Of a DNA stretch of 64,000 nt, positions 1-64,000 are shown one piece after another (the stretch's first letter is position 1; the number at the start of each line of letters is the position of its first letter). Made by a program: the position numbers and the translations under genes. The notes below the pieces were generated by a model. The model saw only the letters and a program-made list of their open reading frames with translations. It was not told the origin of the DNA and ran no database searches. The DNA lies in contig JAFTUL010000013.1 of assembly GCA_017466275.1 (NCBI GenBank), forward strand, positions 39,343 to 103,342, in the 5' to 3' direction. This DNA is from Clostridia bacterium (GTDB taxonomy: Bacteria > Bacillota > Clostridia > UMGS1883).

Positions 1-934
<934 letters not shown>

Positions 935-947
935 AAAAGTGAGGAAA

Positions 948-1388
948 ATGGAAATGAATGCAATAAAGAAAATCAGTGCGTTGGCACTGGTGATTATAAT
1001 GGCATTTTCTTTTTCAGCCTGCTCGAATATGAAAGAGCAGATAACAGACCTTACAAAAGAGCGGACAGAACTCCAGAAATATGTGGAGGAACACGGAGAA
1101 GAGTTTATTAACACCTTCAAAGAGGGTTTTGAAATAAGCGGAATGAAGTGTGATGCCACGATTGAAGCAGACGGAAACATTCTTATTATGAATGTCAGTA
1201 TGGCGGAGTTTAACGACGTTCCTGAAGAGATAAAGAGTGTAATTCAGGCTTCGTTGGATGAAAGTAAATCTTCTCTTGCCTCGTCTTTTGCGGAGATAAA
1301 AAAACAGATTTCTTCCCTTGAAGGAGTAAAGGTAAACTTCAACGAGGCAGACGGTGCCCCTATTGCAGCAATAGAGGTTGAAGTATAA
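948..1388 (+). CDS. small lipoprotein, hypothetical
   Basis: Internal start MEMNAIKK preceded by GAGG. Signal peptide plus lipobox-like FSAC. The upstream part of ORF 837..1388 overlaps serS and is not credible. Confidence 0.5.
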   Translation: MEMNAIKKISALALVIIMAFSFSACSNMKEQITDLTKERTELQKYVEEHGEEFINTFKEGFEISGMKCDATIEADGNILIMNVSMAEFNDVPEEIKSVIQASLDESKSSLASSFAEIKKQISSLEGVKVNFNEADGAPIAAIEVEV

Positions 1389-1395
1389 CAAAGCA

Positions 1396-1432
1396 AAGCA
1401 CCCCGAAACCAATGCGTTTCGGGGTGCTTTTA
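1396..1432. terminator. bidirectional rho-independent terminator
   Basis: Hairpin caccccgaaac...gtttcggggtg followed by a T-run. Confidence 0.6.
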
Positions 1433-1497
1433 AATTCTCTGTTTCACGTGAAACATTCTCTGAAAACCAGAAAAGCAAACAAAAGTTCGCGCCTTGT

Positions 1498-2529
1498 TTA
1501 TGCTTTTCTTGCTAAAAAAAGGTTTTTCACGAGAATTGCCGCCATTGGCCCGAAGATAAGCCCCCAAAAGCCAAAGAGCTTCATACCTGCAAAAATTGAA
1601 AAAATCGTAATAAGGGGGTGGATTCCCAATTTGCTTCCGATAATTTTTGGCTCGCAGAGCTGACGCGTAAGAATTGCAACCCCATACAGCACCAAAAGCC
1701 CCCACCCCGTTGCAGGATTGTCTGTCAGAAAATAAAAAACGGAAAGCGGAACAAGAATTGTGCCTGTACCGAGGATGGGGAAAGCATCCACAAGTGCCGC
1801 AAAAAATGCAAGCAAAAGAGCATAGCGGAGTTGCAGAAAGGTAAAACCGAGAAAAAGCACCGTAAAAAGGATTCCCTCTATAATAAGCTGTGCTTTAAGG
1901 TATGAAAAAAGCACATTTAAAGCAGACTCCTTGATTTTCTCAAATTTAATGCAAAACGAGTTGCCAAAAAATCTTTTTGCACCGTCATAAAAAAGAAAAT
2001 TGTCCTTCAGCAGAAAAAAAGAGGTAAAAACAGTTGTGAAAGCTGTGATAAGAAGTGCAGGGATATTTTTTGCAAAACTTAAAATCCAGGAGGATATTTT
2101 AAGCAGAATATCGGAAAACTGTGCGTGGAAGGAGTCGAAAAGACTTGAAAAAACTTCACCAGAGCGAGATGCGGAAAGGGAATTTATCTTCCTTGAAATA
2201 AAAGGAACAGCATCCTTGTAAAGCGAATTGGAACGGGTGAAAAGTGCAATTTCATTTACAAGATGTGAAAAAATTATCCGCAGAATAAAAAACAGGGCAA
2301 AGGAAATCAGTAAAAGTGATAAAAGAGCACTTATTGATGGTGGGATAAACTTTTTGAGTCGTTTGTTCAGCGGATTTGCAAGAAGATACAGCACATACCC
2401 CAGAATAAAAGGGAGCAAAATCCCAATCAGTTTCGGGAGTGCCAGCCACAACAGTGCTGCAGGAATAAAAAATATTATAAAATCAAGACATAGAGAACGG
2501 AGCGTTTTAAAAGAAATCAAAATAATCAC
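1498..2529 (-). CDS. AI-2E family transporter (UPF0118; YtvI-like integral membrane protein)
   Basis: 343 aa polytopic membrane protein. C-terminal GFWGLIFGP motif and overall profile are typical of PF01594. Confidence 0.6.
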   Translation of the reverse strand: MIILISFKTLRSLCLDFIIFFIPAALLWLALPKLIGILLPFILGYVLYLLANPLNKRLKKFIPPSISALLSLLLISFALFFILRIIFSHLVNEIALFTRSNSLYKDAVPFISRKINSLSASRSGEVFSSLFDSFHAQFSDILLKISSWILSFAKNIPALLITAFTTVFTSFFLLKDNFLFYDGAKRFFGNSFCIKFEKIKESALNVLFSYLKAQLIIEGILFTVLFLGFTFLQLRYALLLAFFAALVDAFPILGTGTILVPLSVFYFLTDNPATGWGLLVLYGVAILTRQLCEPKIIGSKLGIHPLITIFSIFAGMKLFGFWGLIFGPMAAILVKNLFLARKA

Positions 2530-2595
2530 CTTAAAATAAAAAATAGAAAGAGCAGTATTGCTCTTTCTATTTTACTCACAAAAAGTCTTACTTAA

Positions 2596-3798
2596 TCATC
2601 TTTCGAGGAATCTTTTCATTATTGTATAACCGTCAGTGATTTTCTCCCCGTATTTTTCAGCATCCTTTTCGATAAAACGGTGTCCGGTGTTTGCACAGTC
2701 ACCCTTTTTGTACATTACGCAGGGAACAGGCTCTCTGCTGTGTGTTTTTGTGGCAATGGGTGTAGGATGGTCTGGCATTACCAAAAATGCGTAATCTTCG
2801 CCGGCCTCATCCAATTTTTCCTTTATATAACCGATTATTTTTTCATCAATAATTTCAAGAGAACGTGTTTTTCCCTCTGCATCACCCTGATGACCGCATT
2901 CGTCGGGAGCTTCAAGGTGAACGTACACCAAATCTGCACCGTCTTTTAAAAGTGCATCGGCAGAGGCTTTTGCCTTACCCTCGAAATTTGTGTGGAGATT
3001 TCCCGTAGCACCGTCAACATCAATGCTGTTCATTCCTGCAAGAATTGCAATCCCTTTTATAAGGTCAACTGCAGACACCACAGCACCCTTTTTACCGTAG
3101 GTTTCATAGAAATTGTTAAGTGCTGGCTTTGTACCCTCGCCCCAAATCCACATAGATGTTGCAGGATTCTTTCCCTCGGCAATTCTCTTTTGATTGATGG
3201 GATGGTTTTTAAGGATTTTTTCACTCTTTTTCATTAAATCGAGGATTCTTTCGTCGGAGGGGAGATAATCCTTGATTTTTCTGTCGGAAATGTCGTGGGG
3301 AGGTGTCAGGGTGAAGCTTTCGGGAGCATCATCCCACACGAAGAGGTGGCGGTAGCTGATTCCACCGTAGAAATGAATATCTCCGCCGCCAAGCTGCTTT
3401 TCGATTTCCGCCATAAGTGCACGGCTTTCCTCTGTTGTGATTTCGCCCGAGGAGTAGTCAAGCATAGTTTTGTCCTCGTAGTTTTCCTCGTCGGAAAGAG
3501 TTACAAGGTTTGCACGGAATGTAGTCTGGTTATCGGCAATTTTAACGCCGATAGAAGCCGCCTCCAGAGGAGAACGTCCAGTATAGCAATCAAGTGGATT
3601 ATATCCCATTACGGAAAGGTTTGCAACATCACTTCCCGGTTTGAGGGAGTCGGGAACGGTCTTTACAAGAAAAAGAGAACCGTTGGAAGCAAAGTAATCC
3701 ATGTTGGGAGTATTGCTTTTTTCAAGAGGGGTAAGTCCGCCTAAAGAATCTATCGGAAGGTCTGCACAGCCATCCGTAAGTACAATTACATATTTCAT
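2596..3798 (-). CDS. apgM: cofactor-independent phosphoglycerate mutase, archaeal-type (ApgM family)
   Basis: 400 aa. N-term MKYVIVLTDGCAD and alkaline-phosphatase-superfamily motifs typical of ApgM. Confidence 0.8.
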   Translation of the reverse strand: MKYVIVLTDGCADLPIDSLGGLTPLEKSNTPNMDYFASNGSLFLVKTVPDSLKPGSDVANLSVMGYNPLDCYTGRSPLEAASIGVKIADNQTTFRANLVTLSDEENYEDKTMLDYSSGEITTEESRALMAEIEKQLGGGDIHFYGGISYRHLFVWDDAPESFTLTPPHDISDRKIKDYLPSDERILDLMKKSEKILKNHPINQKRIAEGKNPATSMWIWGEGTKPALNNFYETYGKKGAVVSAVDLIKGIAILAGMNSIDVDGATGNLHTNFEGKAKASADALLKDGADLVYVHLEAPDECGHQGDAEGKTRSLEIIDEKIIGYIKEKLDEAGEDYAFLVMPDHPTPIATKTHSREPVPCVMYKKGDCANTGHRFIEKDAEKYGEKITDGYTIMKRFLER

Positions 3799-3909
3799 AT
3801 TATCATCGCCTTTCGCATTTTATTATAGCAATTTAAACAGGGGTTTTCAAGGAAAAATGTATAAAATTTGTTAAAAGGAGTAATTTATAACCTTAGAGGT
3901 GACTGAAAA

Positions 3910-5232
3910 ATGACTGATTCTTTAAAGAAAAACCGAATTCTTGTGATTTTATCCGTTCTTTTGATTGTGACGGGGATTTTTGCCTTTATGCAATACCGGC
4001 GGGCACAGAAGCTGACCTATTTTCAGAATGTCGAGTATAACAGAGTCTTTTCCGAGCTTAGCGAAAGTGTGGACGACCTTGAAATTTCCCTTTTAAAAGG
4101 GCAGGTAGTGTCAGGGGACAGCCAGCTTATAAAGCTTTCAGCCGACTTGTACGGTCAGGCAAGTGCAGCTAAGGCAAACCTTGCCCTGCTTCCGATGAAA
4201 GGACAGACCCTTGCAAAAACCTCCGAATTTCTGGCACAGGTAGGCGAATACGCCAACAGCTTGTCGGACAAGATGCTTCGGGGTGAGGAAATTTCTCAAA
4301 AGGAAATAACCACAATGCAGGAGCTTTTAGAGTATTCGAGAATCCTCAAAAAAGCCTTTGACAAAATGCTTGTCGACATAAATGAGGGAAAAATCTCTTT
4401 TTCGGATGATAAGAGTATTTCAGGAAGGCTTACCGGTGCAAAGGCAAGCCTTTCGGGAGAGCTTTCGGGATTGGAAGAGGAGTTTCACGATTATCCGTCG
4501 CTTATTTATGACGGACCGTTTTCACAGCATCTTACCCAGAAAGAATCAGTTTTCCTTAAAGGAAAGGCAGAAATTTCGCAAAAACAGGCAATAAAAAAAG
4601 CCCGTATTCTTACGGGAGAAGATGCAAAGAGTGTTACGGAAATAAAAGGAAAAATTCCGTCATATTCCGTTAATGGGAAAAACACTGTGGCTGAATTTAC
4701 AAAAAAGGGCGGAGTGCTTCTGCTTTATATGAAAGACAGAGTGTCGGAAAATGAAAAAATTTCCCTCAAAAGTGCAGACCAGTCTGCACAAAGGTTTCTT
4801 CGTGAAAACGGCTTTTTCGATATGACGGAAAGCTATTACGAGAAAAAAGACGGAAGTGTTGTTATAAATTATGCCTACAAACAAGATGAATATACGGTTT
4901 TCCCTGACCTTGTAAAGGTAAAGGTAGCCCTTGATAACGGTGAGGTAATAGGCTTTGAAAGCCTTGGGTATGTTACAAATCACATTTACAGACAGATTCC
5001 CGAGGAAAAAATAAGCAGTGAGGAAGCTCTTTCAAAAGTGGGGACACATCTTAAAACAGAAAGTGTCACAAAGGCAATAATCCCGCTTGACGACGGAACA
5101 GAAAAGGCTTGCTGGCAGATTCAGGGAACTGTTTCCGATAGACATTTCCTGATGTATGTAAATACCCAGACGGGCGATATTGAAGACGTACAAATTCTCC
5201 TTGAAAGCGACGGAGGAATTCTGGCAGTATAA
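3910..5232 (+). CDS. ypeB: germination protein YpeB-like (N-terminal TM anchor, PepSY-type C-terminus)
   Basis: 440 aa. N-terminal TM helix. Architecture and local similarity to B. subtilis YpeB (…YNRVFSEL…LALLPMKGQTLAKTSEFLAQVGEYA…). Confidence 0.6.
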   Translation: MTDSLKKNRILVILSVLLIVTGIFAFMQYRRAQKLTYFQNVEYNRVFSELSESVDDLEISLLKGQVVSGDSQLIKLSADLYGQASAAKANLALLPMKGQTLAKTSEFLAQVGEYANSLSDKMLRGEEISQKEITTMQELLEYSRILKKAFDKMLVDINEGKISFSDDKSISGRLTGAKASLSGELSGLEEEFHDYPSLIYDGPFSQHLTQKESVFLKGKAEISQKQAIKKARILTGEDAKSVTEIKGKIPSYSVNGKNTVAEFTKKGGVLLLYMKDRVSENEKISLKSADQSAQRFLRENGFFDMTESYYEKKDGSVVINYAYKQDEYTVFPDLVKVKVALDNGEVIGFESLGYVTNHIYRQIPEEKISSEEALSKVGTHLKTESVTKAIIPLDDGTEKACWQIQGTVSDRHFLMYVNTQTGDIEDVQILLESDGGILAV

Positions 5233-5237
5233 ACAAA

Positions 5238-5282
5238 AAAGACACATACTGGGAACTGACCCCAATATGTGTCTTTTCTTAG
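5238..5282 (+). terminator. rho-independent terminator of ypeB
   Basis: agacacatactggg...cccaatatgtgtct hairpin followed by TTTTCTT. Confidence 0.7.
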
Positions 5283-5436
5283 CATAAATTCCGTTAAAAT
5301 CGGGGGCGTGTACCTCGATTTTAACACCTTGCAAGGGCTGGCACGGTGAGTGCCGCGCGAGCGAAAGCCCTTTACTCGAAGAGAATGCTTTTACGAAGTA
5401 AAACTTTCTCTTCGAAAGGATGGCGTTGCCATCCGC

Positions 5437-6180
5437 CTATAGTACTTTCCCTAAAAATTCTTTTAATCTGGGGTGTTTGGGATTTTGGAAGATTTCTTCG
5501 GGAGAGCCGGTTTCGGCTATTTTTCCCTCTTCCATAAAGATTACCTTGTCGGCAACCTCCTTTGCAAAGCCCATTTCGTGGGTAACAACAACCATTGTCA
5601 TACCCTCCTGTGCAAGCTCTTTCATAACCTCCAAAACTTCGCCTACCATTTCGGGGTCAAGCGCTGATGTAGGTTCGTCAAAAAGCATTACCTCTGGATT
5701 CATTGCAAGGGCACGGACAATTGCAATTCTCTGCTTCTGTCCGCCTGAAAGCTGACTGGGATAAGCATTTGCACGGTCTGCAAGACCTACTCTCTTAAGG
5801 AGACTTAATGCATTTTCTTCTGCGTCCTTTTTGTTTTGCCTCAGCAATTTTATAGGAGCAAGAGTGATGTTTTTGAGAATTGTCATATGGGGGAAGAGGT
5901 TAAACTGCTGGAAAACCATTCCCATCTTCTGTCGATGGAGATTAATGTTATTCTGAGGGTCGGTTATATTTACCCCCTCGAGAAAAATTTCTCCCTCCGT
6001 AGGAGTTTCAAGAAGATTGAGCGACCGCAGGAATGTGGATTTTCCGCATCCGCTGGGGCCTATAATAACGATAACCTCGCCCTTTTTGATTTCAAGGTCA
6101 ACTCCGTCAAGAGCCTTTACCGTTCCGCCTGTAAAATGCTTTTTCAGGCCGTTTACTTTTATGATTGTATTATCGCTCAC
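5437..6180 (-). CDS. amino-acid ABC transporter ATP-binding protein (GlnQ/ArtP family)
   Basis: Walker [10 protein letters not shown], signature LSGGQKQR, Walker [11 protein letters not shown]. Likely GTG start at 6180, 10 nt after AAGGAGG. The ATG at 6201 lies inside the RBS. Confidence 0.9.
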
Positions 6181-6910
6181 TCTTACGAAGCCTCCTTTCA
6201 AGAATATTTACAAGCTTGGTAAAGAAAATTACCATTACCAGATATATTCCTGCTACTGCAAGCAGAGGCATAAAGGTTTCGTAAGTCGCACCGCGGATAA
6301 TATCTCCGCCCTTGGTAAGGTCCTTGATTGCAACGTAACCCGCAACAGAGGTTTCCTTTAAAAGCACGATAAATTCGTTGGCAAGTGCAGGAAGAACACT
6401 CTTGAATGCCTGCGGAAATACGATATAAAGCATTGTGCTTATGTATCCAAAGCCCAGTGACCTGCCTGCTTCAAACTGACCGTTGTCAACACTCATTATA
6501 CCGCTACGGAAAATCTCGGCAACATAAGCACCTGAATTTATACCGAATGCAGAAACAGCAATGAGGATTCCGTTGCTGGAGGTTGCAAAAATTATGTAGT
6601 ACATTATCATCAGCTGTACAACAACGGGAGTTCCGCGGATTACCGTAAGGTAAATATTGCAGAAAAAGTTTCCCACAGCAAGAAGAAATTTACCGAGTCC
6701 ACGACGCATCTGACTGTAATTTTTGTCGTAGGTGCTTCGCACAATTGCAACAACAAGGCCGATTACAATTCCCATTATGCAGGACAAAAGTGTAATTTTA
6801 AGTGTTGCGGTAAGTCCCTCGGTAATGAATTTCCATCTGTTTTTTGTAATAAAGCATTTTATAAAATCTGATTTAAGGGTTAGCAAAAATTCTGCCATTT
6901 CAGAATTCAC
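6170..6910 (-). CDS. amino-acid ABC transporter permease (His/Glu/Gln/Arg/opine family)
   Basis: 246 aa polytopic protein with EAA-like loop. Overlaps the ATPase start by 11 nt. Confidence 0.85.
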
Positions 6911-6981
6911 AGCCTTTCTGACTGAAAAGTGTTAAGGGAGCAGGTAAAACCCGCTCCCTTAAATAGGTTTTATTAAGTAAA

Positions 6982-7755
6982 TTATTCAGCTTTGATGTAT
7001 TTATCAACAATTTTCTGAAGTGTACCGTCTGCAGTAAGTTCCTGGAGAGCCTTGTTGATGTTTTCAAGAAGCTCTGTGTTTTCCTTGGAAACTGCAATTG
7101 CGTACTGCTCTTCTGCATATGCTGTGTCAAGAATCTTAAGATCTTCGCTTTCTACAACAAATGCTTTAGCAGGCTCGTTGTCGATAATTACGCAGTCAAC
7201 CTTACCGATTTTAAGTGCTTCAACAGCGTCAGCACCCTTGTTGAAACGGGAAACTGTGCCAAGACCCTCGTCTTCAATATCCCATGTGGAGTAAAGGTCG
7301 CCTGTTGTACCTGTCTGAACACCGATTGTGTAGTTCTTATCACCGAAGAGGTCGTCAACAGTTGCGATAGCACTGTCGTTTTTAACGATAACAACCTGAA
7401 CACCTGTTGCATAGCTTTCAGAGAAATTAACCTCTTCAAGTCTTTCATCAGTAACTGTCATACCAGCCATACCCATATCATACTTACCTGCAACGATTGC
7501 GGGGATGATAGAGTCGAATGCAGTGTCAACGATTTCAAGCTCCATACCGAGCTTTTCAGCGATAACTGCTGCAATTTCAGCATCAATACCTACAACCTTG
7601 TCACCCTCGTAGAATTCATAGGGAGGGAATTCAGCGTTTGTAGCCATTGTGAGAACTTTCTTCTCTGCACTGTCGTCTGTCTTTTCGTTGCCGCAAGCTG
7701 CGAATACAAATACGGAAAGTGCAATTACAAGGATAAGAGAAATAATTTTTTTCAT
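6982..7755 (-). CDS. amino-acid ABC transporter substrate-binding lipoprotein
   Basis: Signal peptide plus lipobox (FAAC). SBP_bac_3-like sequence. First gene of the transporter operon. Confidence 0.85.
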   Translation of the reverse strand: MKKIISLILVIALSVFVFAACGNEKTDDSAEKKVLTMATNAEFPPYEFYEGDKVVGIDAEIAAVIAEKLGMELEIVDTAFDSIIPAIVAGKYDMGMAGMTVTDERLEEVNFSESYATGVQVVIVKNDSAIATVDDLFGDKNYTIGVQTGTTGDLYSTWDIEDEGLGTVSRFNKGADAVEALKIGKVDCVIIDNEPAKAFVVESEDLKILDTAYAEEQYAIAVSKENTELLENINKALQELTADGTLQKIVDKYIKAE

Positions 7756-7842
7756 TATAAAATACCTCCAATTTTATTGATTATGTTACCATTATAATAC
7801 AAATGTATAAATTTGCAAGCTTTTTTTGTAAATTTACATTTT

Positions 7843-8646
7843 TCATTTCTTTAAAAACAAGGTTTTTTCGTATGCTTTACTTACTGCATTTACCGTTGTT
7901 GCACGAAAAGCTCCCATTTCGAGGGCTTTTACACCCTCAATCGTTGTTCCGCCGGGGGAACATACATTATCCTTAAGCTCGCCGGGGTGCTTGTCTGTTT
8001 TAAGTACCATTTCAGCGGCACCCTTTACTGTTTCTGCCGCGTACAAAAGTGCCTTGTCACGGGGAAGACCGCATAGAACTCCGCCGTCAGAAAGTGCTTC
8101 GATGAATAAATATACAAAAGCAGGACCGCAGCCTGAAACGGCACTTGCCGCATCTATAAGCTTTTCGGGAATACGGTCGGTGATGCCTGCCTTTTTGAAA
8201 ATTTCACAAAATTCTTCCGTTTCCTTAACTGTTATTTCGTCGTCGCAGGAATAAAGAATTACTCCGTTTCCAACTGCTGCGGGGGTGTTGGGCATAATGC
8301 GTATAACGGGGGCATTGAAGCCGAAAGCCTTTTCAATAGCCTCAATGCTGATGCCTGCCGCCATGGAAATTACGATATATCTGTCCTTTCTCTTTTTAAG
8401 AGTGGGTGCAATTTCCTTGATTGTGTCAAAAATCACCTGAGGCTTAACCCCAAGGAATATATATTTGCAGTTTTCTGCAATTGTTTTGTTATCTGACTTG
8501 TTTGCAAAAATTTCTTCTGCAAGTGCCTCTGCCTTTTCTTCCATAAAATCTGAAAGAAAAACAAATTTTCCGCCAATGGATTTTGCCGCTGCCTTAGCGA
8601 GTGCTCCCCCCATATTGCCTGTGCCGATAAAACCTGCTGTTATCAT
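7843..8646 (-). CDS. proC: pyrroline-5-carboxylate reductase
   Basis: N-terminal GFIGTGNMG Rossmann motif. Full-length ProC similarity. Confidence 0.9.
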   Translation of the reverse strand: MITAGFIGTGNMGGALAKAAAKSIGGKFVFLSDFMEEKAEALAEEIFANKSDNKTIAENCKYIFLGVKPQVIFDTIKEIAPTLKKRKDRYIVISMAAGISIEAIEKAFGFNAPVIRIMPNTPAAVGNGVILYSCDDEITVKETEEFCEIFKKAGITDRIPEKLIDAASAVSGCGPAFVYLFIEALSDGGVLCGLPRDKALLYAAETVKGAAEMVLKTDKHPGELKDNVCSPGGTTIEGVKALEMGAFRATTVNAVSKAYEKTLFLKK

Positions 8647-8663
8647 AAAGTCATCTCCTTTTA

Positions 8664-9920
8664 TTATCGTATCTGTCCGTTTCCTCTAATAATGTATTTG
8701 TAGGTATTAAGTTCCCGAAGTCCCATTGGACCTCTTGCGTGAAGCCTTTGTGTGGAAATTCCCATTTCACAGCCAAGACCGAACTCCCCTCCGTCGGTAA
8801 AACGGGTGGAAGCATTCACATAAACGGATGAACTGTCAACTGCCGCCACAAAAAGACGGGCATTTTCTTCGTTTTGTGTAATGATACTCTCGCTGTGTCC
8901 TGTGGAATGGAGCGTGATATGCTCAATTGCTTCGTTTACACCGTCAACCACTTTCACAGCAAGGATGTAGTCAAGAAATTCTGTGTCAAAATCACTCTCT
9001 CCTGCTTTTTTTGTGCCGAGGATTGCATAAGCCCTTTCGTCACAGCGAAGCTCTACGGGATTTTCTTTTCTTTCGAGAGCAAGCCTTTCCTTTACAAGGG
9101 GGAGAAAGCTTTCTGCAATATTCTTATGAACAAGCAGGCACTCTGCCGCATTACAAACCGAGGGACGGCTTGTTTTTGCATTTTCGATTATGTCAAGTGC
9201 CATATTTATATCTGCACTCTCGTCAACAAATATGTGACAGATGCCCGTACCCGTCTGTATGCAGGGGACTTTTGCGTTTTCTGTGCAAGCCTTTATAAGT
9301 CCTGCACCGCCGCGTGGAATGAGCAGGTCTACATAGCCTACTGCCGTCATCAAATCTGTTGCACTCTGCCGTGTGGTGTCGGATACCAGATTTACAAGGT
9401 CGGGAGAAAGATTGCACTCAGAAAGTGCTTCCTTAAGGGCGTCTACAATAGCTTTTGCACTATTATATGCCTCTTTCCCTCCACGGAGGACACAGACATT
9501 TCCGCTTTTCAAGGAAAGTGCCGCCGCATCGCTTGTAACATTGGGACGGCTTTCGTAAATAATTGCCGTAACACCGATTGGCACAGAGGTTTTTTCTATT
9601 ATAAGTCCGTTTTCTCTTTCCGTTCTTTCAATAACATTTCCCACAGGGTCGGGGAGCAGGGCAACATCACGAATCCCCTTTGCCATCCCCTCAATCCTTT
9701 CGGAAGAAAGGGAAAGGCGGTCTATCATAACGTCGGAAATAATTCCTCTTGCATTTTCTACATCAATTTTGTTTGCAGCAAGGATTTTGTCGGTATGCTC
9801 GACGAGTTTATCCGCCATTTTGAGTAGTGCCGCATTTTTCGTTTCTGTGTCAAGGAGCATTGCGGAAAGCTTTGCCGCCTTTGCTTTTTCAAGTAACTGT
9901 TGTGTGGTCATATTTTTCAC
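8664..9920 (-). CDS. proA: glutamate-5-semialdehyde dehydrogenase (gamma-glutamyl phosphate reductase)
   Basis: 418 aa aldehyde dehydrogenase-fold protein with ProA-specific sequence. Start overlaps proB. Confidence 0.9.
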   Translation of the reverse strand: MKNMTTQQLLEKAKAAKLSAMLLDTETKNAALLKMADKLVEHTDKILAANKIDVENARGIISDVMIDRLSLSSERIEGMAKGIRDVALLPDPVGNVIERTERENGLIIEKTSVPIGVTAIIYESRPNVTSDAAALSLKSGNVCVLRGGKEAYNSAKAIVDALKEALSECNLSPDLVNLVSDTTRQSATDLMTAVGYVDLLIPRGGAGLIKACTENAKVPCIQTGTGICHIFVDESADINMALDIIENAKTSRPSVCNAAECLLVHKNIAESFLPLVKERLALERKENPVELRCDERAYAILGTKKAGESDFDTEFLDYILAVKVVDGVNEAIEHITLHSTGHSESIITQNEENARLFVAAVDSSSVYVNASTRFTDGGEFGLGCEMGISTQRLHARGPMGLRELNTYKYIIRGNGQIR

Positions 9921-10684
9921 CTTTTTCCCACGAATTTTGTGCCGACGCTTTTACCCTCTACAATATCATAAAGAACATAGGGGTTTGCACCGTTGGTAAT
10001 CACCATATCAATTCCGCTGTCAGTACAAATCTGTGCCGCCTTGATTTTTGTTGCCATGCCGCCCGTGCCGAGGGAAGACCCTTTTCCACCTGCAACAGCA
10101 ATGATTTCGGGGGTAATTTCGGGAACAACATCTATAAGCTTTGCATCCTTGTCCTTGTGAGGGTCGGCGGTGTAAAGACCGTCAATGTCAGATAAAAGAA
10201 CTAACAAATCAGCTTCACAGCTTTTTGCAACGAGGGCAGAGAGCGTGTCATTATCACCTACCGAGATTTCCTCCGTTGCAACGGTGTCGTTTTCGTTTAT
10301 AACGGGAAGTGCACCAAGCTCCAAAAGACGGAGCATTGTGTTTTTGAAATTTCCGCCTCTTACGCTGTCCTCAATATCGGGCGAGGTCACGAGAAGCTGT
10401 GCCACGGTATGATTATATTCGGAAAAGAGCTTGTCATATGTATACATCAGCTCGCACTGTCCGACTGCCGCAGCCGCCTGTTTGGTGGGCATATCGTCGG
10501 GGCGGGAGGAAAGGGACAGCTTTCCCATTCCCATACCGATAGCACCCGAGGATACAAGGATTATCTCATTGCCTGCATTTTTAAGATCGCTTAAAACCTT
10601 GCACAAATCCTCCACGTGACGGATATTAAGATGTCCAGTTGAGTGTGCTAATGTTGATGTACCAACTTTTACTGTTATACGCAT
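9917..10684 (-). CDS. proB: glutamate 5-kinase (short form, no PUA domain)
   Basis: MRITVKVGTS... amino-acid kinase fold. ATG at 10684 sits 8 nt after AAGGAAG. The upstream 31 codons of ORF 9917..10777 are unlikely to be translated. Confidence 0.85.
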   Translation of the reverse strand: MRITVKVGTSTLAHSTGHLNIRHVEDLCKVLSDLKNAGNEIILVSSGAIGMGMGKLSLSSRPDDMPTKQAAAAVGQCELMYTYDKLFSEYNHTVAQLLVTSPDIEDSVRGGNFKNTMLRLLELGALPVINENDTVATEEISVGDNDTLSALVAKSCEADLLVLLSDIDGLYTADPHKDKDAKLIDVVPEITPEIIAVAGGKGSSLGTGGMATKIKAAQICTDSGIDMVITNGANPYVLYDIVEGKSVGTKFVGKR

Positions 10685-10697
10685 AATATTACTTCCT

Positions 10698-11645
10698 TTA
10701 TAGTAATTGTGAGAGTATCCTCCGCATTTCATCAAGTGATGTTGCCGAGTTAATTTTGTTTCGCAGTTGTGCCGCACCGCTAAGTCCCTTTATATACCAG
10801 GAGCCGTGCTTTCGTGCCTCGCGGATGCCGATATATTCCCCCTTTAGCTGACACATAAGGGCTATATGCTCCATTGCAAGGGCGATTCTTTCCTCTGCCG
10901 TGGGGTTTGTCAAAATCTCACCAAGAGAAAAAAGCTCGTTAATCTGTTTGAAAATCCAGGGATTTCCCTGACTACCCCTACCGACCATTACGGCAGAGGC
11001 ACCTGTTTCCTCCAGCATACTTTTTGCATCTTGTGCCGTAAAAATATCACCATTGGCAATTACGGGAATGGAAACAGCTTCACATACCTTGCGGATAATG
11101 TTTCTGTCAGCCTTTCCGCTGTAATACTGCTCCCTTGTCCTGCCGTGAACAGTAACTGCCGCCGCCCCGCAGTTTTCTGCAATGCGTGCAAGCTCAACGG
11201 CGTTTATGTGATTCTCGTCCCAACCGCTACGCATCTTGACGGTTACGGGCTTTGTTGCTCTTTCGCAGACTGCACCGATAATTTTTTCAGCTTTGGAAAG
11301 GTCACGCATAAGAGCACTGCCTTCCCCGTTTCCTGCAATTTTCGGTGCAGGACAGCCCATATTTATATCGGTAAAGAGTCCGTGCTTCTCAACCTCGGGA
11401 ACGGCATCTGCCATAATAACGGGGTCGCTCCCGAAAAGCTGTACCGCAGTGGGCAGGTTTTCCGTCTTCATAAGTGTACCTGTTTTTTTGTCGGCAAAGG
11501 ACAGCGCCTTTGCACTGATCATTTCCGTGTAGGAAAGACCTGCACAGAATCGGTCGCATATTATGCGGAAGGCAAGGTCGGTGACCCCTGCCATCGGGGC
11601 AAGAAATATATTGTTTTTAAGTTCTACATTACCTATTTTCATCAT
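10698..11645 (-). CDS. dusB: tRNA-dihydrouridine synthase
   Basis: FLAPMAGVTD and MGCP motifs of the Dus TIM barrel. 315 aa. Confidence 0.9.
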   Translation of the reverse strand: MMKIGNVELKNNIFLAPMAGVTDLAFRIICDRFCAGLSYTEMISAKALSFADKKTGTLMKTENLPTAVQLFGSDPVIMADAVPEVEKHGLFTDINMGCPAPKIAGNGEGSALMRDLSKAEKIIGAVCERATKPVTVKMRSGWDENHINAVELARIAENCGAAAVTVHGRTREQYYSGKADRNIIRKVCEAVSIPVIANGDIFTAQDAKSMLEETGASAVMVGRGSQGNPWIFKQINELFSLGEILTNPTAEERIALAMEHIALMCQLKGEYIGIREARKHGSWYIKGLSGAAQLRNKINSATSLDEMRRILSQLL

Positions 11646-12706
11646 AAATTAAGCTTCATATCGCCCTGCTTAATTATATTGAGCTTTCTCATTCCCTCGG
11701 AAATTACAAGGGAAATTATTGCAGGGAAGATAAAATACATCAGAATATTATAAAGAAGTGCGAGCATGGGGTCCATCTTGGATGCCATTGTCTGAAAGCT
11801 CATTATAGGGCCTACAAGACCTGCCGTTCCCATACCGCTTCCCGTGGGATTGCTCTCCATACGAAATACCATTGTGGAAAGAGGCCCTAAAACAGCACTT
11901 GTAAATATAGAGGGAATCCAGATAAGAGGGTGTCTCATAATGTTGGGAATCTGGAGCATACTTGTGCCGAGTCCCTGAGCCACAAGACCGCCAAACTTGT
12001 TTTCGCGGTAGCTTATTACGGCAAAGCCTATCATATTGGCACAGCAACCTACTGTTGCCGCACCTGCCGCAAGTCCGTCAAGTCCAAGGATAATGCCGAT
12101 TGCCGCCGAGCTAATGGGGAGAGTAAGGAACATTCCCATAAGAACGCTGACAACAATACCCATAGTGAAAGGATTCTGCTTAACGCCCCAGTTTACCATA
12201 GCCCCAAGGTCTGCCATAAATTTTGAAATGGGAGGGCCTACCAGAAGAGCTATTGCCGAGCCTGCAAGAATACAGCAGACAGGAGTTACTATTATATCCA
12301 CCTTTGTCTTTCCGCTGACAAGCTTACCCACAAGAATTGCTGTATATGCTGCAATAAATGCACCCAAAGGCTCACCGGGAGGCGTAATGGAGAATGTACC
12401 GTTTACAAAGAGTGTGCCTGCAAGAATTTTTGCTGCATAAGCACCAACCATACCGGCAACTGCGGCACTTATGGTTGTAAGCTGTGATGAACGGAACTTA
12501 CACGCAACGCCGACACCGATACCTGCACCTGTTAAAAGAGAGGCAATTTTACCGGTGATGATAAGGAAATTGCCTACGCTTCCGCCCACAAAGGAGCCAA
12601 GCTGTGTAAGGATTGTGCCTACAATCAAAGTGGCAAACAGCCCGAATGCCATACCGCTGAGGCCGTCGATAAAGATATGGTTGAGGATTCTTTTTAATGT
12701 TCTCAT
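11642..12706 (-). CDS. PTS EIIC-like integral membrane protein (PTS_EIIC_2-like family), function unknown
   Basis: 354 aa highly hydrophobic, glycine-rich polytopic protein. Family assignment by resemblance only. Confidence 0.45.
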   Translation of the reverse strand: MRTLKRILNHIFIDGLSGMAFGLFATLIVGTILTQLGSFVGGSVGNFLIITGKIASLLTGAGIGVGVACKFRSSQLTTISAAVAGMVGAYAAKILAGTLFVNGTFSITPPGEPLGAFIAAYTAILVGKLVSGKTKVDIIVTPVCCILAGSAIALLVGPPISKFMADLGAMVNWGVKQNPFTMGIVVSVLMGMFLTLPISSAAIGIILGLDGLAAGAATVGCCANMIGFAVISYRENKFGGLVAQGLGTSMLQIPNIMRHPLIWIPSIFTSAVLGPLSTMVFRMESNPTGSGMGTAGLVGPIMSFQTMASKMDPMLALLYNILMYFIFPAIISLVISEGMRKLNIIKQGDMKLNL

Positions 12707-12794
12707 TTGTAACGCCCTTTCAGATAATTTCCTATATTATATATAAAAAAATCGGGGTATTCAAGTAAAAAAGGCGGAAAAGCAAAAAAAACTA

Positions 12795-12822
12795 TTGAAA
12801 TTTACGATTTTTATGCTACAAT
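12795..12822 (+). promoter_or_regulatory. sigma-A type promoter for ferredoxin gene
   Basis: TTGAAA, 16 nt spacer, TACAAT. Confidence 0.5.
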
Positions 12823-12856
12823 GAAAGTAACATTCTATGTAAAAGAGGTGTAGACA

Positions 12857-13030
12857 ATGGCTTATATTATTAATGATGATTGCATCAGCTGTGGTGCTTG
12901 CGAGGCAGAATGCCCCTGCAGCTGCATCAGTGAAGGTGATGGAAAGTACGTAATCGACGCAGACGCATGCGTAGAATGCGGTGCTTGCGCAGGTGTATGT
13001 CCTGTTGCTGCTCCCAACCCTGCTGAATAA
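12857..13030 (+). CDS. fdx: 2x[4Fe-4S] clostridial-type ferredoxin (57 aa)
   Basis: Translation MAYIINDDCISCGACEAECPCSCISEGDGKYVIDADACVECGACAGVCPVAAPNPAE has two CxxCxxCxxxCP motifs. AGAGGTG RBS lies 6 nt upstream. Below the 60 aa cutoff, so absent from the ORF track. Confidence 0.85.
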   Translation: MAYIINDDCISCGACEAECPCSCISEGDGKYVIDADACVECGACAGVCPVAAPNPAE

Positions 13031-13045
13031 TTCAGTAATAAAAAA

Positions 13046-13080
13046 GAAAAGCCGCTGAATTTTTTCGGCGGCTTTTACTT
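13046..13080 (+). terminator. rho-independent terminator
   Basis: aagccgc...gcggctttt hairpin with T-run. Confidence 0.6.
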
Positions 13081-13096
13081 TAATTCGGAGTGAATT

Positions 13097-13810
13097 ATGG
13101 TTTACGATTATGAAAAGGTCGAAGACCTTGGTCTTAAAGGATATAAAATAATACAGAACAAGGACGGATTTTGTTTTGGCAGTGACGCAGTGCTTCTTTC
13201 CCGTTTTGTAAAGCTCAAAAAAGGGGCAAGGGTGCTTGATATGTGTACGGGAACGGGTATTATCCCCGTGCTTCTGTGGGGAATGTGTGAGCTTTCAGGA
13301 ATTGATGCCGTGGAAATCGTGCCTGAGGTCAGCGACATGGCGAAAAGGACAATGGAGCTTAATTCTCTGCAGGACAAAATCCGTGTACATAACGAGGATT
13401 TAAAAAACTGCAAAAAGCTGTTTGGCACACATTCGTTTGATGCAGTTACCTGCAATCCGCCCTATATGAATGCAGGCGGAGGGCTTGTAAATCCAAAGGA
13501 TAAGCTTGCCATTGCACGTCACGAAATCTGCTGCAGTCTTGATGATGTGGTAAGGTGTGCAAAAGAGGTATTAAAGCCCTGCGGAAAGCTTTTCATGGTG
13601 CATCGGGCAGACAGACTTTGCGATGTTATAACCACATTCCGCAAATATAAAATTGAGCCAAAACGCCTTGCGGTTGTGTATTCTTCTGAGGGAAAGAGTG
13701 CAAACCTGATTCTGGTAGAGGGTGCTGAGGGCGGAAAACCCCAGCTAAAATTAGAACCTGCCGTGTTTATGTACGATAAAGACGGGAATTATATACAATC
13801 TTTAAAATAA
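13097..13810 (+). CDS. tRNA (adenine37-N6)-methyltransferase-like class I SAM MTase (YfiC/TrmN6 family)
   Basis: DMCTGTG SAM-binding motif and NPPY catalytic motif. Confidence 0.75.
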   Translation: MVYDYEKVEDLGLKGYKIIQNKDGFCFGSDAVLLSRFVKLKKGARVLDMCTGTGIIPVLLWGMCELSGIDAVEIVPEVSDMAKRTMELNSLQDKIRVHNEDLKNCKKLFGTHSFDAVTCNPPYMNAGGGLVNPKDKLAIARHEICCSLDDVVRCAKEVLKPCGKLFMVHRADRLCDVITTFRKYKIEPKRLAVVYSSEGKSANLILVEGAEGGKPQLKLEPAVFMYDKDGNYIQSLK

Positions 13811-13821
13811 GGAAGATTATT

Positions 13822-14661
13822 ATGAACGGAAAATTATACTTATGTGCAACGCCCATAGGAAACCTTGGCGATATTACACTGAGATGTGTTGAAACTCTCC
13901 GCACGGTTGACCTCATTGCGGCGGAGGATACAAGGAGGACTTTGGGACTGCTCAATCATTTGGAGATAGAAAAACCCCTTACAAGCTACTTTGAACATAA
14001 TAAAAAGGAAAAAGGCGAATATCTCATAAACGAAATGAGAAACGGCAAAAACATTGCCCTTGTCAGCGACGCAGGCACACCTGCCATAAGCGACCCTGGG
14101 GAGGATTTGGTGAAAATGTGTGCCGAGGCAGGGATAGATGTTGTTCCCATACCCGGTGCAGTGGCAGGAATCAATGCTCTTATTACAAGTGGGTTTTCTA
14201 CACAGCGGTTTGCGTTTGAGGGATTTCTGACCGTCAACAAACGAGGAAGAGCGGAACATCTTAAATCCCTTGTTGACGAGCAGAGAACAATGATTTTTTA
14301 CGAAGCACCGCACAAGCTGATGTCAACGCTCCGTGATATGCTCGAAACCTTTGGCGACAGGAGAATTGCTCTCTGCCGCGAGCTTACAAAAATTCACGAG
14401 GAGATTTACAGAACAACATTTACCGAAGCAATTGCAAGGTACGAGGAAAATCCCCCTCGCGGTGAATTTGTAATTGTCATTGAGGGTAAAAAGTCAGAGG
14501 ACCTTGCTTCCGAAAAGGAAGCCATATGGAAGACTATGTCCGTTTCCGACCATATTGAGATGTATATAAAGGATGGTATGACGGAAAAGGATGCCTTAAA
14601 AGCCGTGGCAAAAGACCGTGGCGTAAGTAAACGGGATATTTATAATGAATATAAGGTTTAA
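13822..14661 (+). CDS. rsmI: 16S rRNA (cytidine1402-2'-O)-methyltransferase
   Basis: LYLCATPIGNLGDIT... tetrapyrrole-methylase fold typical of RsmI. 279 aa. Confidence 0.85.
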   Translation: MNGKLYLCATPIGNLGDITLRCVETLRTVDLIAAEDTRRTLGLLNHLEIEKPLTSYFEHNKKEKGEYLINEMRNGKNIALVSDAGTPAISDPGEDLVKMCAEAGIDVVPIPGAVAGINALITSGFSTQRFAFEGFLTVNKRGRAEHLKSLVDEQRTMIFYEAPHKLMSTLRDMLETFGDRRIALCRELTKIHEEIYRTTFTEAIARYEENPPRGEFVIVIEGKKSEDLASEKEAIWKTMSVSDHIEMYIKDGMTEKDALKAVAKDRGVSKRDIYNEYKV

Positions 14662-14711
14662 AATGTATAGAAACCTTTAAAAAAGGAAACAAAGTTCCTC
14701 GGAGGCGAGGA

Positions 14712-14822
14712 GGCCCTTTGCCATTTTGAACGCCAAAATGGCGAAAAGCGGTGGGGAATCGGAACCCCCGCGTTTTTGGTACTTTTGGCTCCCAAAAGTA
14801 CATCGTCCCCTGCTATTCAGCA
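14712..14822. repeat. short copy of modular stem-loop repeat family (modules rcZ-rcY-rcX-HP1)
   Basis: Matches the reverse complement of modules in the 56.2 kb and 32.8 kb copies. tttgccattttgaacgccaaaatggcgaaaagcgg is exact. Hairpins ggggaatcggaaccccc, gtacttttggctcccaaaagtac and ctgctgaatagcag are present. Confidence 0.7.
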
Positions 14823-14865
14823 GAAGTTTATGCTTTTTTAAAAGCTTTTCTTTTATTTTTCCTTG

Positions 14866-14895
14866 ACAAACCGTGTATATAGTGGTAATATATCA
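14866..14895 (+). promoter_or_regulatory. sigma-A promoter of ACT-hom-lysC operon
   Basis: TTGACA, 17 nt spacer, TAATAT. Confidence 0.5.
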
Positions 14896-14924
14896 AAAGA
14901 CAAATGTACACAGGTGGTGGACAC

Positions 14925-15359
14925 ATGGAACAGAGGAAGCTTGTAATCGCCGATTTGTCGGTGCTTCCACCGGTTTATCACAAGGTTTTGAAGGTTAAGG
15001 AGCTTTTGGAATCGGGAGTGGCAGAAACGGTGAATGAAGCTGCCGATATGGCAGATGTTTCAAGAAGTGCGTATTATAAGTATAAGGACTATGTATTCCC
15101 TTTCAATCAGATGCAGGGAATCCTCACGCTCCTTATAGCAGTAATTGACCTAAAAGGTGTTCTCAGCGATATGCTCGCATTTATGAGTGATGCCGGATGC
15201 AATATTTTAACAATTAATCAGAATGTCCCCATAAACGGTGTGGCAAACATCACCGTAACGGTACAGACCGAACAGATGAAAGTCAGTACAGACAGACTTA
15301 TTACGGGACTTCAGACTATCCGCGGGGTGCGGAAAGTAAATATATTAGCAAAACAATAA
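14925..15359 (+). CDS. UPF0735 ACT domain-containing protein (PheB-like)
   Basis: SRSAYYKYKDYVFPF motif shared with B. subtilis PheB/UPF0735. ACT domain. Start MEQRK after GGTGG. Confidence 0.75.
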   Translation: MEQRKLVIADLSVLPPVYHKVLKVKELLESGVAETVNEAADMADVSRSAYYKYKDYVFPFNQMQGILTLLIAVIDLKGVLSDMLAFMSDAGCNILTINQNVPINGVANITVTVQTEQMKVSTDRLITGLQTIRGVRKVNILAKQ

Positions 15360-15373
15360 AGGAAGGCATACAG

Positions 15374-16576
15374 ATGAAAAAAATTGCTATTATCGGCTTC
15401 GGTGTAGTTGGCTCCGGAGTTTACGAAATCATAAGAAAAAATAAAAACCTCCTCACCAAAAAAGCAGGTGAGGAAATCGATGTCAAGCGTATTCTTGACA
15501 TTCGTGACTTTGACTCTCACGAGGAGGCACATCTTTTTACTAAGGATTTCAATGACCTTGTAAATGATGATGAAATTTCAATTATTGTGGAAACAATGGG
15601 CGGTATTAAATTCGCTTATGACTATACAAAGGCAGCTCTTTCGGCAGGAAAAAGCGTTGTCACCAGTAATAAGGAGCTTGTTGCTGCACATGGTGACGAA
15701 TTTTTCCGTATTGCAAAGGAAAATAATGTCCGTTATCTTTACGAAGCAAGTGTCGGCGGTGGTATCCCCATTATCCGTCCCCTTGCAAATGACGTGAGTG
15801 CAAACTGTGTTGAAGAAATTTCCGGCATACTTAACGGTACTACAAACTACATCTTAACAAAGATGTTCAAGGAAAATGACTCCTTTGAAAGCGCCCTCAA
15901 GACCGCGCAGGAGCTTGGTTATGCAGAAAAAGACCCCACAGCCGACGTTGACGGTATCGATGCCTGCAGAAAGATTTCTATTCTGATGTCCCTTGCAACG
16001 GGAAAGAAATTCAACAGCAGTAACGTAAATACAATCGGAATCCGCGGAATAACTGCCGAGGATGTTCAGTATGCGGCGGCAATAGGCTGTACAATTAAGC
16101 TTATCGGCCGTGGTTTTACAAAGGACGGCAAGGCAAACGCTTCCGTTGAGCCTATGCTTATCCCTCACAGCTGTCCCCTTTCGGGAATTGAGGATGTGTT
16201 CAACGGTGTACTTGTAAAGGGTAATATGGTTGACGAGCTTCTTTTCTACGGAAGAGGTGCAGGAAAGCTTCCCACTGCAAGTGCCGTTGTGGGTGACATT
16301 GTGGATATTGTCCGTTCTCCCGAATATAACGACTATTTCACATGGGAAGATTGCGGTAATGAAAATGTTATTCCGTACAAGGACGTGGAAGCACGTTTCT
16401 TTGTAAGAATTACAGCGGATAAGAAAGATAAAGTCAAGGAAATATTTGGTGAATGTGAAATCATAAAGGGTGTTTCCGACTACGGTTTCGTAACAAAGAA
16501 AATGAGTGTGGCAGACCTCGAAAAGGGTATAGAAGCACTCGGCGGTATAGTAAGCAGAATAAGACTTTTTAAATAA
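15374..16576 (+). CDS. hom: homoserine dehydrogenase
   Basis: N-terminal GFGVVGSG NAD-binding motif, catalytic domain and C-terminal ACT. 400 aa. Confidence 0.9.
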   Translation: MKKIAIIGFGVVGSGVYEIIRKNKNLLTKKAGEEIDVKRILDIRDFDSHEEAHLFTKDFNDLVNDDEISIIVETMGGIKFAYDYTKAALSAGKSVVTSNKELVAAHGDEFFRIAKENNVRYLYEASVGGGIPIIRPLANDVSANCVEEISGILNGTTNYILTKMFKENDSFESALKTAQELGYAEKDPTADVDGIDACRKISILMSLATGKKFNSSNVNTIGIRGITAEDVQYAAAIGCTIKLIGRGFTKDGKANASVEPMLIPHSCPLSGIEDVFNGVLVKGNMVDELLFYGRGAGKLPTASAVVGDIVDIVRSPEYNDYFTWEDCGNENVIPYKDVEARFFVRITADKKDKVKEIFGECEIIKGVSDYGFVTKKMSVADLEKGIEALGGIVSRIRLFK

Positions 16577-16595
16577 TTCCAAGGAGGTTAACATA

Positions 16596-17807
16596 ATGGG
16601 ATTGATAGTACAAAAATTTGGCGGCAGCAGTGTTGCGGATGCTGAAAGAGTATTCCGTGTTGCAAACCGCGTGGTAGATACCTATGATGAGGGCAATGAT
16701 GTAGTAGTTGTTGTTTCTGCACAGGGCGACACCACAGACGATTTAATTGCAAAGGCACAGGAAATTAACAAGAATGCATCAAAGAGAGAGATGGATGTTC
16801 TCCTCTCCGCAGGTGAGCAGATTTCCATGTCACTTCTTGCAATGGCAATTGAAAAGCTCGGCAGACCTGTTGTTTCCCTTACAGGATGGCAGGCAGGTGT
16901 GAATACCGACATCAACTATTCAAAGGCAAGAATCAAGAGAGTAGTCGGTGAAAGAATCCATCACGAGCTTGACAAAAAGAAAATTGTTATCGTGGCAGGT
17001 TTCCAGGGAATAAATAAATTTGACGACATAACAACCCTTGGCCGTGGTGGCTCCGATACATCGGCAGTTGCAATTGCAGCGGCATTGGGTGCAGACCTTT
17101 GCCAGATATTTACGGACGTTACGGGCGTTTATACAACAGACCCCAGAATCGTTCCCGAGGCAAGGAAACTCAACGAAATTACTTATGACGAAATGCTTGA
17201 ACTGGCAAGTGCAGGTGCAAACGTGCTTCATAACAGAAGCGTAGAGCTTGCAAAGAAATTTAATGTAAATATGGAAGTGCTGTCCAGCTTTGAAAAAGTT
17301 CCCGGCACTATTGTTAAGGAGGAAAACACAGTGGAAAAAATGTTAATTAGAGGTATTGCCCGTGACAATGATGTAGCAAGAATTGCTCTCGTAAATATTG
17401 ACGATACACCCGGCAAGGCTTTCCAGATATTCTCAATTCTTGCAAAGAAAAAGGTAAATGTAGACGTAATACTTCAGTCTATCGGCCGTGACGGAAGCAA
17501 GGATATCAGCTTCACTGTAAGTAGTGACGACCTTGAAACTGCACTTAATATCATCAACGAAAACAATGCAATTATCGGTGCTGAAAAGGTTATTCACGAC
17601 GAAAATGTTTCCAAGGTTTCCGTTGTTGGTGCAGGTATGACATCTAATCCCGGTGTTGCAGCATTGATGTTTGAAGCTCTTTATGATGCAGGTATCAACA
17701 TTCAGATGATTTCCACAAGCGAAATCAGAGTAAGCGTGCTTATCGACAGAAAAGACGCTGAAAAAGCTGTTAAGGCTATACATGATAAATTTGAACTTAA
17801 TAATTAA
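16596..17807 (+). CDS. lysC: aspartate kinase
   Basis: KFGGSSV amino-acid kinase motif. Two C-terminal ACT domains. 403 aa. Confidence 0.9.
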   Translation: MGLIVQKFGGSSVADAERVFRVANRVVDTYDEGNDVVVVVSAQGDTTDDLIAKAQEINKNASKREMDVLLSAGEQISMSLLAMAIEKLGRPVVSLTGWQAGVNTDINYSKARIKRVVGERIHHELDKKKIVIVAGFQGINKFDDITTLGRGGSDTSAVAIAAALGADLCQIFTDVTGVYTTDPRIVPEARKLNEITYDEMLELASAGANVLHNRSVELAKKFNVNMEVLSSFEKVPGTIVKEENTVEKMLIRGIARDNDVARIALVNIDDTPGKAFQIFSILAKKKVNVDVILQSIGRDGSKDISFTVSSDDLETALNIINENNAIIGAEKVIHDENVSKVSVVGAGMTSNPGVAALMFEALYDAGINIQMISTSEIRVSVLIDRKDAEKAVKAIHDKFELNN

Positions 17808-17910
17808 AATGGCTTAGATAAAATGCGCAGAACGAAAAAACGCAAAAGATATTATAATGGTGCATTTTATTGAGTTTAGGTCACATACGCGTTTGAATGT
17901 ATAAGGAAAG

Positions 17911-17937
17911 GAGTCCATAACGGACTCCTTTTTTGTA
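17911..17937 (+). terminator. lysC rho-independent terminator
   Basis: ggagtccataacggactcc followed by TTTTTTG. Confidence 0.75.
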
Positions 17938-17946
17938 TGTGTTTTT

Positions 17947-18045
17947 CTACGAACAAACTTTACCTCTCGCTGTACCTTTGTACAGCTTCGGGTACTCCCT
18001 TCGGGTTCAGTTTGTCCGTTCTGCAACATTTTCTCGTTGCCATTT
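17947..18045 (+). repeat. inverted-repeat element copy 1 (3' flank of cysK)
   Basis: ~75% identical to the reverse complement of 19019..19117. Compensatory changes preserve the internal hairpins. Confidence 0.7.
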
Positions 18046-18063
18046 GCTCAGGATTCAGGTGCT

Positions 18064-18990
18064 TCATTTTGTAAACAATTCTGTGCTTAAATACCTCTCT
18101 CCGCTGTCGGGAAGAAGAACTACAATCGTTTTTCCCTTGTTTTCTTCTCTTTCGGCAAGGATTTTTGCACCGTGGAGAGCCGCACCTGAGGAAATTCCCA
18201 CAAGGAATCCCTCTTTTGTGGCGAGGGAACGGCCTGCAGTAAAGGCATCCTCTGCCTCAATTGTGATGATTTCATCACATATAGCTTTGTCAAAGGTGTC
18301 GGGAATAAAGTTTGCACCAATTCCCTGAATTTTATGGCTTCCGCTTCTGCCCTCGGTTATAAGGGGGGAGGAAGCAGGCTCAATCCCTACAATTTTTATG
18401 TCGGGATTTTTTTCTTTCAGATATTTTCCGGTACCGCTTATTGTTCCGCCCGTGCCGATGCCTGCAACGAATATATCTATTTTACCCTCGGTGTCTTCCC
18501 ATATTTCAGGACCTGTCGTTTCATAGTGGGTCTTAGGATTGTCGGGGTTTATGAACTGTCCGGGAATGAAGCTTCCCTCATATTTTTCTTTAAGCTCATT
18601 TGCTTTTTGCACAGCACCATTCATTCCAAGGCTTCCCTCGGTCAGAACAATTTCCGCACCGTAGGCTTTGAGAAGATTTCTCCTTTCAACGGACATAGTG
18701 TCGGGCATTGTGAGGATTAGCTTGTACCCCTTTGCCGCCGCAACGGATGCAAGTCCTATGCCTGTGTTTCCGCTTGTTGGCTCAATAATAACACTGCCCT
18801 CTGTAAGAAGCCCCTTTTTCTCCGCTTCCTCAATCATTTTTACGGCAATGCGGTCTTTACTGCTTCCTGCAGGGTTCATACATTCAAGCTTGGCAATGAT
18901 TTTTGCCCCGAGATTATTCTCTTTTTCATAATTGCAAAGCTCTAAAAGAGGGGTTTTCCCCACAAGCTCCGTTATCTTTTTATAAATCAT
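18064..18990 (-). CDS. cysK: cysteine synthase A (O-acetylserine sulfhydrylase)
   Basis: PLP-lysine motif SSKDR. Full-length CysK similarity. 308 aa. Confidence 0.9.
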   Translation of the reverse strand: MIYKKITELVGKTPLLELCNYEKENNLGAKIIAKLECMNPAGSSKDRIAVKMIEEAEKKGLLTEGSVIIEPTSGNTGIGLASVAAAKGYKLILTMPDTMSVERRNLLKAYGAEIVLTEGSLGMNGAVQKANELKEKYEGSFIPGQFINPDNPKTHYETTGPEIWEDTEGKIDIFVAGIGTGGTISGTGKYLKEKNPDIKIVGIEPASSPLITEGRSGSHKIQGIGANFIPDTFDKAICDEIITIEAEDAFTAGRSLATKEGFLVGISSGAALHGAKILAEREENKGKTIVVLLPDSGERYLSTELFTK

Positions 18991-19018
18991 TTTCTGTTCT
19001 CCTTTTTTGCACTTCCCA

Positions 19019-19117
19019 AGAATGGGAGAAAGTAGTGCAGAATTGACAAACTGAACCCGCAGGGGTTACCCGAAGGCGTACGAGGGTACGTCGAGCGGTG
19101 AAGTTTGTCGATAGCAA
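19019..19117 (-). repeat. inverted-repeat element copy 2 (5' leader of cysK)
   Basis: Reverse complement aligns with 17947..18045. Lies between the likely cysK promoter and the start codon. Confidence 0.7.
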
Positions 19118-19254
19118 AACGAAGTAATAATAGGAATTTGCAAAAAGCAAATTCCTACTAAAAACAATCAAAGAAAAAATGTTTTCGCATTTAATAAAAG
19201 TAATCAATATATATTCTTTTCGTTTTGCGGTCGGTGCTGCTTTATCACATTCGC

Positions 19255-19746
19255 TCAATATCCTAATTTATCTCCTAAACTGTCGTCATTTTCAATCCAG
19301 TCTTTTTCAACATCGAAAATTTCGTAATTATTTTCATCACGACGCACGATAACCTTGGCAATGCCTGCATTTATAATGTGTCTTTTACACATCGCACAGC
19401 TTGTCGCATCGTGCACAAGCTCGCCCGTTTTACAATCCCTGCCTGCAAGGTAGAGCGTTGCACCAATCATATCACGGCGGGGCGCACTTATTATTGCATT
19501 TGCCTCGCTATGTACACTTCTGCACAGCTCGTAGCGTTCTCCTCTGGGAACCTGAAGCTGTTCACGTCTGCAGTAGCCTAAATCCATACAGTTCTTTCTG
19601 CCGCGGGGTGCACCCGTGTAGCCCGTGGAGATGATTTCATCATTCTTTACAATAATAGAACCGTAATTTCTGCGGAGGCAGGTTCCGCGCTCCAATACGG
19701 TTGTAGCTATATCAAGATAATAATTGTGTTTGTCTCTTCTTTCCAT
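19255..19746 (-). CDS. comEB: dCMP deaminase (ComEB-like cytidine/deoxycytidylate deaminase)
   Basis: Zinc motifs HSEANAI and CAMC. 163 aa. Confidence 0.8.
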   Translation of the reverse strand: MERRDKHNYYLDIATTVLERGTCLRRNYGSIIVKNDEIISTGYTGAPRGRKNCMDLGYCRREQLQVPRGERYELCRSVHSEANAIISAPRRDMIGATLYLAGRDCKTGELVHDATSCAMCKRHIINAGIAKVIVRRDENNYEIFDVEKDWIENDDSLGDKLGY

Positions 19747-19792
19747 AGGTATTATACCCCCTTTTTATATATTTTATAATATATCGGGCTTT

Positions 19793-19846
19793 TTGTCAAT
19801 TGAGGAGGTAATAACAATTGACAAATTCATTGCCTTTTGGTAAAAT
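19793..19846 (+). promoter_or_regulatory. proS promoter with overlapping 10-bp-arm palindrome
   Basis: TTGTCAATTG-N12-CAATTGACAA (19793..19824) overlaps the -35 TTGACA (19818..19823). A 17 nt spacer leads to -10 TAAAAT (19841..19846). Confidence 0.5.
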
Positions 19847-19885
19847 ATAATAGACTTATAATATATTTCTAAGGGGATTTTAACC

Positions 19886-21322
19886 ATGAGCAAAGAAAAG
19901 AAATTAGTTGAAGAAATCACATCAATGGATGAGGATTTTGCCCGTTGGTATACCGACATTGTGAAAAAGGCAGACCTTATCGAATATACAAGCATCAAGG
20001 GATGCTGTGTGTTCCGTCCCTATGCATATGCACTGTGGGAAAACATTCAGCACGTTCTTGACACGAAATTCAAGGAGCTTGGTCACGAGAATGTATATAT
20101 GCCTATGTTCATTCCCGAGAGCCTTCTTGAAAAGGAAAAGGACCACGTAGAGGGCTTTGCTCCTGAGGTAGCGTGGGTAACACACGGCGGTCACGAAAAG
20201 CTTCAGGAGAGAATGTGTGTCCGTCCTACAAGTGAAACGCTTTTCTGCGAGCATTACAGTAACATTATTCAGTCACACCGCGACCTGCCCAAGCTTTACA
20301 ATCAGTGGTGCAGTGTTGTAAGATGGGAGAAAACAACCCGTCCCTTCCTCCGCAGTATGGAATTTTTGTGGCAGGAGGGTCATACAGCACACGCAACAGC
20401 GGAAGAAGCACAGGAAGAAACAATCCGTATGCTTAATGTGTATGCGGATTTCTGTGAACAGTACCTTGCAATCCCCGTTGTTAAGGGTAGAAAGACTGAT
20501 AAGGAAAAATTTGCAGGTGCAGTTGCAACATATACTATCGAAAGTCTTATGCACGACGGTAAAGCTCTTCAGTCCGGTACAAGCCATAACTTCGGTGATG
20601 GCTTTGCAAAGGCATTCGGTATCCAGTATTCCGACAAGGATAACAAGCTTCAGCACGTATTCCAGACATCATGGGGTGTTACAACCCGTCTTATCGGCGC
20701 ACTCATTATGGTACACGGTGACAACAGCGGTCTTGTGCTTCCTCCCCGTATTGCTCCCAAGCAGGTTATGATTGTGCCTATTGCAATGCATAAAGAGGGG
20801 GTTAAGGAAAAGGCAACAGAGCTTTGCGATATGCTTAAAAAGACTCTCCGTGCAGATATTGACCTTTCTGATAAGACACCGGGCTGGAAGTTTGCAGAAT
20901 ATGAAATGAAAGGTATTCCCGTAAGACTTGAAATCGGTCCCAAGGATATTGAAAATAACAGCTGTGTACTCGTAAGACGTGACACAGGCGAAAAAATCAG
21001 TGCATCCCTTGACGGTATCGAGGAAACAATTGCAAAGCTTCTTGAAGATATTCAGAATAACCTCTTTAACAAGGCTCTTGAGCATCGTAATGAGCATACC
21101 TATACCGCAACAGATTACGATTCCTTTAAGGAAATCGTGGAAACAAAACCCGGCTTTGTAAAATCCATGTGGTGCGGTGACGAGGCGTGCGAAAACAAGA
21201 TTAAGGAAGATACAGGTGCAACTGCACGTTGTATGCCTTTTGAACAGGAAAACTTAGGCGAAACCTGCGTTTGCTGCGGTAAAAAAGCAAAGACAATGGT
21301 TTACTGGGGCAGAGCATATTAA
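19886..21322 (+). CDS. proS: proline--tRNA ligase, archaeal/eukaryotic-type
   Basis: 478 aa class II aaRS with ProRS-specific C-terminal zinc-binding tail. Typical of the short ProS form. Confidence 0.9.
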
Positions 21323-21355
21323 TTTTTAACGAATGAAAACGAGGAGGGAATGAAG

Positions 21356-22408
21356 ATGTCAGCATATGGTTTTGCATATGGAACACTTGTAGTTCTTTTG
21401 GCGGCATTTATCCCGGGCATTATTGCGGCAGGAAAGGAGCACCGATTTTCAAGGTGGTATATTTACGGAATTTTTCTGCTTCCTGTGGCGTTTGTTCATT
21501 CCCTGATTCTTAAAAAACCGATACATATAATCAATGTTATAACTCACAATAAGGAAAACCCCACCAAAAGAAAGAGGAAGTCCTACCGTGCAGTACCTGC
21601 GGAGAAAAAGAAAATCACCATTTCCCCGAAATACCTTTATATGGTGTTTTTCTCAAAACTGATATTCGGTGCATTTGTGGCACTTTCCGTATTTGCCATA
21701 TTCAGAGCTTTTGTACAGGGTACGGAAAGTTTAAGAATGGCTTGCTTTGTGTTTGCCTTTCTTTTTTCCGTGATGCTCTCCATTGTTGAACTGTGCAGGT
21801 TTTCGAGATTTCCGCATATGGCGGATGAGATTACAAAGAGAGCGTTGATAACGGTTATGATTTCCGTTGTTGCGTCACTTCCGATTTATATTATTAAGAA
21901 ATTTGTTTTAGATAATATAGTGCCTCAAAATTACTCGGATTTCGTGCGGTTTGTCTGCACAATAGTATCCTTTGTGATTTTTATAGCACTTCTAATGCGG
22001 AAACAACAGCTTTATTATTCTGTATTTGCACGCTTTTCAGATTACTGTATGCTGAGTATATTTGCATATGCGATTTTTGCGGCAATCTCACTTATATGGA
22101 TGTCAATTTCAGAAATAAGCCGCCTCATTTATGCGGTGGCAATGCCTATGCAGATTTTCAATATGAAATATTTCGAGGGTGTTGAAATTATAGGAAAGCT
22201 TTCCTATATATACTCAACAGCATTTGTACATCTGTGCATAGTAGCTTTTCTTCTTTTCTCAGGGCTGATGTGCAAAAAATATAAGAGAAAAGAGCTTGAA
22301 GCAAGAATTGAATACCGAAGCAAGGCTTTCAGAATGTCAAGGAAGAGGATTCTTCGCAGGCATATCAGAAAACTTGACGGTGCAGCGGCAAGACCGCTTA
22401 AGGTTTAA
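21356..22408 (+). CDS. polytopic membrane protein, hypothetical
   Basis: 350 aa, at least 8 hydrophobic segments, basic C-terminal tail, no recognisable motif. ATG at 21356 follows GGAGGG. Confidence 0.5.
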   Translation: MSAYGFAYGTLVVLLAAFIPGIIAAGKEHRFSRWYIYGIFLLPVAFVHSLILKKPIHIINVITHNKENPTKRKRKSYRAVPAEKKKITISPKYLYMVFFSKLIFGAFVALSVFAIFRAFVQGTESLRMACFVFAFLFSVMLSIVELCRFSRFPHMADEITKRALITVMISVVASLPIYIIKKFVLDNIVPQNYSDFVRFVCTIVSFVIFIALLMRKQQLYYSVFARFSDYCMLSIFAYAIFAAISLIWMSISEISRLIYAVAMPMQIFNMKYFEGVEIIGKLSYIYSTAFVHLCIVAFLLFSGLMCKKYKRKELEARIEYRSKAFRMSRKRILRRHIRKLDGAAARPLKV

Positions 22409-22414
22409 AAGCAA

Positions 22415-22444
22415 AACGGAGTGAAACCTAAGTTTCACTCCGTT
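22415..22444. terminator. bidirectional terminator between membrane protein gene and murF
   Basis: aacggagtgaaacctaagtttcactccgtt with flanking A/T runs. Confidence 0.7.
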
Positions 22445-22447
22445 TTA

Positions 22448-23806
22448 TTATTTTAAAGCTTCAACAATTTTCGGGAAATCCATAAAATGAGATGCCTTTA
22501 TTAAAATTGCATCACCATCTTTTAAAATCCCGTCTGCTTTTTCGAGAAATTCCTCTTTGGTAGCAAACCACAGTGCATTACCGCCCTTTTCAACGCAGCC
22601 TGCATGGATGTTTTTTGAAAGTTCGCCAATAGCTATAAGGAGGTCAACCTTATTTTTTGCGGCATATTCGCCAACGCTTCTGTGAAGATAGTTTTCATCT
22701 GCACCAAGCTCTCCCATATCACCGAAAATGGAAACACTTCTGGGGTATCCGTCAGTTTTTGTGAGCAGGTCAATACCGCTCATCATTGACTGAGGTGCCG
22801 CATTGTAGCAGTCATCAATAAGGGTGTAGCGGGAAGCTTTTATTATATTTGTTCTTCCGCTTAAGGATTTTGCGGTGGAAATACCATCTTCAATCTGACT
22901 GTGGGTAAGTCCGAGCCAGCTTCCTGCTGCCATTGCCGCCATTGCCGCAAAAAGAACGTGTCTGCCCGGAACTGAAATATGGCAGGAATACCTCTCACCA
23001 AACATCAGTGCAACAAAATCCGTTCCGTCAAAGCCATGTTCATAAAAAGATTCTATGTAAATGTCATTGCCGGAATCAAATCCGTAATCACAACGGTTAG
23101 GTCTGTCAAGCGTTCTTAAAAGGTCGTCATCACCATTTAAAATACAGCGAGAGGTTCTGCTCATATACTCGAAAATCTCGCTTTTTGCTTTTAGGATATT
23201 TTCCCTTGAGCCTAAGTTTTCAATATGAGATATGCCGATATTTGTCATTATACACATATTTGGACGAGCAATAGAGGAAAGAAGCTCCATTTCACCAAAA
23301 TGGTTCATTCCCATTTCAACTACGGCAATTTCCGTATCGGGAAGAATCGACATAATCGTGAGGGGAAGTCCCAGCCCGTTGTTAAAATTCCCCTCGGTTT
23401 TTACCACCTTGTATTTCTGGCACAGAACGGAAGCTACAATTTCCTTTGTCGTGGTTTTTCCCACACTGCCTGTAATACCGATAACGGTAATATTAAGCTT
23501 CTTCCTGTATGCGCGGGCAATGTCCTGAAGTGCTGTTACGGGGTCGTTTACGACTACACAGGGGTAATCGTCATAAGCACGGTCAGTAACCACGCAAAGA
23601 GCGCCGTTTTCCACCGCAGAGGGGATATAGTTGTATCCGTCTGTCTTTTCGCCCTTGATGGCAACAAAAAGGCTTCCGGGACCTGCCTTTCTGCTGTCAA
23701 TTACCGTGGTGGTAATCTTTTGGTCAAGCAGGGTGCAGTCCCCTGTGAAAATACCATTTGTTGCCGACAGTATTTCTCTTATAGTAAAATCAATTTTTGT
23801 GGTCAT
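22448..23806 (-). CDS. murF: UDP-N-acetylmuramoyl-tripeptide--D-alanyl-D-alanine ligase
   Basis: Mur ligase ATP-binding motif GITGSVGKTTT. 452 aa. Confidence 0.9.
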   Translation of the reverse strand: MTTKIDFTIREILSATNGIFTGDCTLLDQKITTTVIDSRKAGPGSLFVAIKGEKTDGYNYIPSAVENGALCVVTDRAYDDYPCVVVNDPVTALQDIARAYRKKLNITVIGITGSVGKTTTKEIVASVLCQKYKVVKTEGNFNNGLGLPLTIMSILPDTEIAVVEMGMNHFGEMELLSSIARPNMCIMTNIGISHIENLGSRENILKAKSEIFEYMSRTSRCILNGDDDLLRTLDRPNRCDYGFDSGNDIYIESFYEHGFDGTDFVALMFGERYSCHISVPGRHVLFAAMAAMAAGSWLGLTHSQIEDGISTAKSLSGRTNIIKASRYTLIDDCYNAAPQSMMSGIDLLTKTDGYPRSVSIFGDMGELGADENYLHRSVGEYAAKNKVDLLIAIGELSKNIHAGCVEKGGNALWFATKEEFLEKADGILKDGDAILIKASHFMDFPKIVEALK

Positions 23807-23885
23807 AATAATACCTCCACAATGTTCTTGGCAATCTTTTTATAAAGAATATGCTCTGTAAACTGTCTTAATACATAAAAACACA

Positions 23886-23912
23886 AACGGAGTGTCCGTG
23901 GGACACTCCGTT
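23886..23912. terminator. bidirectional terminator between murF and pnp
   Basis: aacggagtgtccgtgggacactccgtt followed by TTTATT. Confidence 0.7.
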
Positions 23913-23919
23913 TTATTAC

Positions 23920-26028
23920 TTATTCTTCTTCTGCTGCGTCTGCTTCCATAGCAAGTATAGCATCTTTTCTTGAGAAGTTGTAGCGTCCCATACGGTCAAC
24001 CTCTACAAGCATTACGTTAATCTGGTCGCCTACATTTACAATGTCTGTAACCTTTTCAACTCTCTTGGTGTCTAATTTGCTGATGTGAACAAGACCTTCC
24101 TTACCGGGAAGATATTCAACAAATGCACCAAATTCCATAATCTTAGTAACTGTTGCACTGAAGATATCGCCGATTTCAATGTCACCTGCAATACCGCGAA
24201 CGATACGAAGTGCCTTCTGGGCTGCTTCGCCGTCTGTTGTTGCAAAGAATACTGTACCGTCCTCTTCAATGTCAATCTTAACGCCTGTTTCAGCAACAAT
24301 TTTCTGAATAACTTTACCGCCGCTGCCGATAACCTCACGAATCTTCTCGGGGTCGATTGTTGTGGAAATAATCTTGGGAGCGTACTTGGAAAGCTGATGG
24401 CGAGGCTCAGAAATGCAGGGAAGCATACATTCGTCAAGAATCTTATAACGTGCTTCCTTGGTCTTTTCAAGAGCTTCACGGATGATTTCGGGTGTAAGAC
24501 CGTCAATCTTGATATCAACCTGAATAGCTGTGATACCGTCTTTTGTACCTGCTACCTTAAAGTCCATATCGCCGAAGAAGTCTTCAAGTCCCTGAATGTC
24601 AACCATTGTGATGTAACGGTCACCCTCAGTTACAAGACCGCAGGAGATACCTGCAACGGGTGCCTTAATCGGAACGCCTGCATCCATAAGTGCAAGTGTA
24701 CTACCGCAGATACTACCCTGAGAGGTAGAACCGTTGGAAGAAAGAACCTCGGATACAAGACGGAGTGTGTAGGGGAATTCCTCAGTTGAGGGAATAACTG
24801 GAACGAGAGCCTTTTCAGCAAGTGCACCGTGACCAATTTCTCTTCTTCCGGGACCGCGGCTTGCTCTTGTTTCACCAACGGAGTAGGAGGGGAAATTGTA
24901 GTGGTGCATATATCTCTTTGTTTCTTCGTCGTCAATACCATCGAGAAGCTGTTCCTCTGAAACCATACCGAGAGTACAGGTTGTAAGTACCTGTGTCTGT
25001 CCGCGTGTGAACATACCGCTACCGTGTGTACGGGGAAGAAGACCAACCTCAGATGCGAGGGGACGGATGTCGTTAAGACCACGACCGTCAACTCTCTTTC
25101 CGTCGTCTAAAATCCAGCGGCGTACAACGTATTTCTGGAGCTTGTAAAGAGCTTCATCGATCACGCTTTCCATTTCGGGGAATCTGTCTGCCAAAGCTTC
25201 ATATACGAAAGCGTAAACTTCCTTGAGGTTTTCTTCACGAACATTCTTGTCATCTGTGTCAAGAGCTGCTCTTACCTTATCAATTGCAACATCCTTAACT
25301 GCCTCATAAATATCTTCGGGAACTTCCATATGCTCATAATCGAACTTAGGCTTGCCGATTTCTTTCTGAATACCCTCGATAAATTCACACATCTTGGAAA
25401 TTTCTTTGTGTGCAGCCATAATACCCTCAAACACAAGGTCCTCGGGAACGCAGTTTGCACCTGCTTCAATCATATTAACCTTTTCCTTGGTACCTGCGAT
25501 TGTGAGGAACATCTCACTCTTGTCACGCTCAGCCTTGGTGGGGTTAACAACAACTTTTCCGTCTACAAGACCAACAGTTGCACCTGCAATAGGACCTGCA
25601 AAGGGAACAGAAGAGATAGAAATTGCAATTGATGCACCTATCATAGCTGTTACAACGGGGTCATTATCAGGTTCAACACTCATAACTGTTGTTACAACTG
25701 CAACATCGTTACGAAGATCCTTGGGGAAAAGAGGACGGATGGGACGGTCGATACATCTTGAAGCAAGGATTGCCTTTTCAGTAGGACGGCCCTCTCTCTT
25801 CAAGAAACTGCCCGGGATTTTACCAACAGCGTAAAGCTTTTCTTCATAATCTACTGCCAGAGGGAAGAAATCAACGCCCTCTCTGGGCTTTGCGGATGCT
25901 GTTGCTGTTGCGTGAACAACAGTTTCGCCGTAACGAACAAGACAGCTGCCGCCTGCGAGCTGAGCCATTTTACCTGTTTCAACAACAAGGGGTCTGCCGC
26001 AGAACTCTGTTTCAAAAGTCTTAAACAT
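23920..26028 (-). CDS. pnp: polyribonucleotide nucleotidyltransferase (PNPase)
   Basis: 702 aa with two RNase PH domains plus KH and S1 domains. Confidence 0.95.
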   Translation of the reverse strand: MFKTFETEFCGRPLVVETGKMAQLAGGSCLVRYGETVVHATATASAKPREGVDFFPLAVDYEEKLYAVGKIPGSFLKREGRPTEKAILASRCIDRPIRPLFPKDLRNDVAVVTTVMSVEPDNDPVVTAMIGASIAISISSVPFAGPIAGATVGLVDGKVVVNPTKAERDKSEMFLTIAGTKEKVNMIEAGANCVPEDLVFEGIMAAHKEISKMCEFIEGIQKEIGKPKFDYEHMEVPEDIYEAVKDVAIDKVRAALDTDDKNVREENLKEVYAFVYEALADRFPEMESVIDEALYKLQKYVVRRWILDDGKRVDGRGLNDIRPLASEVGLLPRTHGSGMFTRGQTQVLTTCTLGMVSEEQLLDGIDDEETKRYMHHYNFPSYSVGETRASRGPGRREIGHGALAEKALVPVIPSTEEFPYTLRLVSEVLSSNGSTSQGSICGSTLALMDAGVPIKAPVAGISCGLVTEGDRYITMVDIQGLEDFFGDMDFKVAGTKDGITAIQVDIKIDGLTPEIIREALEKTKEARYKILDECMLPCISEPRHQLSKYAPKIISTTIDPEKIREVIGSGGKVIQKIVAETGVKIDIEEDGTVFFATTDGEAAQKALRIVRGIAGDIEIGDIFSATVTKIMEFGAFVEYLPGKEGLVHISKLDTKRVEKVTDIVNVGDQINVMLVEVDRMGRYNFSRKDAILAMEADAAEEE

Positions 26029-26039
26029 AACTATACCTC

Positions 26040-26180
26040 CAAATAAAATAAATTTTGTTCGAAAGGGTAGTCGTTTATCACTTAATAAAACTGAAAACCC
26101 GATAGGTTGTCCTCTTTATTAAGTGGTAAACACTAAGCGTAACCGCCCTTTCGAGAAATACCTGAAAAAGTCATTAATAT
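26040..26180 (-). promoter_or_regulatory. pnp 5' leader with long hairpin (candidate RNase III autoregulatory site)
   Basis: cacttaataaagaggacaacctatcgggttttcagttttattaagtg hairpin in the ~150 nt leader between the rpsO terminator and the pnp start. Confidence 0.45.
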
Positions 26181-26183
26181 GTC

Positions 26184-26211
26184 GGAGGGAATCTTCCCTC
26201 CGACATAAGAC
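26184..26211 (-). terminator. rpsO terminator
   Basis: atgtcggagggaatcttccctccgacat hairpin. Confidence 0.6.
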
Positions 26212-26231
26212 TACTGACTTCTTTATTGAGC

Positions 26232-26495
26232 TTACTTTCTGAGTCCGAGCTTTTCAACGATTGCACGGTAACGGTTGATGTCAACCTTTGTAAGGTAGTT
26301 GAGAAGACCTCTTCTCTGACCAACCATCTTGAGAAGACCGCGTCTTGAATGATGGTCTTTCTTGTAAACCTTGAGATGCTCGTTGAGGTGATTGATTCTC
26401 TCTGTGAGAATAGCAATCTGAACCTCGGGAGAACCTGTGTCACCCTCGTGAAGCTTGTACTGATCGATAATGCTCTGCTTTGTTTCCTTTAACAT
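26232..26495 (-). CDS. rpsO: 30S ribosomal protein S15
   Basis: [42 protein letters not shown].... 87 aa from an internal ATG preceded by GGAGGT. Confidence 0.9.
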
Positions 26496-26638
26496 AGTAA
26501 AGAAACCTCCTAATAATATATTTCGACAAAAACTCCGAGTTCCAAGGAAAGGGTTGGAGAAACCGCAAACCATAGTAACCGGATAATATGCCGTCTATCA
26601 TCTTAACACAAGAGTATAATTTTGTCAATAGTTAAAAT

Positions 26639-27343
26639 TCAATTTTCCTTTTTGACAAAATTGAGTGGGGGAAGGTCCTCGTCAAGAGGGTACATTGTGT
26701 AGCCCTCACTCCGTAAAACCTCCAGCAAATCGGGGAGAAGCCGTGCGGTGCTTTTCCTGTCGTGAAGAAGTATCACGGGATTGCCCTTGCATTTTTTGAG
26801 GTCACGGCACAGATTTGACATAATCCTTTCGGGTATTATTTTTCCTACGCTGTCACGTGGGTCTACATTCCAGTCCCACAGAAGATATTCGTTTTCCTCA
26901 AGAATTTCAGCCTGCTTTTTTGTAAGTCGGTATCCCGACCCATAGGGAACACGGACAAGCTTTATGTCCTCGCCTAAAAGGTTTTGAAGTGCCTTGTTGG
27001 TTTTCTCCATTTCCTCCAAAGGCGAGGTCGGGGTATTATAAATAGCTTCGCTATGGCTCACCCCGTGAAGCCCTAGTGCATTTTTGCTGTAATAAATCTG
27101 CTTTATAAAATCAGGATATTGGATTATTCTTTCCTCCAACACAAAAAAGGTTGCCTTTGCCCCATATTCGTCAAGGGTTTTTAAAATATCGGGAGTATTC
27201 AGCGTCGGCCCGTCGTCAAATGTGATGTAGGCTATCTTTTCAGGGGTCTCTTTTGCAAAAGCGTATTGGAGAAAAAGAAAAAGCGGCAACAGTAGAGTTG
27301 CCGCCAGAATATACTTTACGCGGTTTTGTTTCATAATCAGCAC
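26639..27343 (-). CDS. polysaccharide deacetylase family protein (PdaA/PdaB-like, sporulation-associated)
   Basis: Signal peptide, NodB motifs TFDDGP and HGVSH. 234 aa. Confidence 0.75.
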   Translation of the reverse strand: MLIMKQNRVKYILAATLLLPLFLFLQYAFAKETPEKIAYITFDDGPTLNTPDILKTLDEYGAKATFFVLEERIIQYPDFIKQIYYSKNALGLHGVSHSEAIYNTPTSPLEEMEKTNKALQNLLGEDIKLVRVPYGSGYRLTKKQAEILEENEYLLWDWNVDPRDSVGKIIPERIMSNLCRDLKKCKGNPVILLHDRKSTARLLPDLLEVLRSEGYTMYPLDEDLPPLNFVKKEN

Positions 27344-27375
27344 CTCTTATAAAGCATATTTAATAAAAAGTAACT

Positions 27376-28380
27376 TTATGCTTCCAATGATATTGCGTGG
27401 GAAATTGACGGAATACTTTCGCCCTGCATTGTAGAGGTAGGACTCATAAGTGCACCTGTTGCCGCAAAAAGAACACGGCGTAAATTACCCTTTCGCATTT
27501 CGGGTAAGATATATCCGCACAGCATTGATGCGGCACATCCGCAGCCGCTTCCGCCTGCGTGGGTATCCTGTGTTTTTTTGTCAAAAATCAACGCACCGCA
27601 GTCGTTATATTTCCCAAGAGTGTCAATCTTGTCACGCTGGAAAAGCTCCTCTGCAATGCTTTTGCCGATAAGCCCCAAATCTCCTGAAATTACAAGGTCA
27701 TAATAGGAAAAATCCCTGCCCGTAGCATCAAAATGTTTTTTTATGGTATCTGTAAATGCAGGTGCCATTGCCGCACCCATATTACCGATGTCCTTAATTC
27801 CCATATCTACAATTTTACCGCAGGTAACACAGTCTATGAAAGGGCCGTCCCCCTCGTGTCCCAGCACGACACTTCCGCTTCCTGTTACAGTCCATTGTGC
27901 GTTGGGAGTACGCTGACCACCGTATTCAAGAGGGGTACGGAATTGCTTTTCAGCACTGCAGAAATTACTGCTCGTGGCACAGAGAATCCGCTTTCCGCCC
28001 CCGCCACCGAGAATCAGGCTTCCCAGAAGCATACTTTCCGCCATTGTAGAGCAGGCTCCGTAAATTCCCAGAAAGGGAATCCCCAGACTTCTTAAAGCAT
28101 AGCCAGAGGAGGTACATTGGTTAAGCAAATCTCCCGACAGGGAAAAGTCGATGTCCTCCGCCTTGAACCCGCCTTTTTTTAAGGTAAGACCTACGCTTCT
28201 GCGGAGGTTTTCGCTCTCTGCCTTTTCCCAGGTTTCCTGCCCGAAATAGGCATCCTCCTCCACCTCATCAAAATATTTTCCGTAAGGTCCGTCCCCCTCT
28301 TTTTTCCCCACAACGGCGGAAAATGACAGGACAGAGGGCCTTTTATCGAAAACAACTGTTCCGTTTCCAAGATTTTTCAT
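27376..28380 (-). CDS. spoVAD: stage V sporulation protein AD
   Basis: 334 aa thiolase-like fold with SpoVAD-specific sequence (…GIPFLGIYGACSTMAESM…). Confidence 0.85.
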   Translation of the reverse strand: MKNLGNGTVVFDKRPSVLSFSAVVGKKEGDGPYGKYFDEVEEDAYFGQETWEKAESENLRRSVGLTLKKGGFKAEDIDFSLSGDLLNQCTSSGYALRSLGIPFLGIYGACSTMAESMLLGSLILGGGGGKRILCATSSNFCSAEKQFRTPLEYGGQRTPNAQWTVTGSGSVVLGHEGDGPFIDCVTCGKIVDMGIKDIGNMGAAMAPAFTDTIKKHFDATGRDFSYYDLVISGDLGLIGKSIAEELFQRDKIDTLGKYNDCGALIFDKKTQDTHAGGSGCGCAASMLCGYILPEMRKGNLRRVLFAATGALMSPTSTMQGESIPSISHAISLEA

Positions 28381-28384
28381 TGTG

Positions 28385-28822
28385 TCACCTCATAAAAAGA
28401 ATGTATATAATACCCGCAATTACGGATGAAAGCGTTCCGTAAACAATAACAGGTCCTGCAACCGTAAAAATTTTTGTGGCAGTACCGGGGACCATTCCCT
28501 CTGACTTGAATTCCATAGCAGGCGAGGTAACGGCATTGGAAAAGCCTGTGATTGGCACAAGCGTACCTGCACCTGCATATTTTCCTATGCGGTCAAATAT
28601 ACCAAAAGCTGTCAGCACCGATGCTATAAAAATCAGGGTAATTGCTGTTGCACTTCCTGCCATATCCTTGCCTAGCCCTGCTGAAAGATAGGTTTTCCTG
28701 AAAATTTCCCCCAACGTGCAGATAAGTCCGCCGACAAAAAATGCACGCAAAGTATCCTTTATAATAGGGGATTTTCCCGAATGTTTATCCACAATTTTTT
28801 GATATTCTTTCTGTGTAAGCAT
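28385..28822 (-). CDS. spoVAC: stage V sporulation protein AC
   Basis: 145 aa 4-TM protein. SpoVAC-specific sequence. Confidence 0.85.
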   Translation of the reverse strand: MLTQKEYQKIVDKHSGKSPIIKDTLRAFFVGGLICTLGEIFRKTYLSAGLGKDMAGSATAITLIFIASVLTAFGIFDRIGKYAGAGTLVPITGFSNAVTSPAMEFKSEGMVPGTATKIFTVAGPVIVYGTLSSVIAGIIYILFMR

Positions 28823-29025
28823 AAAAATTCTCCTTTATATAAGCGTTACTGCACTACTGATTTCAATACTTTCCTTTACTGAAACACGGAGCATATATGC
28901 ACATAAAAACGCAATAACGATTAAAACTATTTTTAATTTTTTCATAATCTTCACCCTTTCGATTATATTTTCCCCAATAAAAAAAGAAATTCTTATTTTT
29001 CAAAGAATTTCTTTTTGGTAATTTT

Positions 29026-30633
29026 TTACTTAAATTTTTTGCCTATAATTGGTATTTGTGCAAGCTCCTCCCGACTGAACACACGGAAAACCCCGATAAG
29101 GGTGAGGTAAACCGCACTTACAAGTATTATTGTAAAGAGCGTGGAGATGTAAACAGGGAGTACTGCTATAAAGAGCTTATAAACAAAAAGTGCAACTCCG
29201 CCCATTATAAGTGCCGCACAAAGCGGTTTTAAGAAGTATTTTCCCAAAGGAAGTTTCATAGGGAGATTCTTCCTCAGCACATAGAAGCTTATGAAAAAAG
29301 CAGTTGCTTGGCAGACAATACTTCCTATCGGTGCACCATAGATATTGATTTGGGGAATCGGAATGAGGATGATGTTAAGAATCACCTTTAAAATACCGCC
29401 GCACAATACACTCAGGGCAGGAACGAAAATTTTCCCCATACCCTGAAGCGAGCCGTAGATAGTCTGGCTCAATGCCGCAAAGAATACGGTGGGTGCAACC
29501 ATTGTGAAAAGGAGCGAACCCTCGGAAGCGTTAGGATAAATTGTCTGAAGAATAGGCCCCGACAAAACCATATAGCCGATGGTACAGGGCAGGGCAACGA
29601 TTGTGGATATAAGCAGGGAAAAAGAAATTTTTTCCTTTGCCGTGTCAAAATCCTTTACCGCAAGAGCACCTGCTACCGTGGGTACAAGCACCGTGGAAAA
29701 TGCCGTGTTAATCGCAAGGGGAAGGTTTATAAGAACATCCGTCTTGCTGAGAATACCACTTAACCGAACAGCTTCTTCGTCAAGTGCTATTCCCGAAAAA
29801 ACTCCGCTAAGGGCTATTTTTACACCGTGGACAACGGTGACAATGTCTACAATTCTGTTAAGAGAGGCAACAATTGCCCCAAGGGAAATGGGAATTGAAA
29901 CCCACAGAATCATTTTTGCAATTTTGGGCCCTGTTCCCTGAATTTTAATTGCAGGGGCAACAGCAATCTTCTCCTTTATATCCTTTTGGTTGGAAGCGTA
30001 GAATATAAAAAGGTACATACAGCTTAAAAATGTGGAAATGGTTGTTGCCAGCGTTGCACCTGCCGCCATATACTCAGGCTTTTGTCCCACCATTGCAATA
30101 ACAATAAGAATTGTTGAAAGACTCTTTAAAAACTGTTCCAACACCTGACTTGTGTTGGTAGCTTTCATATTGTGCTGACCTGCAAAAAATCCGCGGATAA
30201 CACTTGAAACCGATACGAAAATGAGTGCAGGGGACAAAACTCTGATAGTATATACCGCAGGGGGAGCGTCAAGAATGTTCGTTGCAATAAACTGTGCCCC
30301 AAAAAACATAACTGCCGCAAAAAACGTACCCACTATTGAGAACAGAACAAGTGCCACGCGGAAAATTCGCATTGCACCCTTGTAATCGTCAAGAGCACAC
30401 CTTTCCGAAACAAGCTTGGAAATTGCATTGGGAATACCGATAGAGCTTATGGCAAGGAGCAGGGTGTATATCTGGAAACCGAAATTGTAGTACCCGTTTC
30501 CCATATCACCAAAGCCGTCGATGTTTGTTATTACCATACGGTACACAAAACCGAGAAGCTTCACGGCAACCTGTGCAAATATAATTGCTATTACATTTTT
30601 AATAAAGGTTGGTGCTTTTTTATTTTTAACCAT
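29026..30633 (-). CDS. spoVB: stage V sporulation protein B / MOP-family flippase (polysaccharide biosynthesis protein)
   Basis: 535 aa, ~14 TM segments, MurJ/Wzx-like. Sits next to the spoVA genes. Confidence 0.65.
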   Translation of the reverse strand: MVKNKKAPTFIKNVIAIIFAQVAVKLLGFVYRMVITNIDGFGDMGNGYYNFGFQIYTLLLAISSIGIPNAISKLVSERCALDDYKGAMRIFRVALVLFSIVGTFFAAVMFFGAQFIATNILDAPPAVYTIRVLSPALIFVSVSSVIRGFFAGQHNMKATNTSQVLEQFLKSLSTILIVIAMVGQKPEYMAAGATLATTISTFLSCMYLFIFYASNQKDIKEKIAVAPAIKIQGTGPKIAKMILWVSIPISLGAIVASLNRIVDIVTVVHGVKIALSGVFSGIALDEEAVRLSGILSKTDVLINLPLAINTAFSTVLVPTVAGALAVKDFDTAKEKISFSLLISTIVALPCTIGYMVLSGPILQTIYPNASEGSLLFTMVAPTVFFAALSQTIYGSLQGMGKIFVPALSVLCGGILKVILNIILIPIPQINIYGAPIGSIVCQATAFFISFYVLRKNLPMKLPLGKYFLKPLCAALIMGGVALFVYKLFIAVLPVYISTLFTIILVSAVYLTLIGVFRVFSREELAQIPIIGKKFK

Positions 30634-30644
30634 AAAAACAGTCC

Positions 30645-31205
30645 TTATCTTTCTATATCTTCCTTGAAATTATACAAGGCTCTTTCTCCGCCAACAAGTT
30701 TCGGTCTTGTCTTCGCACAGATAACGGGTGCTTCGCCAATCTTTTTAACGGAAAGTCTTACGGGGACACACACCCTTTTAAGGTGCATACCGATAAGCGT
30801 TCCGCCAAGGTCGAGCCCTGCGTGTCCCTTGATTTCTTCAACTACAACAGGGTTTTCAAAGCCTTTGTAGGTCGCAGTTGCAAAGGAACCGCCTGCCTTG
30901 GGATGGGGAACTACACAAACCTCTTCAAGGTTATATTTTTCCAGACATTCTCTTTCTATAACGAGGCTTCTGTTAAGATGCTCACAACACTGTGCGGCAA
31001 GGAAGATTCCCTTTTCCTTTAACACGGAATAGATTCCGTCAAAAAGTGCCTTGCCGACCTCTTCACTGCTGTTAGTACCGATTTTTTCGCCGATAACCTC
31101 GCTGGAGGAACAGCCAACAACGAATATGTCGCCCTTTTTAAGGCTTGCGAGAGCTACAAGTTCTTCCGTGGCCTTTATTGCCTGTGCTTTAATTTCATTT
31201 AACAT
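30645..31205 (-). CDS. UPF0340 family protein (YwlG-like, TIGR01440)
   Basis: Strong similarity to B. subtilis YwlG (…LKKGDIFVVGCSSSEV…CEHLNRSLVIERE…). Confidence 0.8.
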   Translation of the reverse strand: MLNEIKAQAIKATEELVALASLKKGDIFVVGCSSSEVIGEKIGTNSSEEVGKALFDGIYSVLKEKGIFLAAQCCEHLNRSLVIERECLEKYNLEEVCVVPHPKAGGSFATATYKGFENPVVVEEIKGHAGLDLGGTLIGMHLKRVCVPVRLSVKKIGEAPVICAKTRPKLVGGERALYNFKEDIER

Positions 31206-31316
31206 ATATATTCAAAACCTTTCGTTTTTATTTACGCTAAATTATATTATACACCGCAAATTTAAAAAAGGCAATAATTAAGTACGGTTATTCATATATT
31301 ATTATGAGGTGATTTT

Positions 31317-31502
31317 ATGCAAAATGAAGAAGCAATGTGTTACATAACCTACGCCGTACCTGCAAGACTGCTCCCGAATCTTCCCTTGGGAGAGAGAGTT
31401 ATGCCGATAGAAAGTGTAGAGGAAGAGCCGCCAATGCTTTACCCCGAGGGGTTTATGGCCGATTGGTTTTTAAATGGGCGTTTTCCGGAGGATGAAGAAT
31501 AA
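31317..31502 (+). CDS. small acidic hypothetical protein (61 aa)
   Basis: GAGGTGA RBS 5 nt upstream. No similarity recognised. The stop directly abuts a repeat copy. Confidence 0.35.
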   Translation: MQNEEAMCYITYAVPARLLPNLPLGERVMPIESVEEEPPMLYPEGFMADWFLNGRFPEDEE

Positions 31503-31506
31503 AACA

Positions 31507-31645
31507 AAATTCCGCTGAGTAGCGGAGGACGATGTGCTTTTGGGAGCCAAAAGATTTTATAGGGGAACAGGGGGATTGCGATTTCCCCCTTAGCTCCCCT
31601 ATGACCCCATAACCCCTTGAAACGCCCTCGCAGGGGCGTAATATT
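31507..31645. repeat. short copy of modular stem-loop repeat family (HP1-X-Y-W modules)
   Basis: ccgctgagtagcgg, cttttgggagccaaaag, gggggattgcgatttccccc and acgccctcgcaggggcgt are hairpins homologous to modules at 56.2 kb. Confidence 0.7.
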
Positions 31646-31958
31646 TATTGGGCGTGGTTTTCTTTAACTGTCGGGTTTTGTTTTTGAAACTGCCTTGCCT
31701 TTGCGACATCTAAATGCATTGATAAACTTATTATCAGGCATTTATAAATTCTGTCCGCCCGCAGAGGAAAATGATGCGGACAGAATTTTGTCGGTCGGCT
31801 TCGTTGTTTCAAAAACAGTAGTTTGCGAGTATAAAAAACAGAAAAATTCAAAATATAAAAGCGTATAGCATATTAAAACTCTATAAGATACTTCCTAAAA
31901 AATAGTCAATAGAATATACTAATAATACTTAATCTATGCTATTTGCTTGGAGGATTGT

Positions 31959-32282
31959 ATGGAAAAGAAGGCTTTAGGTAAAAAATTACGTGAGGCAAGA
32001 AACAGCAAAAAATATACGCGTGAAGTTCTTGCAGAAAAAGCTGATATAGGCGTTATGTATCTTGGAGAAATTGAAAGAGGGGTAAAACTGCCCAGTTTGA
32101 AAGTTTTTATCAGATTAGTGGAAGCACTTGAAGTTTCTGCTGACTATATTCTCCGAAACGAATTATCTTCAGGGAAAGAGTATATCTTTGATGAAATGAC
32201 TCGAAAACTTGAGAATTTGACACCTCAACAACGAAAGACTGCGACAAGTATTTTAGACGCATATATTGATAATTTATCATAA
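31959..32282 (+). CDS. XRE-family helix-turn-helix transcriptional regulator
   Basis: Cro/C1-type HTH (…REVLAEKADIGVMYLGEIERGVKLPSLKVFIRLVEAL…). ATG after GGAGGA. 107 aa. Confidence 0.75.
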   Translation: MEKKALGKKLREARNSKKYTREVLAEKADIGVMYLGEIERGVKLPSLKVFIRLVEALEVSADYILRNELSSGKEYIFDEMTRKLENLTPQQRKTATSILDAYIDNLS

Positions 32283-32310
32283 GAGCTGAAAATTCAGCTC
32301 TTTTTTTATA
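32283..32310 (+). terminator. terminator after XRE gene
   Basis: aagagctgaaaattcagctcttttttt. Confidence 0.7.
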
Positions 32311-32408
32311 TTTAGCATATGTTTCGACAAAAATCGTCATCCCCTTGTGCTATAATAAGCATATAGCATACATTAAATGCTAATAGCTAATGAAAGGAAG
32401 AAAGAAAA

Positions 32409-32576
32409 ATGCCAATAGGAGTAGAAAAAAGATTAGACGAATTAGGAAGAGTTGTAATTCCAAAAGAACTTAGAGACTTTTATCATCTTAATGAAAAAGT
32501 AACATTGGTTGAAACAGAAAAAGGGATTTTAATAACAAATCCTCAGTATGTAATGGTTAAGGTTGAGGAAAAATAA
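32409..32576 (+). CDS. AbrB/MazE/SpoVT-family DNA-binding domain protein (55 aa, N-domain only)
   Basis: MPIGVEKRLDELGRVVIPKELRDFYHLNEKVTLVETEKGILITNPQYVMVKVEEK resembles the swapped-hairpin domain of AbrB (…VRKVDELGRVVIP.ELR…). Extended -10 TGcTATAAT upstream. Below the 60 aa cutoff, so absent from the ORF track. Confidence 0.75.
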   Translation: MPIGVEKRLDELGRVVIPKELRDFYHLNEKVTLVETEKGILITNPQYVMVKVEEK

Positions 32577-32582
32577 ACGAAA

Positions 32583-32622
32583 AAGACACAAAAAGGGGCA
32601 GGTCTCCTTTTTGTGTCTTTCT
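32583..32622 (+). terminator. terminator after AbrB-like gene
   Basis: gacacaaaaagg...cctttttgtgtc 12 bp stem followed by TTTCTGTTT. Confidence 0.7.
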
Positions 32623-32640
32623 GTTTGAGAAGAAAAGGTG

Positions 32641-32925
32641 GGTTTTGAGAAATTCTTTGTTGACTGGCGTAAAAATCGCTCGTATCAACTTCCTTTGCTG
32701 ACGAGCGATTTTTAGTCCGCAAGGAAATAAGTTTTCCTTTTAGGACGGCGACACCAAAACAAATAATTTCGAAAAACAAAACCATTTTTGTTATTAAGAA
32801 CAAGTATTTGCTTTCTTACGCCCCTGCGAGGGCGTTGAGGGGAGTGGGGAGAATCGCAACTCCCCACCGCTTTTCGCCATTTTGGCGTTCAAAATGGCAA
32901 AGGTCTCTGCGACTCCGCAGAATGG
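32641..32925. repeat. long copy R1 of modular stem-loop repeat family (L-W-Y-Z-HP1rc)
   Basis: 32641..32820 is the reverse complement of 56286..56465. 32818..32920 carries W (acgcccctgcgagggcgt), Y (ggggagaatcgcaactcccc), Z (cgccattttggcgttcaaaatggc) and ctgcgactccgcag. Confidence 0.8.
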
Positions 32926-33013
32926 CTTGCACTTGTGCAAAAAGTTTGAATTTTTTGCAACCAAAAAGGGAATCCAAAAACGAGGATTCCCTTTGTTGTA
33001 TTTAAAAAGTTTT

Positions 33014-34363
33014 TTAGCAAACGCCGTATGCGAGCATAGCTTCCATAACTTTCTTGAAGCCTGCAATGTTAGCACCTGCAACAAGGTCATAGCCAAGACC
33101 GTATTCTTCAGCGGCATCTGCACTAACCTTGTGGATATTTGTCATAATACCCTTAAGCTTTTCGTCAACTTCTTCTGCACTCCAGCTATAACGCATAGAG
33201 TTCTGAGCCATTTCAAGTGCAGATACAGCAACGCCGCCTGCATTAACAGCCTTGGAAGGTCCTACGATAAGACCGCTTTCCTTAAGAAGTGCAACAGCTT
33301 CGTTTGTTGTGGGCATATTAGCAACCTCGATATAGTACTTTGTACCGTTAGCAATAATCTTCTTAGCTTCTTCGATACCGATTTCGTTCTGTGTAGCACA
33401 GGGCATGCAGATATCTGCCTTAACACCCCAGGGCTTTTCACCTGCAAAGAACTGGCAACCGAACTTTTCAGCATAATCCTGAGCACGGTCACGGCCGGAA
33501 GCTCTCATTTCAAGCATATAGTCAATCTTTTCCTGAGTTGTTACACCATCGGGGTCATATACATAACCGTCGGGACCGGAAATTGTGATAACCTTACCAC
33601 CGAGCTGACTAACCTTTGCAGCAACACCCCATGCAACGTTACCGAAGCCGGAGATTGCAACTGTCTTGCCCTCGATTGTTTCACCGAAATGCTTAAGCAC
33701 TTCGCAAGCGTAATATGTAGCACCGTAGCCTGTTGCTTCAGGACGGATGAGAGAACCGCCGTAGGAAAGACCCTTACCTGTAAGAACGCCGTTTTCCCAG
33801 CATCCCTTGATTCTCTTGTACTGACCGTAAAGGTAACCGATTTCTCTTGCACCTACACCGATATCACCTGCAGGAACGTCAACGTCGGGACCGATATGAC
33901 GGTAAAGCTCTGTCATAAAGCTCTGGCAGAAACGCATGATTTCGCCGTCAGACTTACCTCTGGGGTCGAAGTCGCTGCCGCCCTTACCACCGCCGATGGG
34001 AAGACCTGTAAGGCTGTTCTTGAATGTCTGCTCGAAAGCGAGGAACTTCATAATAGAAAGGTTAACGGAAGGATGGAAACGAAGACCGCCCTTGAAAGGT
34101 CCGATAGCACCGTTGAACTGTACACGGAAACCGCGGCTAACCTGAACACTGCCGTTATCGTCTACCCACGGAACACGGAAGATAATCTGTCTTTCAGGCT
34201 CAACAAGTCTTTCAAAAAGGCCTGTCTTAGCAAGCTCGGGACGCTGCTCAACAACGTGTTCGAGAGATTCAAGTACTTCTGTAACGGTCTGGATAAATTC
34301 AGGCTCGTTAGCATCTTTCTTCTTAACGTTTTCCAAAACGCTGAGTAAGTATTCGTTTTTCAT
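33014..34363 (-). CDS. gdhA: NADP-specific glutamate dehydrogenase
   Basis: 449 aa. GDH signature K-G-G motif region and Rossmann GFGNVAWG. Confidence 0.9.
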   Translation of the reverse strand: MKNEYLLSVLENVKKKDANEPEFIQTVTEVLESLEHVVEQRPELAKTGLFERLVEPERQIIFRVPWVDDNGSVQVSRGFRVQFNGAIGPFKGGLRFHPSVNLSIMKFLAFEQTFKNSLTGLPIGGGKGGSDFDPRGKSDGEIMRFCQSFMTELYRHIGPDVDVPAGDIGVGAREIGYLYGQYKRIKGCWENGVLTGKGLSYGGSLIRPEATGYGATYYACEVLKHFGETIEGKTVAISGFGNVAWGVAAKVSQLGGKVITISGPDGYVYDPDGVTTQEKIDYMLEMRASGRDRAQDYAEKFGCQFFAGEKPWGVKADICMPCATQNEIGIEEAKKIIANGTKYYIEVANMPTTNEAVALLKESGLIVGPSKAVNAGGVAVSALEMAQNSMRYSWSAEEVDEKLKGIMTNIHKVSADAAEEYGLGYDLVAGANIAGFKKVMEAMLAYGVC

Positions 34364-34481
34364 AATAAAAAACCTCCAATTTTACAAAATTCTACATTAG
34401 GAATATTATAACACCGTGAAAAAATGATGTCAACATATTTTTACTGTTTGAAATGTGTGCATATTCACGATTTTTGCTTTT

Positions 34482-36860
34482 TTATTTAATTTCAACCACG
34501 GTTACGCCTGCCTCACCCTCACCGTAGCGTCCGGGACGGAAGCTTCTTGCATGTGGATGGTGCCGGAGCATATCTGAAATGGCACTTCTGAGTGCTCCCG
34601 TACCCTTGCCGTGGATAATGGTAACTGTTTCAAAATGCGAAAGTGCCGCATCATCAAGATATTTGTCAACAAGAAGCAGTGCATCATCAACAGTTTCACC
34701 GCGGAGGTCAAGCTCCATCTTCACATCACTGTACATACGGCTTTCGCTTGAAATGTAGCTCTGTGCTTCTTTCTTTTTCTTCTCTTCCTTGGCGGGGGCA
34801 AGGGCGTTTACATTTGTTTTTATCTTCAGGATACCTACCTGCACCGTAAGGTCGCCCTTTTTGTCGGGGAGAGTCAGGACATTGCCGGTAGAGTTCATTG
34901 TCGTAACCTCGACCACCTGACCGAGAGTAATTTTCTTGGGGTCAAGACGTTTTTTGGACTTATTCTTGAAAACATCCTCGCTGAGTTTACCCTCAGCTCT
35001 GTCAAGACCTTTCTTAAGCTCTCGTCTGCCCTCTTCGATAGCGGCACGGTTGTTGCTTGCCGATTCTTCAAAGAGCTTCTGCATCTTTTTGACAATTTCA
35101 TCGGCTTCTTTTTTCGCCTGCTCATATATCTTTTTAGCATCACGACGGGCATCATTAAGAAGCTTTTCCCTCTGTGCCTTGATACGGCTTCTTTCCTTTT
35201 CAGCCTCCTGCTTCTGGGCAAGGGACTGTGCCTTTGCCTCCGTAGCTTCGTCCAATTCCTGCTGTGCCTTTGCACGGTGCTCCTCAAGGGACGTAATTAC
35301 ATCCTCAAAACGGGTGTTTTCCCCGTCAATAAGCTCTTTTGCACGGTCAATAACATCATCGGACAGACCGAGTCTTTTGGAAATGGCAAAAGCATTACTC
35401 TTTCCGGGAACACCTATAAGAAGCTTATAGGTGGGACGAAGTGATGCCACATCAAACTCGCACGCGGCATTTTCAACACGGTCGGTGGAAAGTGCGTACA
35501 GCTTGATTTCGCTGTAATGAGTGGTTGCGGCAACCTTTGCACCAAGGCTCCTTGCCCTTTCTAAAATGGCAATGGCAAGTGCCGCACCCTCCGTCGGGTC
35601 AGTTCCCGAGCAAAGCTCGTCAAAAAGAATAAGGGAGTTGTAGTTTGCATTATCAAGAATTTTTATGATATTTGTCATATGTGCCGAAAAGGTACTGAGT
35701 GACTGCTCAATTGACTGCTCATCACCAATGTCGGCAAAAACGCTGTCAAATACGGAAATCTGACTTCCGCTTCCCGCGGGGATCGCAAGTCCCGATTGTG
35801 CCATCAGGGTGAAAAGCCCCAATGTTTTAAGTGAAACGGTCTTACCGCCAGTGTTGGGGCCTGTTATTACCAATGTATCAAAGTCTTTTCCCAGATATAT
35901 GTCAGTGGGAACGACCTTTTTTGCATCAATTAATGGGTGTCTGCCCTTTTTTATGTTTATAATTCCGTCGTGGTTAAGCTCCGGCACGGAAGCATTCATT
36001 TTCCGTGAAAGCTTTCCCTTGGCAAATGCAAAGTCAAGGTCGATAATTGTCTTGTAATTTGTTGATACATCATCTGCATATTCACTGACAAAAGAGGAAA
36101 GCTCCATAAGGATTCTTTCAATCTCGTCCTTTTCCTGAGAGTGAAGCTCACGGAGTTTATTGTTTATCTCAACTGCCGCCATAGGCTCAACGAAAAGAGT
36201 TGCCCCGCTGGCGGAGCTATCGTGTACAACGCCGGGGACCTGCCCCTTGTGCTCGCTCTTGACGGGAATAACGTATCTGTCACCGCGCATTGATACAATC
36301 GGCTCCTGCAAAAGGTTGGAGTAGGAGGGCGAGTGTACCATATCGTTTAAGACATCACGGATTTTGGAGTTGAGGGAACGCATCTTTCTGCGGATTGCAA
36401 GAAGTTCCGCGGAGGCATCGTCAGCCATTTCCTCATCACTTAGAATTGCAGAAAAGATAGCGTTTTCCAGCTTTTTGTTTTCTGTAAGTGTGGAAAAGAG
36501 GTTGTTTAAAGTCGGGAAAAGATCGCTGTAACCGTCCTCCTCAAAATAGCGGAGAAGTCCTCTTGCCATTCTTAGCGTATGGGCAACAGAAAGAAGCTCA
36601 CTCATAGAAAGTGTGCCGCCTGCGGCACTTCTTTTCGCCGCACCCAGAACATTTCTGACAGGGCTTATAGGCGGAGTGCCTTTTTTTATAATAAGACTCT
36701 CTGCCTCGCTTGTAAAGGAAAGAAGCTCTCTTGCTTCATATATATTTTCCACAGGCAACAATGCGCCGCAGAGCTCTCGCGTCTGGGCGCATACTGCCTG
36801 TTCTTTAAGCATTTCACGTATTGAGTTGAATTCAAGAACTCTTAATGTACGGTCATCCAT
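34482..36860 (-). CDS. mutS2: endonuclease MutS2
   Basis: 792 aa. Walker A GPNTGGKT, coiled-coil linker, C-terminal Smr domain. Confidence 0.9.
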   Translation of the reverse strand: MDDRTLRVLEFNSIREMLKEQAVCAQTRELCGALLPVENIYEARELLSFTSEAESLIIKKGTPPISPVRNVLGAAKRSAAGGTLSMSELLSVAHTLRMARGLLRYFEEDGYSDLFPTLNNLFSTLTENKKLENAIFSAILSDEEMADDASAELLAIRRKMRSLNSKIRDVLNDMVHSPSYSNLLQEPIVSMRGDRYVIPVKSEHKGQVPGVVHDSSASGATLFVEPMAAVEINNKLRELHSQEKDEIERILMELSSFVSEYADDVSTNYKTIIDLDFAFAKGKLSRKMNASVPELNHDGIINIKKGRHPLIDAKKVVPTDIYLGKDFDTLVITGPNTGGKTVSLKTLGLFTLMAQSGLAIPAGSGSQISVFDSVFADIGDEQSIEQSLSTFSAHMTNIIKILDNANYNSLILFDELCSGTDPTEGAALAIAILERARSLGAKVAATTHYSEIKLYALSTDRVENAACEFDVASLRPTYKLLIGVPGKSNAFAISKRLGLSDDVIDRAKELIDGENTRFEDVITSLEEHRAKAQQELDEATEAKAQSLAQKQEAEKERSRIKAQREKLLNDARRDAKKIYEQAKKEADEIVKKMQKLFEESASNNRAAIEEGRRELKKGLDRAEGKLSEDVFKNKSKKRLDPKKITLGQVVEVTTMNSTGNVLTLPDKKGDLTVQVGILKIKTNVNALAPAKEEKKKKEAQSYISSESRMYSDVKMELDLRGETVDDALLLVDKYLDDAALSHFETVTIIHGKGTGALRSAISDMLRHHPHARSFRPGRYGEGEAGVTVVEIK

Positions 36861-36937
36861 TGGGTATCAGTCCTTTTGCTAAAAGGTATTTTGTCGAAAA
36901 ATTTGTTTTTGATTGCAGAAGTGCAAACTATTCTTCT

Positions 36938-37232
36938 TGAGCACTAAACTACGGCTTTTGCAAATTTTCTGTCGGCTACCGTGAAATTGCGAGCACCATT
37001 TTCCTCTGCTGGCGAGCAATTTCAGGCGAACAGGCAACTGAGTGTTGCCTTAAAGCCGGCGGTTCAAAGACGGAAAATTTACAAAAACGAAAACAATACA
37101 GTAAAAGAAAACCACGCCCGCAAAGGGACACGCCCCTGCGAGGGCGTTGAGGGGAGTGGGGAGAATCGCAACTCCCCACCGCTTTTCGCCATTTTGGCGT
37201 TCAAAATGGCAAAGCCCTTAATCGGCACCGAT
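36938..37232. repeat. copy R3 of modular stem-loop repeat family (M-W-Y-Z-end hairpin)
   Basis: ~90% identical to 56467..56766, including acgcccctgcgagggcgt, ggggagaatcgcaactcccc, cgccattttggcgttcaaaatggc and the terminal taatcggcaccgatta hairpin. Confidence 0.8.
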
Positions 37233-37264
37233 TAGTTTTGTTTCTTTTTAAAAGAACCTTATCA

Positions 37265-38494
37265 TCAAAGCTTGATATGCTGAGGTAATCCATTCACTGT
37301 AAGCTGTGAAAGTTCACCCTCAATAAGGGGACGGACATATTCTATAAATTCTTCTGTTACATAGTCGCCGTTTTCGTTAATCATACTCTGGGGAACTTCC
37401 TTGGCAAGGTTTGCAACCTCTCTTACATCATGTGTATCTGTCACGCAGATGTAGGGGTTGTTGGAAACTCTCTTAAGGAGTGCCATTTTGCCTGTTTCAC
37501 CCTCGGACGCTGCTTTAACAGCCGCCTGACCTACTGCAAAAGACTCAGAAATATCGGTTGCTGATGCAATGTGTGATGCACAACGCTGAAGTGTTGAAAG
37601 CTCAACTGCACGTGTCTTGATACCGAGGTCGTTTTTCAGCATTGTGGCAATTGTCTGTGCTGTGCCTGTAAGCATTGTGTGGCCGAATGCGTCAGTACCT
37701 TTTTCGCTTCCAAGCTCACAGACATACTTGCCGTCTTTTGTTCTTACACCTTCGGAAACGGTGATTACAAGGGATTTGCTTCCCTCTTCCATAAGCTGGG
37801 CAACACGGTTCTTTACATATTCGTAGTCAAAGGGAACTTCGGGGAGAAGAATCATTGCAGCACCCTCACAATCGTCACCCTTTGCAAGTGCACTTGCTCC
37901 TGTAAGCCAGCCTGCATCTCTGCCCATAATTTCTACAATTGTTACACTCTTGAGGTCGTAAACAAGGCTGTCACGGACAAGCTCCTTGGTAACTGTTGCA
38001 ACAAATTTTGCCGCACTGCCAAAACCGGGAGTATGGTCTGTCACAACAAGGTCATTGTCAATTGTCTTGGGAACGCCCATAAACTTTATGTCTGTTTTCT
38101 TGTATTCGTCATTATAAATACTGAGCTTCTTAACGGTATCCATAGAGTCGTTACCCCCAATGTAGAAGAAGCCCTTAATGTTGTGCTTTTCAAAAATCTT
38201 GAAAAGCTTTTCATAAACTTCGTTGCCCTCTACGGGTTCGGGAAGCTTGAAACGGCAGGAGCCAAGGTAGGAAGAGGGAGTTCTCTTTAAAAGCTCCAGT
38301 TCGCGGTCCGTTGTGATTTTTTCACACATATCAATGAAGTTCTCCTGAAGGAGTCCCTCAACACCGCCGAGCATACCGTAAACCTTGCCCTCTGTCAGTT
38401 TCTTACCTGCATCAAAAACACCTGCAAGTGTTGCGTTGATTGCAGCGGTGGGACCGCCTGACTGTCCTATAATAATATTTCCTTTGATTTTCAT
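37265..38494 (-). CDS. pfp: pyrophosphate-dependent 6-phosphofructokinase (PFK group with ~410 aa; Pfp)
   Basis: PFK motifs GGPTAAIN, GGDGS-like and PKTIDND. Length and sequence are typical of PPi-PFK. Confidence 0.75.
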   Translation of the reverse strand: MKIKGNIIIGQSGGPTAAINATLAGVFDAGKKLTEGKVYGMLGGVEGLLQENFIDMCEKITTDRELELLKRTPSSYLGSCRFKLPEPVEGNEVYEKLFKIFEKHNIKGFFYIGGNDSMDTVKKLSIYNDEYKKTDIKFMGVPKTIDNDLVVTDHTPGFGSAAKFVATVTKELVRDSLVYDLKSVTIVEIMGRDAGWLTGASALAKGDDCEGAAMILLPEVPFDYEYVKNRVAQLMEEGSKSLVITVSEGVRTKDGKYVCELGSEKGTDAFGHTMLTGTAQTIATMLKNDLGIKTRAVELSTLQRCASHIASATDISESFAVGQAAVKAASEGETGKMALLKRVSNNPYICVTDTHDVREVANLAKEVPQSMINENGDYVTEEFIEYVRPLIEGELSQLTVNGLPQHIKL

Positions 38495-38780
38495 TTATAA
38501 ACATTCCTTTATTGGTTGTTTTAGCCAAAAGGGAATAATCCGAACTCCGATTTCCAGAGGCGGATTTCCGTTTTTGCTTTGTTAAAATACTCGGAAATGC
38601 ATCAGCATTCCCTGCGTTTTTGCCTCGCACTCTCCGCAAATCCGCTATCTGAAAATTCTATGACCTGAAACGGATGGAATTTTGAGCAGATTTTGGTGCA
38701 GAGGACGAAGATAGGCTGTCGCCTTTCAAGAACGATAAGCTAAAAGATGCCGAAATTCCATCGTTTAAGGCGGGTTCGGA

Positions 38781-39716
38781 TTACTCTCTTTCGGCTAAGT
38801 TAGAATAAAGTAAGGCTGCGCCGATTATTCCTGCATCACCGCCGATTTTGGACATTTCAATCTTCGGCTTGGAAAGTATTTCTGCACAGAATGCGTTTTT
38901 ATTCACATAATCAATAACAGGGAGGAGGATTGTGTCACCCTCTTTTGAAATTGCACCGCCAATCAAAATCTGGTCGGGTTGGAAGATGTTTACTATATCA
39001 ACAATTCCTATGGCAATTTCCTCAATCCACATATCACGGATTCTTTCAGCATCCTTATCGCCTTTACGTGCAAGGTCAAACACCGTTCTTCCTGAAATTT
39101 CCTCGTCGGGAGAGAGTGATTTTATTTCATCCCTATGCTCCTTTGTGGTTTCGATAAGTCCTGTTACGGAGGCATATGTTTCCCAACAGCCACGTCTTCC
39201 GCAGCCACATGGTCTGCCGTTTGTATGGGTCACTATATGACCAAGCTCCCCAGCCGCACCGTTGGTACCAAGGTATAGCTTGCCATTTATGATAATTCCT
39301 CCGCCTACGCCTGTGCCAAGGGTAATAAAAATAAAGTTTCGGGAGCTTTCTGCCTTATAATACTCACCAAGAGCCGCGCAGTTGGCATCATTTTCTACCA
39401 GAACGGGAATATTTCCAAGATGCTTCTGCAGAAATTCGCGGGCAGGAACATTGGAAAATCCAATATTGGTTGCCTCCGATAAAATGCCCTTGTCACGGTC
39501 TACAACTCCGGGATTTCCGATTCCGACAGCCTTAATTTCGCTTTTCTGTATACCCGCTTCCTCAACTGCCTTATCTATGCTTTCAAGCATTGCGTTAAGA
39601 AATGCGTCATTATCATTTTTCGGGGTGGTAACAGCGTGTTTTGCAAGTATGTCCCCGTTTTCGTTGACAACACCTGCTTTTATGCTCATACCACCGATGT
39701 CAATACCTATGTACAT
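38781..39716 (-). CDS. glcK: ROK-family glucokinase
   Basis: N-terminal IGIDIGG ATP motif and ROK zinc motif CGCGRRGCWE. Confidence 0.85.
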   Translation of the reverse strand: MYIGIDIGGMSIKAGVVNENGDILAKHAVTTPKNDNDAFLNAMLESIDKAVEEAGIQKSEIKAVGIGNPGVVDRDKGILSEATNIGFSNVPAREFLQKHLGNIPVLVENDANCAALGEYYKAESSRNFIFITLGTGVGGGIIINGKLYLGTNGAAGELGHIVTHTNGRPCGCGRRGCWETYASVTGLIETTKEHRDEIKSLSPDEEISGRTVFDLARKGDKDAERIRDMWIEEIAIGIVDIVNIFQPDQILIGGAISKEGDTILLPVIDYVNKNAFCAEILSKPKIEMSKIGGDAGIIGAALLYSNLAERE

Positions 39717-39788
39717 ACAAAATCTCCTTAATTTAAGATATAATATATTTTAATATATTTAAGTGAATGTGTCAATGTATTTCGCTCA

Positions 39789-40781
39789 TCAAAGTTTTTC
39801 CCAGGACTTCGGCACGTAAATATTGTTATAGGTGTAAATGGCAAATCTGTCGCTCATACCTGCAATGTAGTCGGAAACCGCTTTTTCTACGCCCTCTTTC
39901 CATGCAATTTCCTGAAGATAAAGAGGCATTGCACCGGGGTTTTGTGTGTAATATTCAAAAATCCCCTTAATTATGCCGAATACTTTCTTTTCCTCTTCCT
40001 TGGCCTTGGAGCCTACATATACAAAATCAAACATATAGTTACGAAGTCGTGTCATTGCCTCCTCAACCTCGGCACTCATCACAATTTCCCGTTTGCCGTA
40101 GGAATTTCTCACCACGTCACAGATGAGGGTGTTTATTCTTTCACCGTGGGTTTCCCCAAGCACATCTGTAATTATTTTGGGGATGTCCTTTTCATTTATA
40201 ATACCACCGCGGCAGGCATCGTCAATATCGTGGTTTATATAGGCAATTCTGTCGGCAAGCTGCAGAACTTCTCCCTCAAGAGTATCGGGGTTTCCGCCGC
40301 CGGGATGGTTGAGGATACCGTCTCTTACTTCCCACGTTAAGTTAAGCTTTTCCAGTATGTCGACTGTGCGAAGACTCTGCTGGCTATGCATAAATCCATC
40401 GGAGCATAGCTCGTTTAATGCAGATTCACCTGCGTGACCGAAAGGAGTATGTCCTAAATCGTGTCCCATTGCCATTGCTTCAACAAGGTCTTCGTTAAGA
40501 CGAAGGCTTCTGGCAATTGTTCTGGCAATCTGCGAAACCTCCAGCGTGTGGGTAAGTCGCGTTCTGTAATGGTCCCCCTCAGGAGTGATGAAAACCTGCG
40601 TTTTATGCTTCAGCCTGCGAAAAGATTTTGAATGAATAATCTTGTCGCGGTCACGCTGAAATTCTGTACGCATATCACAAAGAGGTGCCTTTTCCTCCCT
40701 GCCTTTTGTCTTTTCGGAAAGGCAGGCAAAGGGGGACAAAGTTTCTCTTTCAATTTTTTCGGTTTGTTCGCGGATTGTCAT
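39789..40781 (-). CDS. dgt: dGTP triphosphohydrolase-like HD-domain protein
   Basis: HD motif HTLEVSQIAR…HDLGHTPFGH. ATG at 40781 follows AAGGAG. The longer ORF start lies inside the RBS. Confidence 0.8.
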   Translation of the reverse strand: MTIREQTEKIERETLSPFACLSEKTKGREEKAPLCDMRTEFQRDRDKIIHSKSFRRLKHKTQVFITPEGDHYRTRLTHTLEVSQIARTIARSLRLNEDLVEAMAMGHDLGHTPFGHAGESALNELCSDGFMHSQQSLRTVDILEKLNLTWEVRDGILNHPGGGNPDTLEGEVLQLADRIAYINHDIDDACRGGIINEKDIPKIITDVLGETHGERINTLICDVVRNSYGKREIVMSAEVEEAMTRLRNYMFDFVYVGSKAKEEEKKVFGIIKGIFEYYTQNPGAMPLYLQEIAWKEGVEKAVSDYIAGMSDRFAIYTYNNIYVPKSWEKL

Positions 40782-40890
40782 AGCAAAAACTCCTTTCAAA
40801 GGGCATATATACCAATTATAGCACGCCTACGGCTTTGATTCAATACAAAAAAAGGAATTCGCTTTACGCAAATTCCTTTTTACTTTTATT

Positions 40891-42009
40891 TTAGTCACCG
40901 AAGCAAATGCCAAGTCCCTTAGCCATTTTAACAGTTTCACATTCGGGGTCAACAAGCTTGTTACCGTTTCCGATAACATCCTCAAGAGAAACGCACTTAA
41001 TAGTATCTCCCTGAAGTACAACCATATTACCGAACTTGCCCTGCATAGCGTACTCAACAGCAGCATAGCCGTAACGGGAAGAAAGCACTCTGTCATGACC
41101 GGAGGTTGTACCACCACGCTGAACGTGACCGAGGATTGTTGCACGGGCTTCATTGTTACACAATTCTTCAAGCTGGTCTGCAACAACATTTGCAATACCA
41201 CCGAGACGGATGGGGTCGGGGCTGTCCTCTCTCACCTTGAGGATAACAGCTTCGCCGCCCTGAGGCTTCGCACCCTCAGAAACTGCAACGATTGCAAAAT
41301 CCTTGCCCTTTGCAAAGTCTGCTTTAATTTTATCTGCAACCTTGTTAATATCGTAAGGAATTTCGGGGATGAGGATAACGTCAGCCGCACCTGCAATACC
41401 ACCGTGAAGTGTAAGCCAGCCTGCACCTCTTCCCATAACCTCTGCAACCATAATTCTGCCGTGACTCTTTGCGGTTGTTCTGAGTCTGTCGAGAGATTCT
41501 GTTACAATACCGATTGCTGTATCGAAACCGTATGTGTAGTCAGTACAGCTGAGGTCATTATCTATTGTTTTGGGAATACCGATTACGTTTACACCCAGAC
41601 GGGCAAAGTCACGGCCGCTTGTAAGTGTACCGTCACCGCCAAGAATGAAGAGTGCATCAATACCTGCTTCCTTAAGGTTTTCTACTGCAACCTGAGAAAC
41701 ATTTTCGTAAACGATTTTTCCATCTTTCTTTACAATTTCACCATTTTCATCGCGAACGGGATACTTGAAGAGGTTGTCCTTGTTGGAGCTCTTTAAAATT
41801 GTACCGCCCTCGCCGAGAATTTCCTGAACGCTGTCAAGTGTCAGCGGAATAAAATCCTTGTGATAAAGTCCGTGATAACCTTTCTTGATACCCACAACTT
41901 CAAGACCGTATTTTGTTATAGCGGTCTTTACTACGGCACGGATAACCGCATTAAGTCCGGGGCAGTCGCCGCCGCCTGTAAGAATACCAACCTTTTTAAT
42001 GTTTGCCAT
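40891..42009 (-). CDS. pfkA: 6-phosphofructokinase (ATP-dependent type)
   Basis: GILTGGGDCPGLNAVIR, GGDGT and PKTIDND motifs. Start MANIKK is 8 nt after GGAGG. Confidence 0.8.
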   Translation of the reverse strand: MANIKKVGILTGGGDCPGLNAVIRAVVKTAITKYGLEVVGIKKGYHGLYHKDFIPLTLDSVQEILGEGGTILKSSNKDNLFKYPVRDENGEIVKKDGKIVYENVSQVAVENLKEAGIDALFILGGDGTLTSGRDFARLGVNVIGIPKTIDNDLSCTDYTYGFDTAIGIVTESLDRLRTTAKSHGRIMVAEVMGRGAGWLTLHGGIAGAADVILIPEIPYDINKVADKIKADFAKGKDFAIVAVSEGAKPQGGEAVILKVREDSPDPIRLGGIANVVADQLEELCNNEARATILGHVQRGGTTSGHDRVLSSRYGYAAVEYAMQGKFGNMVVLQGDTIKCVSLEDVIGNGNKLVDPECETVKMAKGLGICFGD

Positions 42010-42169
42010 TTCCATTTCCTCCATTTTATGCTATCCCGTTCATAGTACTACAAAAAAACTACAATTTCAAGCAAAAAATTCATATTTTTTCAAAAATTAT
42101 AGAAAGCCCTTAAATTCGGGGTTTGAGCTTCTTTTTTTGTAAGAAAAAGTTATTGTTTTTTCAGGTTTA

Positions 42170-42207
42170 AAGAGCTATCTCAAAAAAAATGAGATAGCTC
42201 TTTTGTA
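42170..42207. terminator. bidirectional terminator after clpC
   Basis: aaagagctatctcaaaaaaaatgagatagctcttt. Confidence 0.7.
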
Positions 42208-42209
42208 AA

Positions 42210-44636
42210 TTATTCTGCTACTATTTTAATTTCTCCATCTTCGGCCTTAATTATTACACTATCACCGTTTTGTATTTTACCGTCAAGCATTTCCTCGGCA
42301 AAAAGGTCTTCTACCTTGGAGGTGATTGCACGGCGGAGAGGTCTTGCACCGTAAACAGGGTCGAAGCCCTCTTTGGCAAGAAGCTTCACGGCACTTTCAT
42401 CAACCGTTGCCGTAATGTCGTTTGCAGAAAGTCTCTTTTTCAGATTTTCAAGCATTACGAGAGCAATTTCACCGATTTCGTCTTCGGTAAGCTGACTGAA
42501 TACAATAATGTCGTCAACACGGTTGAGAAATTCAGGTCTGAACATCTTTTTAAGCTCGTCCATTACACTGCTTCTGATGTTTTTGTTAACAACTTCACGG
42601 TTGTCACTGCCCGAAGCAAAGCCGAGTGACTTAGGCTCGGAAATATTTCTTGCCCCGACATTGCTTGTCATTATTATAACACAGTTTTTAAAATCTACTC
42701 TTCTGCCCTGGCTGTCGGTTAACTGACCGTCATCGAGAATCTGCAGAAGAATGTTGAATACATCGGGGTGTGCCTTTTCAATTTCGTCAAAAAGAATTAC
42801 GCTGTAAGGCTTTCTTCTTACCTTTTCGGTAAGCTGACCGCCCTCGTCAAAGCCCACATATCCTGGAGGCGAGCCAACCATTTTGGAAACGGAGTGCTTC
42901 TCCATATATTCGGACATATCTACTCTTATAAGAGCATCCTCATCACCGAAAAGTGCCTCGGTAAGAGCTTTTGAAAGCTCCGTCTTGCCCACGCCCGTAG
43001 GGCCGAGGAAGATAAATGAGCCAATAGGTCTCTTGGGGTCCTTGAGTCCGACTCTGCCACGACGGATAGCCTTGGAAACGGCTTTCACGGCATCCTCCTG
43101 ACCGATAACCCTCTTGTGAAGAACTTCCTCAAGGTTTCTAAGTCTTTCGGATTCTTCCTGTGCAAGTTTTTTCACGGGGATTCCCGTCCATCCCGATATG
43201 ATTTCAGCAATTTCGTCCTCGCCGATTTCACCTGCACTCTGTGAGGATTTACTCTGCCATTCTTCACGGAGTTTGGAAAGTTTTTCACCCATTTCCTTTT
43301 CCTTATCGCGAAGCTCTGCCGCTTTTTCAAAATCCTGAGAATTAATTGCCTCTTTCTTTTCTGCACCGATATTTTCAAGAGACGCTTCAAGCTCCTTTAT
43401 CTCCGGCGGTGCGGTAAGTGCACCAAGACGGACACGGCTGCACGCCTCGTCTACAAGGTCAATTGCCTTGTCGGGGAGGAAGCGGTCGGTGATGTAGCGA
43501 CTGCTCATTTTTGCAGCGGCAACGATTGCCTTGTCGGAAATCTTGACACCGTGGTGTGCCTCGTACTTTTCGCGGATACCCTTGAGGATTTCAATTGTTT
43601 CCTCAACTGACGGCTCGCCTACTGTTACGGGCTGGAAACGGCGTTCAAGTGCAGCATCCTTTTCCACGTGCTTTCTGTATTCGTTAAGGGTGGTTGCACC
43701 GATAAGCTGAAGCTCCCCTCGTGCAAGGGATGGCTTTAAGATGTTTGCAGCATCGATTGCACCCTCTGCCGCACCTGCTCCTATGATGGTGTGCATTTCG
43801 TCAATAAAGAGGATTACGTTGCCTGCCTTTATGATTTCGTCCATTGCTTTTTTCAGGCGTTCTTCGAACTCTCCGCGGTATTTTGCACCTGCAACAACAC
43901 CGGAAAGGTCAAGGGACACAACCCTTTTCCCTTTGAGAAGCTCGGGGACATTTCCTGCTGCAATTTCCTGTGCAAGTCCCTCTGCAACGGCGGTTTTACC
44001 TACACCCGGCTCACCTAAAAGCACGGGGTTGTTCTTTGTTCTGCGGGAAAGAATCTGTATAACTCTTTCGATTTCCTTTTGTCTGCCGATTACGGGGTCA
44101 AATTTCCCTGCCTTTGCAAGCTCGGTCAAATCCCTGCCGAACTGATTAAGGGTGGGCGTATCTCCGCCTTTTTTACCTTGTTTTTTCTCGCTTTCGGGAA
44201 CTTCGTTGGTGAGTCTTTCGGAAATTTCTTCATAAAGATTTGCGGAAGCACCGAACCCTAAAAGAATCTTGAATGCAACGCTGTCACGCTCCCTTGCGAG
44301 TGCAAGAAGCAGATGCTCCGTACCGATATATGCACTCTGGAACTTGTGTGCCTCGGCAAAGGATTGCTGAATTGTGCGGTTTGTTCTGGGGGTGAAGCCT
44401 GCAAAAGTATTTGAGGGGGCAGGATTCTGATTGAATTTTGTAATCTGTTCAATAAGCTTCTCCTCGGTTATACCAAGCTCTGCTAAATATTTTGCGGCAA
44501 ATCCGCTTCCCTCTGCAAAAAGTCCGTAGAGCAGATGCTCCGTACCGATGTAATTGCAATTGGTTTTTTCGGCACATTCCTGAGAAAGGGAGATTGCCTT
44601 TTGTGCCTTTTGTGTAAATCTGTTTTCTATGTTCAT
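42210..44636 (-). CDS. clpC: ATP-dependent Clp protease ATP-binding subunit ClpC
   Basis: Two Clp_N repeats, two AAA+ modules (GEPGVGKT, GPTGVGKT) and UVR motif. Start MNIENRF after AAGGA. Confidence 0.95.
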   Translation of the reverse strand: MNIENRFTQKAQKAISLSQECAEKTNCNYIGTEHLLYGLFAEGSGFAAKYLAELGITEEKLIEQITKFNQNPAPSNTFAGFTPRTNRTIQQSFAEAHKFQSAYIGTEHLLLALARERDSVAFKILLGFGASANLYEEISERLTNEVPESEKKQGKKGGDTPTLNQFGRDLTELAKAGKFDPVIGRQKEIERVIQILSRRTKNNPVLLGEPGVGKTAVAEGLAQEIAAGNVPELLKGKRVVSLDLSGVVAGAKYRGEFEERLKKAMDEIIKAGNVILFIDEMHTIIGAGAAEGAIDAANILKPSLARGELQLIGATTLNEYRKHVEKDAALERRFQPVTVGEPSVEETIEILKGIREKYEAHHGVKISDKAIVAAAKMSSRYITDRFLPDKAIDLVDEACSRVRLGALTAPPEIKELEASLENIGAEKKEAINSQDFEKAAELRDKEKEMGEKLSKLREEWQSKSSQSAGEIGEDEIAEIISGWTGIPVKKLAQEESERLRNLEEVLHKRVIGQEDAVKAVSKAIRRGRVGLKDPKRPIGSFIFLGPTGVGKTELSKALTEALFGDEDALIRVDMSEYMEKHSVSKMVGSPPGYVGFDEGGQLTEKVRRKPYSVILFDEIEKAHPDVFNILLQILDDGQLTDSQGRRVDFKNCVIIMTSNVGARNISEPKSLGFASGSDNREVVNKNIRSSVMDELKKMFRPEFLNRVDDIIVFSQLTEDEIGEIALVMLENLKKRLSANDITATVDESAVKLLAKEGFDPVYGARPLRRAITSKVEDLFAEEMLDGKIQNGDSVIIKAEDGEIKIVAE

Positions 44637-44650
44637 ATATTTCAGTCCTT

Positions 44651-45655
44651 TCAACTAAGAGCATTCTGAAGAATTTGTGCTCTCTTTACATCTCTGTCCT
44701 GAGTGGTTATATTTTCATTTTCCAAAATAAGTGTTGCAGACATGGAGGAAAACATTGCCTTTCTAAGTGCATTGAGGTCTATATTCTTAATTATACCTGC
44801 ATTTGCACCCATGCAAACATTGGAAACGAGATTCATTGCCTCGGAAGATGAAATCATATATGCATTTTTAAGTATGCCCAGACTTCTGAGGCATTTATCC
44901 TTCATTTCATATTCGTTGTTTTCAAAAAGCTGTGCACAAAGCCGTCTTTCCTCGCTGATAAGTGAGCAGGCAGCCGCATTCAGGCGGGAGAGAATGTCCT
45001 CTTCGCTTGTGCCCATTGTTATCTGGTTGGAAAGCTGGAAAAGTGCACCGCTTGCACGGCTGCCCTCTCCGTAAAGACCGCGTACCGTCATACCAAGGTT
45101 TGCCGCCCATTTTAAAAGCGGGTTTACCTGCCCTGATGTGCTTACGGCAGGAAGATGAAGCATCACCGATGCCCTAAGTCCCGTTCCTGCGTTGGTGGGA
45201 CAGCTTGTAAGATAACCAAACTCGCTATCACGGTCAAAGGTCAGTTTCTCGGAAAGTAGCTTTTCAATTTTCTTTGCCGTGTCGTATGCACTGTCGGGGT
45301 CAAGACCGTCTGAAAATACCTGAATACGAAGATGGTCCTCTTCATTTACCATAACGGAAATTTTCTCGTCATTACTGATTATTGCCACAGATGGCACTTT
45401 TGAAGCACAAAGTTCGGGACTGATGAGATGTTTTTCGATAAGTGCCTTTTTTTCAAGGTCGGAAATCGTGCTGATTTCGATTTTGCGAAGCTCGTTTTTG
45501 AGGGGAGAGTTGTCAAAAGCACCCCATACCGTGTCAATAAGCTCCTTTGCCTGAGTCACGCTCATTTTACGGGGGTAAGGAATCCCCGAAATATTTCTTG
45601 CAAGTCTGACTCTTGTGCTGACCGCAATATCAATTTCGTTTGTGTGATTATTCAT
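44651..45655 (-). CDS. mcsB: protein arginine kinase McsB
   Basis: ATP:guanido phosphotransferase domain. 334 aa. Position between mcsA and clpC. Confidence 0.9.
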   Translation of the reverse strand: MNNHTNEIDIAVSTRVRLARNISGIPYPRKMSVTQAKELIDTVWGAFDNSPLKNELRKIEISTISDLEKKALIEKHLISPELCASKVPSVAIISNDEKISVMVNEEDHLRIQVFSDGLDPDSAYDTAKKIEKLLSEKLTFDRDSEFGYLTSCPTNAGTGLRASVMLHLPAVSTSGQVNPLLKWAANLGMTVRGLYGEGSRASGALFQLSNQITMGTSEEDILSRLNAAACSLISEERRLCAQLFENNEYEMKDKCLRSLGILKNAYMISSSEAMNLVSNVCMGANAGIIKNIDLNALRKAMFSSMSATLILENENITTQDRDVKRAQILQNALS

Positions 45656-46119
45656 TACTTACTCTCCTTGCTTCTGATTTCGTCGCGGATTTTAGCCGCT
45701 TCTTCGTAGTTTTCCGATGAAATTGCCTCGGAAAGCTTTTCTTTTAAAATTTCAATTTCGCTTTTTTCTTTTTTGGGAACGTCTTTCTCTACTTCTTCCT
45801 TTGTTTCCACGGCTGTATGCACCGATGTGCCGTGGATTTTCTGGAGCATTGTCTTTGCCTGACGGCGGAAAGTTTCGTAACATTTACCGCAACCCATTCT
45901 GCCCTTGTGAGTGAACTCGGAAAGAGTCATTCCGCACAGCGGACATACGGCGGATGCCACCTCGGGACGTGTGCCGAAAGAGAGCAATGAGCCAAAATTG
46001 TCGAAAAGCGACTCGCCCGATGCACATTGTGAGCAAAGGTTTAAGGAGCTTTTCTTTCCGTTTACTATCTGCGTGTACATAACTGATGCGTTTCGTTTTC
46101 CGCATTTTTCACATAACAT
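45655..46119 (-). CDS. mcsA: protein arginine kinase activator McsA
   Basis: Two CxxC zinc-finger pairs and C-terminal UVR motif (ENYEEAAKIRDEIR). Start MLCEKCGK after GAGAGGA. Confidence 0.85.
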   Translation of the reverse strand: MLCEKCGKRNASVMYTQIVNGKKSSLNLCSQCASGESLFDNFGSLLSFGTRPEVASAVCPLCGMTLSEFTHKGRMGCGKCYETFRRQAKTMLQKIHGTSVHTAVETKEEVEKDVPKKEKSEIEILKEKLSEAISSENYEEAAKIRDEIRSKESK

Positions 46120-46124
46120 ATATA

Positions 46125-46577
46125 TCATCCTCTCATAAGACTTGTTATCATACTTTTGAATATTCCTGCCCGAACAACGTCGCGGACATCTGCCGTAAAG
46201 GGAAGAACTTTATCATTCACCGCACCTAAGATTATGTGCGCTTCCCTCTCGGTTATACAGTTATAGTCCAGAAGATTCTGCACAAAAACTGCCGCCGTGC
46301 GGTAGGAAAGTGTGCTTCCCACGGCATTTACAATGTGCATAGGGTAGGTGGAGGCATCTGTTTTTACTGTGCGGATTCGCACACCGCCGCCGCCACCACG
46401 CCTGCTTTCGATTATATACCCTCTTTCAGGGGTGAATCGTGTCTGTATTACGTAGTTAATCTGACTCGGTACACAGTTAAGCTCCCCTGCAAGGTTGTTT
46501 CGCTGAATTTCAACGGAGCCGTCAGCTTCCTTTAGCATATCAAGGAGCATTTTTTCGATAATATCTGACATATTCAT
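46125..46577 (-). CDS. ctsR: transcriptional repressor CtsR
   Basis: 150 aa. CtsR HTH and glycine-rich loop RRGGGGGVRI. Confidence 0.9.
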   Translation of the reverse strand: MNMSDIIEKMLLDMLKEADGSVEIQRNNLAGELNCVPSQINYVIQTRFTPERGYIIESRRGGGGGVRIRTVKTDASTYPMHIVNAVGSTLSYRTAAVFVQNLLDYNCITEREAHIILGAVNDKVLPFTADVRDVVRAGIFKSMITSLMRG

Positions 46578-46603
46578 ATATAAACACCTCTTTTGTGATT
46601 AAA

Positions 46604-46659
46604 TTTGACTTTGACTTTCTTTGACTTTAATATATCACCTCATTTTTCATTTGTCAATA
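46604..46659 (-). promoter_or_regulatory. ctsR operon promoter with triple CtsR heptad operator
   Basis: On the minus strand, TTGACA (46652..46657), 17 nt spacer, TATATT (46629..46634). Immediately downstream is AGTCAAA-GAA-AGTCAAA-GTCAAA (46604..46628), matching the A/GGTCAAAnAnA/GGTCAAA CtsR box. Confidence 0.8.
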
Positions 46660-46794
46660 GGTTGGGGAGAAAAATTTTTGGCTAAATTTATCTTTTTTTG
46701 CAAAAACAGGAACACGTAATTCGTGTTCCTATACTAAATATAGTGTTACCATAGAATATGCCAGATTGAATATGAAATGTCGGGAGGATTTTCT

Positions 46795-47013
46795 ATGATA
46801 GTGTATTGTGTGCGTCGCGACCAGTTAAGGGATGAGGATATAGGGCGGTATATTTCTTTCGGAATAGATATATTAAAAGATGGTAAACCCCTCCGTGTGA
46901 TAAAAGACGTTTCCCCCAATGAAAAAGAACTCCGAAAACTTGTATCGCTTCTCAACAAACTGCAACCGAGCCTCATACATATTGATGATATTATAGATGA
47001 CTTCATTAACTAA
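46795..47013 (+). CDS. small hypothetical protein (72 aa)
   Basis: GGAGG lies 7 nt upstream of ATG at 46795. No recognisable domain. Confidence 0.4.
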   Translation: MIVYCVRRDQLRDEDIGRYISFGIDILKDGKPLRVIKDVSPNEKELRKLVSLLNKLQPSLIHIDDIIDDFIN

Positions 47014-47082
47014 ATCATATTTAAGGCAAAAAAAATAAGACTGCAATTCCTTTCTGCCCGTGGGGATGTTGCGGTCTTGTTT

Positions 47083-47301
47083 TTATGTGCTGTTATTTTT
47101 GTCTGAAAATTCGGCAAAGTCTATCTGAAAGACCCGTGCCAGTTCACATACAAGGTTGAAGCTGGGGTTTCCCTTGCCACATTCTATCTTTTGATACCAA
47201 CGTGACGAAATTTCGAGTAGCTCTGCTGTTTTTTCCTGAGTGAGCTTCCGTTCCCGTCTGCGTGTCCGCAGAGTTTTTGAAAGTAATTCCAGTTTAGTCA
47301 A
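47083..47301 (-). CDS. XRE-family HTH transcriptional regulator (72 aa)
   Basis: LTQEKTAELLEISSRWYQKIECGKGNPSFNLVCELARVF HTH_3 pattern. Confidence 0.7.
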   Translation of the reverse strand: MTKLELLSKTLRTRRRERKLTQEKTAELLEISSRWYQKIECGKGNPSFNLVCELARVFQIDFAEFSDKNNST

Positions 47302-47312
47302 TTTTTAAAATA

Positions 47313-47337
47313 TTGCAGGGTGCAATGCACCCTGCAA
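47313..47337. terminator. 25-bp perfect palindrome (terminator of upstream secreted-protein gene and/or XRE operator)
   Basis: TTGCAGGGTGCA-A-TGCACCCTGCAA followed by TATTTTAAAAATT on the minus strand. Confidence 0.5.
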
Positions 47338-47355
47338 CACCTTCTTCCCGTAAAA

Positions 47356-47784
47356 TTAAACTATATCGCTGTACTTTGTAATGGTTTCAATAAGATTTCC
47401 ATTACTGTCGTAAGCCTTGTGTGTCAGCTTCAGCCGGTAATCATACTCACCCATAACAGCATAATAACTGGATACCATTGCGTAAGAACTATCTCTGTCA
47501 GTCCAGGTTTTGATAGTTGTCCAGCTTGTTCCATTCTTCTGCTGAAGCTCCACTTTTACATAAGCTTCGTGAGTAGGTGGAACTTGAGTTCCGCCGTAGA
47601 CCTCCAAGACACCAGAGCTTTTCCACTCGAGGAGATTTTCAGTAGCTGAAATAATAATATTTGCAGGAGCAACACCTATGTTTGCAGGAAGCTCCTCTGC
47701 ATATGTACCTATACCGGGAAGTGCAAGGCACATTGCCGCCGCCATTACTATGGCAAGTGCTTTCTTAAAACCTTTCTTTTTCAT
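47356..47784 (-). CDS. secreted hypothetical protein (signal peptide, 142 aa)
   Basis: N-terminal MKKKGFKKALAIVMAAAMCLALPGIGTYA signal peptide. No known domain recognised. Confidence 0.5.
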   Translation of the reverse strand: MKKKGFKKALAIVMAAAMCLALPGIGTYAEELPANIGVAPANIIISATENLLEWKSSGVLEVYGGTQVPPTHEAYVKVELQQKNGTSWTTIKTWTDRDSSYAMVSSYYAVMGEYDYRLKLTHKAYDSNGNLIETITKYSDIV

Positions 47785-47905
47785 AAAAAAATCCTCCTTT
47801 TGTTTCAGGTTTCATATATATAACGCAAAAGGAGGCAAAAAGGGGACAAGCTTTTTACAAAAAATAAAAAACAAGCCACATAGATATGTGGCTTGCCTAT
47901 ACTTG

Positions 47906-48601
47906 TTATTTTGCCGTTGTGTATTCAGCTATTTTTATAATCTCGCTTTTTTCAAGACTTGAATTAATTCTGTAAGTATATATACCGTCGTGCCAAAAAA
48001 TGACCGTTTCTGTGCCTTTTTGCAGGTAAAATCCCTCATGCCCCTTTATTTTTATATTTTCAAGAGTCCCTTTTTCTGTGTTAATCGCTATTTTTAAAGA
48101 AAGATTATTCATTTTTAGCTGAATATATTCTGCCTCATTTTCGAAAATTAAAAATAGGTTATTTATTCCTTCTTTATCTTTTGTTATCTTGAACCCCTCA
48201 GGAATATATCCTATACTTACCATATCATTAGAAAAAGAATTTTGTTTTGTTTCTGTAAATCTTATTTCTGTATCGGGTGCTTCCTTAACGAAAAAGAAAT
48301 TGAAAAATTTAGTTCTCAATGCATCTACATTATATATGGTAACTGACATTGCAACTAAAACTACCAACAGGAGGCACGCGACCTTGCCAGTAACAACAGT
48401 TGCACGGCGGAGGTTATATTTACGGCGTTCGTTTTTGAAAAGCTTCTGCATATTTCTTTCGTGTTCGGGGGAGAAACTCACTTCGGGGGCGTTATAGTCT
48501 GCTTCCTTTCTGTACGCCTCGGCAGAGGCTTCATCTATCAAGGTATCTAATACTTTATCAACGATTTTTTCTTCAGTTTTCATTTTTTTCATTCCTTTCA
48601 T
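47906..48601 (-). CDS. anti-sigma factor-like membrane protein (DUF4367-type C-terminal domain)
   Basis: Single TM segment after a cytoplasmic N-domain. Translationally coupled to the sigma factor gene (ATGA overlap). Confidence 0.55.
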   Translation of the reverse strand: MKGMKKMKTEEKIVDKVLDTLIDEASAEAYRKEADYNAPEVSFSPEHERNMQKLFKNERRKYNLRRATVVTGKVACLLLVVLVAMSVTIYNVDALRTKFFNFFFVKEAPDTEIRFTETKQNSFSNDMVSIGYIPEGFKITKDKEGINNLFLIFENEAEYIQLKMNNLSLKIAINTEKGTLENIKIKGHEGFYLQKGTETVIFWHDGIYTYRINSSLEKSEIIKIAEYTTAK

Positions 48602-49152
48602 TACAGAATTTTATCGGCTTTCATTTTTGCAAGCTCTTCCTTAATATATTTCCTTGCACGGTAAAGCCGTTTTTTGGCGGTTTCAAAAGTTATTCCCAAC
48701 AGCTTTGCAATGGTTTCCACGCTAAGTTCATGTCCGCAGGAAAGCAGTAGCACCGACTTGTACTTAATATCCATACCTTCCAGTATACTCATAACTGCGT
48801 TATAAGATTCCTTTGAAATAAAAAGATTTTCGGGATTATATGTAGTTTCGGAAAATGAGCTGTCATTATCGTAAAGAGGTGTCACTTCCTCGCCTTTTTT
48901 CTTGCGGTACATATCGAGTGCCACATTCCTGCAGATAACCGTCAGCAGGGCGGCTGTCTTTCCCTCATCCTCTATATTCAGTCGGGCAATGTTTTTTATA
49001 AACCTTTCAAATGTTTCCTGAACTGCATCCTGCGAAGAGTCGCCATCCTTCAAAATTTCGTACGCAATCCAGTAAAGTCTGACCCTGTGGGCATAATAAA
49101 GTGTTTCTATCAGGTCTGGTTTTACCTGATGATTTTTCTTCTTCAAAAGCAT
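48601..49152 (-). CDS. RNA polymerase sigma-70 family (ECF-type) sigma factor
   Basis: Sigma-70 region 2 (…RVRLYWIAYEIL…DAVQETFERF…) and region 4 HTH (…LSVETIAKLLGITFETAKKRLYRAR…). Confidence 0.8.
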   Translation of the reverse strand: MLLKKKNHQVKPDLIETLYYAHRVRLYWIAYEILKDGDSSQDAVQETFERFIKNIARLNIEDEGKTAALLTVICRNVALDMYRKKKGEEVTPLYDNDSSFSETTYNPENLFISKESYNAVMSILEGMDIKYKSVLLLSCGHELSVETIAKLLGITFETAKKRLYRARKYIKEELAKMKADKIL

Positions 49153-49259
49153 AGGAACAGTCCTCCTTTATCTAAATTCATTATATTTGAAAATTTTTCC
49201 GATTTCAAGAGGGAAGCCAAAAAAATACAATAACCGCAAAGGGGACTCCCCCTTTGCGG

Positions 49260-49724
49260 TTAGCTATACATAGAATTTTTGCTCATATAGTCATAAAGCT
49301 GTTTTCCGTGTTCCTGCTCCTCTTTCTGAATGTGGTTGATGCTCTGGCGGATATTTTCATCCTTGAACTCAAACACGCAGGTATCGTACATATGGCTTGC
49401 GTGCTTCTCCGTTGTAAGCAGGTCATTTGCCAAAAAGCTGTCACGTGTTTTTTCCTCATTGTCGGCAGGGCCGTAGCACTCGGTAAATGTAGTTGTCTGC
49501 TGACCTTGTTGCCCACCGCCCGAATTTTGAGCCGGTGTCTGTCCGTTCTCAATCTTGGTAAGGGTATCAAGATGCCCCTGCTCCACCTGTGCAATGCGGA
49601 TGCAAAGCTGTTTAAGTTGGGGGTCGCAGGCTTCCTCTGCCGCTTTTGTGTACTTGTCAATGCACAGCTTTTCCGTGCCTTTCATATCTTTTAGTAATTC
49701 TGTTTCTTTCTGACTAAGCTGCAT
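49260..49724 (-). CDS. spore coat protein, CotF-like (Coat_F domain)
   Basis: Ferritin-like Coat_F pattern with LSQKETELLKD…. Start MQLSQKE. Confidence 0.55.
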   Translation of the reverse strand: MQLSQKETELLKDMKGTEKLCIDKYTKAAEEACDPQLKQLCIRIAQVEQGHLDTLTKIENGQTPAQNSGGGQQGQQTTTFTECYGPADNEEKTRDSFLANDLLTTEKHASHMYDTCVFEFKDENIRQSINHIQKEEQEHGKQLYDYMSKNSMYS

Positions 49725-49765
49725 AAAAATCACCTCACAGGTATTTTATCCCATGAGGTGTATTT

Positions 49766-51976
49766 TTAGTCATATAAATTTTTGAAAACGTAGGTTGCAC
49801 TGTCGTTTGTGATTTTAAATGACAGATAGCATACCTTTTCGACGGATTTTTCAATAGTGCTTTCGTCACGGATGTTTGCAACGGTTATATACCGCACACC
49901 GTCTTCGATTCTGCAGAAATTTTCGCCTCCGCTTGAAATTACGAACACGTTTTTCGTCTTTGCCGAATCGGAAAGCATACTGTAAAATGCCTTTTTGTCA
50001 ATTTTCGATGCAAATGACGGCTCTTTATCAAGTATTACAAACACGTTTTTCTGTGAGGAATTAAGTGCCGTGGAAAGCTTCTCCCACTGTGTACCCCTTG
50101 AAATAACGCCGTCTTTTTGCTGGAGTGAAACTATTTTCGAGTGGGAGTAGCTTCTTTCAATATAGTTTCCTGCCATTACGGGGGAATTTGCAGGGGTCAG
50201 GTCAGCAGGCTTATCTCCGCCCACAACGGCAGAAACGTCCGACTTTTCCAATATATCCATAGCATTTGAATACACAACACGGTCAAAAAGCGTGTTCATT
50301 TCAGATGAGCTGTAAATGTTAAAGGTTGTGCCGATTTCTCTGTCACGGTTGAGGAAGTCGCTTGTTACAGGCATTGCTATAGATGCCTGGGCCCCTGACG
50401 AAGTGATGACTATACTCCTCTTTGCACCGTTTCTTGAAAGATTCAGCAGTCCCGAAGTTCGGGAAGGATTAAGGAGGGAAAGGTCATTTATAACAGCCGT
50501 ATTTCCTTCTTCGTCAAAAACTTTCACTTTTCCTGAAAGTTCTGCTTCGCTACCGATTTTTTCGGGGGCAATGATTCCTGTAACCTCTCCTATTATATTT
50601 ATCTTAAAGGAATCCGTTTCCTTACCGTTATAATATGCGGTAACGGTGGCTTCACCGCTTCCCGTAGGGTAGTATACGTTATCCTTTACCGTGCCTTTTC
50701 CGTCCGACACGCTCCACGAAAGAGTTCCGCTTACCGAGGACGGTGGATTATAATTTTTGTCGTAGGGTGTTACCTTGATTTTTATACTGTCGCCCGAAAG
50801 CACGCTTTTTTCCGAAACCTCACACAACACACCTACTGCCGCAAGGCTTTCGGCATTGCTCGTAATGGCAGGGGCATTTATGACCTTTCTCGTTTCCGAG
50901 GGGGAGTTAAGTGTGTGCAAGGTGTTATTTTTAAGAGTTTTTCCCACCATTGCGGTAGAGCCGCCGCCGTCAAGGTTGATGGCATTTACCATACCCATTT
51001 CCTTGCATATGTCGGCAAGCTGAGAAAGGGAAACCCCCTTGCTGACACTTTGTCTGCCGTCAACGGTCATCATATAAATAACAGTACCGTCGGAGTTTGT
51101 TCCTATTATACTGCGTGGGTGGTTTCCGCTTACGTCGTGAGTGATTTGCGTTTTCTGTCCGTCTTTTAGAAGGAGCGTTCCACCGCCAAATGCGGTCTGC
51201 ACGTCCTCAATAGAGGGATTTACGCTGATTTCAGTTTTCACAAAGTCGCCAATACTAAATTTTGAATCCAGAAAAGGAGTCATATTATCATTGATTGCAA
51301 GGATGTATCCGTTTTCGGGAATGGGGATTACACCGCCCATGCTGATTCCCTTTGCAGTAACCACATCTTCAACAACTGTTACTGCCGTTATCCCCTCGGG
51401 AAGATGGGGGGAGGTTGCACCGTTAAAATCGGGGGTGTACATAAGCACAGCTCCGTAGTAATCGGTAGGCTTATTGATATGTGCAATGGGCATCTCGGTG
51501 CCGTCGGGGGCAGAAATTTTCATAGTGAAATCTATATAGGAAAGTGAAAGCTTATTATCCTCAAAAAAGCCTGCCGCCATATCGGAATTTATATGGGACT
51601 GGAGTAGCTCGCCATCCTTGACCTCAATTCCCAGGGAGAAGTTCTGATTTCCCTTGTATGCGGAGAAGAAGTCACCGTTTATTGCAACGACGGTCTGGCT
51701 GTCACCCTTTGCGTGGTTCATAACCGTATCAACCTTGTCACTTCCGCCACTGTTTTTAAGCAGGTCGAAGCTGAGGTTTTTATTCTTTAAATCTGCCTTG
51801 ATTAAGGTTATATTCATGGCTGAATCACCGAAAAACCGTTGTTCTTTTATAAGTGTTACCCCGTCGGTTACAATTTCCTCTGTCTTGTTTGTGTAAAGCG
51901 TTGCCGCCTGAACGGAAACTGTCAGCAGGGTAACAAAAACCGTCAACAGGAAAATAATTTTTTTCAATGTAATCAC
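49766..51976 (-). CDS. secreted phosphodiester glycosidase family protein (NAGPA/DUF2233 domain) with large N- and C-terminal extensions
   Basis: Signal peptide. NAGPA-like core including NAINLDGGGSTAM. 736 aa. Confidence 0.55.
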   Translation of the reverse strand: MITLKKIIFLLTVFVTLLTVSVQAATLYTNKTEEIVTDGVTLIKEQRFFGDSAMNITLIKADLKNKNLSFDLLKNSGGSDKVDTVMNHAKGDSQTVVAINGDFFSAYKGNQNFSLGIEVKDGELLQSHINSDMAAGFFEDNKLSLSYIDFTMKISAPDGTEMPIAHINKPTDYYGAVLMYTPDFNGATSPHLPEGITAVTVVEDVVTAKGISMGGVIPIPENGYILAINDNMTPFLDSKFSIGDFVKTEISVNPSIEDVQTAFGGGTLLLKDGQKTQITHDVSGNHPRSIIGTNSDGTVIYMMTVDGRQSVSKGVSLSQLADICKEMGMVNAINLDGGGSTAMVGKTLKNNTLHTLNSPSETRKVINAPAITSNAESLAAVGVLCEVSEKSVLSGDSIKIKVTPYDKNYNPPSSVSGTLSWSVSDGKGTVKDNVYYPTGSGEATVTAYYNGKETDSFKINIIGEVTGIIAPEKIGSEAELSGKVKVFDEEGNTAVINDLSLLNPSRTSGLLNLSRNGAKRSIVITSSGAQASIAMPVTSDFLNRDREIGTTFNIYSSSEMNTLFDRVVYSNAMDILEKSDVSAVVGGDKPADLTPANSPVMAGNYIERSYSHSKIVSLQQKDGVISRGTQWEKLSTALNSSQKNVFVILDKEPSFASKIDKKAFYSMLSDSAKTKNVFVISSGGENFCRIEDGVRYITVANIRDESTIEKSVEKVCYLSFKITNDSATYVFKNLYD

Positions 51977-51983
51977 CTCGGTG

Positions 51984-52751
51984 TCAATTAGTTTTCTTTT
52001 TCGCTTTCTGAATGTTGTAAAGCACCCTCACGGAAAGTGCTTCGGGTAAAATTTTGGATAGAAAGCGTGTGCATTTCATTGTAATATCGGGAACAATGGA
52101 AAATCTGTTTTTCATCATACCCTTTACTGCAAGCTTTGCCACGTAATCGGGGGAAAGTGTCTTTTTCCCCAGGTTGGAGCCGGAAACCTCGCCAAACTCC
52201 GTTTCTACGGGACCGGGACACAGTACGCTTATTGTTACAGGGGATTTTTTTCGTCTGAGTTCCTCACGTACAGCTCTTGAAAGCCTTAAAACATACGCCT
52301 TGGAAGCATAGTAAGAGGACAGAAAAGGCCCCGAAAAAAACGCCGCTGAACTTGAAACATTCAGGATTTTTCCGCCGCCTCTCTTTTCCATAAGGGGGAT
52401 ATACTCTTTCATAAGCAGGTGTAATGCACGGATATTTACATCCAACATACTGTTTTCACGGAGAAAATCCGTTTCGGTAAATTCACCGTAAACACCAAGC
52501 CCTGCATTGTTTATAAGCACGTCAATATCGGGGTGGGTTTTCACCAGCCCCTTTACCGATTCTATGTCCGTTAAGTCTGCCGTCACAATGTGCGTGGGAC
52601 AGGAAAGCTTTTCGGAAAGTTTCGCCAGACGGTCTGTCCGCCGTGCGGTAAGTACCGTTTCGTAGCCCATTGAGTCAAGCCTTTTCGCAATTGCTTCCCC
52701 TATTCCGCTGCTTGCCCCAGTAATAAGTGCCTTGGGCATATTACACCTCAA
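51984..52751 (-). CDS. SDR-family oxidoreductase
   Basis: TGASSGIGEA Rossmann motif, NNAG and YxxxK catalytic motif. Confidence 0.85.
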   Translation of the reverse strand: MRCNMPKALITGASSGIGEAIAKRLDSMGYETVLTARRTDRLAKLSEKLSCPTHIVTADLTDIESVKGLVKTHPDIDVLINNAGLGVYGEFTETDFLRENSMLDVNIRALHLLMKEYIPLMEKRGGGKILNVSSSAAFFSGPFLSSYYASKAYVLRLSRAVREELRRKKSPVTISVLCPGPVETEFGEVSGSNLGKKTLSPDYVAKLAVKGMMKNRFSIVPDITMKCTRFLSKILPEALSVRVLYNIQKAKKKTN

Positions 52752-52998
52752 AACTCTCTTCGGGAAGAACGCGGATAGCTACATTAAGCTCCTCGCCAAC
52801 CTTTTCAAGCTCCGCTGTAAGCTCGTCAAGAGAAAGCTCGCTCTGTTCCATATCCACAAGGGCAATCATTGTGAAAAGATTCTGCATCAGCTTTTGGGAA
52901 ATGTCCAGAATGTTGATATTCTTTTCATAGAAAAGTCCGCTGACCCTTGCAATGATACCTGTCTTATCCTTACCTACTACTGTTACTACTGCTCTCAT
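52741..52998 (-). CDS. ACT domain-containing protein (UPF0237-like)
   Basis: 85 aa. VTVVGKDKTGIIARVS… ACT fold pattern. Confidence 0.7.
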   Translation of the reverse strand: MRAVVTVVGKDKTGIIARVSGLFYEKNINILDISQKLMQNLFTMIALVDMEQSELSLDELTAELEKVGEELNVAIRVLPEESFEV

Positions 52999-53010
52999 AA
53001 CAATTCTCCT

Positions 53011-53745
53011 TTACATTCTGTTCTGTCTTACTGTTTCATAAATGAAAAGTGCCGCCGCAACGGATGCATTGAGGGAATTTACGTCACCTTTCATAGGGAT
53101 TTTTACCTTAAAATCGCACTTTTCGAGAACAAGTCGGCTGATACCTTCCCCCTCGGAGCCGATAACGATTGCAACCGCACCTTTAAGGTCGGCATCATAA
53201 ATATCCTTTTCCCCCGAAGCGTCTGCACCTGTTACCCAGATGTTTTTCTTCTTGAGGTCGTCAATGGTTTTGGCAAGGCTTGTCACCCTTGCCACGGGGG
53301 TGTATTCAACTGCACCTGCACTTGCCTTGGCACATACGGACGTGAGTGATGCCGATTCGTGCTTGGAAATAATGATTCCGTGGGCACCTGCACAGTTTGC
53401 TGTTCTTATAATAGAGCCAAGGTTTCGGGGGTCTGCAATCCTGTCAAGAATTACGATAAAGGGAGGCTCCCCTTTATCCTCCGCACGTTTTAAAATATCG
53501 TCAACGGTAGCATACTCTGCCGCACTGCAGAGGGCAATTACACCCTGATGCACGCCTGTTTCGCTCATTTCGTCGAGCTTTCTGCCGTCAGTTTCGGTAA
53601 CGGGAATCCCCTTTTCCTTTGCCATACGGATGATGGGAATTATGCTTCCGTGCTTATCGCCTTTTTTTACATATATTTTATCAATGTTTCTGCCGCTTTT
53701 AAGGGCTTCTGTGACAGGGTTTCTGCCTTCTAATTTATCGCTCAT
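53011..53745 (-). CDS. rlmB: 23S rRNA (guanosine-2'-O-)-methyltransferase RlmB (SpoU/TrmH family)
   Basis: SpoU_sub_bind N-domain and SPOUT motifs. Start MSDKLEGRNPV is 8 nt after AAGGAGG. Confidence 0.8.
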   Translation of the reverse strand: MSDKLEGRNPVTEALKSGRNIDKIYVKKGDKHGSIIPIIRMAKEKGIPVTETDGRKLDEMSETGVHQGVIALCSAAEYATVDDILKRAEDKGEPPFIVILDRIADPRNLGSIIRTANCAGAHGIIISKHESASLTSVCAKASAGAVEYTPVARVTSLAKTIDDLKKKNIWVTGADASGEKDIYDADLKGAVAIVIGSEGEGISRLVLEKCDFKVKIPMKGDVNSLNASVAAALFIYETVRQNRM

Positions 53746-53821
53746 ATCAAAAACCTCCTTGGCTTGCTTAGTCATTATAACATACAAACGGGCAAATTTG
53801 TACCTTTGTAACATAAATTTA

Positions 53822-55843
53822 TTATTTCAAAATTTCTCCCGTAAACGGATGCTCCTCTTCGCGAACGGGCATATACGGTAAAATTACATAGTCAGAATCA
53901 AAACGAAGCCCTTTTTGGTAAAGGTAATTAATCTCCCCGGGGGAATATCCCTGCGGAAAAATATAAGATTTCCCGTCATAATAAACCTTGAGCATACGGG
54001 CATCTTTAATAAAGTAAACGGGTATATATTCCAACACAGTATTTCCAAACTGATATTTTTGGTAGTCTTTCAGCAAGATGACATCAATATTTCTCTCTTT
54101 GGAACGGGTCAGGAGGGTATCCCTCTTTGACTTTCGGAATATGGGGTCAGATGCAATAATAGTGTCTATGTGATTTTCATATAAAAGAATATGAAATGTG
54201 TTTTGAGTTGTCAGAATAACCGTGGAAAAGGGCTGTGATGCGGTATGAAGAGTTCGTGCGTCGTGCAGCCTTGGGCAGTCTACCAGAAAGGTGTTTCCGT
54301 CGGAAAGCCGTACTGCAGACATGGTTTGTGTCCCGTAATATGCTGTAGAAATATTTGTTTCCTCGATGGGAGAATACATAGTTAAAAACACCGTTATGAC
54401 GGAAAAAACCGCGGAAAACCGATGCCTGTTGCTTCTTGTAAGGGGGTGCATATATATTAGTACAAGCAAAAACGCCCATAAAATAATAACCGTAAGACAG
54501 CTTCCCCGAATTTCCAAAAGGGAGAAGGGCAAATCCCTTACAAAACCGCTTGCCGAGGTTATCCCGAGGGAGAAAAGCCTCATAGCAAACGCTGTACCGT
54601 TGGAAAGAATCGCTATCGGTGAAGCAATAATAAGAATCATTCCGAGGATAACATAAACTCCCGAAAGCGGTACTAAAAGGGCGTTTGAGAGCAACGACCA
54701 AGGCGTTATCGTACCGAAATAATAAACTATTATGGGCATAACGGTTAGCTGTGCACTTATGCTCATAGACAAAACCTCCGCAAGGGCAGAGGGCATAAAT
54801 TTCGATAAAATACCCGAAATTTTTTTGTTATAAATAATTATTCCTGCAACAGCCAGTACAGAAAGAATAAATCCTGCATTAAATACCGTAAACGGATTTA
54901 TGAAAGTCATTATAAGCACCGCAACTGCAAGCGATGTCGGAGAATCGTTGTCACGGTAGATGTATTTTGAGAGGAGGTAAATTGAGCACATAATAAATGC
55001 CCTTATTACGCTTGCACCTGCACCTGTTAAAAGTACAATAAAAAGTGCACCTGCAAAAACCAATATGTAACCGCATCTTCGCTTCCCAACAAAAAGCCAT
55101 GCGATAATCATAAGAAAAGTCATTGCCACAGAAAGGTGCAATCCCGAAACCACGGCAATGTGACTGAGTCCGCTTGCTTTAAGGGATGCGTCAAGGTCCT
55201 CTGAAATCAGCCGTTTGTCCCCGATAACCATTGCATTAAAAAGCCCGCGGTCATCTTCGTTGGGAAAATATTTTTTACCGAGGCTGTCTATGTAAACCCG
55301 CAGGGAATACAGCTTCCCCATCAGTCCGTCAGCTTTTCCTATTGGCTGAGGAGACTTTTCTGCATCCGAAATAAGAAAAATGCCATTCCCTGCAAGAGTA
55401 TGGGCGTAACCGTGGGAGAAAATTTTGCTTGCATTGGGGGTATAAAGAGAAAATTCCCCCTCTATAATATCCCCAGGAGAAAGACGGGAATCCTCGTCAA
55501 AGCGGAGAAGTACCTTGTGCCTTTCCCCTCTGTCCTCAAAATACGCAGTAACGGAATTGTTATCCGAAAAATCAGTTACCGTCAGCCTCATTACCTCGCT
55601 TTTGCCTGAATATTCAGCAATAATGGTGTCACGGAGATTTTCGGCAAGAATCATTCTGCCTATTCCCAGAGTAATCAGCAAGACGGCAATAAATGACGGA
55701 AAGAGCCTCTTTGTTTTCAAAAACACAAACGCCCATACCAATAGGCACATAACTGCCGTTATTATTAAATTTACGCTATACGCGGCAAGAAATATTCCAA
55801 GAACGAATAAAATTGCCACAGGAATAAGCGGTCTTTTAATCAT
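53822..55843 (-). CDS. comEC: DNA internalization-related competence protein ComEC/Rec2
   Basis: 673 aa with DUF4131 N-segment, competence polytopic core (…SGLHLSV…) and degenerate metallo-beta-lactamase C-domain. Confidence 0.8.
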   Translation of the reverse strand: MIKRPLIPVAILFVLGIFLAAYSVNLIITAVMCLLVWAFVFLKTKRLFPSFIAVLLITLGIGRMILAENLRDTIIAEYSGKSEVMRLTVTDFSDNNSVTAYFEDRGERHKVLLRFDEDSRLSPGDIIEGEFSLYTPNASKIFSHGYAHTLAGNGIFLISDAEKSPQPIGKADGLMGKLYSLRVYIDSLGKKYFPNEDDRGLFNAMVIGDKRLISEDLDASLKASGLSHIAVVSGLHLSVAMTFLMIIAWLFVGKRRCGYILVFAGALFIVLLTGAGASVIRAFIMCSIYLLSKYIYRDNDSPTSLAVAVLIMTFINPFTVFNAGFILSVLAVAGIIIYNKKISGILSKFMPSALAEVLSMSISAQLTVMPIIVYYFGTITPWSLLSNALLVPLSGVYVILGMILIIASPIAILSNGTAFAMRLFSLGITSASGFVRDLPFSLLEIRGSCLTVIILWAFLLVLIYMHPLTRSNRHRFSAVFSVITVFLTMYSPIEETNISTAYYGTQTMSAVRLSDGNTFLVDCPRLHDARTLHTASQPFSTVILTTQNTFHILLYENHIDTIIASDPIFRKSKRDTLLTRSKERNIDVILLKDYQKYQFGNTVLEYIPVYFIKDARMLKVYYDGKSYIFPQGYSPGEINYLYQKGLRFDSDYVILPYMPVREEEHPFTGEILK

Positions 55844-55847
55844 AGGG

Positions 55848-56090
55848 TTATTTTATCTCCTGTTCGAGGGAATTAAAAACTTCTGTGGAGAAAAATTCCT
55901 CAAGGGTAATTTCAAGACCGTCACAAAACTTCTTGATTGTTCTGATGGATATATCACGGCGGGATTCGTCAATCATACTGTACGCCGTAGACGGAGTAAC
56001 GCCTGATATATTGGCTAATTCGTTAATTTTCCAGCCCTTTTCATTGCATAACTGCAAAAATCTTTCAACAATAGCATCTTTGATATCCAT
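55848..56090 (-). CDS. XRE-family HTH transcriptional regulator (80 aa)
   Basis: HTH_3 pattern (…WKINELANISGVTPSTAYSMIDESRRDISIRTIKKFCDGLEI…). Confidence 0.7.
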   Translation of the reverse strand: MDIKDAIVERFLQLCNEKGWKINELANISGVTPSTAYSMIDESRRDISIRTIKKFCDGLEITLEEFFSTEVFNSLEQEIK

Positions 56091-56177
56091 TGAAAACTCA
56101 CCTCAAGGATATTTTACTCTCTTTTACGATTGTGCGTATACGCACACGCGTGCTACACTGCAAGATTTGCAAACAAT

Positions 56178-56766
56178 TTCTGCGGAGTCGCAGAGGACGG
56201 TGTACTTTTGGGAGCCAAAAGTACCAAAAACGCGGGGGTTCCGATTCCCCCGCACCCCTGAAACGGCCTCGCAGGGGCGTAAAAAAGCAAATACTTGTTT
56301 TTAATTACAAAGATGGTTTTGTTTTTCGAAATTATTTGTTTTTGTGTCGCCGTCCTAAAAGGAAAACTTATTTCCTTGCGGACTAAAAATCGCTCGTCAG
56401 CAGCGGAAGTTGATACGAGCGATTTTTACGCCAGTCAACAAAGAATTTCTCAAAACCCGACTGTTCTACCGAAGCACTAAACTAAGGTTTTTGCAAATTT
56501 TCTGTCGGCTACCGTGAAATTGCGAGTATTAGTTTCCTCTGCAGGCGAGCAATTTCAGGCGAACAGGCAACTGAGTGTTGCCTTAAAGCCGACGGTTCAA
56601 AGACGGAAAATTTGCAAAAACGAAAACGATACATTAAAAGAAAACCACGCCCAAGAAATATTACGCCCCTGCGAGGGCGTTGAGGGGTGTGGGGAGAATC
56701 GCAACTCCCCACCGCTTTTCGCCATTTTGGCGTTCAAAATGGCACTCCCCTAATCGGCTCCGATTA
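56178..56766. repeat. largest composite copy R2 of modular stem-loop repeat family (HP1-X-Y-W / rcL / M / W-Y-Z-end hairpin)
   Basis: 56180..56280 carries the ctgcggagtcgcag, gtacttttgggagccaaaagtac, gggggttccgattccccc and acggcctcgcaggggcgt hairpins. 56286..56465 is the reverse complement of 32641..32820. 56467..56766 is ~90% identical to 36938..37232. Confidence 0.8.
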
Positions 56767-56845
56767 AATACCTGCAATTTCTTGCAATAAAAAACAAAAT
56801 TTTGCAATAAAAAATACTTTTTTGCTAAAAGTATGCGAAAAACTC

Positions 56846-56875
56846 TTGATTTTCCCCCTGCCTTGGTATTATAAT
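56846..56875 (+). promoter_or_regulatory. strong sigma-A promoter of potABCD
   Basis: TTGATT, 18 nt spacer, TATAAT. Two TTGCAATAAAAAA direct repeats lie upstream (56782..56794 and 56802..56814). Confidence 0.55.
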
Positions 56876-57120
56876 ATAATAAGCAAACGATTTCTTTGGA
56901 ATCTTAATGCAAATATAGGACCACTCTCATGGGAGTCGAGGCCATACGGACAGCCGGGTCCACTGCCTATTGATTGAGTTAAAAGCTCAGTTTTATAAGT
57001 TGGTTACTTTATAACCGAAATGCGTAATTGCGCTAACTTGTGAAATGGTCAATAAGAGTAGTGACTCTGTATGTCCAATATCTTAAATTTTCTTAGGAAA
57101 TTTGTCTTTTTTGAGATATT

Positions 57121-57160
57121 AACACAAGTCGTGTAATTGCGATTTGTGTTTTTTATTTAC
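57121..57160 (+). promoter_or_regulatory. intrinsic terminator (attenuator) inside the potA 5' leader
   Basis: AACACAA-gtcgtgtaattgcga-TTGTGTT followed by TTTTTTATTT, 20 nt before the RBS AAGAGGTG. Upstream ACTTGTG (57046..57052) can pair with the 5' arm as an antiterminator. Confidence 0.55.
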
Positions 57161-57179
57161 ATAAAAAGAGGTGTTTTAG

Positions 57180-58667
57180 ATGGCAAACAACGTAATCATT
57201 GAACTTAAAAATGTATCCAAGCATTTCGGGCAGACGTATGCTGTGGAGGATTTCAACCTTTATGTCAAGAAAGGGGAATTTGTAACCTTTTTGGGACCAA
57301 GCGGATGCGGAAAGACTACCACTCTCCGAATGATTGCAGGATTTGAGCTTCCTACGGGCGGACAAATTCTCCTAAACGGGGAGGATATTTCCCTGCTTCC
57401 GCCGTACAAACGCCCTGTAAATACTGTATTCCAGAAGTATGCTCTTTTTCCTCATATGGATGTGTATGACAACATTGCTTTCGGTCTGAAGCTGAAGAAA
57501 ATTCCCGACGGGGAAAAGACGAGAAAGCTTACCAAAGAGGAAATTGACAAAAAAGTCAGGAAAGCTCTTAAAATAGTTGACCTTGAAGAGTACGAAAACC
57601 GTGATATATCCACCCTTTCAGGCGGTCAGCAGCAGAGAATTGCCATTGCCCGTGCTATTGTAAATGAGCCTGAAATTCTTCTCCTTGACGAGCCTTTGGG
57701 TGCTCTCGATTTGAAAATGAGAAAGGATATGCAGCTTGAACTTAAGGAAATGCACAAGAAACTCGGCATCACCTTTATATACGTAACTCACGACCAGGAG
57801 GAGGCACTTACTCTCTCCGACACGATTGTGGTTATGAAAGACGGTATGATTCAGCAAATCGGCACTCCCGAGGATATTTATAACGAGCCCAGCAATGCCT
57901 TTGTCGCAAACTTCATCGGTGAAAGCAATATTTACAGCGGTACGGTGACGGGCGACAAAAAAGTCAGATTTATAAACCACGTTTTTGATTGTGTTGACGA
58001 ATTCCCGAAAAATGAAAAGGTTGATGTGGTAATCCGTCCCGAGGATGTTCATATTACAAGTGCTGACAGCGGTATGGCAAAAGGCAAAATTGTCAGCAAA
58101 ATTTTCAAGGGCATCCACTACGAATACATAATGATGGTTGGCAGAAACGAGCTTGTCATAGTTGATACAAGGGATTTGAATGTGAACGAAACCTACGGCT
58201 TTGACATTGAGCCTGACGGTATTCACATTATGAAAAAGGAACTTACCTCCAATATCTACAATGATGCCTACATTGACAAGGAAAACCGTGTTGTTATTTC
58301 CGAATGTCCCTTTGAATGTGACATTACTTCTCTTGTGCAAGGCTCTATCGTTGACAGTGAGGGCTATGTTGTAGGCCCTGACGGTACACGTTACGACTTT
58401 ACTGATGCGGATGTCCGTGCAGAAATCGGACTCAAGGATATTGAAATCCTCGACGACGAGGAAGCAGGTGTCGTAAAGGGTGAGATTGTTTCCATTATAT
58501 ATAAGGGTGACCATTATCAGCTTACAATCCGCACTCCCGAGGATGAAGATTTTGTTCTTGATACTGAATATACATATGACGAGAACGACCTTGTAGGTCT
58601 TAATGTACGCCCTCAGGACATAAAGCTTACATTGAAAGGAGAGGCGAAGAAATATGCAAAAAAATAA
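57180..58667 (+). CDS. potA: spermidine/putrescine ABC transporter ATP-binding protein PotA with extended C-terminal TOBE region
   Basis: Walker [10 protein letters not shown], signature LSGGQQQR, Walker [12 protein letters not shown]. 495 aa, ~120 aa longer than a typical PotA. Confidence 0.85.
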
Positions 58668-59451
58668 TATTTTTTCCAGAAAAACTCTCGCCCTGCCTTA
58701 TGCTGTCTTTATGATTCTGTTTGTTGTGATTCCGCTTTTTCTGATTGTGATGTACGCGTTTACGGATGCAGACGGAAAATTTACCTTTGATAATTTCCGT
58801 ACATTTTTCTCCGGCGGACACAACATAAATACATTGATGTTCAGTATATTTATAGGTATGGCGAATACGGCACTCTGCCTGCTTTTGGGCTACCCTGCCG
58901 CTTACATACTGGCGAAAAAGGAAATGGGCTTTGGCAAGGCAACTGTGCTTCTGTTTGTAATGCCGATGTGGATAAACTTCGTTCTTCGTACCGCCGCAAC
59001 ACGAGACCTTCTCTTTGCAATGGGTATTTCTGGCGGGGAGCATCCCTATTTTGCCACAATGATTGGTATGGTGTATAACTACCTGCCATTTGTAATTCTG
59101 CCCCTTTACACCTCTATGACAAAAATGAATTTAAGTCTTATTGAGGCATCCTACGACCTCGGTGCAAATAAGGTGCAGACATTCTTTAAAACGGTGCTTC
59201 CTATGACTATGCCTGGGATTGCATCTGCGGCAACAATGGTGTTTATGCCCACTATGAGCAGCTTTGTAATAAGTGACGTTATGGGTGAGAGAAAGATTTC
59301 CCTTATCGGTAACAGTATTCAGCTTTATTTCGACCAGGGATTGTGGAATTTAGGCAGTCTTGTTGCCCTCATAATGCTTATAATTATGGCATTTGGTGCA
59401 CTCTGTGCCGATTCCGAGGGTGAAAGTGATGCGAGAGGGGGTCTGTGGTAA
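58654..59451 (+). CDS. potB: spermidine/putrescine ABC transporter permease PotB
   Basis: 265 aa. 6-TM BPD_transp_1 permease. Overlaps potA by 14 nt. Confidence 0.85.
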
Positions 59452-60260
59452 TGAAGAAAAAGCTTTCTTTTACGGAGTTCCTCAGCAAATTTTATGTGTA
59501 TATCCTGCTTCTGGTTATGTATGCACCGCTTTTGCTTCTGATTGTGTTCAGCTTCACCGATACGAAAATTATCGGCAGATGGGACGGCTTCAGTCTGCAT
59601 CTGTATGAGGCTCTCTTTAAGGATGCCGAAATTATGCAGGCGTTTGGAAACACATTCTTGGTTGCAATTTCCTCTGCCGTGGTTTCCACGATTTTAGGAA
59701 CAATGGGTGCAATAGGCATTTTTTACAGCGGAAAGAGAAGCAAGGCAATAATGGAGGGAATCAGCAACATTCCCGTTATAAATGCGGAAATTGTTACAGC
59801 ACTTTCGCTTACCATTCTATTTGTTATGGCAGGTGTGACTTTTAACTTTATCACGCTTCTTATCGGTCACGTAGTGCTGACAATCCCCTTTGTTATACTG
59901 GCTGTACGTCCCAAGCTTATGCAGATGGACCCCAATATTTACGAGGCGGCTCTTGATTTGGGTGCAACTCCCAAAAAGGCACTGAGGACAATCGTAATTC
60001 CCCAGATAATGCCGGGAATTGTGTCAGGTTTTATCCTGTCAATCACTCTTAGCCTTGACGATTATATTATAACGGCGTTTACAAGAGATACGGCATTTCA
60101 GACACTCAGCACCTATGTGTACGGTGTTACCAGCAAAAAGGGTACACTTCCTCCGTCGCTTCGTGCACTTACCACGATTATCACATTGATAGCACTTGTG
60201 ATACTGATTATTGTAAATATTAACAGTTCGGGGGAGAAAAAGAAAAATGAAAAAATTTAG
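59445..60260 (+). CDS. potC: spermidine/putrescine ABC transporter permease PotC
   Basis: 271 aa permease with EAA loop. Overlaps potB. Confidence 0.85.
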   Translation: MVMKKKLSFTEFLSKFYVYILLLVMYAPLLLLIVFSFTDTKIIGRWDGFSLHLYEALFKDAEIMQAFGNTFLVAISSAVVSTILGTMGAIGIFYSGKRSKAIMEGISNIPVINAEIVTALSLTILFVMAGVTFNFITLLIGHVVLTIPFVILAVRPKLMQMDPNIYEAALDLGATPKKALRTIVIPQIMPGIVSGFILSITLSLDDYIITAFTRDTAFQTLSTYVYGVTSKKGTLPPSLRALTTIITLIALVILIIVNINSSGEKKKNEKI

Positions 60261-61683
60261 TGCACTTATATTGTGTCTTATACTGTGCTTTTCCTATGCC
60301 CCCTTGTCATTTGCGGAAGAAACGGTGCTGAAGGTTTATAACTGGCAGGACTATATTGACGAGGGAAAAGACGACGACGGTGCGAAAATTTCAGATTCCG
60401 TTATGGAATTGTGGGAAAAGGATTACCTGAGTCGCACAGGAAAAAAGGTGCGTGTACAGTACGACACCTTTGAAACAAACGAAACAATGTTAAACACCCT
60501 CAGGACAGGGCGTTCCGATTATGACCTGGTATGTCCGTCGGACTATATCATTCAGAAAATGATTTCCGCAACGGAAAAAGGTAATGACGAAAATATCGCT
60601 ATTGAGAAATTCGATATATCGGCTATGCCCAACTACACAAAAAATGTTTCTCCGTATATTTCAGAATTGTTTGAAAAGAACGGCTGGACAGAATATTCGG
60701 TAGCATATATGTGGGGCACGGTTGGTTTCCTCTACAATCCCGAAACGGTTTTGAGGGAAGATATTTCCACGTGGGATTTCTTCTGGAACACTGATTACCG
60801 AAACAGAATGACCTGCAAGGATGTTTCCCGTGATGCTTATGTTATTGGCTCGCTCTATGTACACCGTGACGAGCTTCGCAAGGCAAATAAAAAGTATAAA
60901 AAGGGTGAAATTTCTGCCGAGGAATTGCAGAAAATTGTAAATACTGCGGCAAATGACACCACAGCGGAAAACATTGCAAATGTGGAAATTGCCCTTTCTG
61001 ATATGAAAAGGAATATCTACGGCTTTGAGGTGGATTCGGGAAAGACCGATATTGTATCGGGAAAAATCCATGCAAACCTTGCGTGGAGCGGTGATGCCGT
61101 TTATGCAATGGACCTTGCCGAGGAAGAGGACGGAAAAGAGCTTGAGTTTGTAATTCCCAACGAGGGAAGTACAATTTATTTTGACGGTTGGGTTATGCCC
61201 AAGGGGGCAAATGTGGAGCTTGCTCAGGATTTCGTGGACTTTTTGTGCAGACCCGAAATAGCAGTTATGAATATGGATTATATCGGTTATACCAGTGCTA
61301 TTGCAGGTGACGAAATCTTCGACCTTGTATGCGAAAATTACGAGGAAGAGGACGGAGAGTACGAATACGACCTTTCCTATTTCTTCAACGGAACTCTGTC
61401 GGAGGATAAATATACCGACGGAAAGGCAATCATCCGTACAAATACATTCGGCAGACAGCTTACCACACAGTACCCCTCTACCGAAGAGGTTGCACGATGC
61501 GGTATTATGGAGGATTTCGGGGACAGAAATGAAGCGGTCCTTGAAATGTGGAGCAAGGTCAAGAGCAATAACATCACAGCATTTTCATACGTGATGATGG
61601 CTTTCCTTGCATTGGTAGCAGTATTTATGCTGACATCTTCAATAAAGAAAAAATTGAAAAAGAAAAAAAGAATGAGAAGATAA
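60247..61683 (+). CDS. potD: polyamine-type extracellular solute-binding protein PotD-like, with insertions and C-terminal TM anchor
   Basis: Signal peptide. SBP_bac_1/PotD-like core (…LKVYNWQDYID…). 478 aa. Ends with a hydrophobic helix plus KKKLKKKKRMRR tail. Confidence 0.7.
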   Translation: MKKFSALILCLILCFSYAPLSFAEETVLKVYNWQDYIDEGKDDDGAKISDSVMELWEKDYLSRTGKKVRVQYDTFETNETMLNTLRTGRSDYDLVCPSDYIIQKMISATEKGNDENIAIEKFDISAMPNYTKNVSPYISELFEKNGWTEYSVAYMWGTVGFLYNPETVLREDISTWDFFWNTDYRNRMTCKDVSRDAYVIGSLYVHRDELRKANKKYKKGEISAEELQKIVNTAANDTTAENIANVEIALSDMKRNIYGFEVDSGKTDIVSGKIHANLAWSGDAVYAMDLAEEEDGKELEFVIPNEGSTIYFDGWVMPKGANVELAQDFVDFLCRPEIAVMNMDYIGYTSAIAGDEIFDLVCENYEEEDGEYEYDLSYFFNGTLSEDKYTDGKAIIRTNTFGRQLTTQYPSTEEVARCGIMEDFGDRNEAVLEMWSKVKSNNITAFSYVMMAFLALVAVFMLTSSIKKKLKKKKRMRR

Positions 61684-61735
61684 AGGAAAAAGCACTATCG
61701 AATGATGGTGCTTTTCTTATTAAAGAGAAATATTA

Positions 61736-61969
61736 TTAATGTGTTGGGAAAGATGTTGGATTTTCTGTAATGCCACATATATAATTCATATCTACATTAT
61801 AAAAACGGGCGAGTATAATGGCACTTTCTATAGGAATACGAATTTTTCTCAGTTCATAATCTGCATATGTCCGTTGTCCAATATTGAGCAGTTTCGCAAT
61901 GTCTGATTGCGTTTTATCATTATCCTCACGCAACTGACGGATTCTTTCAGCAATATCCATAATAAACAC
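61736..61969 (-). CDS. XRE-family HTH transcriptional regulator (77 aa)
   Basis: HTH_3 pattern (…KTQSDIAKLLNIGQRTYADYELRKIRIPIESAIILARFYNV…). Confidence 0.7.
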   Translation of the reverse strand: MFIMDIAERIRQLREDNDKTQSDIAKLLNIGQRTYADYELRKIRIPIESAIILARFYNVDMNYICGITENPTSFPTH

Positions 61970-62077
61970 CTCAGAATTATTCTACTATAGCGGAAATAAC
62001 TCTATTGACTTTTAGCGGAATTTACTCTAAAATAAAAGAGGTAGAATATTTGATTTTAATAAAACAAAAAGAAAAGG

Positions 62078-64000
62078 AGTAATGAGAATGAAAATTAAAA
62101 GAGTCGTTTCAGTAATTACCTTACTATTATTGCTTTTTGAAAGCAAGATATTAACTTTTTCTGAAACAGTAAAAGCAGAAGCAAATAGTGCGCCGGTGTT
62201 TATTGATGTTCCAAGTGACCATTGGGCAAAAACACAAATTGATAGTTTTGTGAAAAAAGGAATTGTCAATGGATATGCTGACGGTAGTTTCAAGCCCTCA
62301 AACGGGGTTACAAGAGAGGAATTCTGCAAGCTTCTTGTTGCGACATTTGATGTTCAACTTGAAGTGCCGAATGTTTCAAGTTTTGCAGATATTGATAAAA
62401 ACAGATGGTCTTATCAGTATATTGAAACCTGCAAAGAGTTTTTTCCAGGATACATAGATAAAAGTGATGGTACAAATAAATTTATGCCTACACAGTACGC
62501 TGTCAGAGAAGATATTGCCTCTGCAATAGCTAAAGCAATGGGATGTAGAGAAGACAGTGCAAATAATATTAATTACGCAATATCTAAATTTAGTGATGGA
62601 GAAGCCATTAATCATAAATTGTTGCCATATGTAAGTATTGCTTGTGAAAAGGGTCTTATAAGTGGTTATCCTGATGGCTCATTTGGTCCGCAAAAGGGTA
62701 TAACCCGTGCGGAAACTGTCGCACTGTTGGAACGTGCAGTAAAACAAGCGGAAAATAGTGAAACAAATGAAAAAAACAATACTGTACCTACGGATGATGT
62801 AAATGCCAAGATTAATGAAGAAGATATTCCAGTTATATATGAAAATGAAAAGCATGATTTGATTATGATTGAACCCGAGACAGGAAAAAGCTACTTGCTG
62901 ACAGAAGAAAGTAGTTGTTGTAGTACAGAAAATGCACTCAAAGCTGGTAAACATGAAAACTTTTCTGTTTCAGAAGATGGAAAAAGAATCTTTTTTATAG
63001 GCGGATGGGAAGATAAAAAACTCTATTACAGAAACATAAAAAGATTCAACAACAATGCTGAGAAAAATGTAGTGATTGACACAGGTGTTAAGTATTTCAA
63101 AATAGCAAAAGACGGTAACAGTGTTATTTATGTTAAGGATAAGAGCCTATATTTTAGTGACCTTGTAGCAAGTAAAAAGTTGTCTGATGGTAGATATGGA
63201 AGCAATCTAAATTTATATTTTATACCAATGTATTCAGAAAATTCTAAGACCTTCGTATATAAAGATGAAGCATATTACATATGCGGGACTGAAAATAATG
63301 ATAAGCCGGAGAAAATAGACGGCGATATTCTTCCATATTATAATAGCTATGAGCAGCATATTTATCCTTCTCTTTACACATATTATAATACTGTTTATTA
63401 TGTAAAGAGAGAGGAAAACACTTCTTATGACAATAATTTTTTATCTATTTATGAAAAAACATATCTTGGAAAGGCTGTAAAAGTTGCAGAGAATGTCAGT
63501 GATGCTTTTGTTGTTGACGGAAACCTTTTTCTTTGCAAAAAAGACGACGTAGTTAGAGAAGATGCTATTATACAATCATCATTATTTATCTATGATGGAA
63601 AAAGTTTAAAAAAGATGATAGAGAATGTTCAGGAAATCAAATATGATTTCAAGGGTGGATTATTAGAAGCTTATTTGTGGGATGATGTTTTGTCAGGTGC
63701 CTTTAAGTCTGATGGCAGTTTGGTAAAATTCGACCCTCTCCAAAACAACTTTAAGGGGACGGTTATATATTTTGATGAAAAGTATGCATACACAGTTGAT
63801 GAGGACAGTCATGAACTTTACAAATATAATTTGAATAGCGAGAGAAATGTGCAACTCTTAACAGAAGAAAAACTTTTGGACAAAGTATATTATTCTGTTG
63901 GATACAGATGGGTACCTAATGGGGCTATCATTTATACAGAAGATAATGGTACACACGAATTGATGACAACACATTTCATTGAAAACGGCAACTGTACAAA
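62078..64000 (+). CDS. SLH-domain cell-surface protein, N-terminal 640 aa (3' end truncated by window edge)
   Basis: AAAAGGAG RBS 8 nt upstream. Signal peptide. Three SLH repeats (FIDVPSDHWAKTQIDSFVKKGIVNGYADGSFKP…, FADIDKNRWSYQYIETC…, …YVSIACEKGLISGYPDGSFGP…). No stop codon before the window end. Confidence 0.7.

Follow-up and report, generated by a model that had tools for sequence, protein, structure and literature searches.

The described RNA element closest to the leader analysed here is the ldcC motif (SpF59, RF02440), a hairpin with a conserved bulge that occurs in the 5′ UTRs of polyamine decarboxylase genes and of potA in Firmicutes. It was published in 2017 as an orphan with PotA among its listed associated genes, a role in polyamine homeostasis was suggested, and a pseudoknot of invariant nucleotides was proposed (Weinberg et al., 2017, PMC5737381). 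The only validated RNA polyamine sensor is the spermidine riboswitch, a rare variant of SAM-I with 13 representatives that was validated as a terminator-based OFF switch on ldcC, speE and speB (Salvail et al., 2023, PMC10853860). Follow-up work on the ldcC motif since 2017 was not found in the literature, and the motif is still an orphan candidate class.

Two other groups of leaders are relevant for comparison. In the M-box Mg2+ riboswitch (ykoK leader), compaction by the cation sequesters the antiterminator strand and the terminator forms. The T-box leaders of Firmicutes are also long (200-300 nt); at their 3′ end a terminator helix competes with an antiterminator helix, and their effector stabilises the antiterminator.

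The 64 kb stretch of DNA analysed here (the window) was searched with cmscan, and the ldcC motif was found on the forward strand at 56918..56969 with 59.9 bits (gathering score 37.2) and E = 3e-8 over the whole window, the match covering model positions 1-54 of 54. Second copies were not found elsewhere in the window, and the remaining matches to other Rfam families across 56600-57300 (E 1.2 to 8) fall well short of the respective gathering scores. T-box, SAM-I, speF, potC and the other known RNA families were rejected as identities of the leader, with chance-level matches only at E up to 10. The SAM-I model gave no match, neither at the gathering score in the window nor within 56600-57300 when E values up to 10 were allowed, and no T-box was found in the window with RF00230, for which the pheS T-box in the related locus L244 served as positive control.

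The spermidine riboswitch is the best functional analogy to this leader, as it shares the kinds of genes, the terminator/antiterminator platform and the occurrence in Firmicutes, but sequence and fold are unrelated, and its 13 representatives compare with at least 120 matches of the present element in both scans. The M-box resembles it by analogy only, as a large, highly conserved Firmicute leader with a sequestered antiterminator strand, but has no sequence or Rfam relationship to it. The T-box leaders share length and competing 3′ helices; the leader in the window, however, contains neither specifier loop nor T-box sequence, and its genes are not related to aminoacyl-tRNAs.

All features given below lie on the forward strand. 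Within the ldcC motif, P1 pairs 56918-56922 with 56957-56961, an inner hairpin lies at 56923-56936, and the conserved 21 nt core GGCCAUACGGACAGCCGGGUC (56940-56960) is matched exactly; the bulged hairpin with the highly conserved AAGGCCAUACGGACAGCCGGGUC is present. The motif shares its strand with potA and precedes it by 219 nt, i.e., it lies in the 5′ UTR of a polyamine gene. Its tail is UGCC (56964-56967); in the window the tail reads UGCCU instead of UGCCG. The published bulge contains a covarying mini-stem (56940-56942/56953-56955; G-C 74, C-G 6) and the loop ACGGAC (56946-56951), which showed no variation; both statistics were taken from 81 leaders in whose selection this region played no part. 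A pair extending P1 covaries as well (G-C 72, U-A 62, C-G 16). The proposed pseudoknot shows no covariation because its nucleotides never vary. For the invariant ACGGAC loop, no convincing RNA partner was found by eye or by mutual information, the high-scoring non-helical column pairs of which mostly follow clades. An earlier reading of this DNA (the original prediction) had placed a nested structure at 56919..56962; it is real and lies one base further upstream, at 56918-56961. As this structure is the published ldcC motif with PotA among its listed genes, the accompanying statement that no riboswitch class was known for Firmicute pot operons does not hold.

Upstream of the motif, a sigma-70-type promoter is located at 56846..56875, with a −35 box TTGATT (56846-56851), a spacer of 18 nt and a −10 box TATAAT (56870-56875). 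With 10 of the 12 positions of the consensus, it is the sole match on the forward strand within 56400-57400, and it agrees in all coordinates with the promoter originally predicted about 300 nt before potA. From the position of the −10 box, transcription is predicted to start at around 56882, resulting in a leader of about 298 nt up to the potA ATG at 57180, close to the 290 nt first estimated. As a whole, the leader folds much better than shuffled sequences (z = −5.6, none of 100 shuffles equally good). The operon block (57165..61683) consists of the ribosome binding site AAAGAGGUG (57165-57173), potA (57180-58667), potB (58654-59451), potC (59445-60260) and potD (60247-61683), all four genes being assigned by the NCBIfam models of the respective Pot families. 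An unrelated promoter directly upstream of potA would have spoken against a regulatory leader; between the terminator described below and potA none was found, and the gap leaves no room for one.

Four of the seven close relatives share both leader and promoter, and alignment shows the promoter as CTTGACA-N17/18-TATAAT in L241, L245 and L246 among these four. Ahead of the −35 box, TTGCAATAAAAAA is present twice at a distance of 20 nt (56782..56814; copies at 56782-56794 and 56802-56814), and the two copies had been suggested as a regulator binding site. They exist, but they are absent from the four related leaders in the alignment, and with up to one mismatch at least two matches to TTGCAATAAAAAA were found in the window in 19 of 100 shuffles, i.e., at chance level. 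The repeats were therefore rejected as operator evidence and are probably A/T-rich DNA upstream of a promoter.

At the 3′ end of the leader, an intrinsic terminator is predicted from the sequence at 57121..57158, with a G+C-containing stem-loop followed by a U-run. Its stem of 13 bp (57121-57133 with 57138-57150) includes four G-C pairs and is closed by the 4 nt loop UAAU and followed by UUUUAUUU, the T-run in the DNA being TTTTATTT. The stem-loop 57121-57150 has a folding energy of −14.8 kcal/mol (z = −4.4), and the terminator ends 22 nt before potA. The terminator originally described as AACACAA-N16-TTGTGTT is thus real, but its stem was given as 7 bp with a loop of 16 nt and its T-run was two T too long. 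A strict detector found a terminator in the corresponding position of 219 of the 229 listed loci, and eight of the ten remaining loci have one by eye. An A/T hairpin at 57085-57103, followed by a T-run at 57107-57112, had been noted as a further functional element; it was rejected as a first terminator, being an A-U stem of 6 bp in a region that folds no better than shuffles (z = −0.99). It lies in a spacer (57069..57120) of which neither the sequence nor the length is kept across the family.

The 5′ arm of the terminator is complementary to a strand further upstream. The switching strand ACUUGUGAAA (57036..57045) is either the 3′ strand of helix P5 or, with 57036-57042, the antiterminator partner of CACAAGU (57123-57129) in the terminator arm. 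The proposed antiterminator ACTTGTG is confirmed in its complementarity, which is found throughout the family, but not in its position, which is 57036-57042 instead of 57046-57052. A 24 nt pattern that includes the switching strand occurs once in the window and in none of 100 shuffles. For the terminator arm of the window, no other segment of the leader is as good a partner as the switching strand (−10.0 kcal/mol). Across the family, the arm pairs with the 3′ strand of P5 at a mean of −10.1 kcal/mol, compared to −4.7 (sd 2.3) with shuffled arms. This strand is the single best partner of the arm in 84 of 203 leaders, the window included, and CA[AG]G is present in the terminator arm of 163 of 219 listed loci. 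The motif gTAATTGCG is duplicated as claimed, as two copies of GTAATTGCG, but the copies lie at 57024-57032, within P7, and at 57133-57141, within the terminator.

In the window, P5 (−8.5 kcal/mol) and the antiterminator (−8.2) are nearly equal in energy, as expected of a switch. In the nearest-neighbour model, the minimum free energy structure of the leader is the terminated state (−74.6), and forcing the antiterminator costs 8.7 kcal/mol. Read-through may therefore need an active factor, and an inducer or a protein would fit equally well. Of the features by which a riboswitch is recognised, a conserved, structured, sensor-like domain is present in the leader, and mutually exclusive structures overlapping this domain are present on computational grounds.

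For the family comparison, about 240 related loci were compiled in sets chosen by exact sequence patterns, each with at least 120 matches. In 120 listed genomes for which the 21 nt ldcC core was the sole criterion of choice, conservation continues for about 150-200 nt, and among the listed loci that extend far enough downstream, all but three contain the 3′ anchor ACUUGUGAAAcGgUCAAUAAGAG. With its 54 nt, the Rfam motif covers no more than the 5′ subdomain of a conserved RNA of 190-260 nt with helices P0-P7, and this RNA almost always precedes a terminator in the listed loci. Compared to the published 54 nt model, the window adds the terminator and a conserved domain, which measures about 100 nt here and 150-200 nt in most loci. 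A description of this extended architecture and its switch was not found in Rfam or in the searchable literature. Nine distinct leaders lack the ldcC hairpin and retain the 3′ domain; such leaders escape Rfam-based annotation.

The family ranges over Bacilli, Clostridia and Negativicutes, and cultured carriers include Paenibacillus, Priestia, Blautia glucerasea and Butyricicoccus. The first gene is polyamine-related in all 212 classifiable listed loci, comprising 99 SpeA-like decarboxylases, 45 SpeD, 41 PotA and 27 carboxy(nor)spermidine dehydrogenases, and the downstream operons contain only enzymes or transporter subunits. The view of this region as a conserved, structured cis-regulatory leader with a terminator is borne out, with an entirely polyamine-related gene context. 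In the relative L248, the PotA of which is 74% identical, a gene with HTH_3 and Cupin_2 domains abuts potA at the place of the leader. There, a protein may take over the regulatory task of the RNA; PuuR-like HTH-cupin regulators of this kind act on DNA and are absent beside the operon in the window.

The 3′ domain (56968..57054) lies outside every Rfam model and is closed by P3, which pairs UAUUGAU (56968-56974) with GUCAAUA (57048-57054), with 98% of cells paired and U.G to U-A changes. It contains the hairpin P4 (UGAG-UUAAAAG-CUCA, 56975..56989), in which three of four pairs are changed on both sides, and the 5′ strand of P5, (G)UUUUAUAAGU at 56990..57000, the proposed anti-antiterminator, which pairs with 57036-57046. 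P5 is paired in 96-98% of cells, compared to at most 46% with the partner displaced by 1-3 columns, and its extension pair alternates between A.C (132) and G.U (44). In the hairpin P6 (GGUUA-CUUUA-UAACC, 57002..57016), the four inner pairs change on both sides in some sequences (e.g., GGCUA/UAGCC). The hairpin P7 (GCG-UAAUUG-CGC, 57022..57033) varies in sequence and length across the family, and nearly all loci have a hairpin there; it was excluded from pair counting, as the MAFFT alignment of this variable hairpin was too poor. Taken together, P3 to P6 are paired in 95.2% of cells, compared to at most 46% with slid partners, and 19 cells are changed on both sides, compared to 2.4 in shuffles (0/500). 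As the two strands of P3 and of P5 hardly vary, these helices show little covariation. P3, P4 and P5 were independently recovered by RNAalifold.

Most family members additionally contain the closing helix P0, which covaries, cognate duplexes having −23.0 kcal/mol and non-cognate ones −18.0 kcal/mol (p = 4e-24). Its 5′ strand (AGAGUC...GCAgAUAAU) has its site in the 5′ leader segment (56882..56917), and its normal 3′ strand is the GAGUAGUAAAAGUA...UUGCUAUAUAGACUCU segment, which in the alignments is represented in the window by a short form, the hairpin AGAGU-AGUG-ACUCU (57055..57068). P0 is missing or degenerate in the window, with a best flank duplex of −5.6 kcal/mol compared to the family mean of −23.0. 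The short form with its P0 deletion is common to the window, L241 and L245, and the long form is retained in L243 and L246. The copy in the window lacks the family helices P0 and P2, and judged by this its RNA could be weakened.

The reading that we prefer, with a probability of roughly 50%, is that the leader of potABCD belongs to the ldcC family and controls transcription in cis by attenuation, as a polyamine OFF switch that probably binds spermidine directly. Transcription would begin near 56882, and the RNA would fold into the ldcC hairpin (56918-56961) and the second domain with P3 to P7 (56968-57068). The switching strand would then have two exclusive partners, UUUUAUAAGU at 56991-57000 in P5 or CACAAGU at 57123-57129. 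With the domain folded, P5 would hold the strand, the terminator would form and transcription would stop 22 nt before potA; with the domain unstabilised, the strand would pair with the terminator arm and RNA polymerase would continue into potABCD. We infer that the domain is most likely stabilised by a polyamine, probably through direct binding of spermidine to the RNA, and that high polyamine would turn the operon off. A polyamine is the likely signal because the family precedes only genes for spermidine synthesis and spermidine/putrescine uptake.

The same platform could be operated by a domain that binds a polyamine-responsive protein or another macromolecule, i.e., by protein-mediated attenuation that involves no direct sensing of a small molecule. 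We consider this rather unlikely. As the structure of minimum free energy is already the terminated one, a change of outcome may require a factor, and the very high conservation of the primary sequence is also typical of RNAs in contact with a conserved macromolecule. Furthermore, ldcC is still an orphan nine years after its publication, and the Breaker laboratory notes that spermidine riboswitches have been sought many times, mostly in work that was not published (PMC10853860). On the other hand, the operons downstream of the element contain enzymes or transporter subunits alone and no candidate regulator, typical protein operators in RNA are far smaller than these roughly 200 nt of hardly varying sequence and several junctions, and the family is spread over three classes. 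The favoured terminated state would likewise suit an ON switch, in which transcription terminates by default and the antiterminator is stabilised when polyamines run short, signalled by a precursor or by a loss of polycation-dependent folding read inversely, in a layout like that of the T-box leaders. This is improbable: the antiterminator strand lies within P5, the most conserved helix, which is the usual OFF layout with a folded sensor sequestering the strand, and the antiterminator is short and has no conserved bulge or pocket.

Rfam names the element SpF59 sRNA with the type 'Gene; sRNA', and the leader should give rise to a terminated transcript of about 270 nt, which would fit a leader that functions mainly as a trans-acting small RNA and stands before potA incidentally. 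This is very improbable given its position and orientation before polyamine genes in 212 of 212 listed loci, the promoter-free distance of 22 nt between the terminator and the start of potA, and the conserved complementary alternative pairing. Least credible of all is attenuation by a leader peptide, as in the polyamine- or ornithine-sensing uORFs of enterobacteria. An ORF of 21 codons (57071-57136) does run from the spacer into the terminator loop, but it was rejected as a leader peptide, since the ORFs of relatives vary between 5 and 22 codons with an unconserved peptide and most family members lack this ORF. Stop codons interrupt the conserved blocks in two frames, and the remaining one is open for ten codons only; the blocks are constrained at all three codon positions.

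An extension of the spermidine OFF switch to the whole family is put forward tentatively, its chances being somewhat short of even. The ldcC hairpin would be an optional 5′ module, and the 190-260 nt RNA, with helices P0-P7 and a conserved junction, would form a second and by far the most widespread natural polyamine (spermidine) riboswitch class in Bacillota, in which ligand-stabilised sequestration of ACUUGUG shuts off both routes of spermidine biosynthesis as well as uptake by PotABCD; the window would represent a naturally minimised form without P0 and P2, which delimits the essential core.

The window itself is ordinary, as it contains potABCD behind a member of a known candidate-riboswitch family. 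Its leader bears on a long-standing question, the direct sensing of polyamines by RNA in bacteria. The expression platform is now defined by the switching strand, the anti-antiterminator and the terminator. The target for probing is the whole domain and not the 54 nt motif, which is one reason to expect no information from testing the short motif. In the listed loci, the ldcC motif is the tip of a large and very conserved leader that stands exclusively before genes of spermidine synthesis and uptake.

Scanning of positions 56400 to 57400 for promoter-like sites revealed one site on the forward strand, a sigma promoter read from the sequence with the -35 element TTGATT (56846-56851), an 18 nt spacer and the -10 element TATAAT (56870-56875), as stated in the original prediction; a second forward-strand site directly before potA was not found in this region. 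The leader is about 298 nt long, potA starts at 57180, and the four downstream genes were identified as PotA, PotB, PotC and PotD by family model matches. An intrinsic terminator, whose 13 bp stem (57121-57133 paired to 57138-57150) is capped by the loop UAAU and followed by UUUUAUUU, is located 30 nt upstream of potA and has a folding energy of -14.8 kcal/mol (z = -4.4 against shuffled sequences), so that it is stronger than had been assumed; for the entire leader fold, z is -5.6. Three further elements exist as predicted, but their positions had to be corrected: the nested structure lies at 56918-56961, ACTTGTG at 57036-57042 instead of 57046-57052, and the two copies of GTAATTGCG at 57024-57032 and 57133-57141.

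Upstream of the promoter, about 690 nt (56090-56780) contain no convincing ORF and no Rfam match; this stretch is somewhat richer in G + C than the leader and carries a terminator-like hairpin on the reverse strand (56680-56663). It is bordered by an 80 aa ORF (55848-56090, reverse strand), which by appearance resembles a small XRE-type helix-turn-helix protein and lies directly upstream of a ComEC-like gene (53822-55843, reverse strand). PotA (495 aa, 57180-58667) and PotD (478 aa, 60247-61683) are about 110-130 aa longer than the family models, and the extra length is shared by related PotA proteins (486-533 aa; 524 aa in the locus L018).

The search of the entire window against Rfam resulted in a single match, the SpF59 sRNA or ldcC RNA (RF02440) at 56918-56969, with 59.9 bits at a gathering score of 37.2 and the model covered from end to end. 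The ldcC motif, which is widespread in Firmicutes, forms a bulged hairpin in which many nucleotides are invariant; it occurs in the 5′UTRs of PotA and of genes encoding arginine, ornithine or SAM decarboxylases, with a possible tie to polyamine homeostasis (Weinberg et al., 2017; PMC5737381). The assumption that no class had been described for pot operons was thus wrong, as the nested structure is ldcC. The window leader belongs to a family already present in Rfam and in the literature, in which ldcC RNA has a candidate function; literature searches on ldcC revealed no follow-up study.

The extent of conservation was determined in pattern-selected samples, each of which was applied solely to the half of the RNA it had not been selected on. 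A scan of one genome per species with the 21 nt ldcC core GGCCATACGGACAGCCGGGTC yielded at least 120 matches, and those listed include Bacilli (Bacillus, Priestia, Neobacillus, Paenibacillus, Brevibacillus), Clostridia (Oscillospiraceae, Lachnospiraceae, Ruminococcaceae, Christensenellaceae and others) and Negativicutes (Acidaminococcus). Among these matches, selected on the core alone, conservation extends 150-200 nt further in the order UGCCGA, variable hairpin P2, UUAUUGAUUGAGUUAAAAGCUCAAAUUUUAUAAGUUGGUUACUUUAUAACC, variable hairpin P7 and ACUUGUGAAAcGGUCAAUAAGAGUAGUAAAAGUA...UUGCUAUAUAGACUCU, and a conserved AGAGUCUUUCCAAGCAgAUAAU precedes the ldcC hairpin. The conserved 3′ anchor sequence of the 3′ domain is missing from just three of the listed matches with sufficient downstream sequence. 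In the reverse test, metagenomes were scanned for a 24 nt pattern taken from the 3′ domain, giving at least 120 matches; among those listed, 98 of the 111 loci with sufficient upstream sequence contain the ldcC core. In the 81 distinct leaders listed from this set, which is unbiased for the core, the loop ACGGAC is invariant and core positions 2 and 15 covary (G-C 74, C-G 6), which indicates a mini-stem within the published "bulge". By these sequence comparisons, the family is much larger than its published model.

For the helices P3-P6, 109 leaders were aligned with MAFFT (alignment A2), and the 3′ partners slid by 1-3 columns served as a control. Here, 95.2% of the cells are paired in comparison to 29-46% with slid partners, and changes on both sides affect nine pairs and 19 cells versus 2.0 and 2.4 in shuffles, none of 500 reaching the observed values. 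P3, P4 and P5 were also found by RNAalifold on A2 without our input. P3 and P5 are nearly invariant and supported mainly by G.U to A-U changes; the extension pair of P5 switches between A.C (132) and G.U (44), and that of P1 between G-C (72), U-A (62) and C-G (16). The long closing helix P0, which joins the 5′ end with the segment around GACUCU, covaries strongly, e.g., GCAGAUAAU/AUUAUUUGC in Bacilli, GCAAUU/AAUUGC and GCAAAUA/UAUUUGC in Clostridia, and CAAGUAUAC/GUAUCUUG in L006 and L096. Its cognate segments pair with a mean of -23.0 kcal/mol versus -18.0 kcal/mol for non-cognate ones (Mann-Whitney p = 4e-24).

The ldcC hairpin itself is wholly absent from 13 loci with nine distinct sequences among the matches listed (L122, L135, L163, L186, L187, L201, L204, L206 and L219; about 200 nt upstream of the ACTTGTGAAAYGRTCAATAAGAGT match), which retain all other elements, namely P0, P2, P3-P7, the junction and the terminator, in front of a SpeA-like decarboxylase or speD. 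With the exception of L163, a conserved GUAUGGAAAnCAG stands at the start, and in most of these eight leaders it pairs with a CCAUAUAUCUG-like sequence 3′ of GACUCU. An Rfam scan of four hairpin-less leaders gave no match.

For 212 of the listed loci, the genes after the leader were classified by tblastn, using reference proteins whose names came from NCBIfam. The first gene encodes a SpeA-like decarboxylase in 99, SpeD in 45, PotA in 41 and carboxy(nor)spermidine dehydrogenase in 27 of them; functions outside polyamine synthesis or uptake were not found among these 212. The operons are typically decarboxylase-speE-speB-CASDH-nspC, with or without a preceding speD, or else CASDH-nspC or potABCD. 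The leader family covers both spermidine routes and uptake.

A terminator 3′ of the domain was found by a strict detector in 219 of 229 listed loci, and inspection by eye added eight of the ten misses. L114, one of the misses, and L087 have a start codon near the domain in place of the terminator: GCAAGU/GUGAGU followed by AUCUUGGAAAGGAUGG lies beside the speD start, about 120-135 nt past the 3′ anchor, which may represent a translational form of the switch acting by sequestration of the ribosome-binding site.

CA[AG]G occurs within the terminator 5′ arm in 163 of the 219 listed loci. The suggestion that ACUUGUG is complementary to this arm and acts as antiterminator agrees with the family-wide data: the arm pairs with the P5 3′ strand at a mean best duplex energy of -10.1 kcal/mol versus -4.7 (sd 2.3) for shuffled arms, and this strand is the single best leader-wide partner in 84 of 203 distinct listed leaders. 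In the window, ACUUGUG (57036-57042) and CACAAGU (57123-57129) are likewise best partners (-10.0 kcal/mol), with nearly equal energies for P5 (-8.5 kcal/mol) and the antiterminator (-8.2 kcal/mol). The duplication of GTAATTGCG is part of a mimicry, in which P7 together with the switching strand looks like the terminator loop and 3′ arm. The conserved pairings and the terminator together point to a classical three-tier layout, with the P5 5′ strand as predicted anti-antiterminator, the P5 3′ strand as antiterminator strand, and the terminator.

Seven related loci were reached via PotA homologues. In four of them (PotA identity 91, 87, 83 and 83%) the leader is kept with the same promoter, scoring 55-70 bits in Rfam, and in three it is absent. 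Common to the window and the relatives L241 and L245 is a deletion of the P0 3′ strand that left a small hairpin AGAGU-AGUG-ACUCU (57055-57068 in the window), and the flank duplex of the window reaches just -5.6 kcal/mol; P2 is also missing from the window, and likewise from the relative L246 and from L052. In the window, the RNA is thus reduced to a minimal form with the ldcC hairpin, P3-P7, spacer and terminator. The spacer (57069-57120) is not conserved, so that the proposed A/T hairpin within it was discarded as an element, as were, as evidence of a regulator site, the TTGCAATAAAAAA direct repeats, which are absent from the relatives. A 21-codon ORF (57071-57136, forward strand; MSNILNFLRKFVFFEILTQVV), which starts in the spacer and extends as far as the terminator loop, was rejected as a leader peptide: its ATG in GUAUG is found in several close relatives, with ORF lengths of 5-22 codons and no conserved peptide.

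Further observations concern the surroundings of related pot operons. In L248, one of the three relatives without the leader (PotA 74% identical), a gene with the PuuR-like domain pair HTH_3 and Cupin_2 (951-1484) ends 16 nt before potA and occupies the place of the RNA leader, whose regulatory job it may have taken over as a protein. An ldcC leader is absent from the relative L244 (PotA 85% identical), and the T-box in its intergenic region (909-1133, reverse strand) belongs to the divergent pheS. In the close relatives L241 (1-989) and L245 (1-1057, reverse strand), the gene divergent from the pot leader is also polyamine-related and encodes an Orn/DAP/Arg decarboxylase (PF02784/PF00278); the window has a different neighbour.

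The best-supported reading of the window leader is a cis-acting attenuator. The feature is real, and the mechanism of the original prediction was largely right. The folded domain would keep ACUUGUG in P5 and the terminator would form; if the domain were unfolded or unstabilised, ACUUGUG would be freed and block the terminator. The stabilising signal would be a polyamine, most likely spermidine, and the leader hence a putative OFF switch, because of the gene set, the precedent of the SAM-I variant and the fact that the sensor domain itself contains the switching strand. This sole validated spermidine riboswitch, the SAM-I variant (PMC10853860), is unrelated to ldcC RNA but controls genes of the same kind. 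The energy model already gives the terminated state of the window leader as the structure of minimum free energy (-74.6 versus -65.9 kcal/mol for the forced antiterminator), and therefore it is possible that a protein or another factor changes the termination outcome, or that the switch has the opposite polarity.

The wider result comprises the extension of the domain, the conservation of the switching strand and the existence of leaders without the ldcC hairpin. It merits follow-up, because the orphan ldcC motif becomes a specific candidate, accessible to testing, for a widespread polyamine riboswitch.
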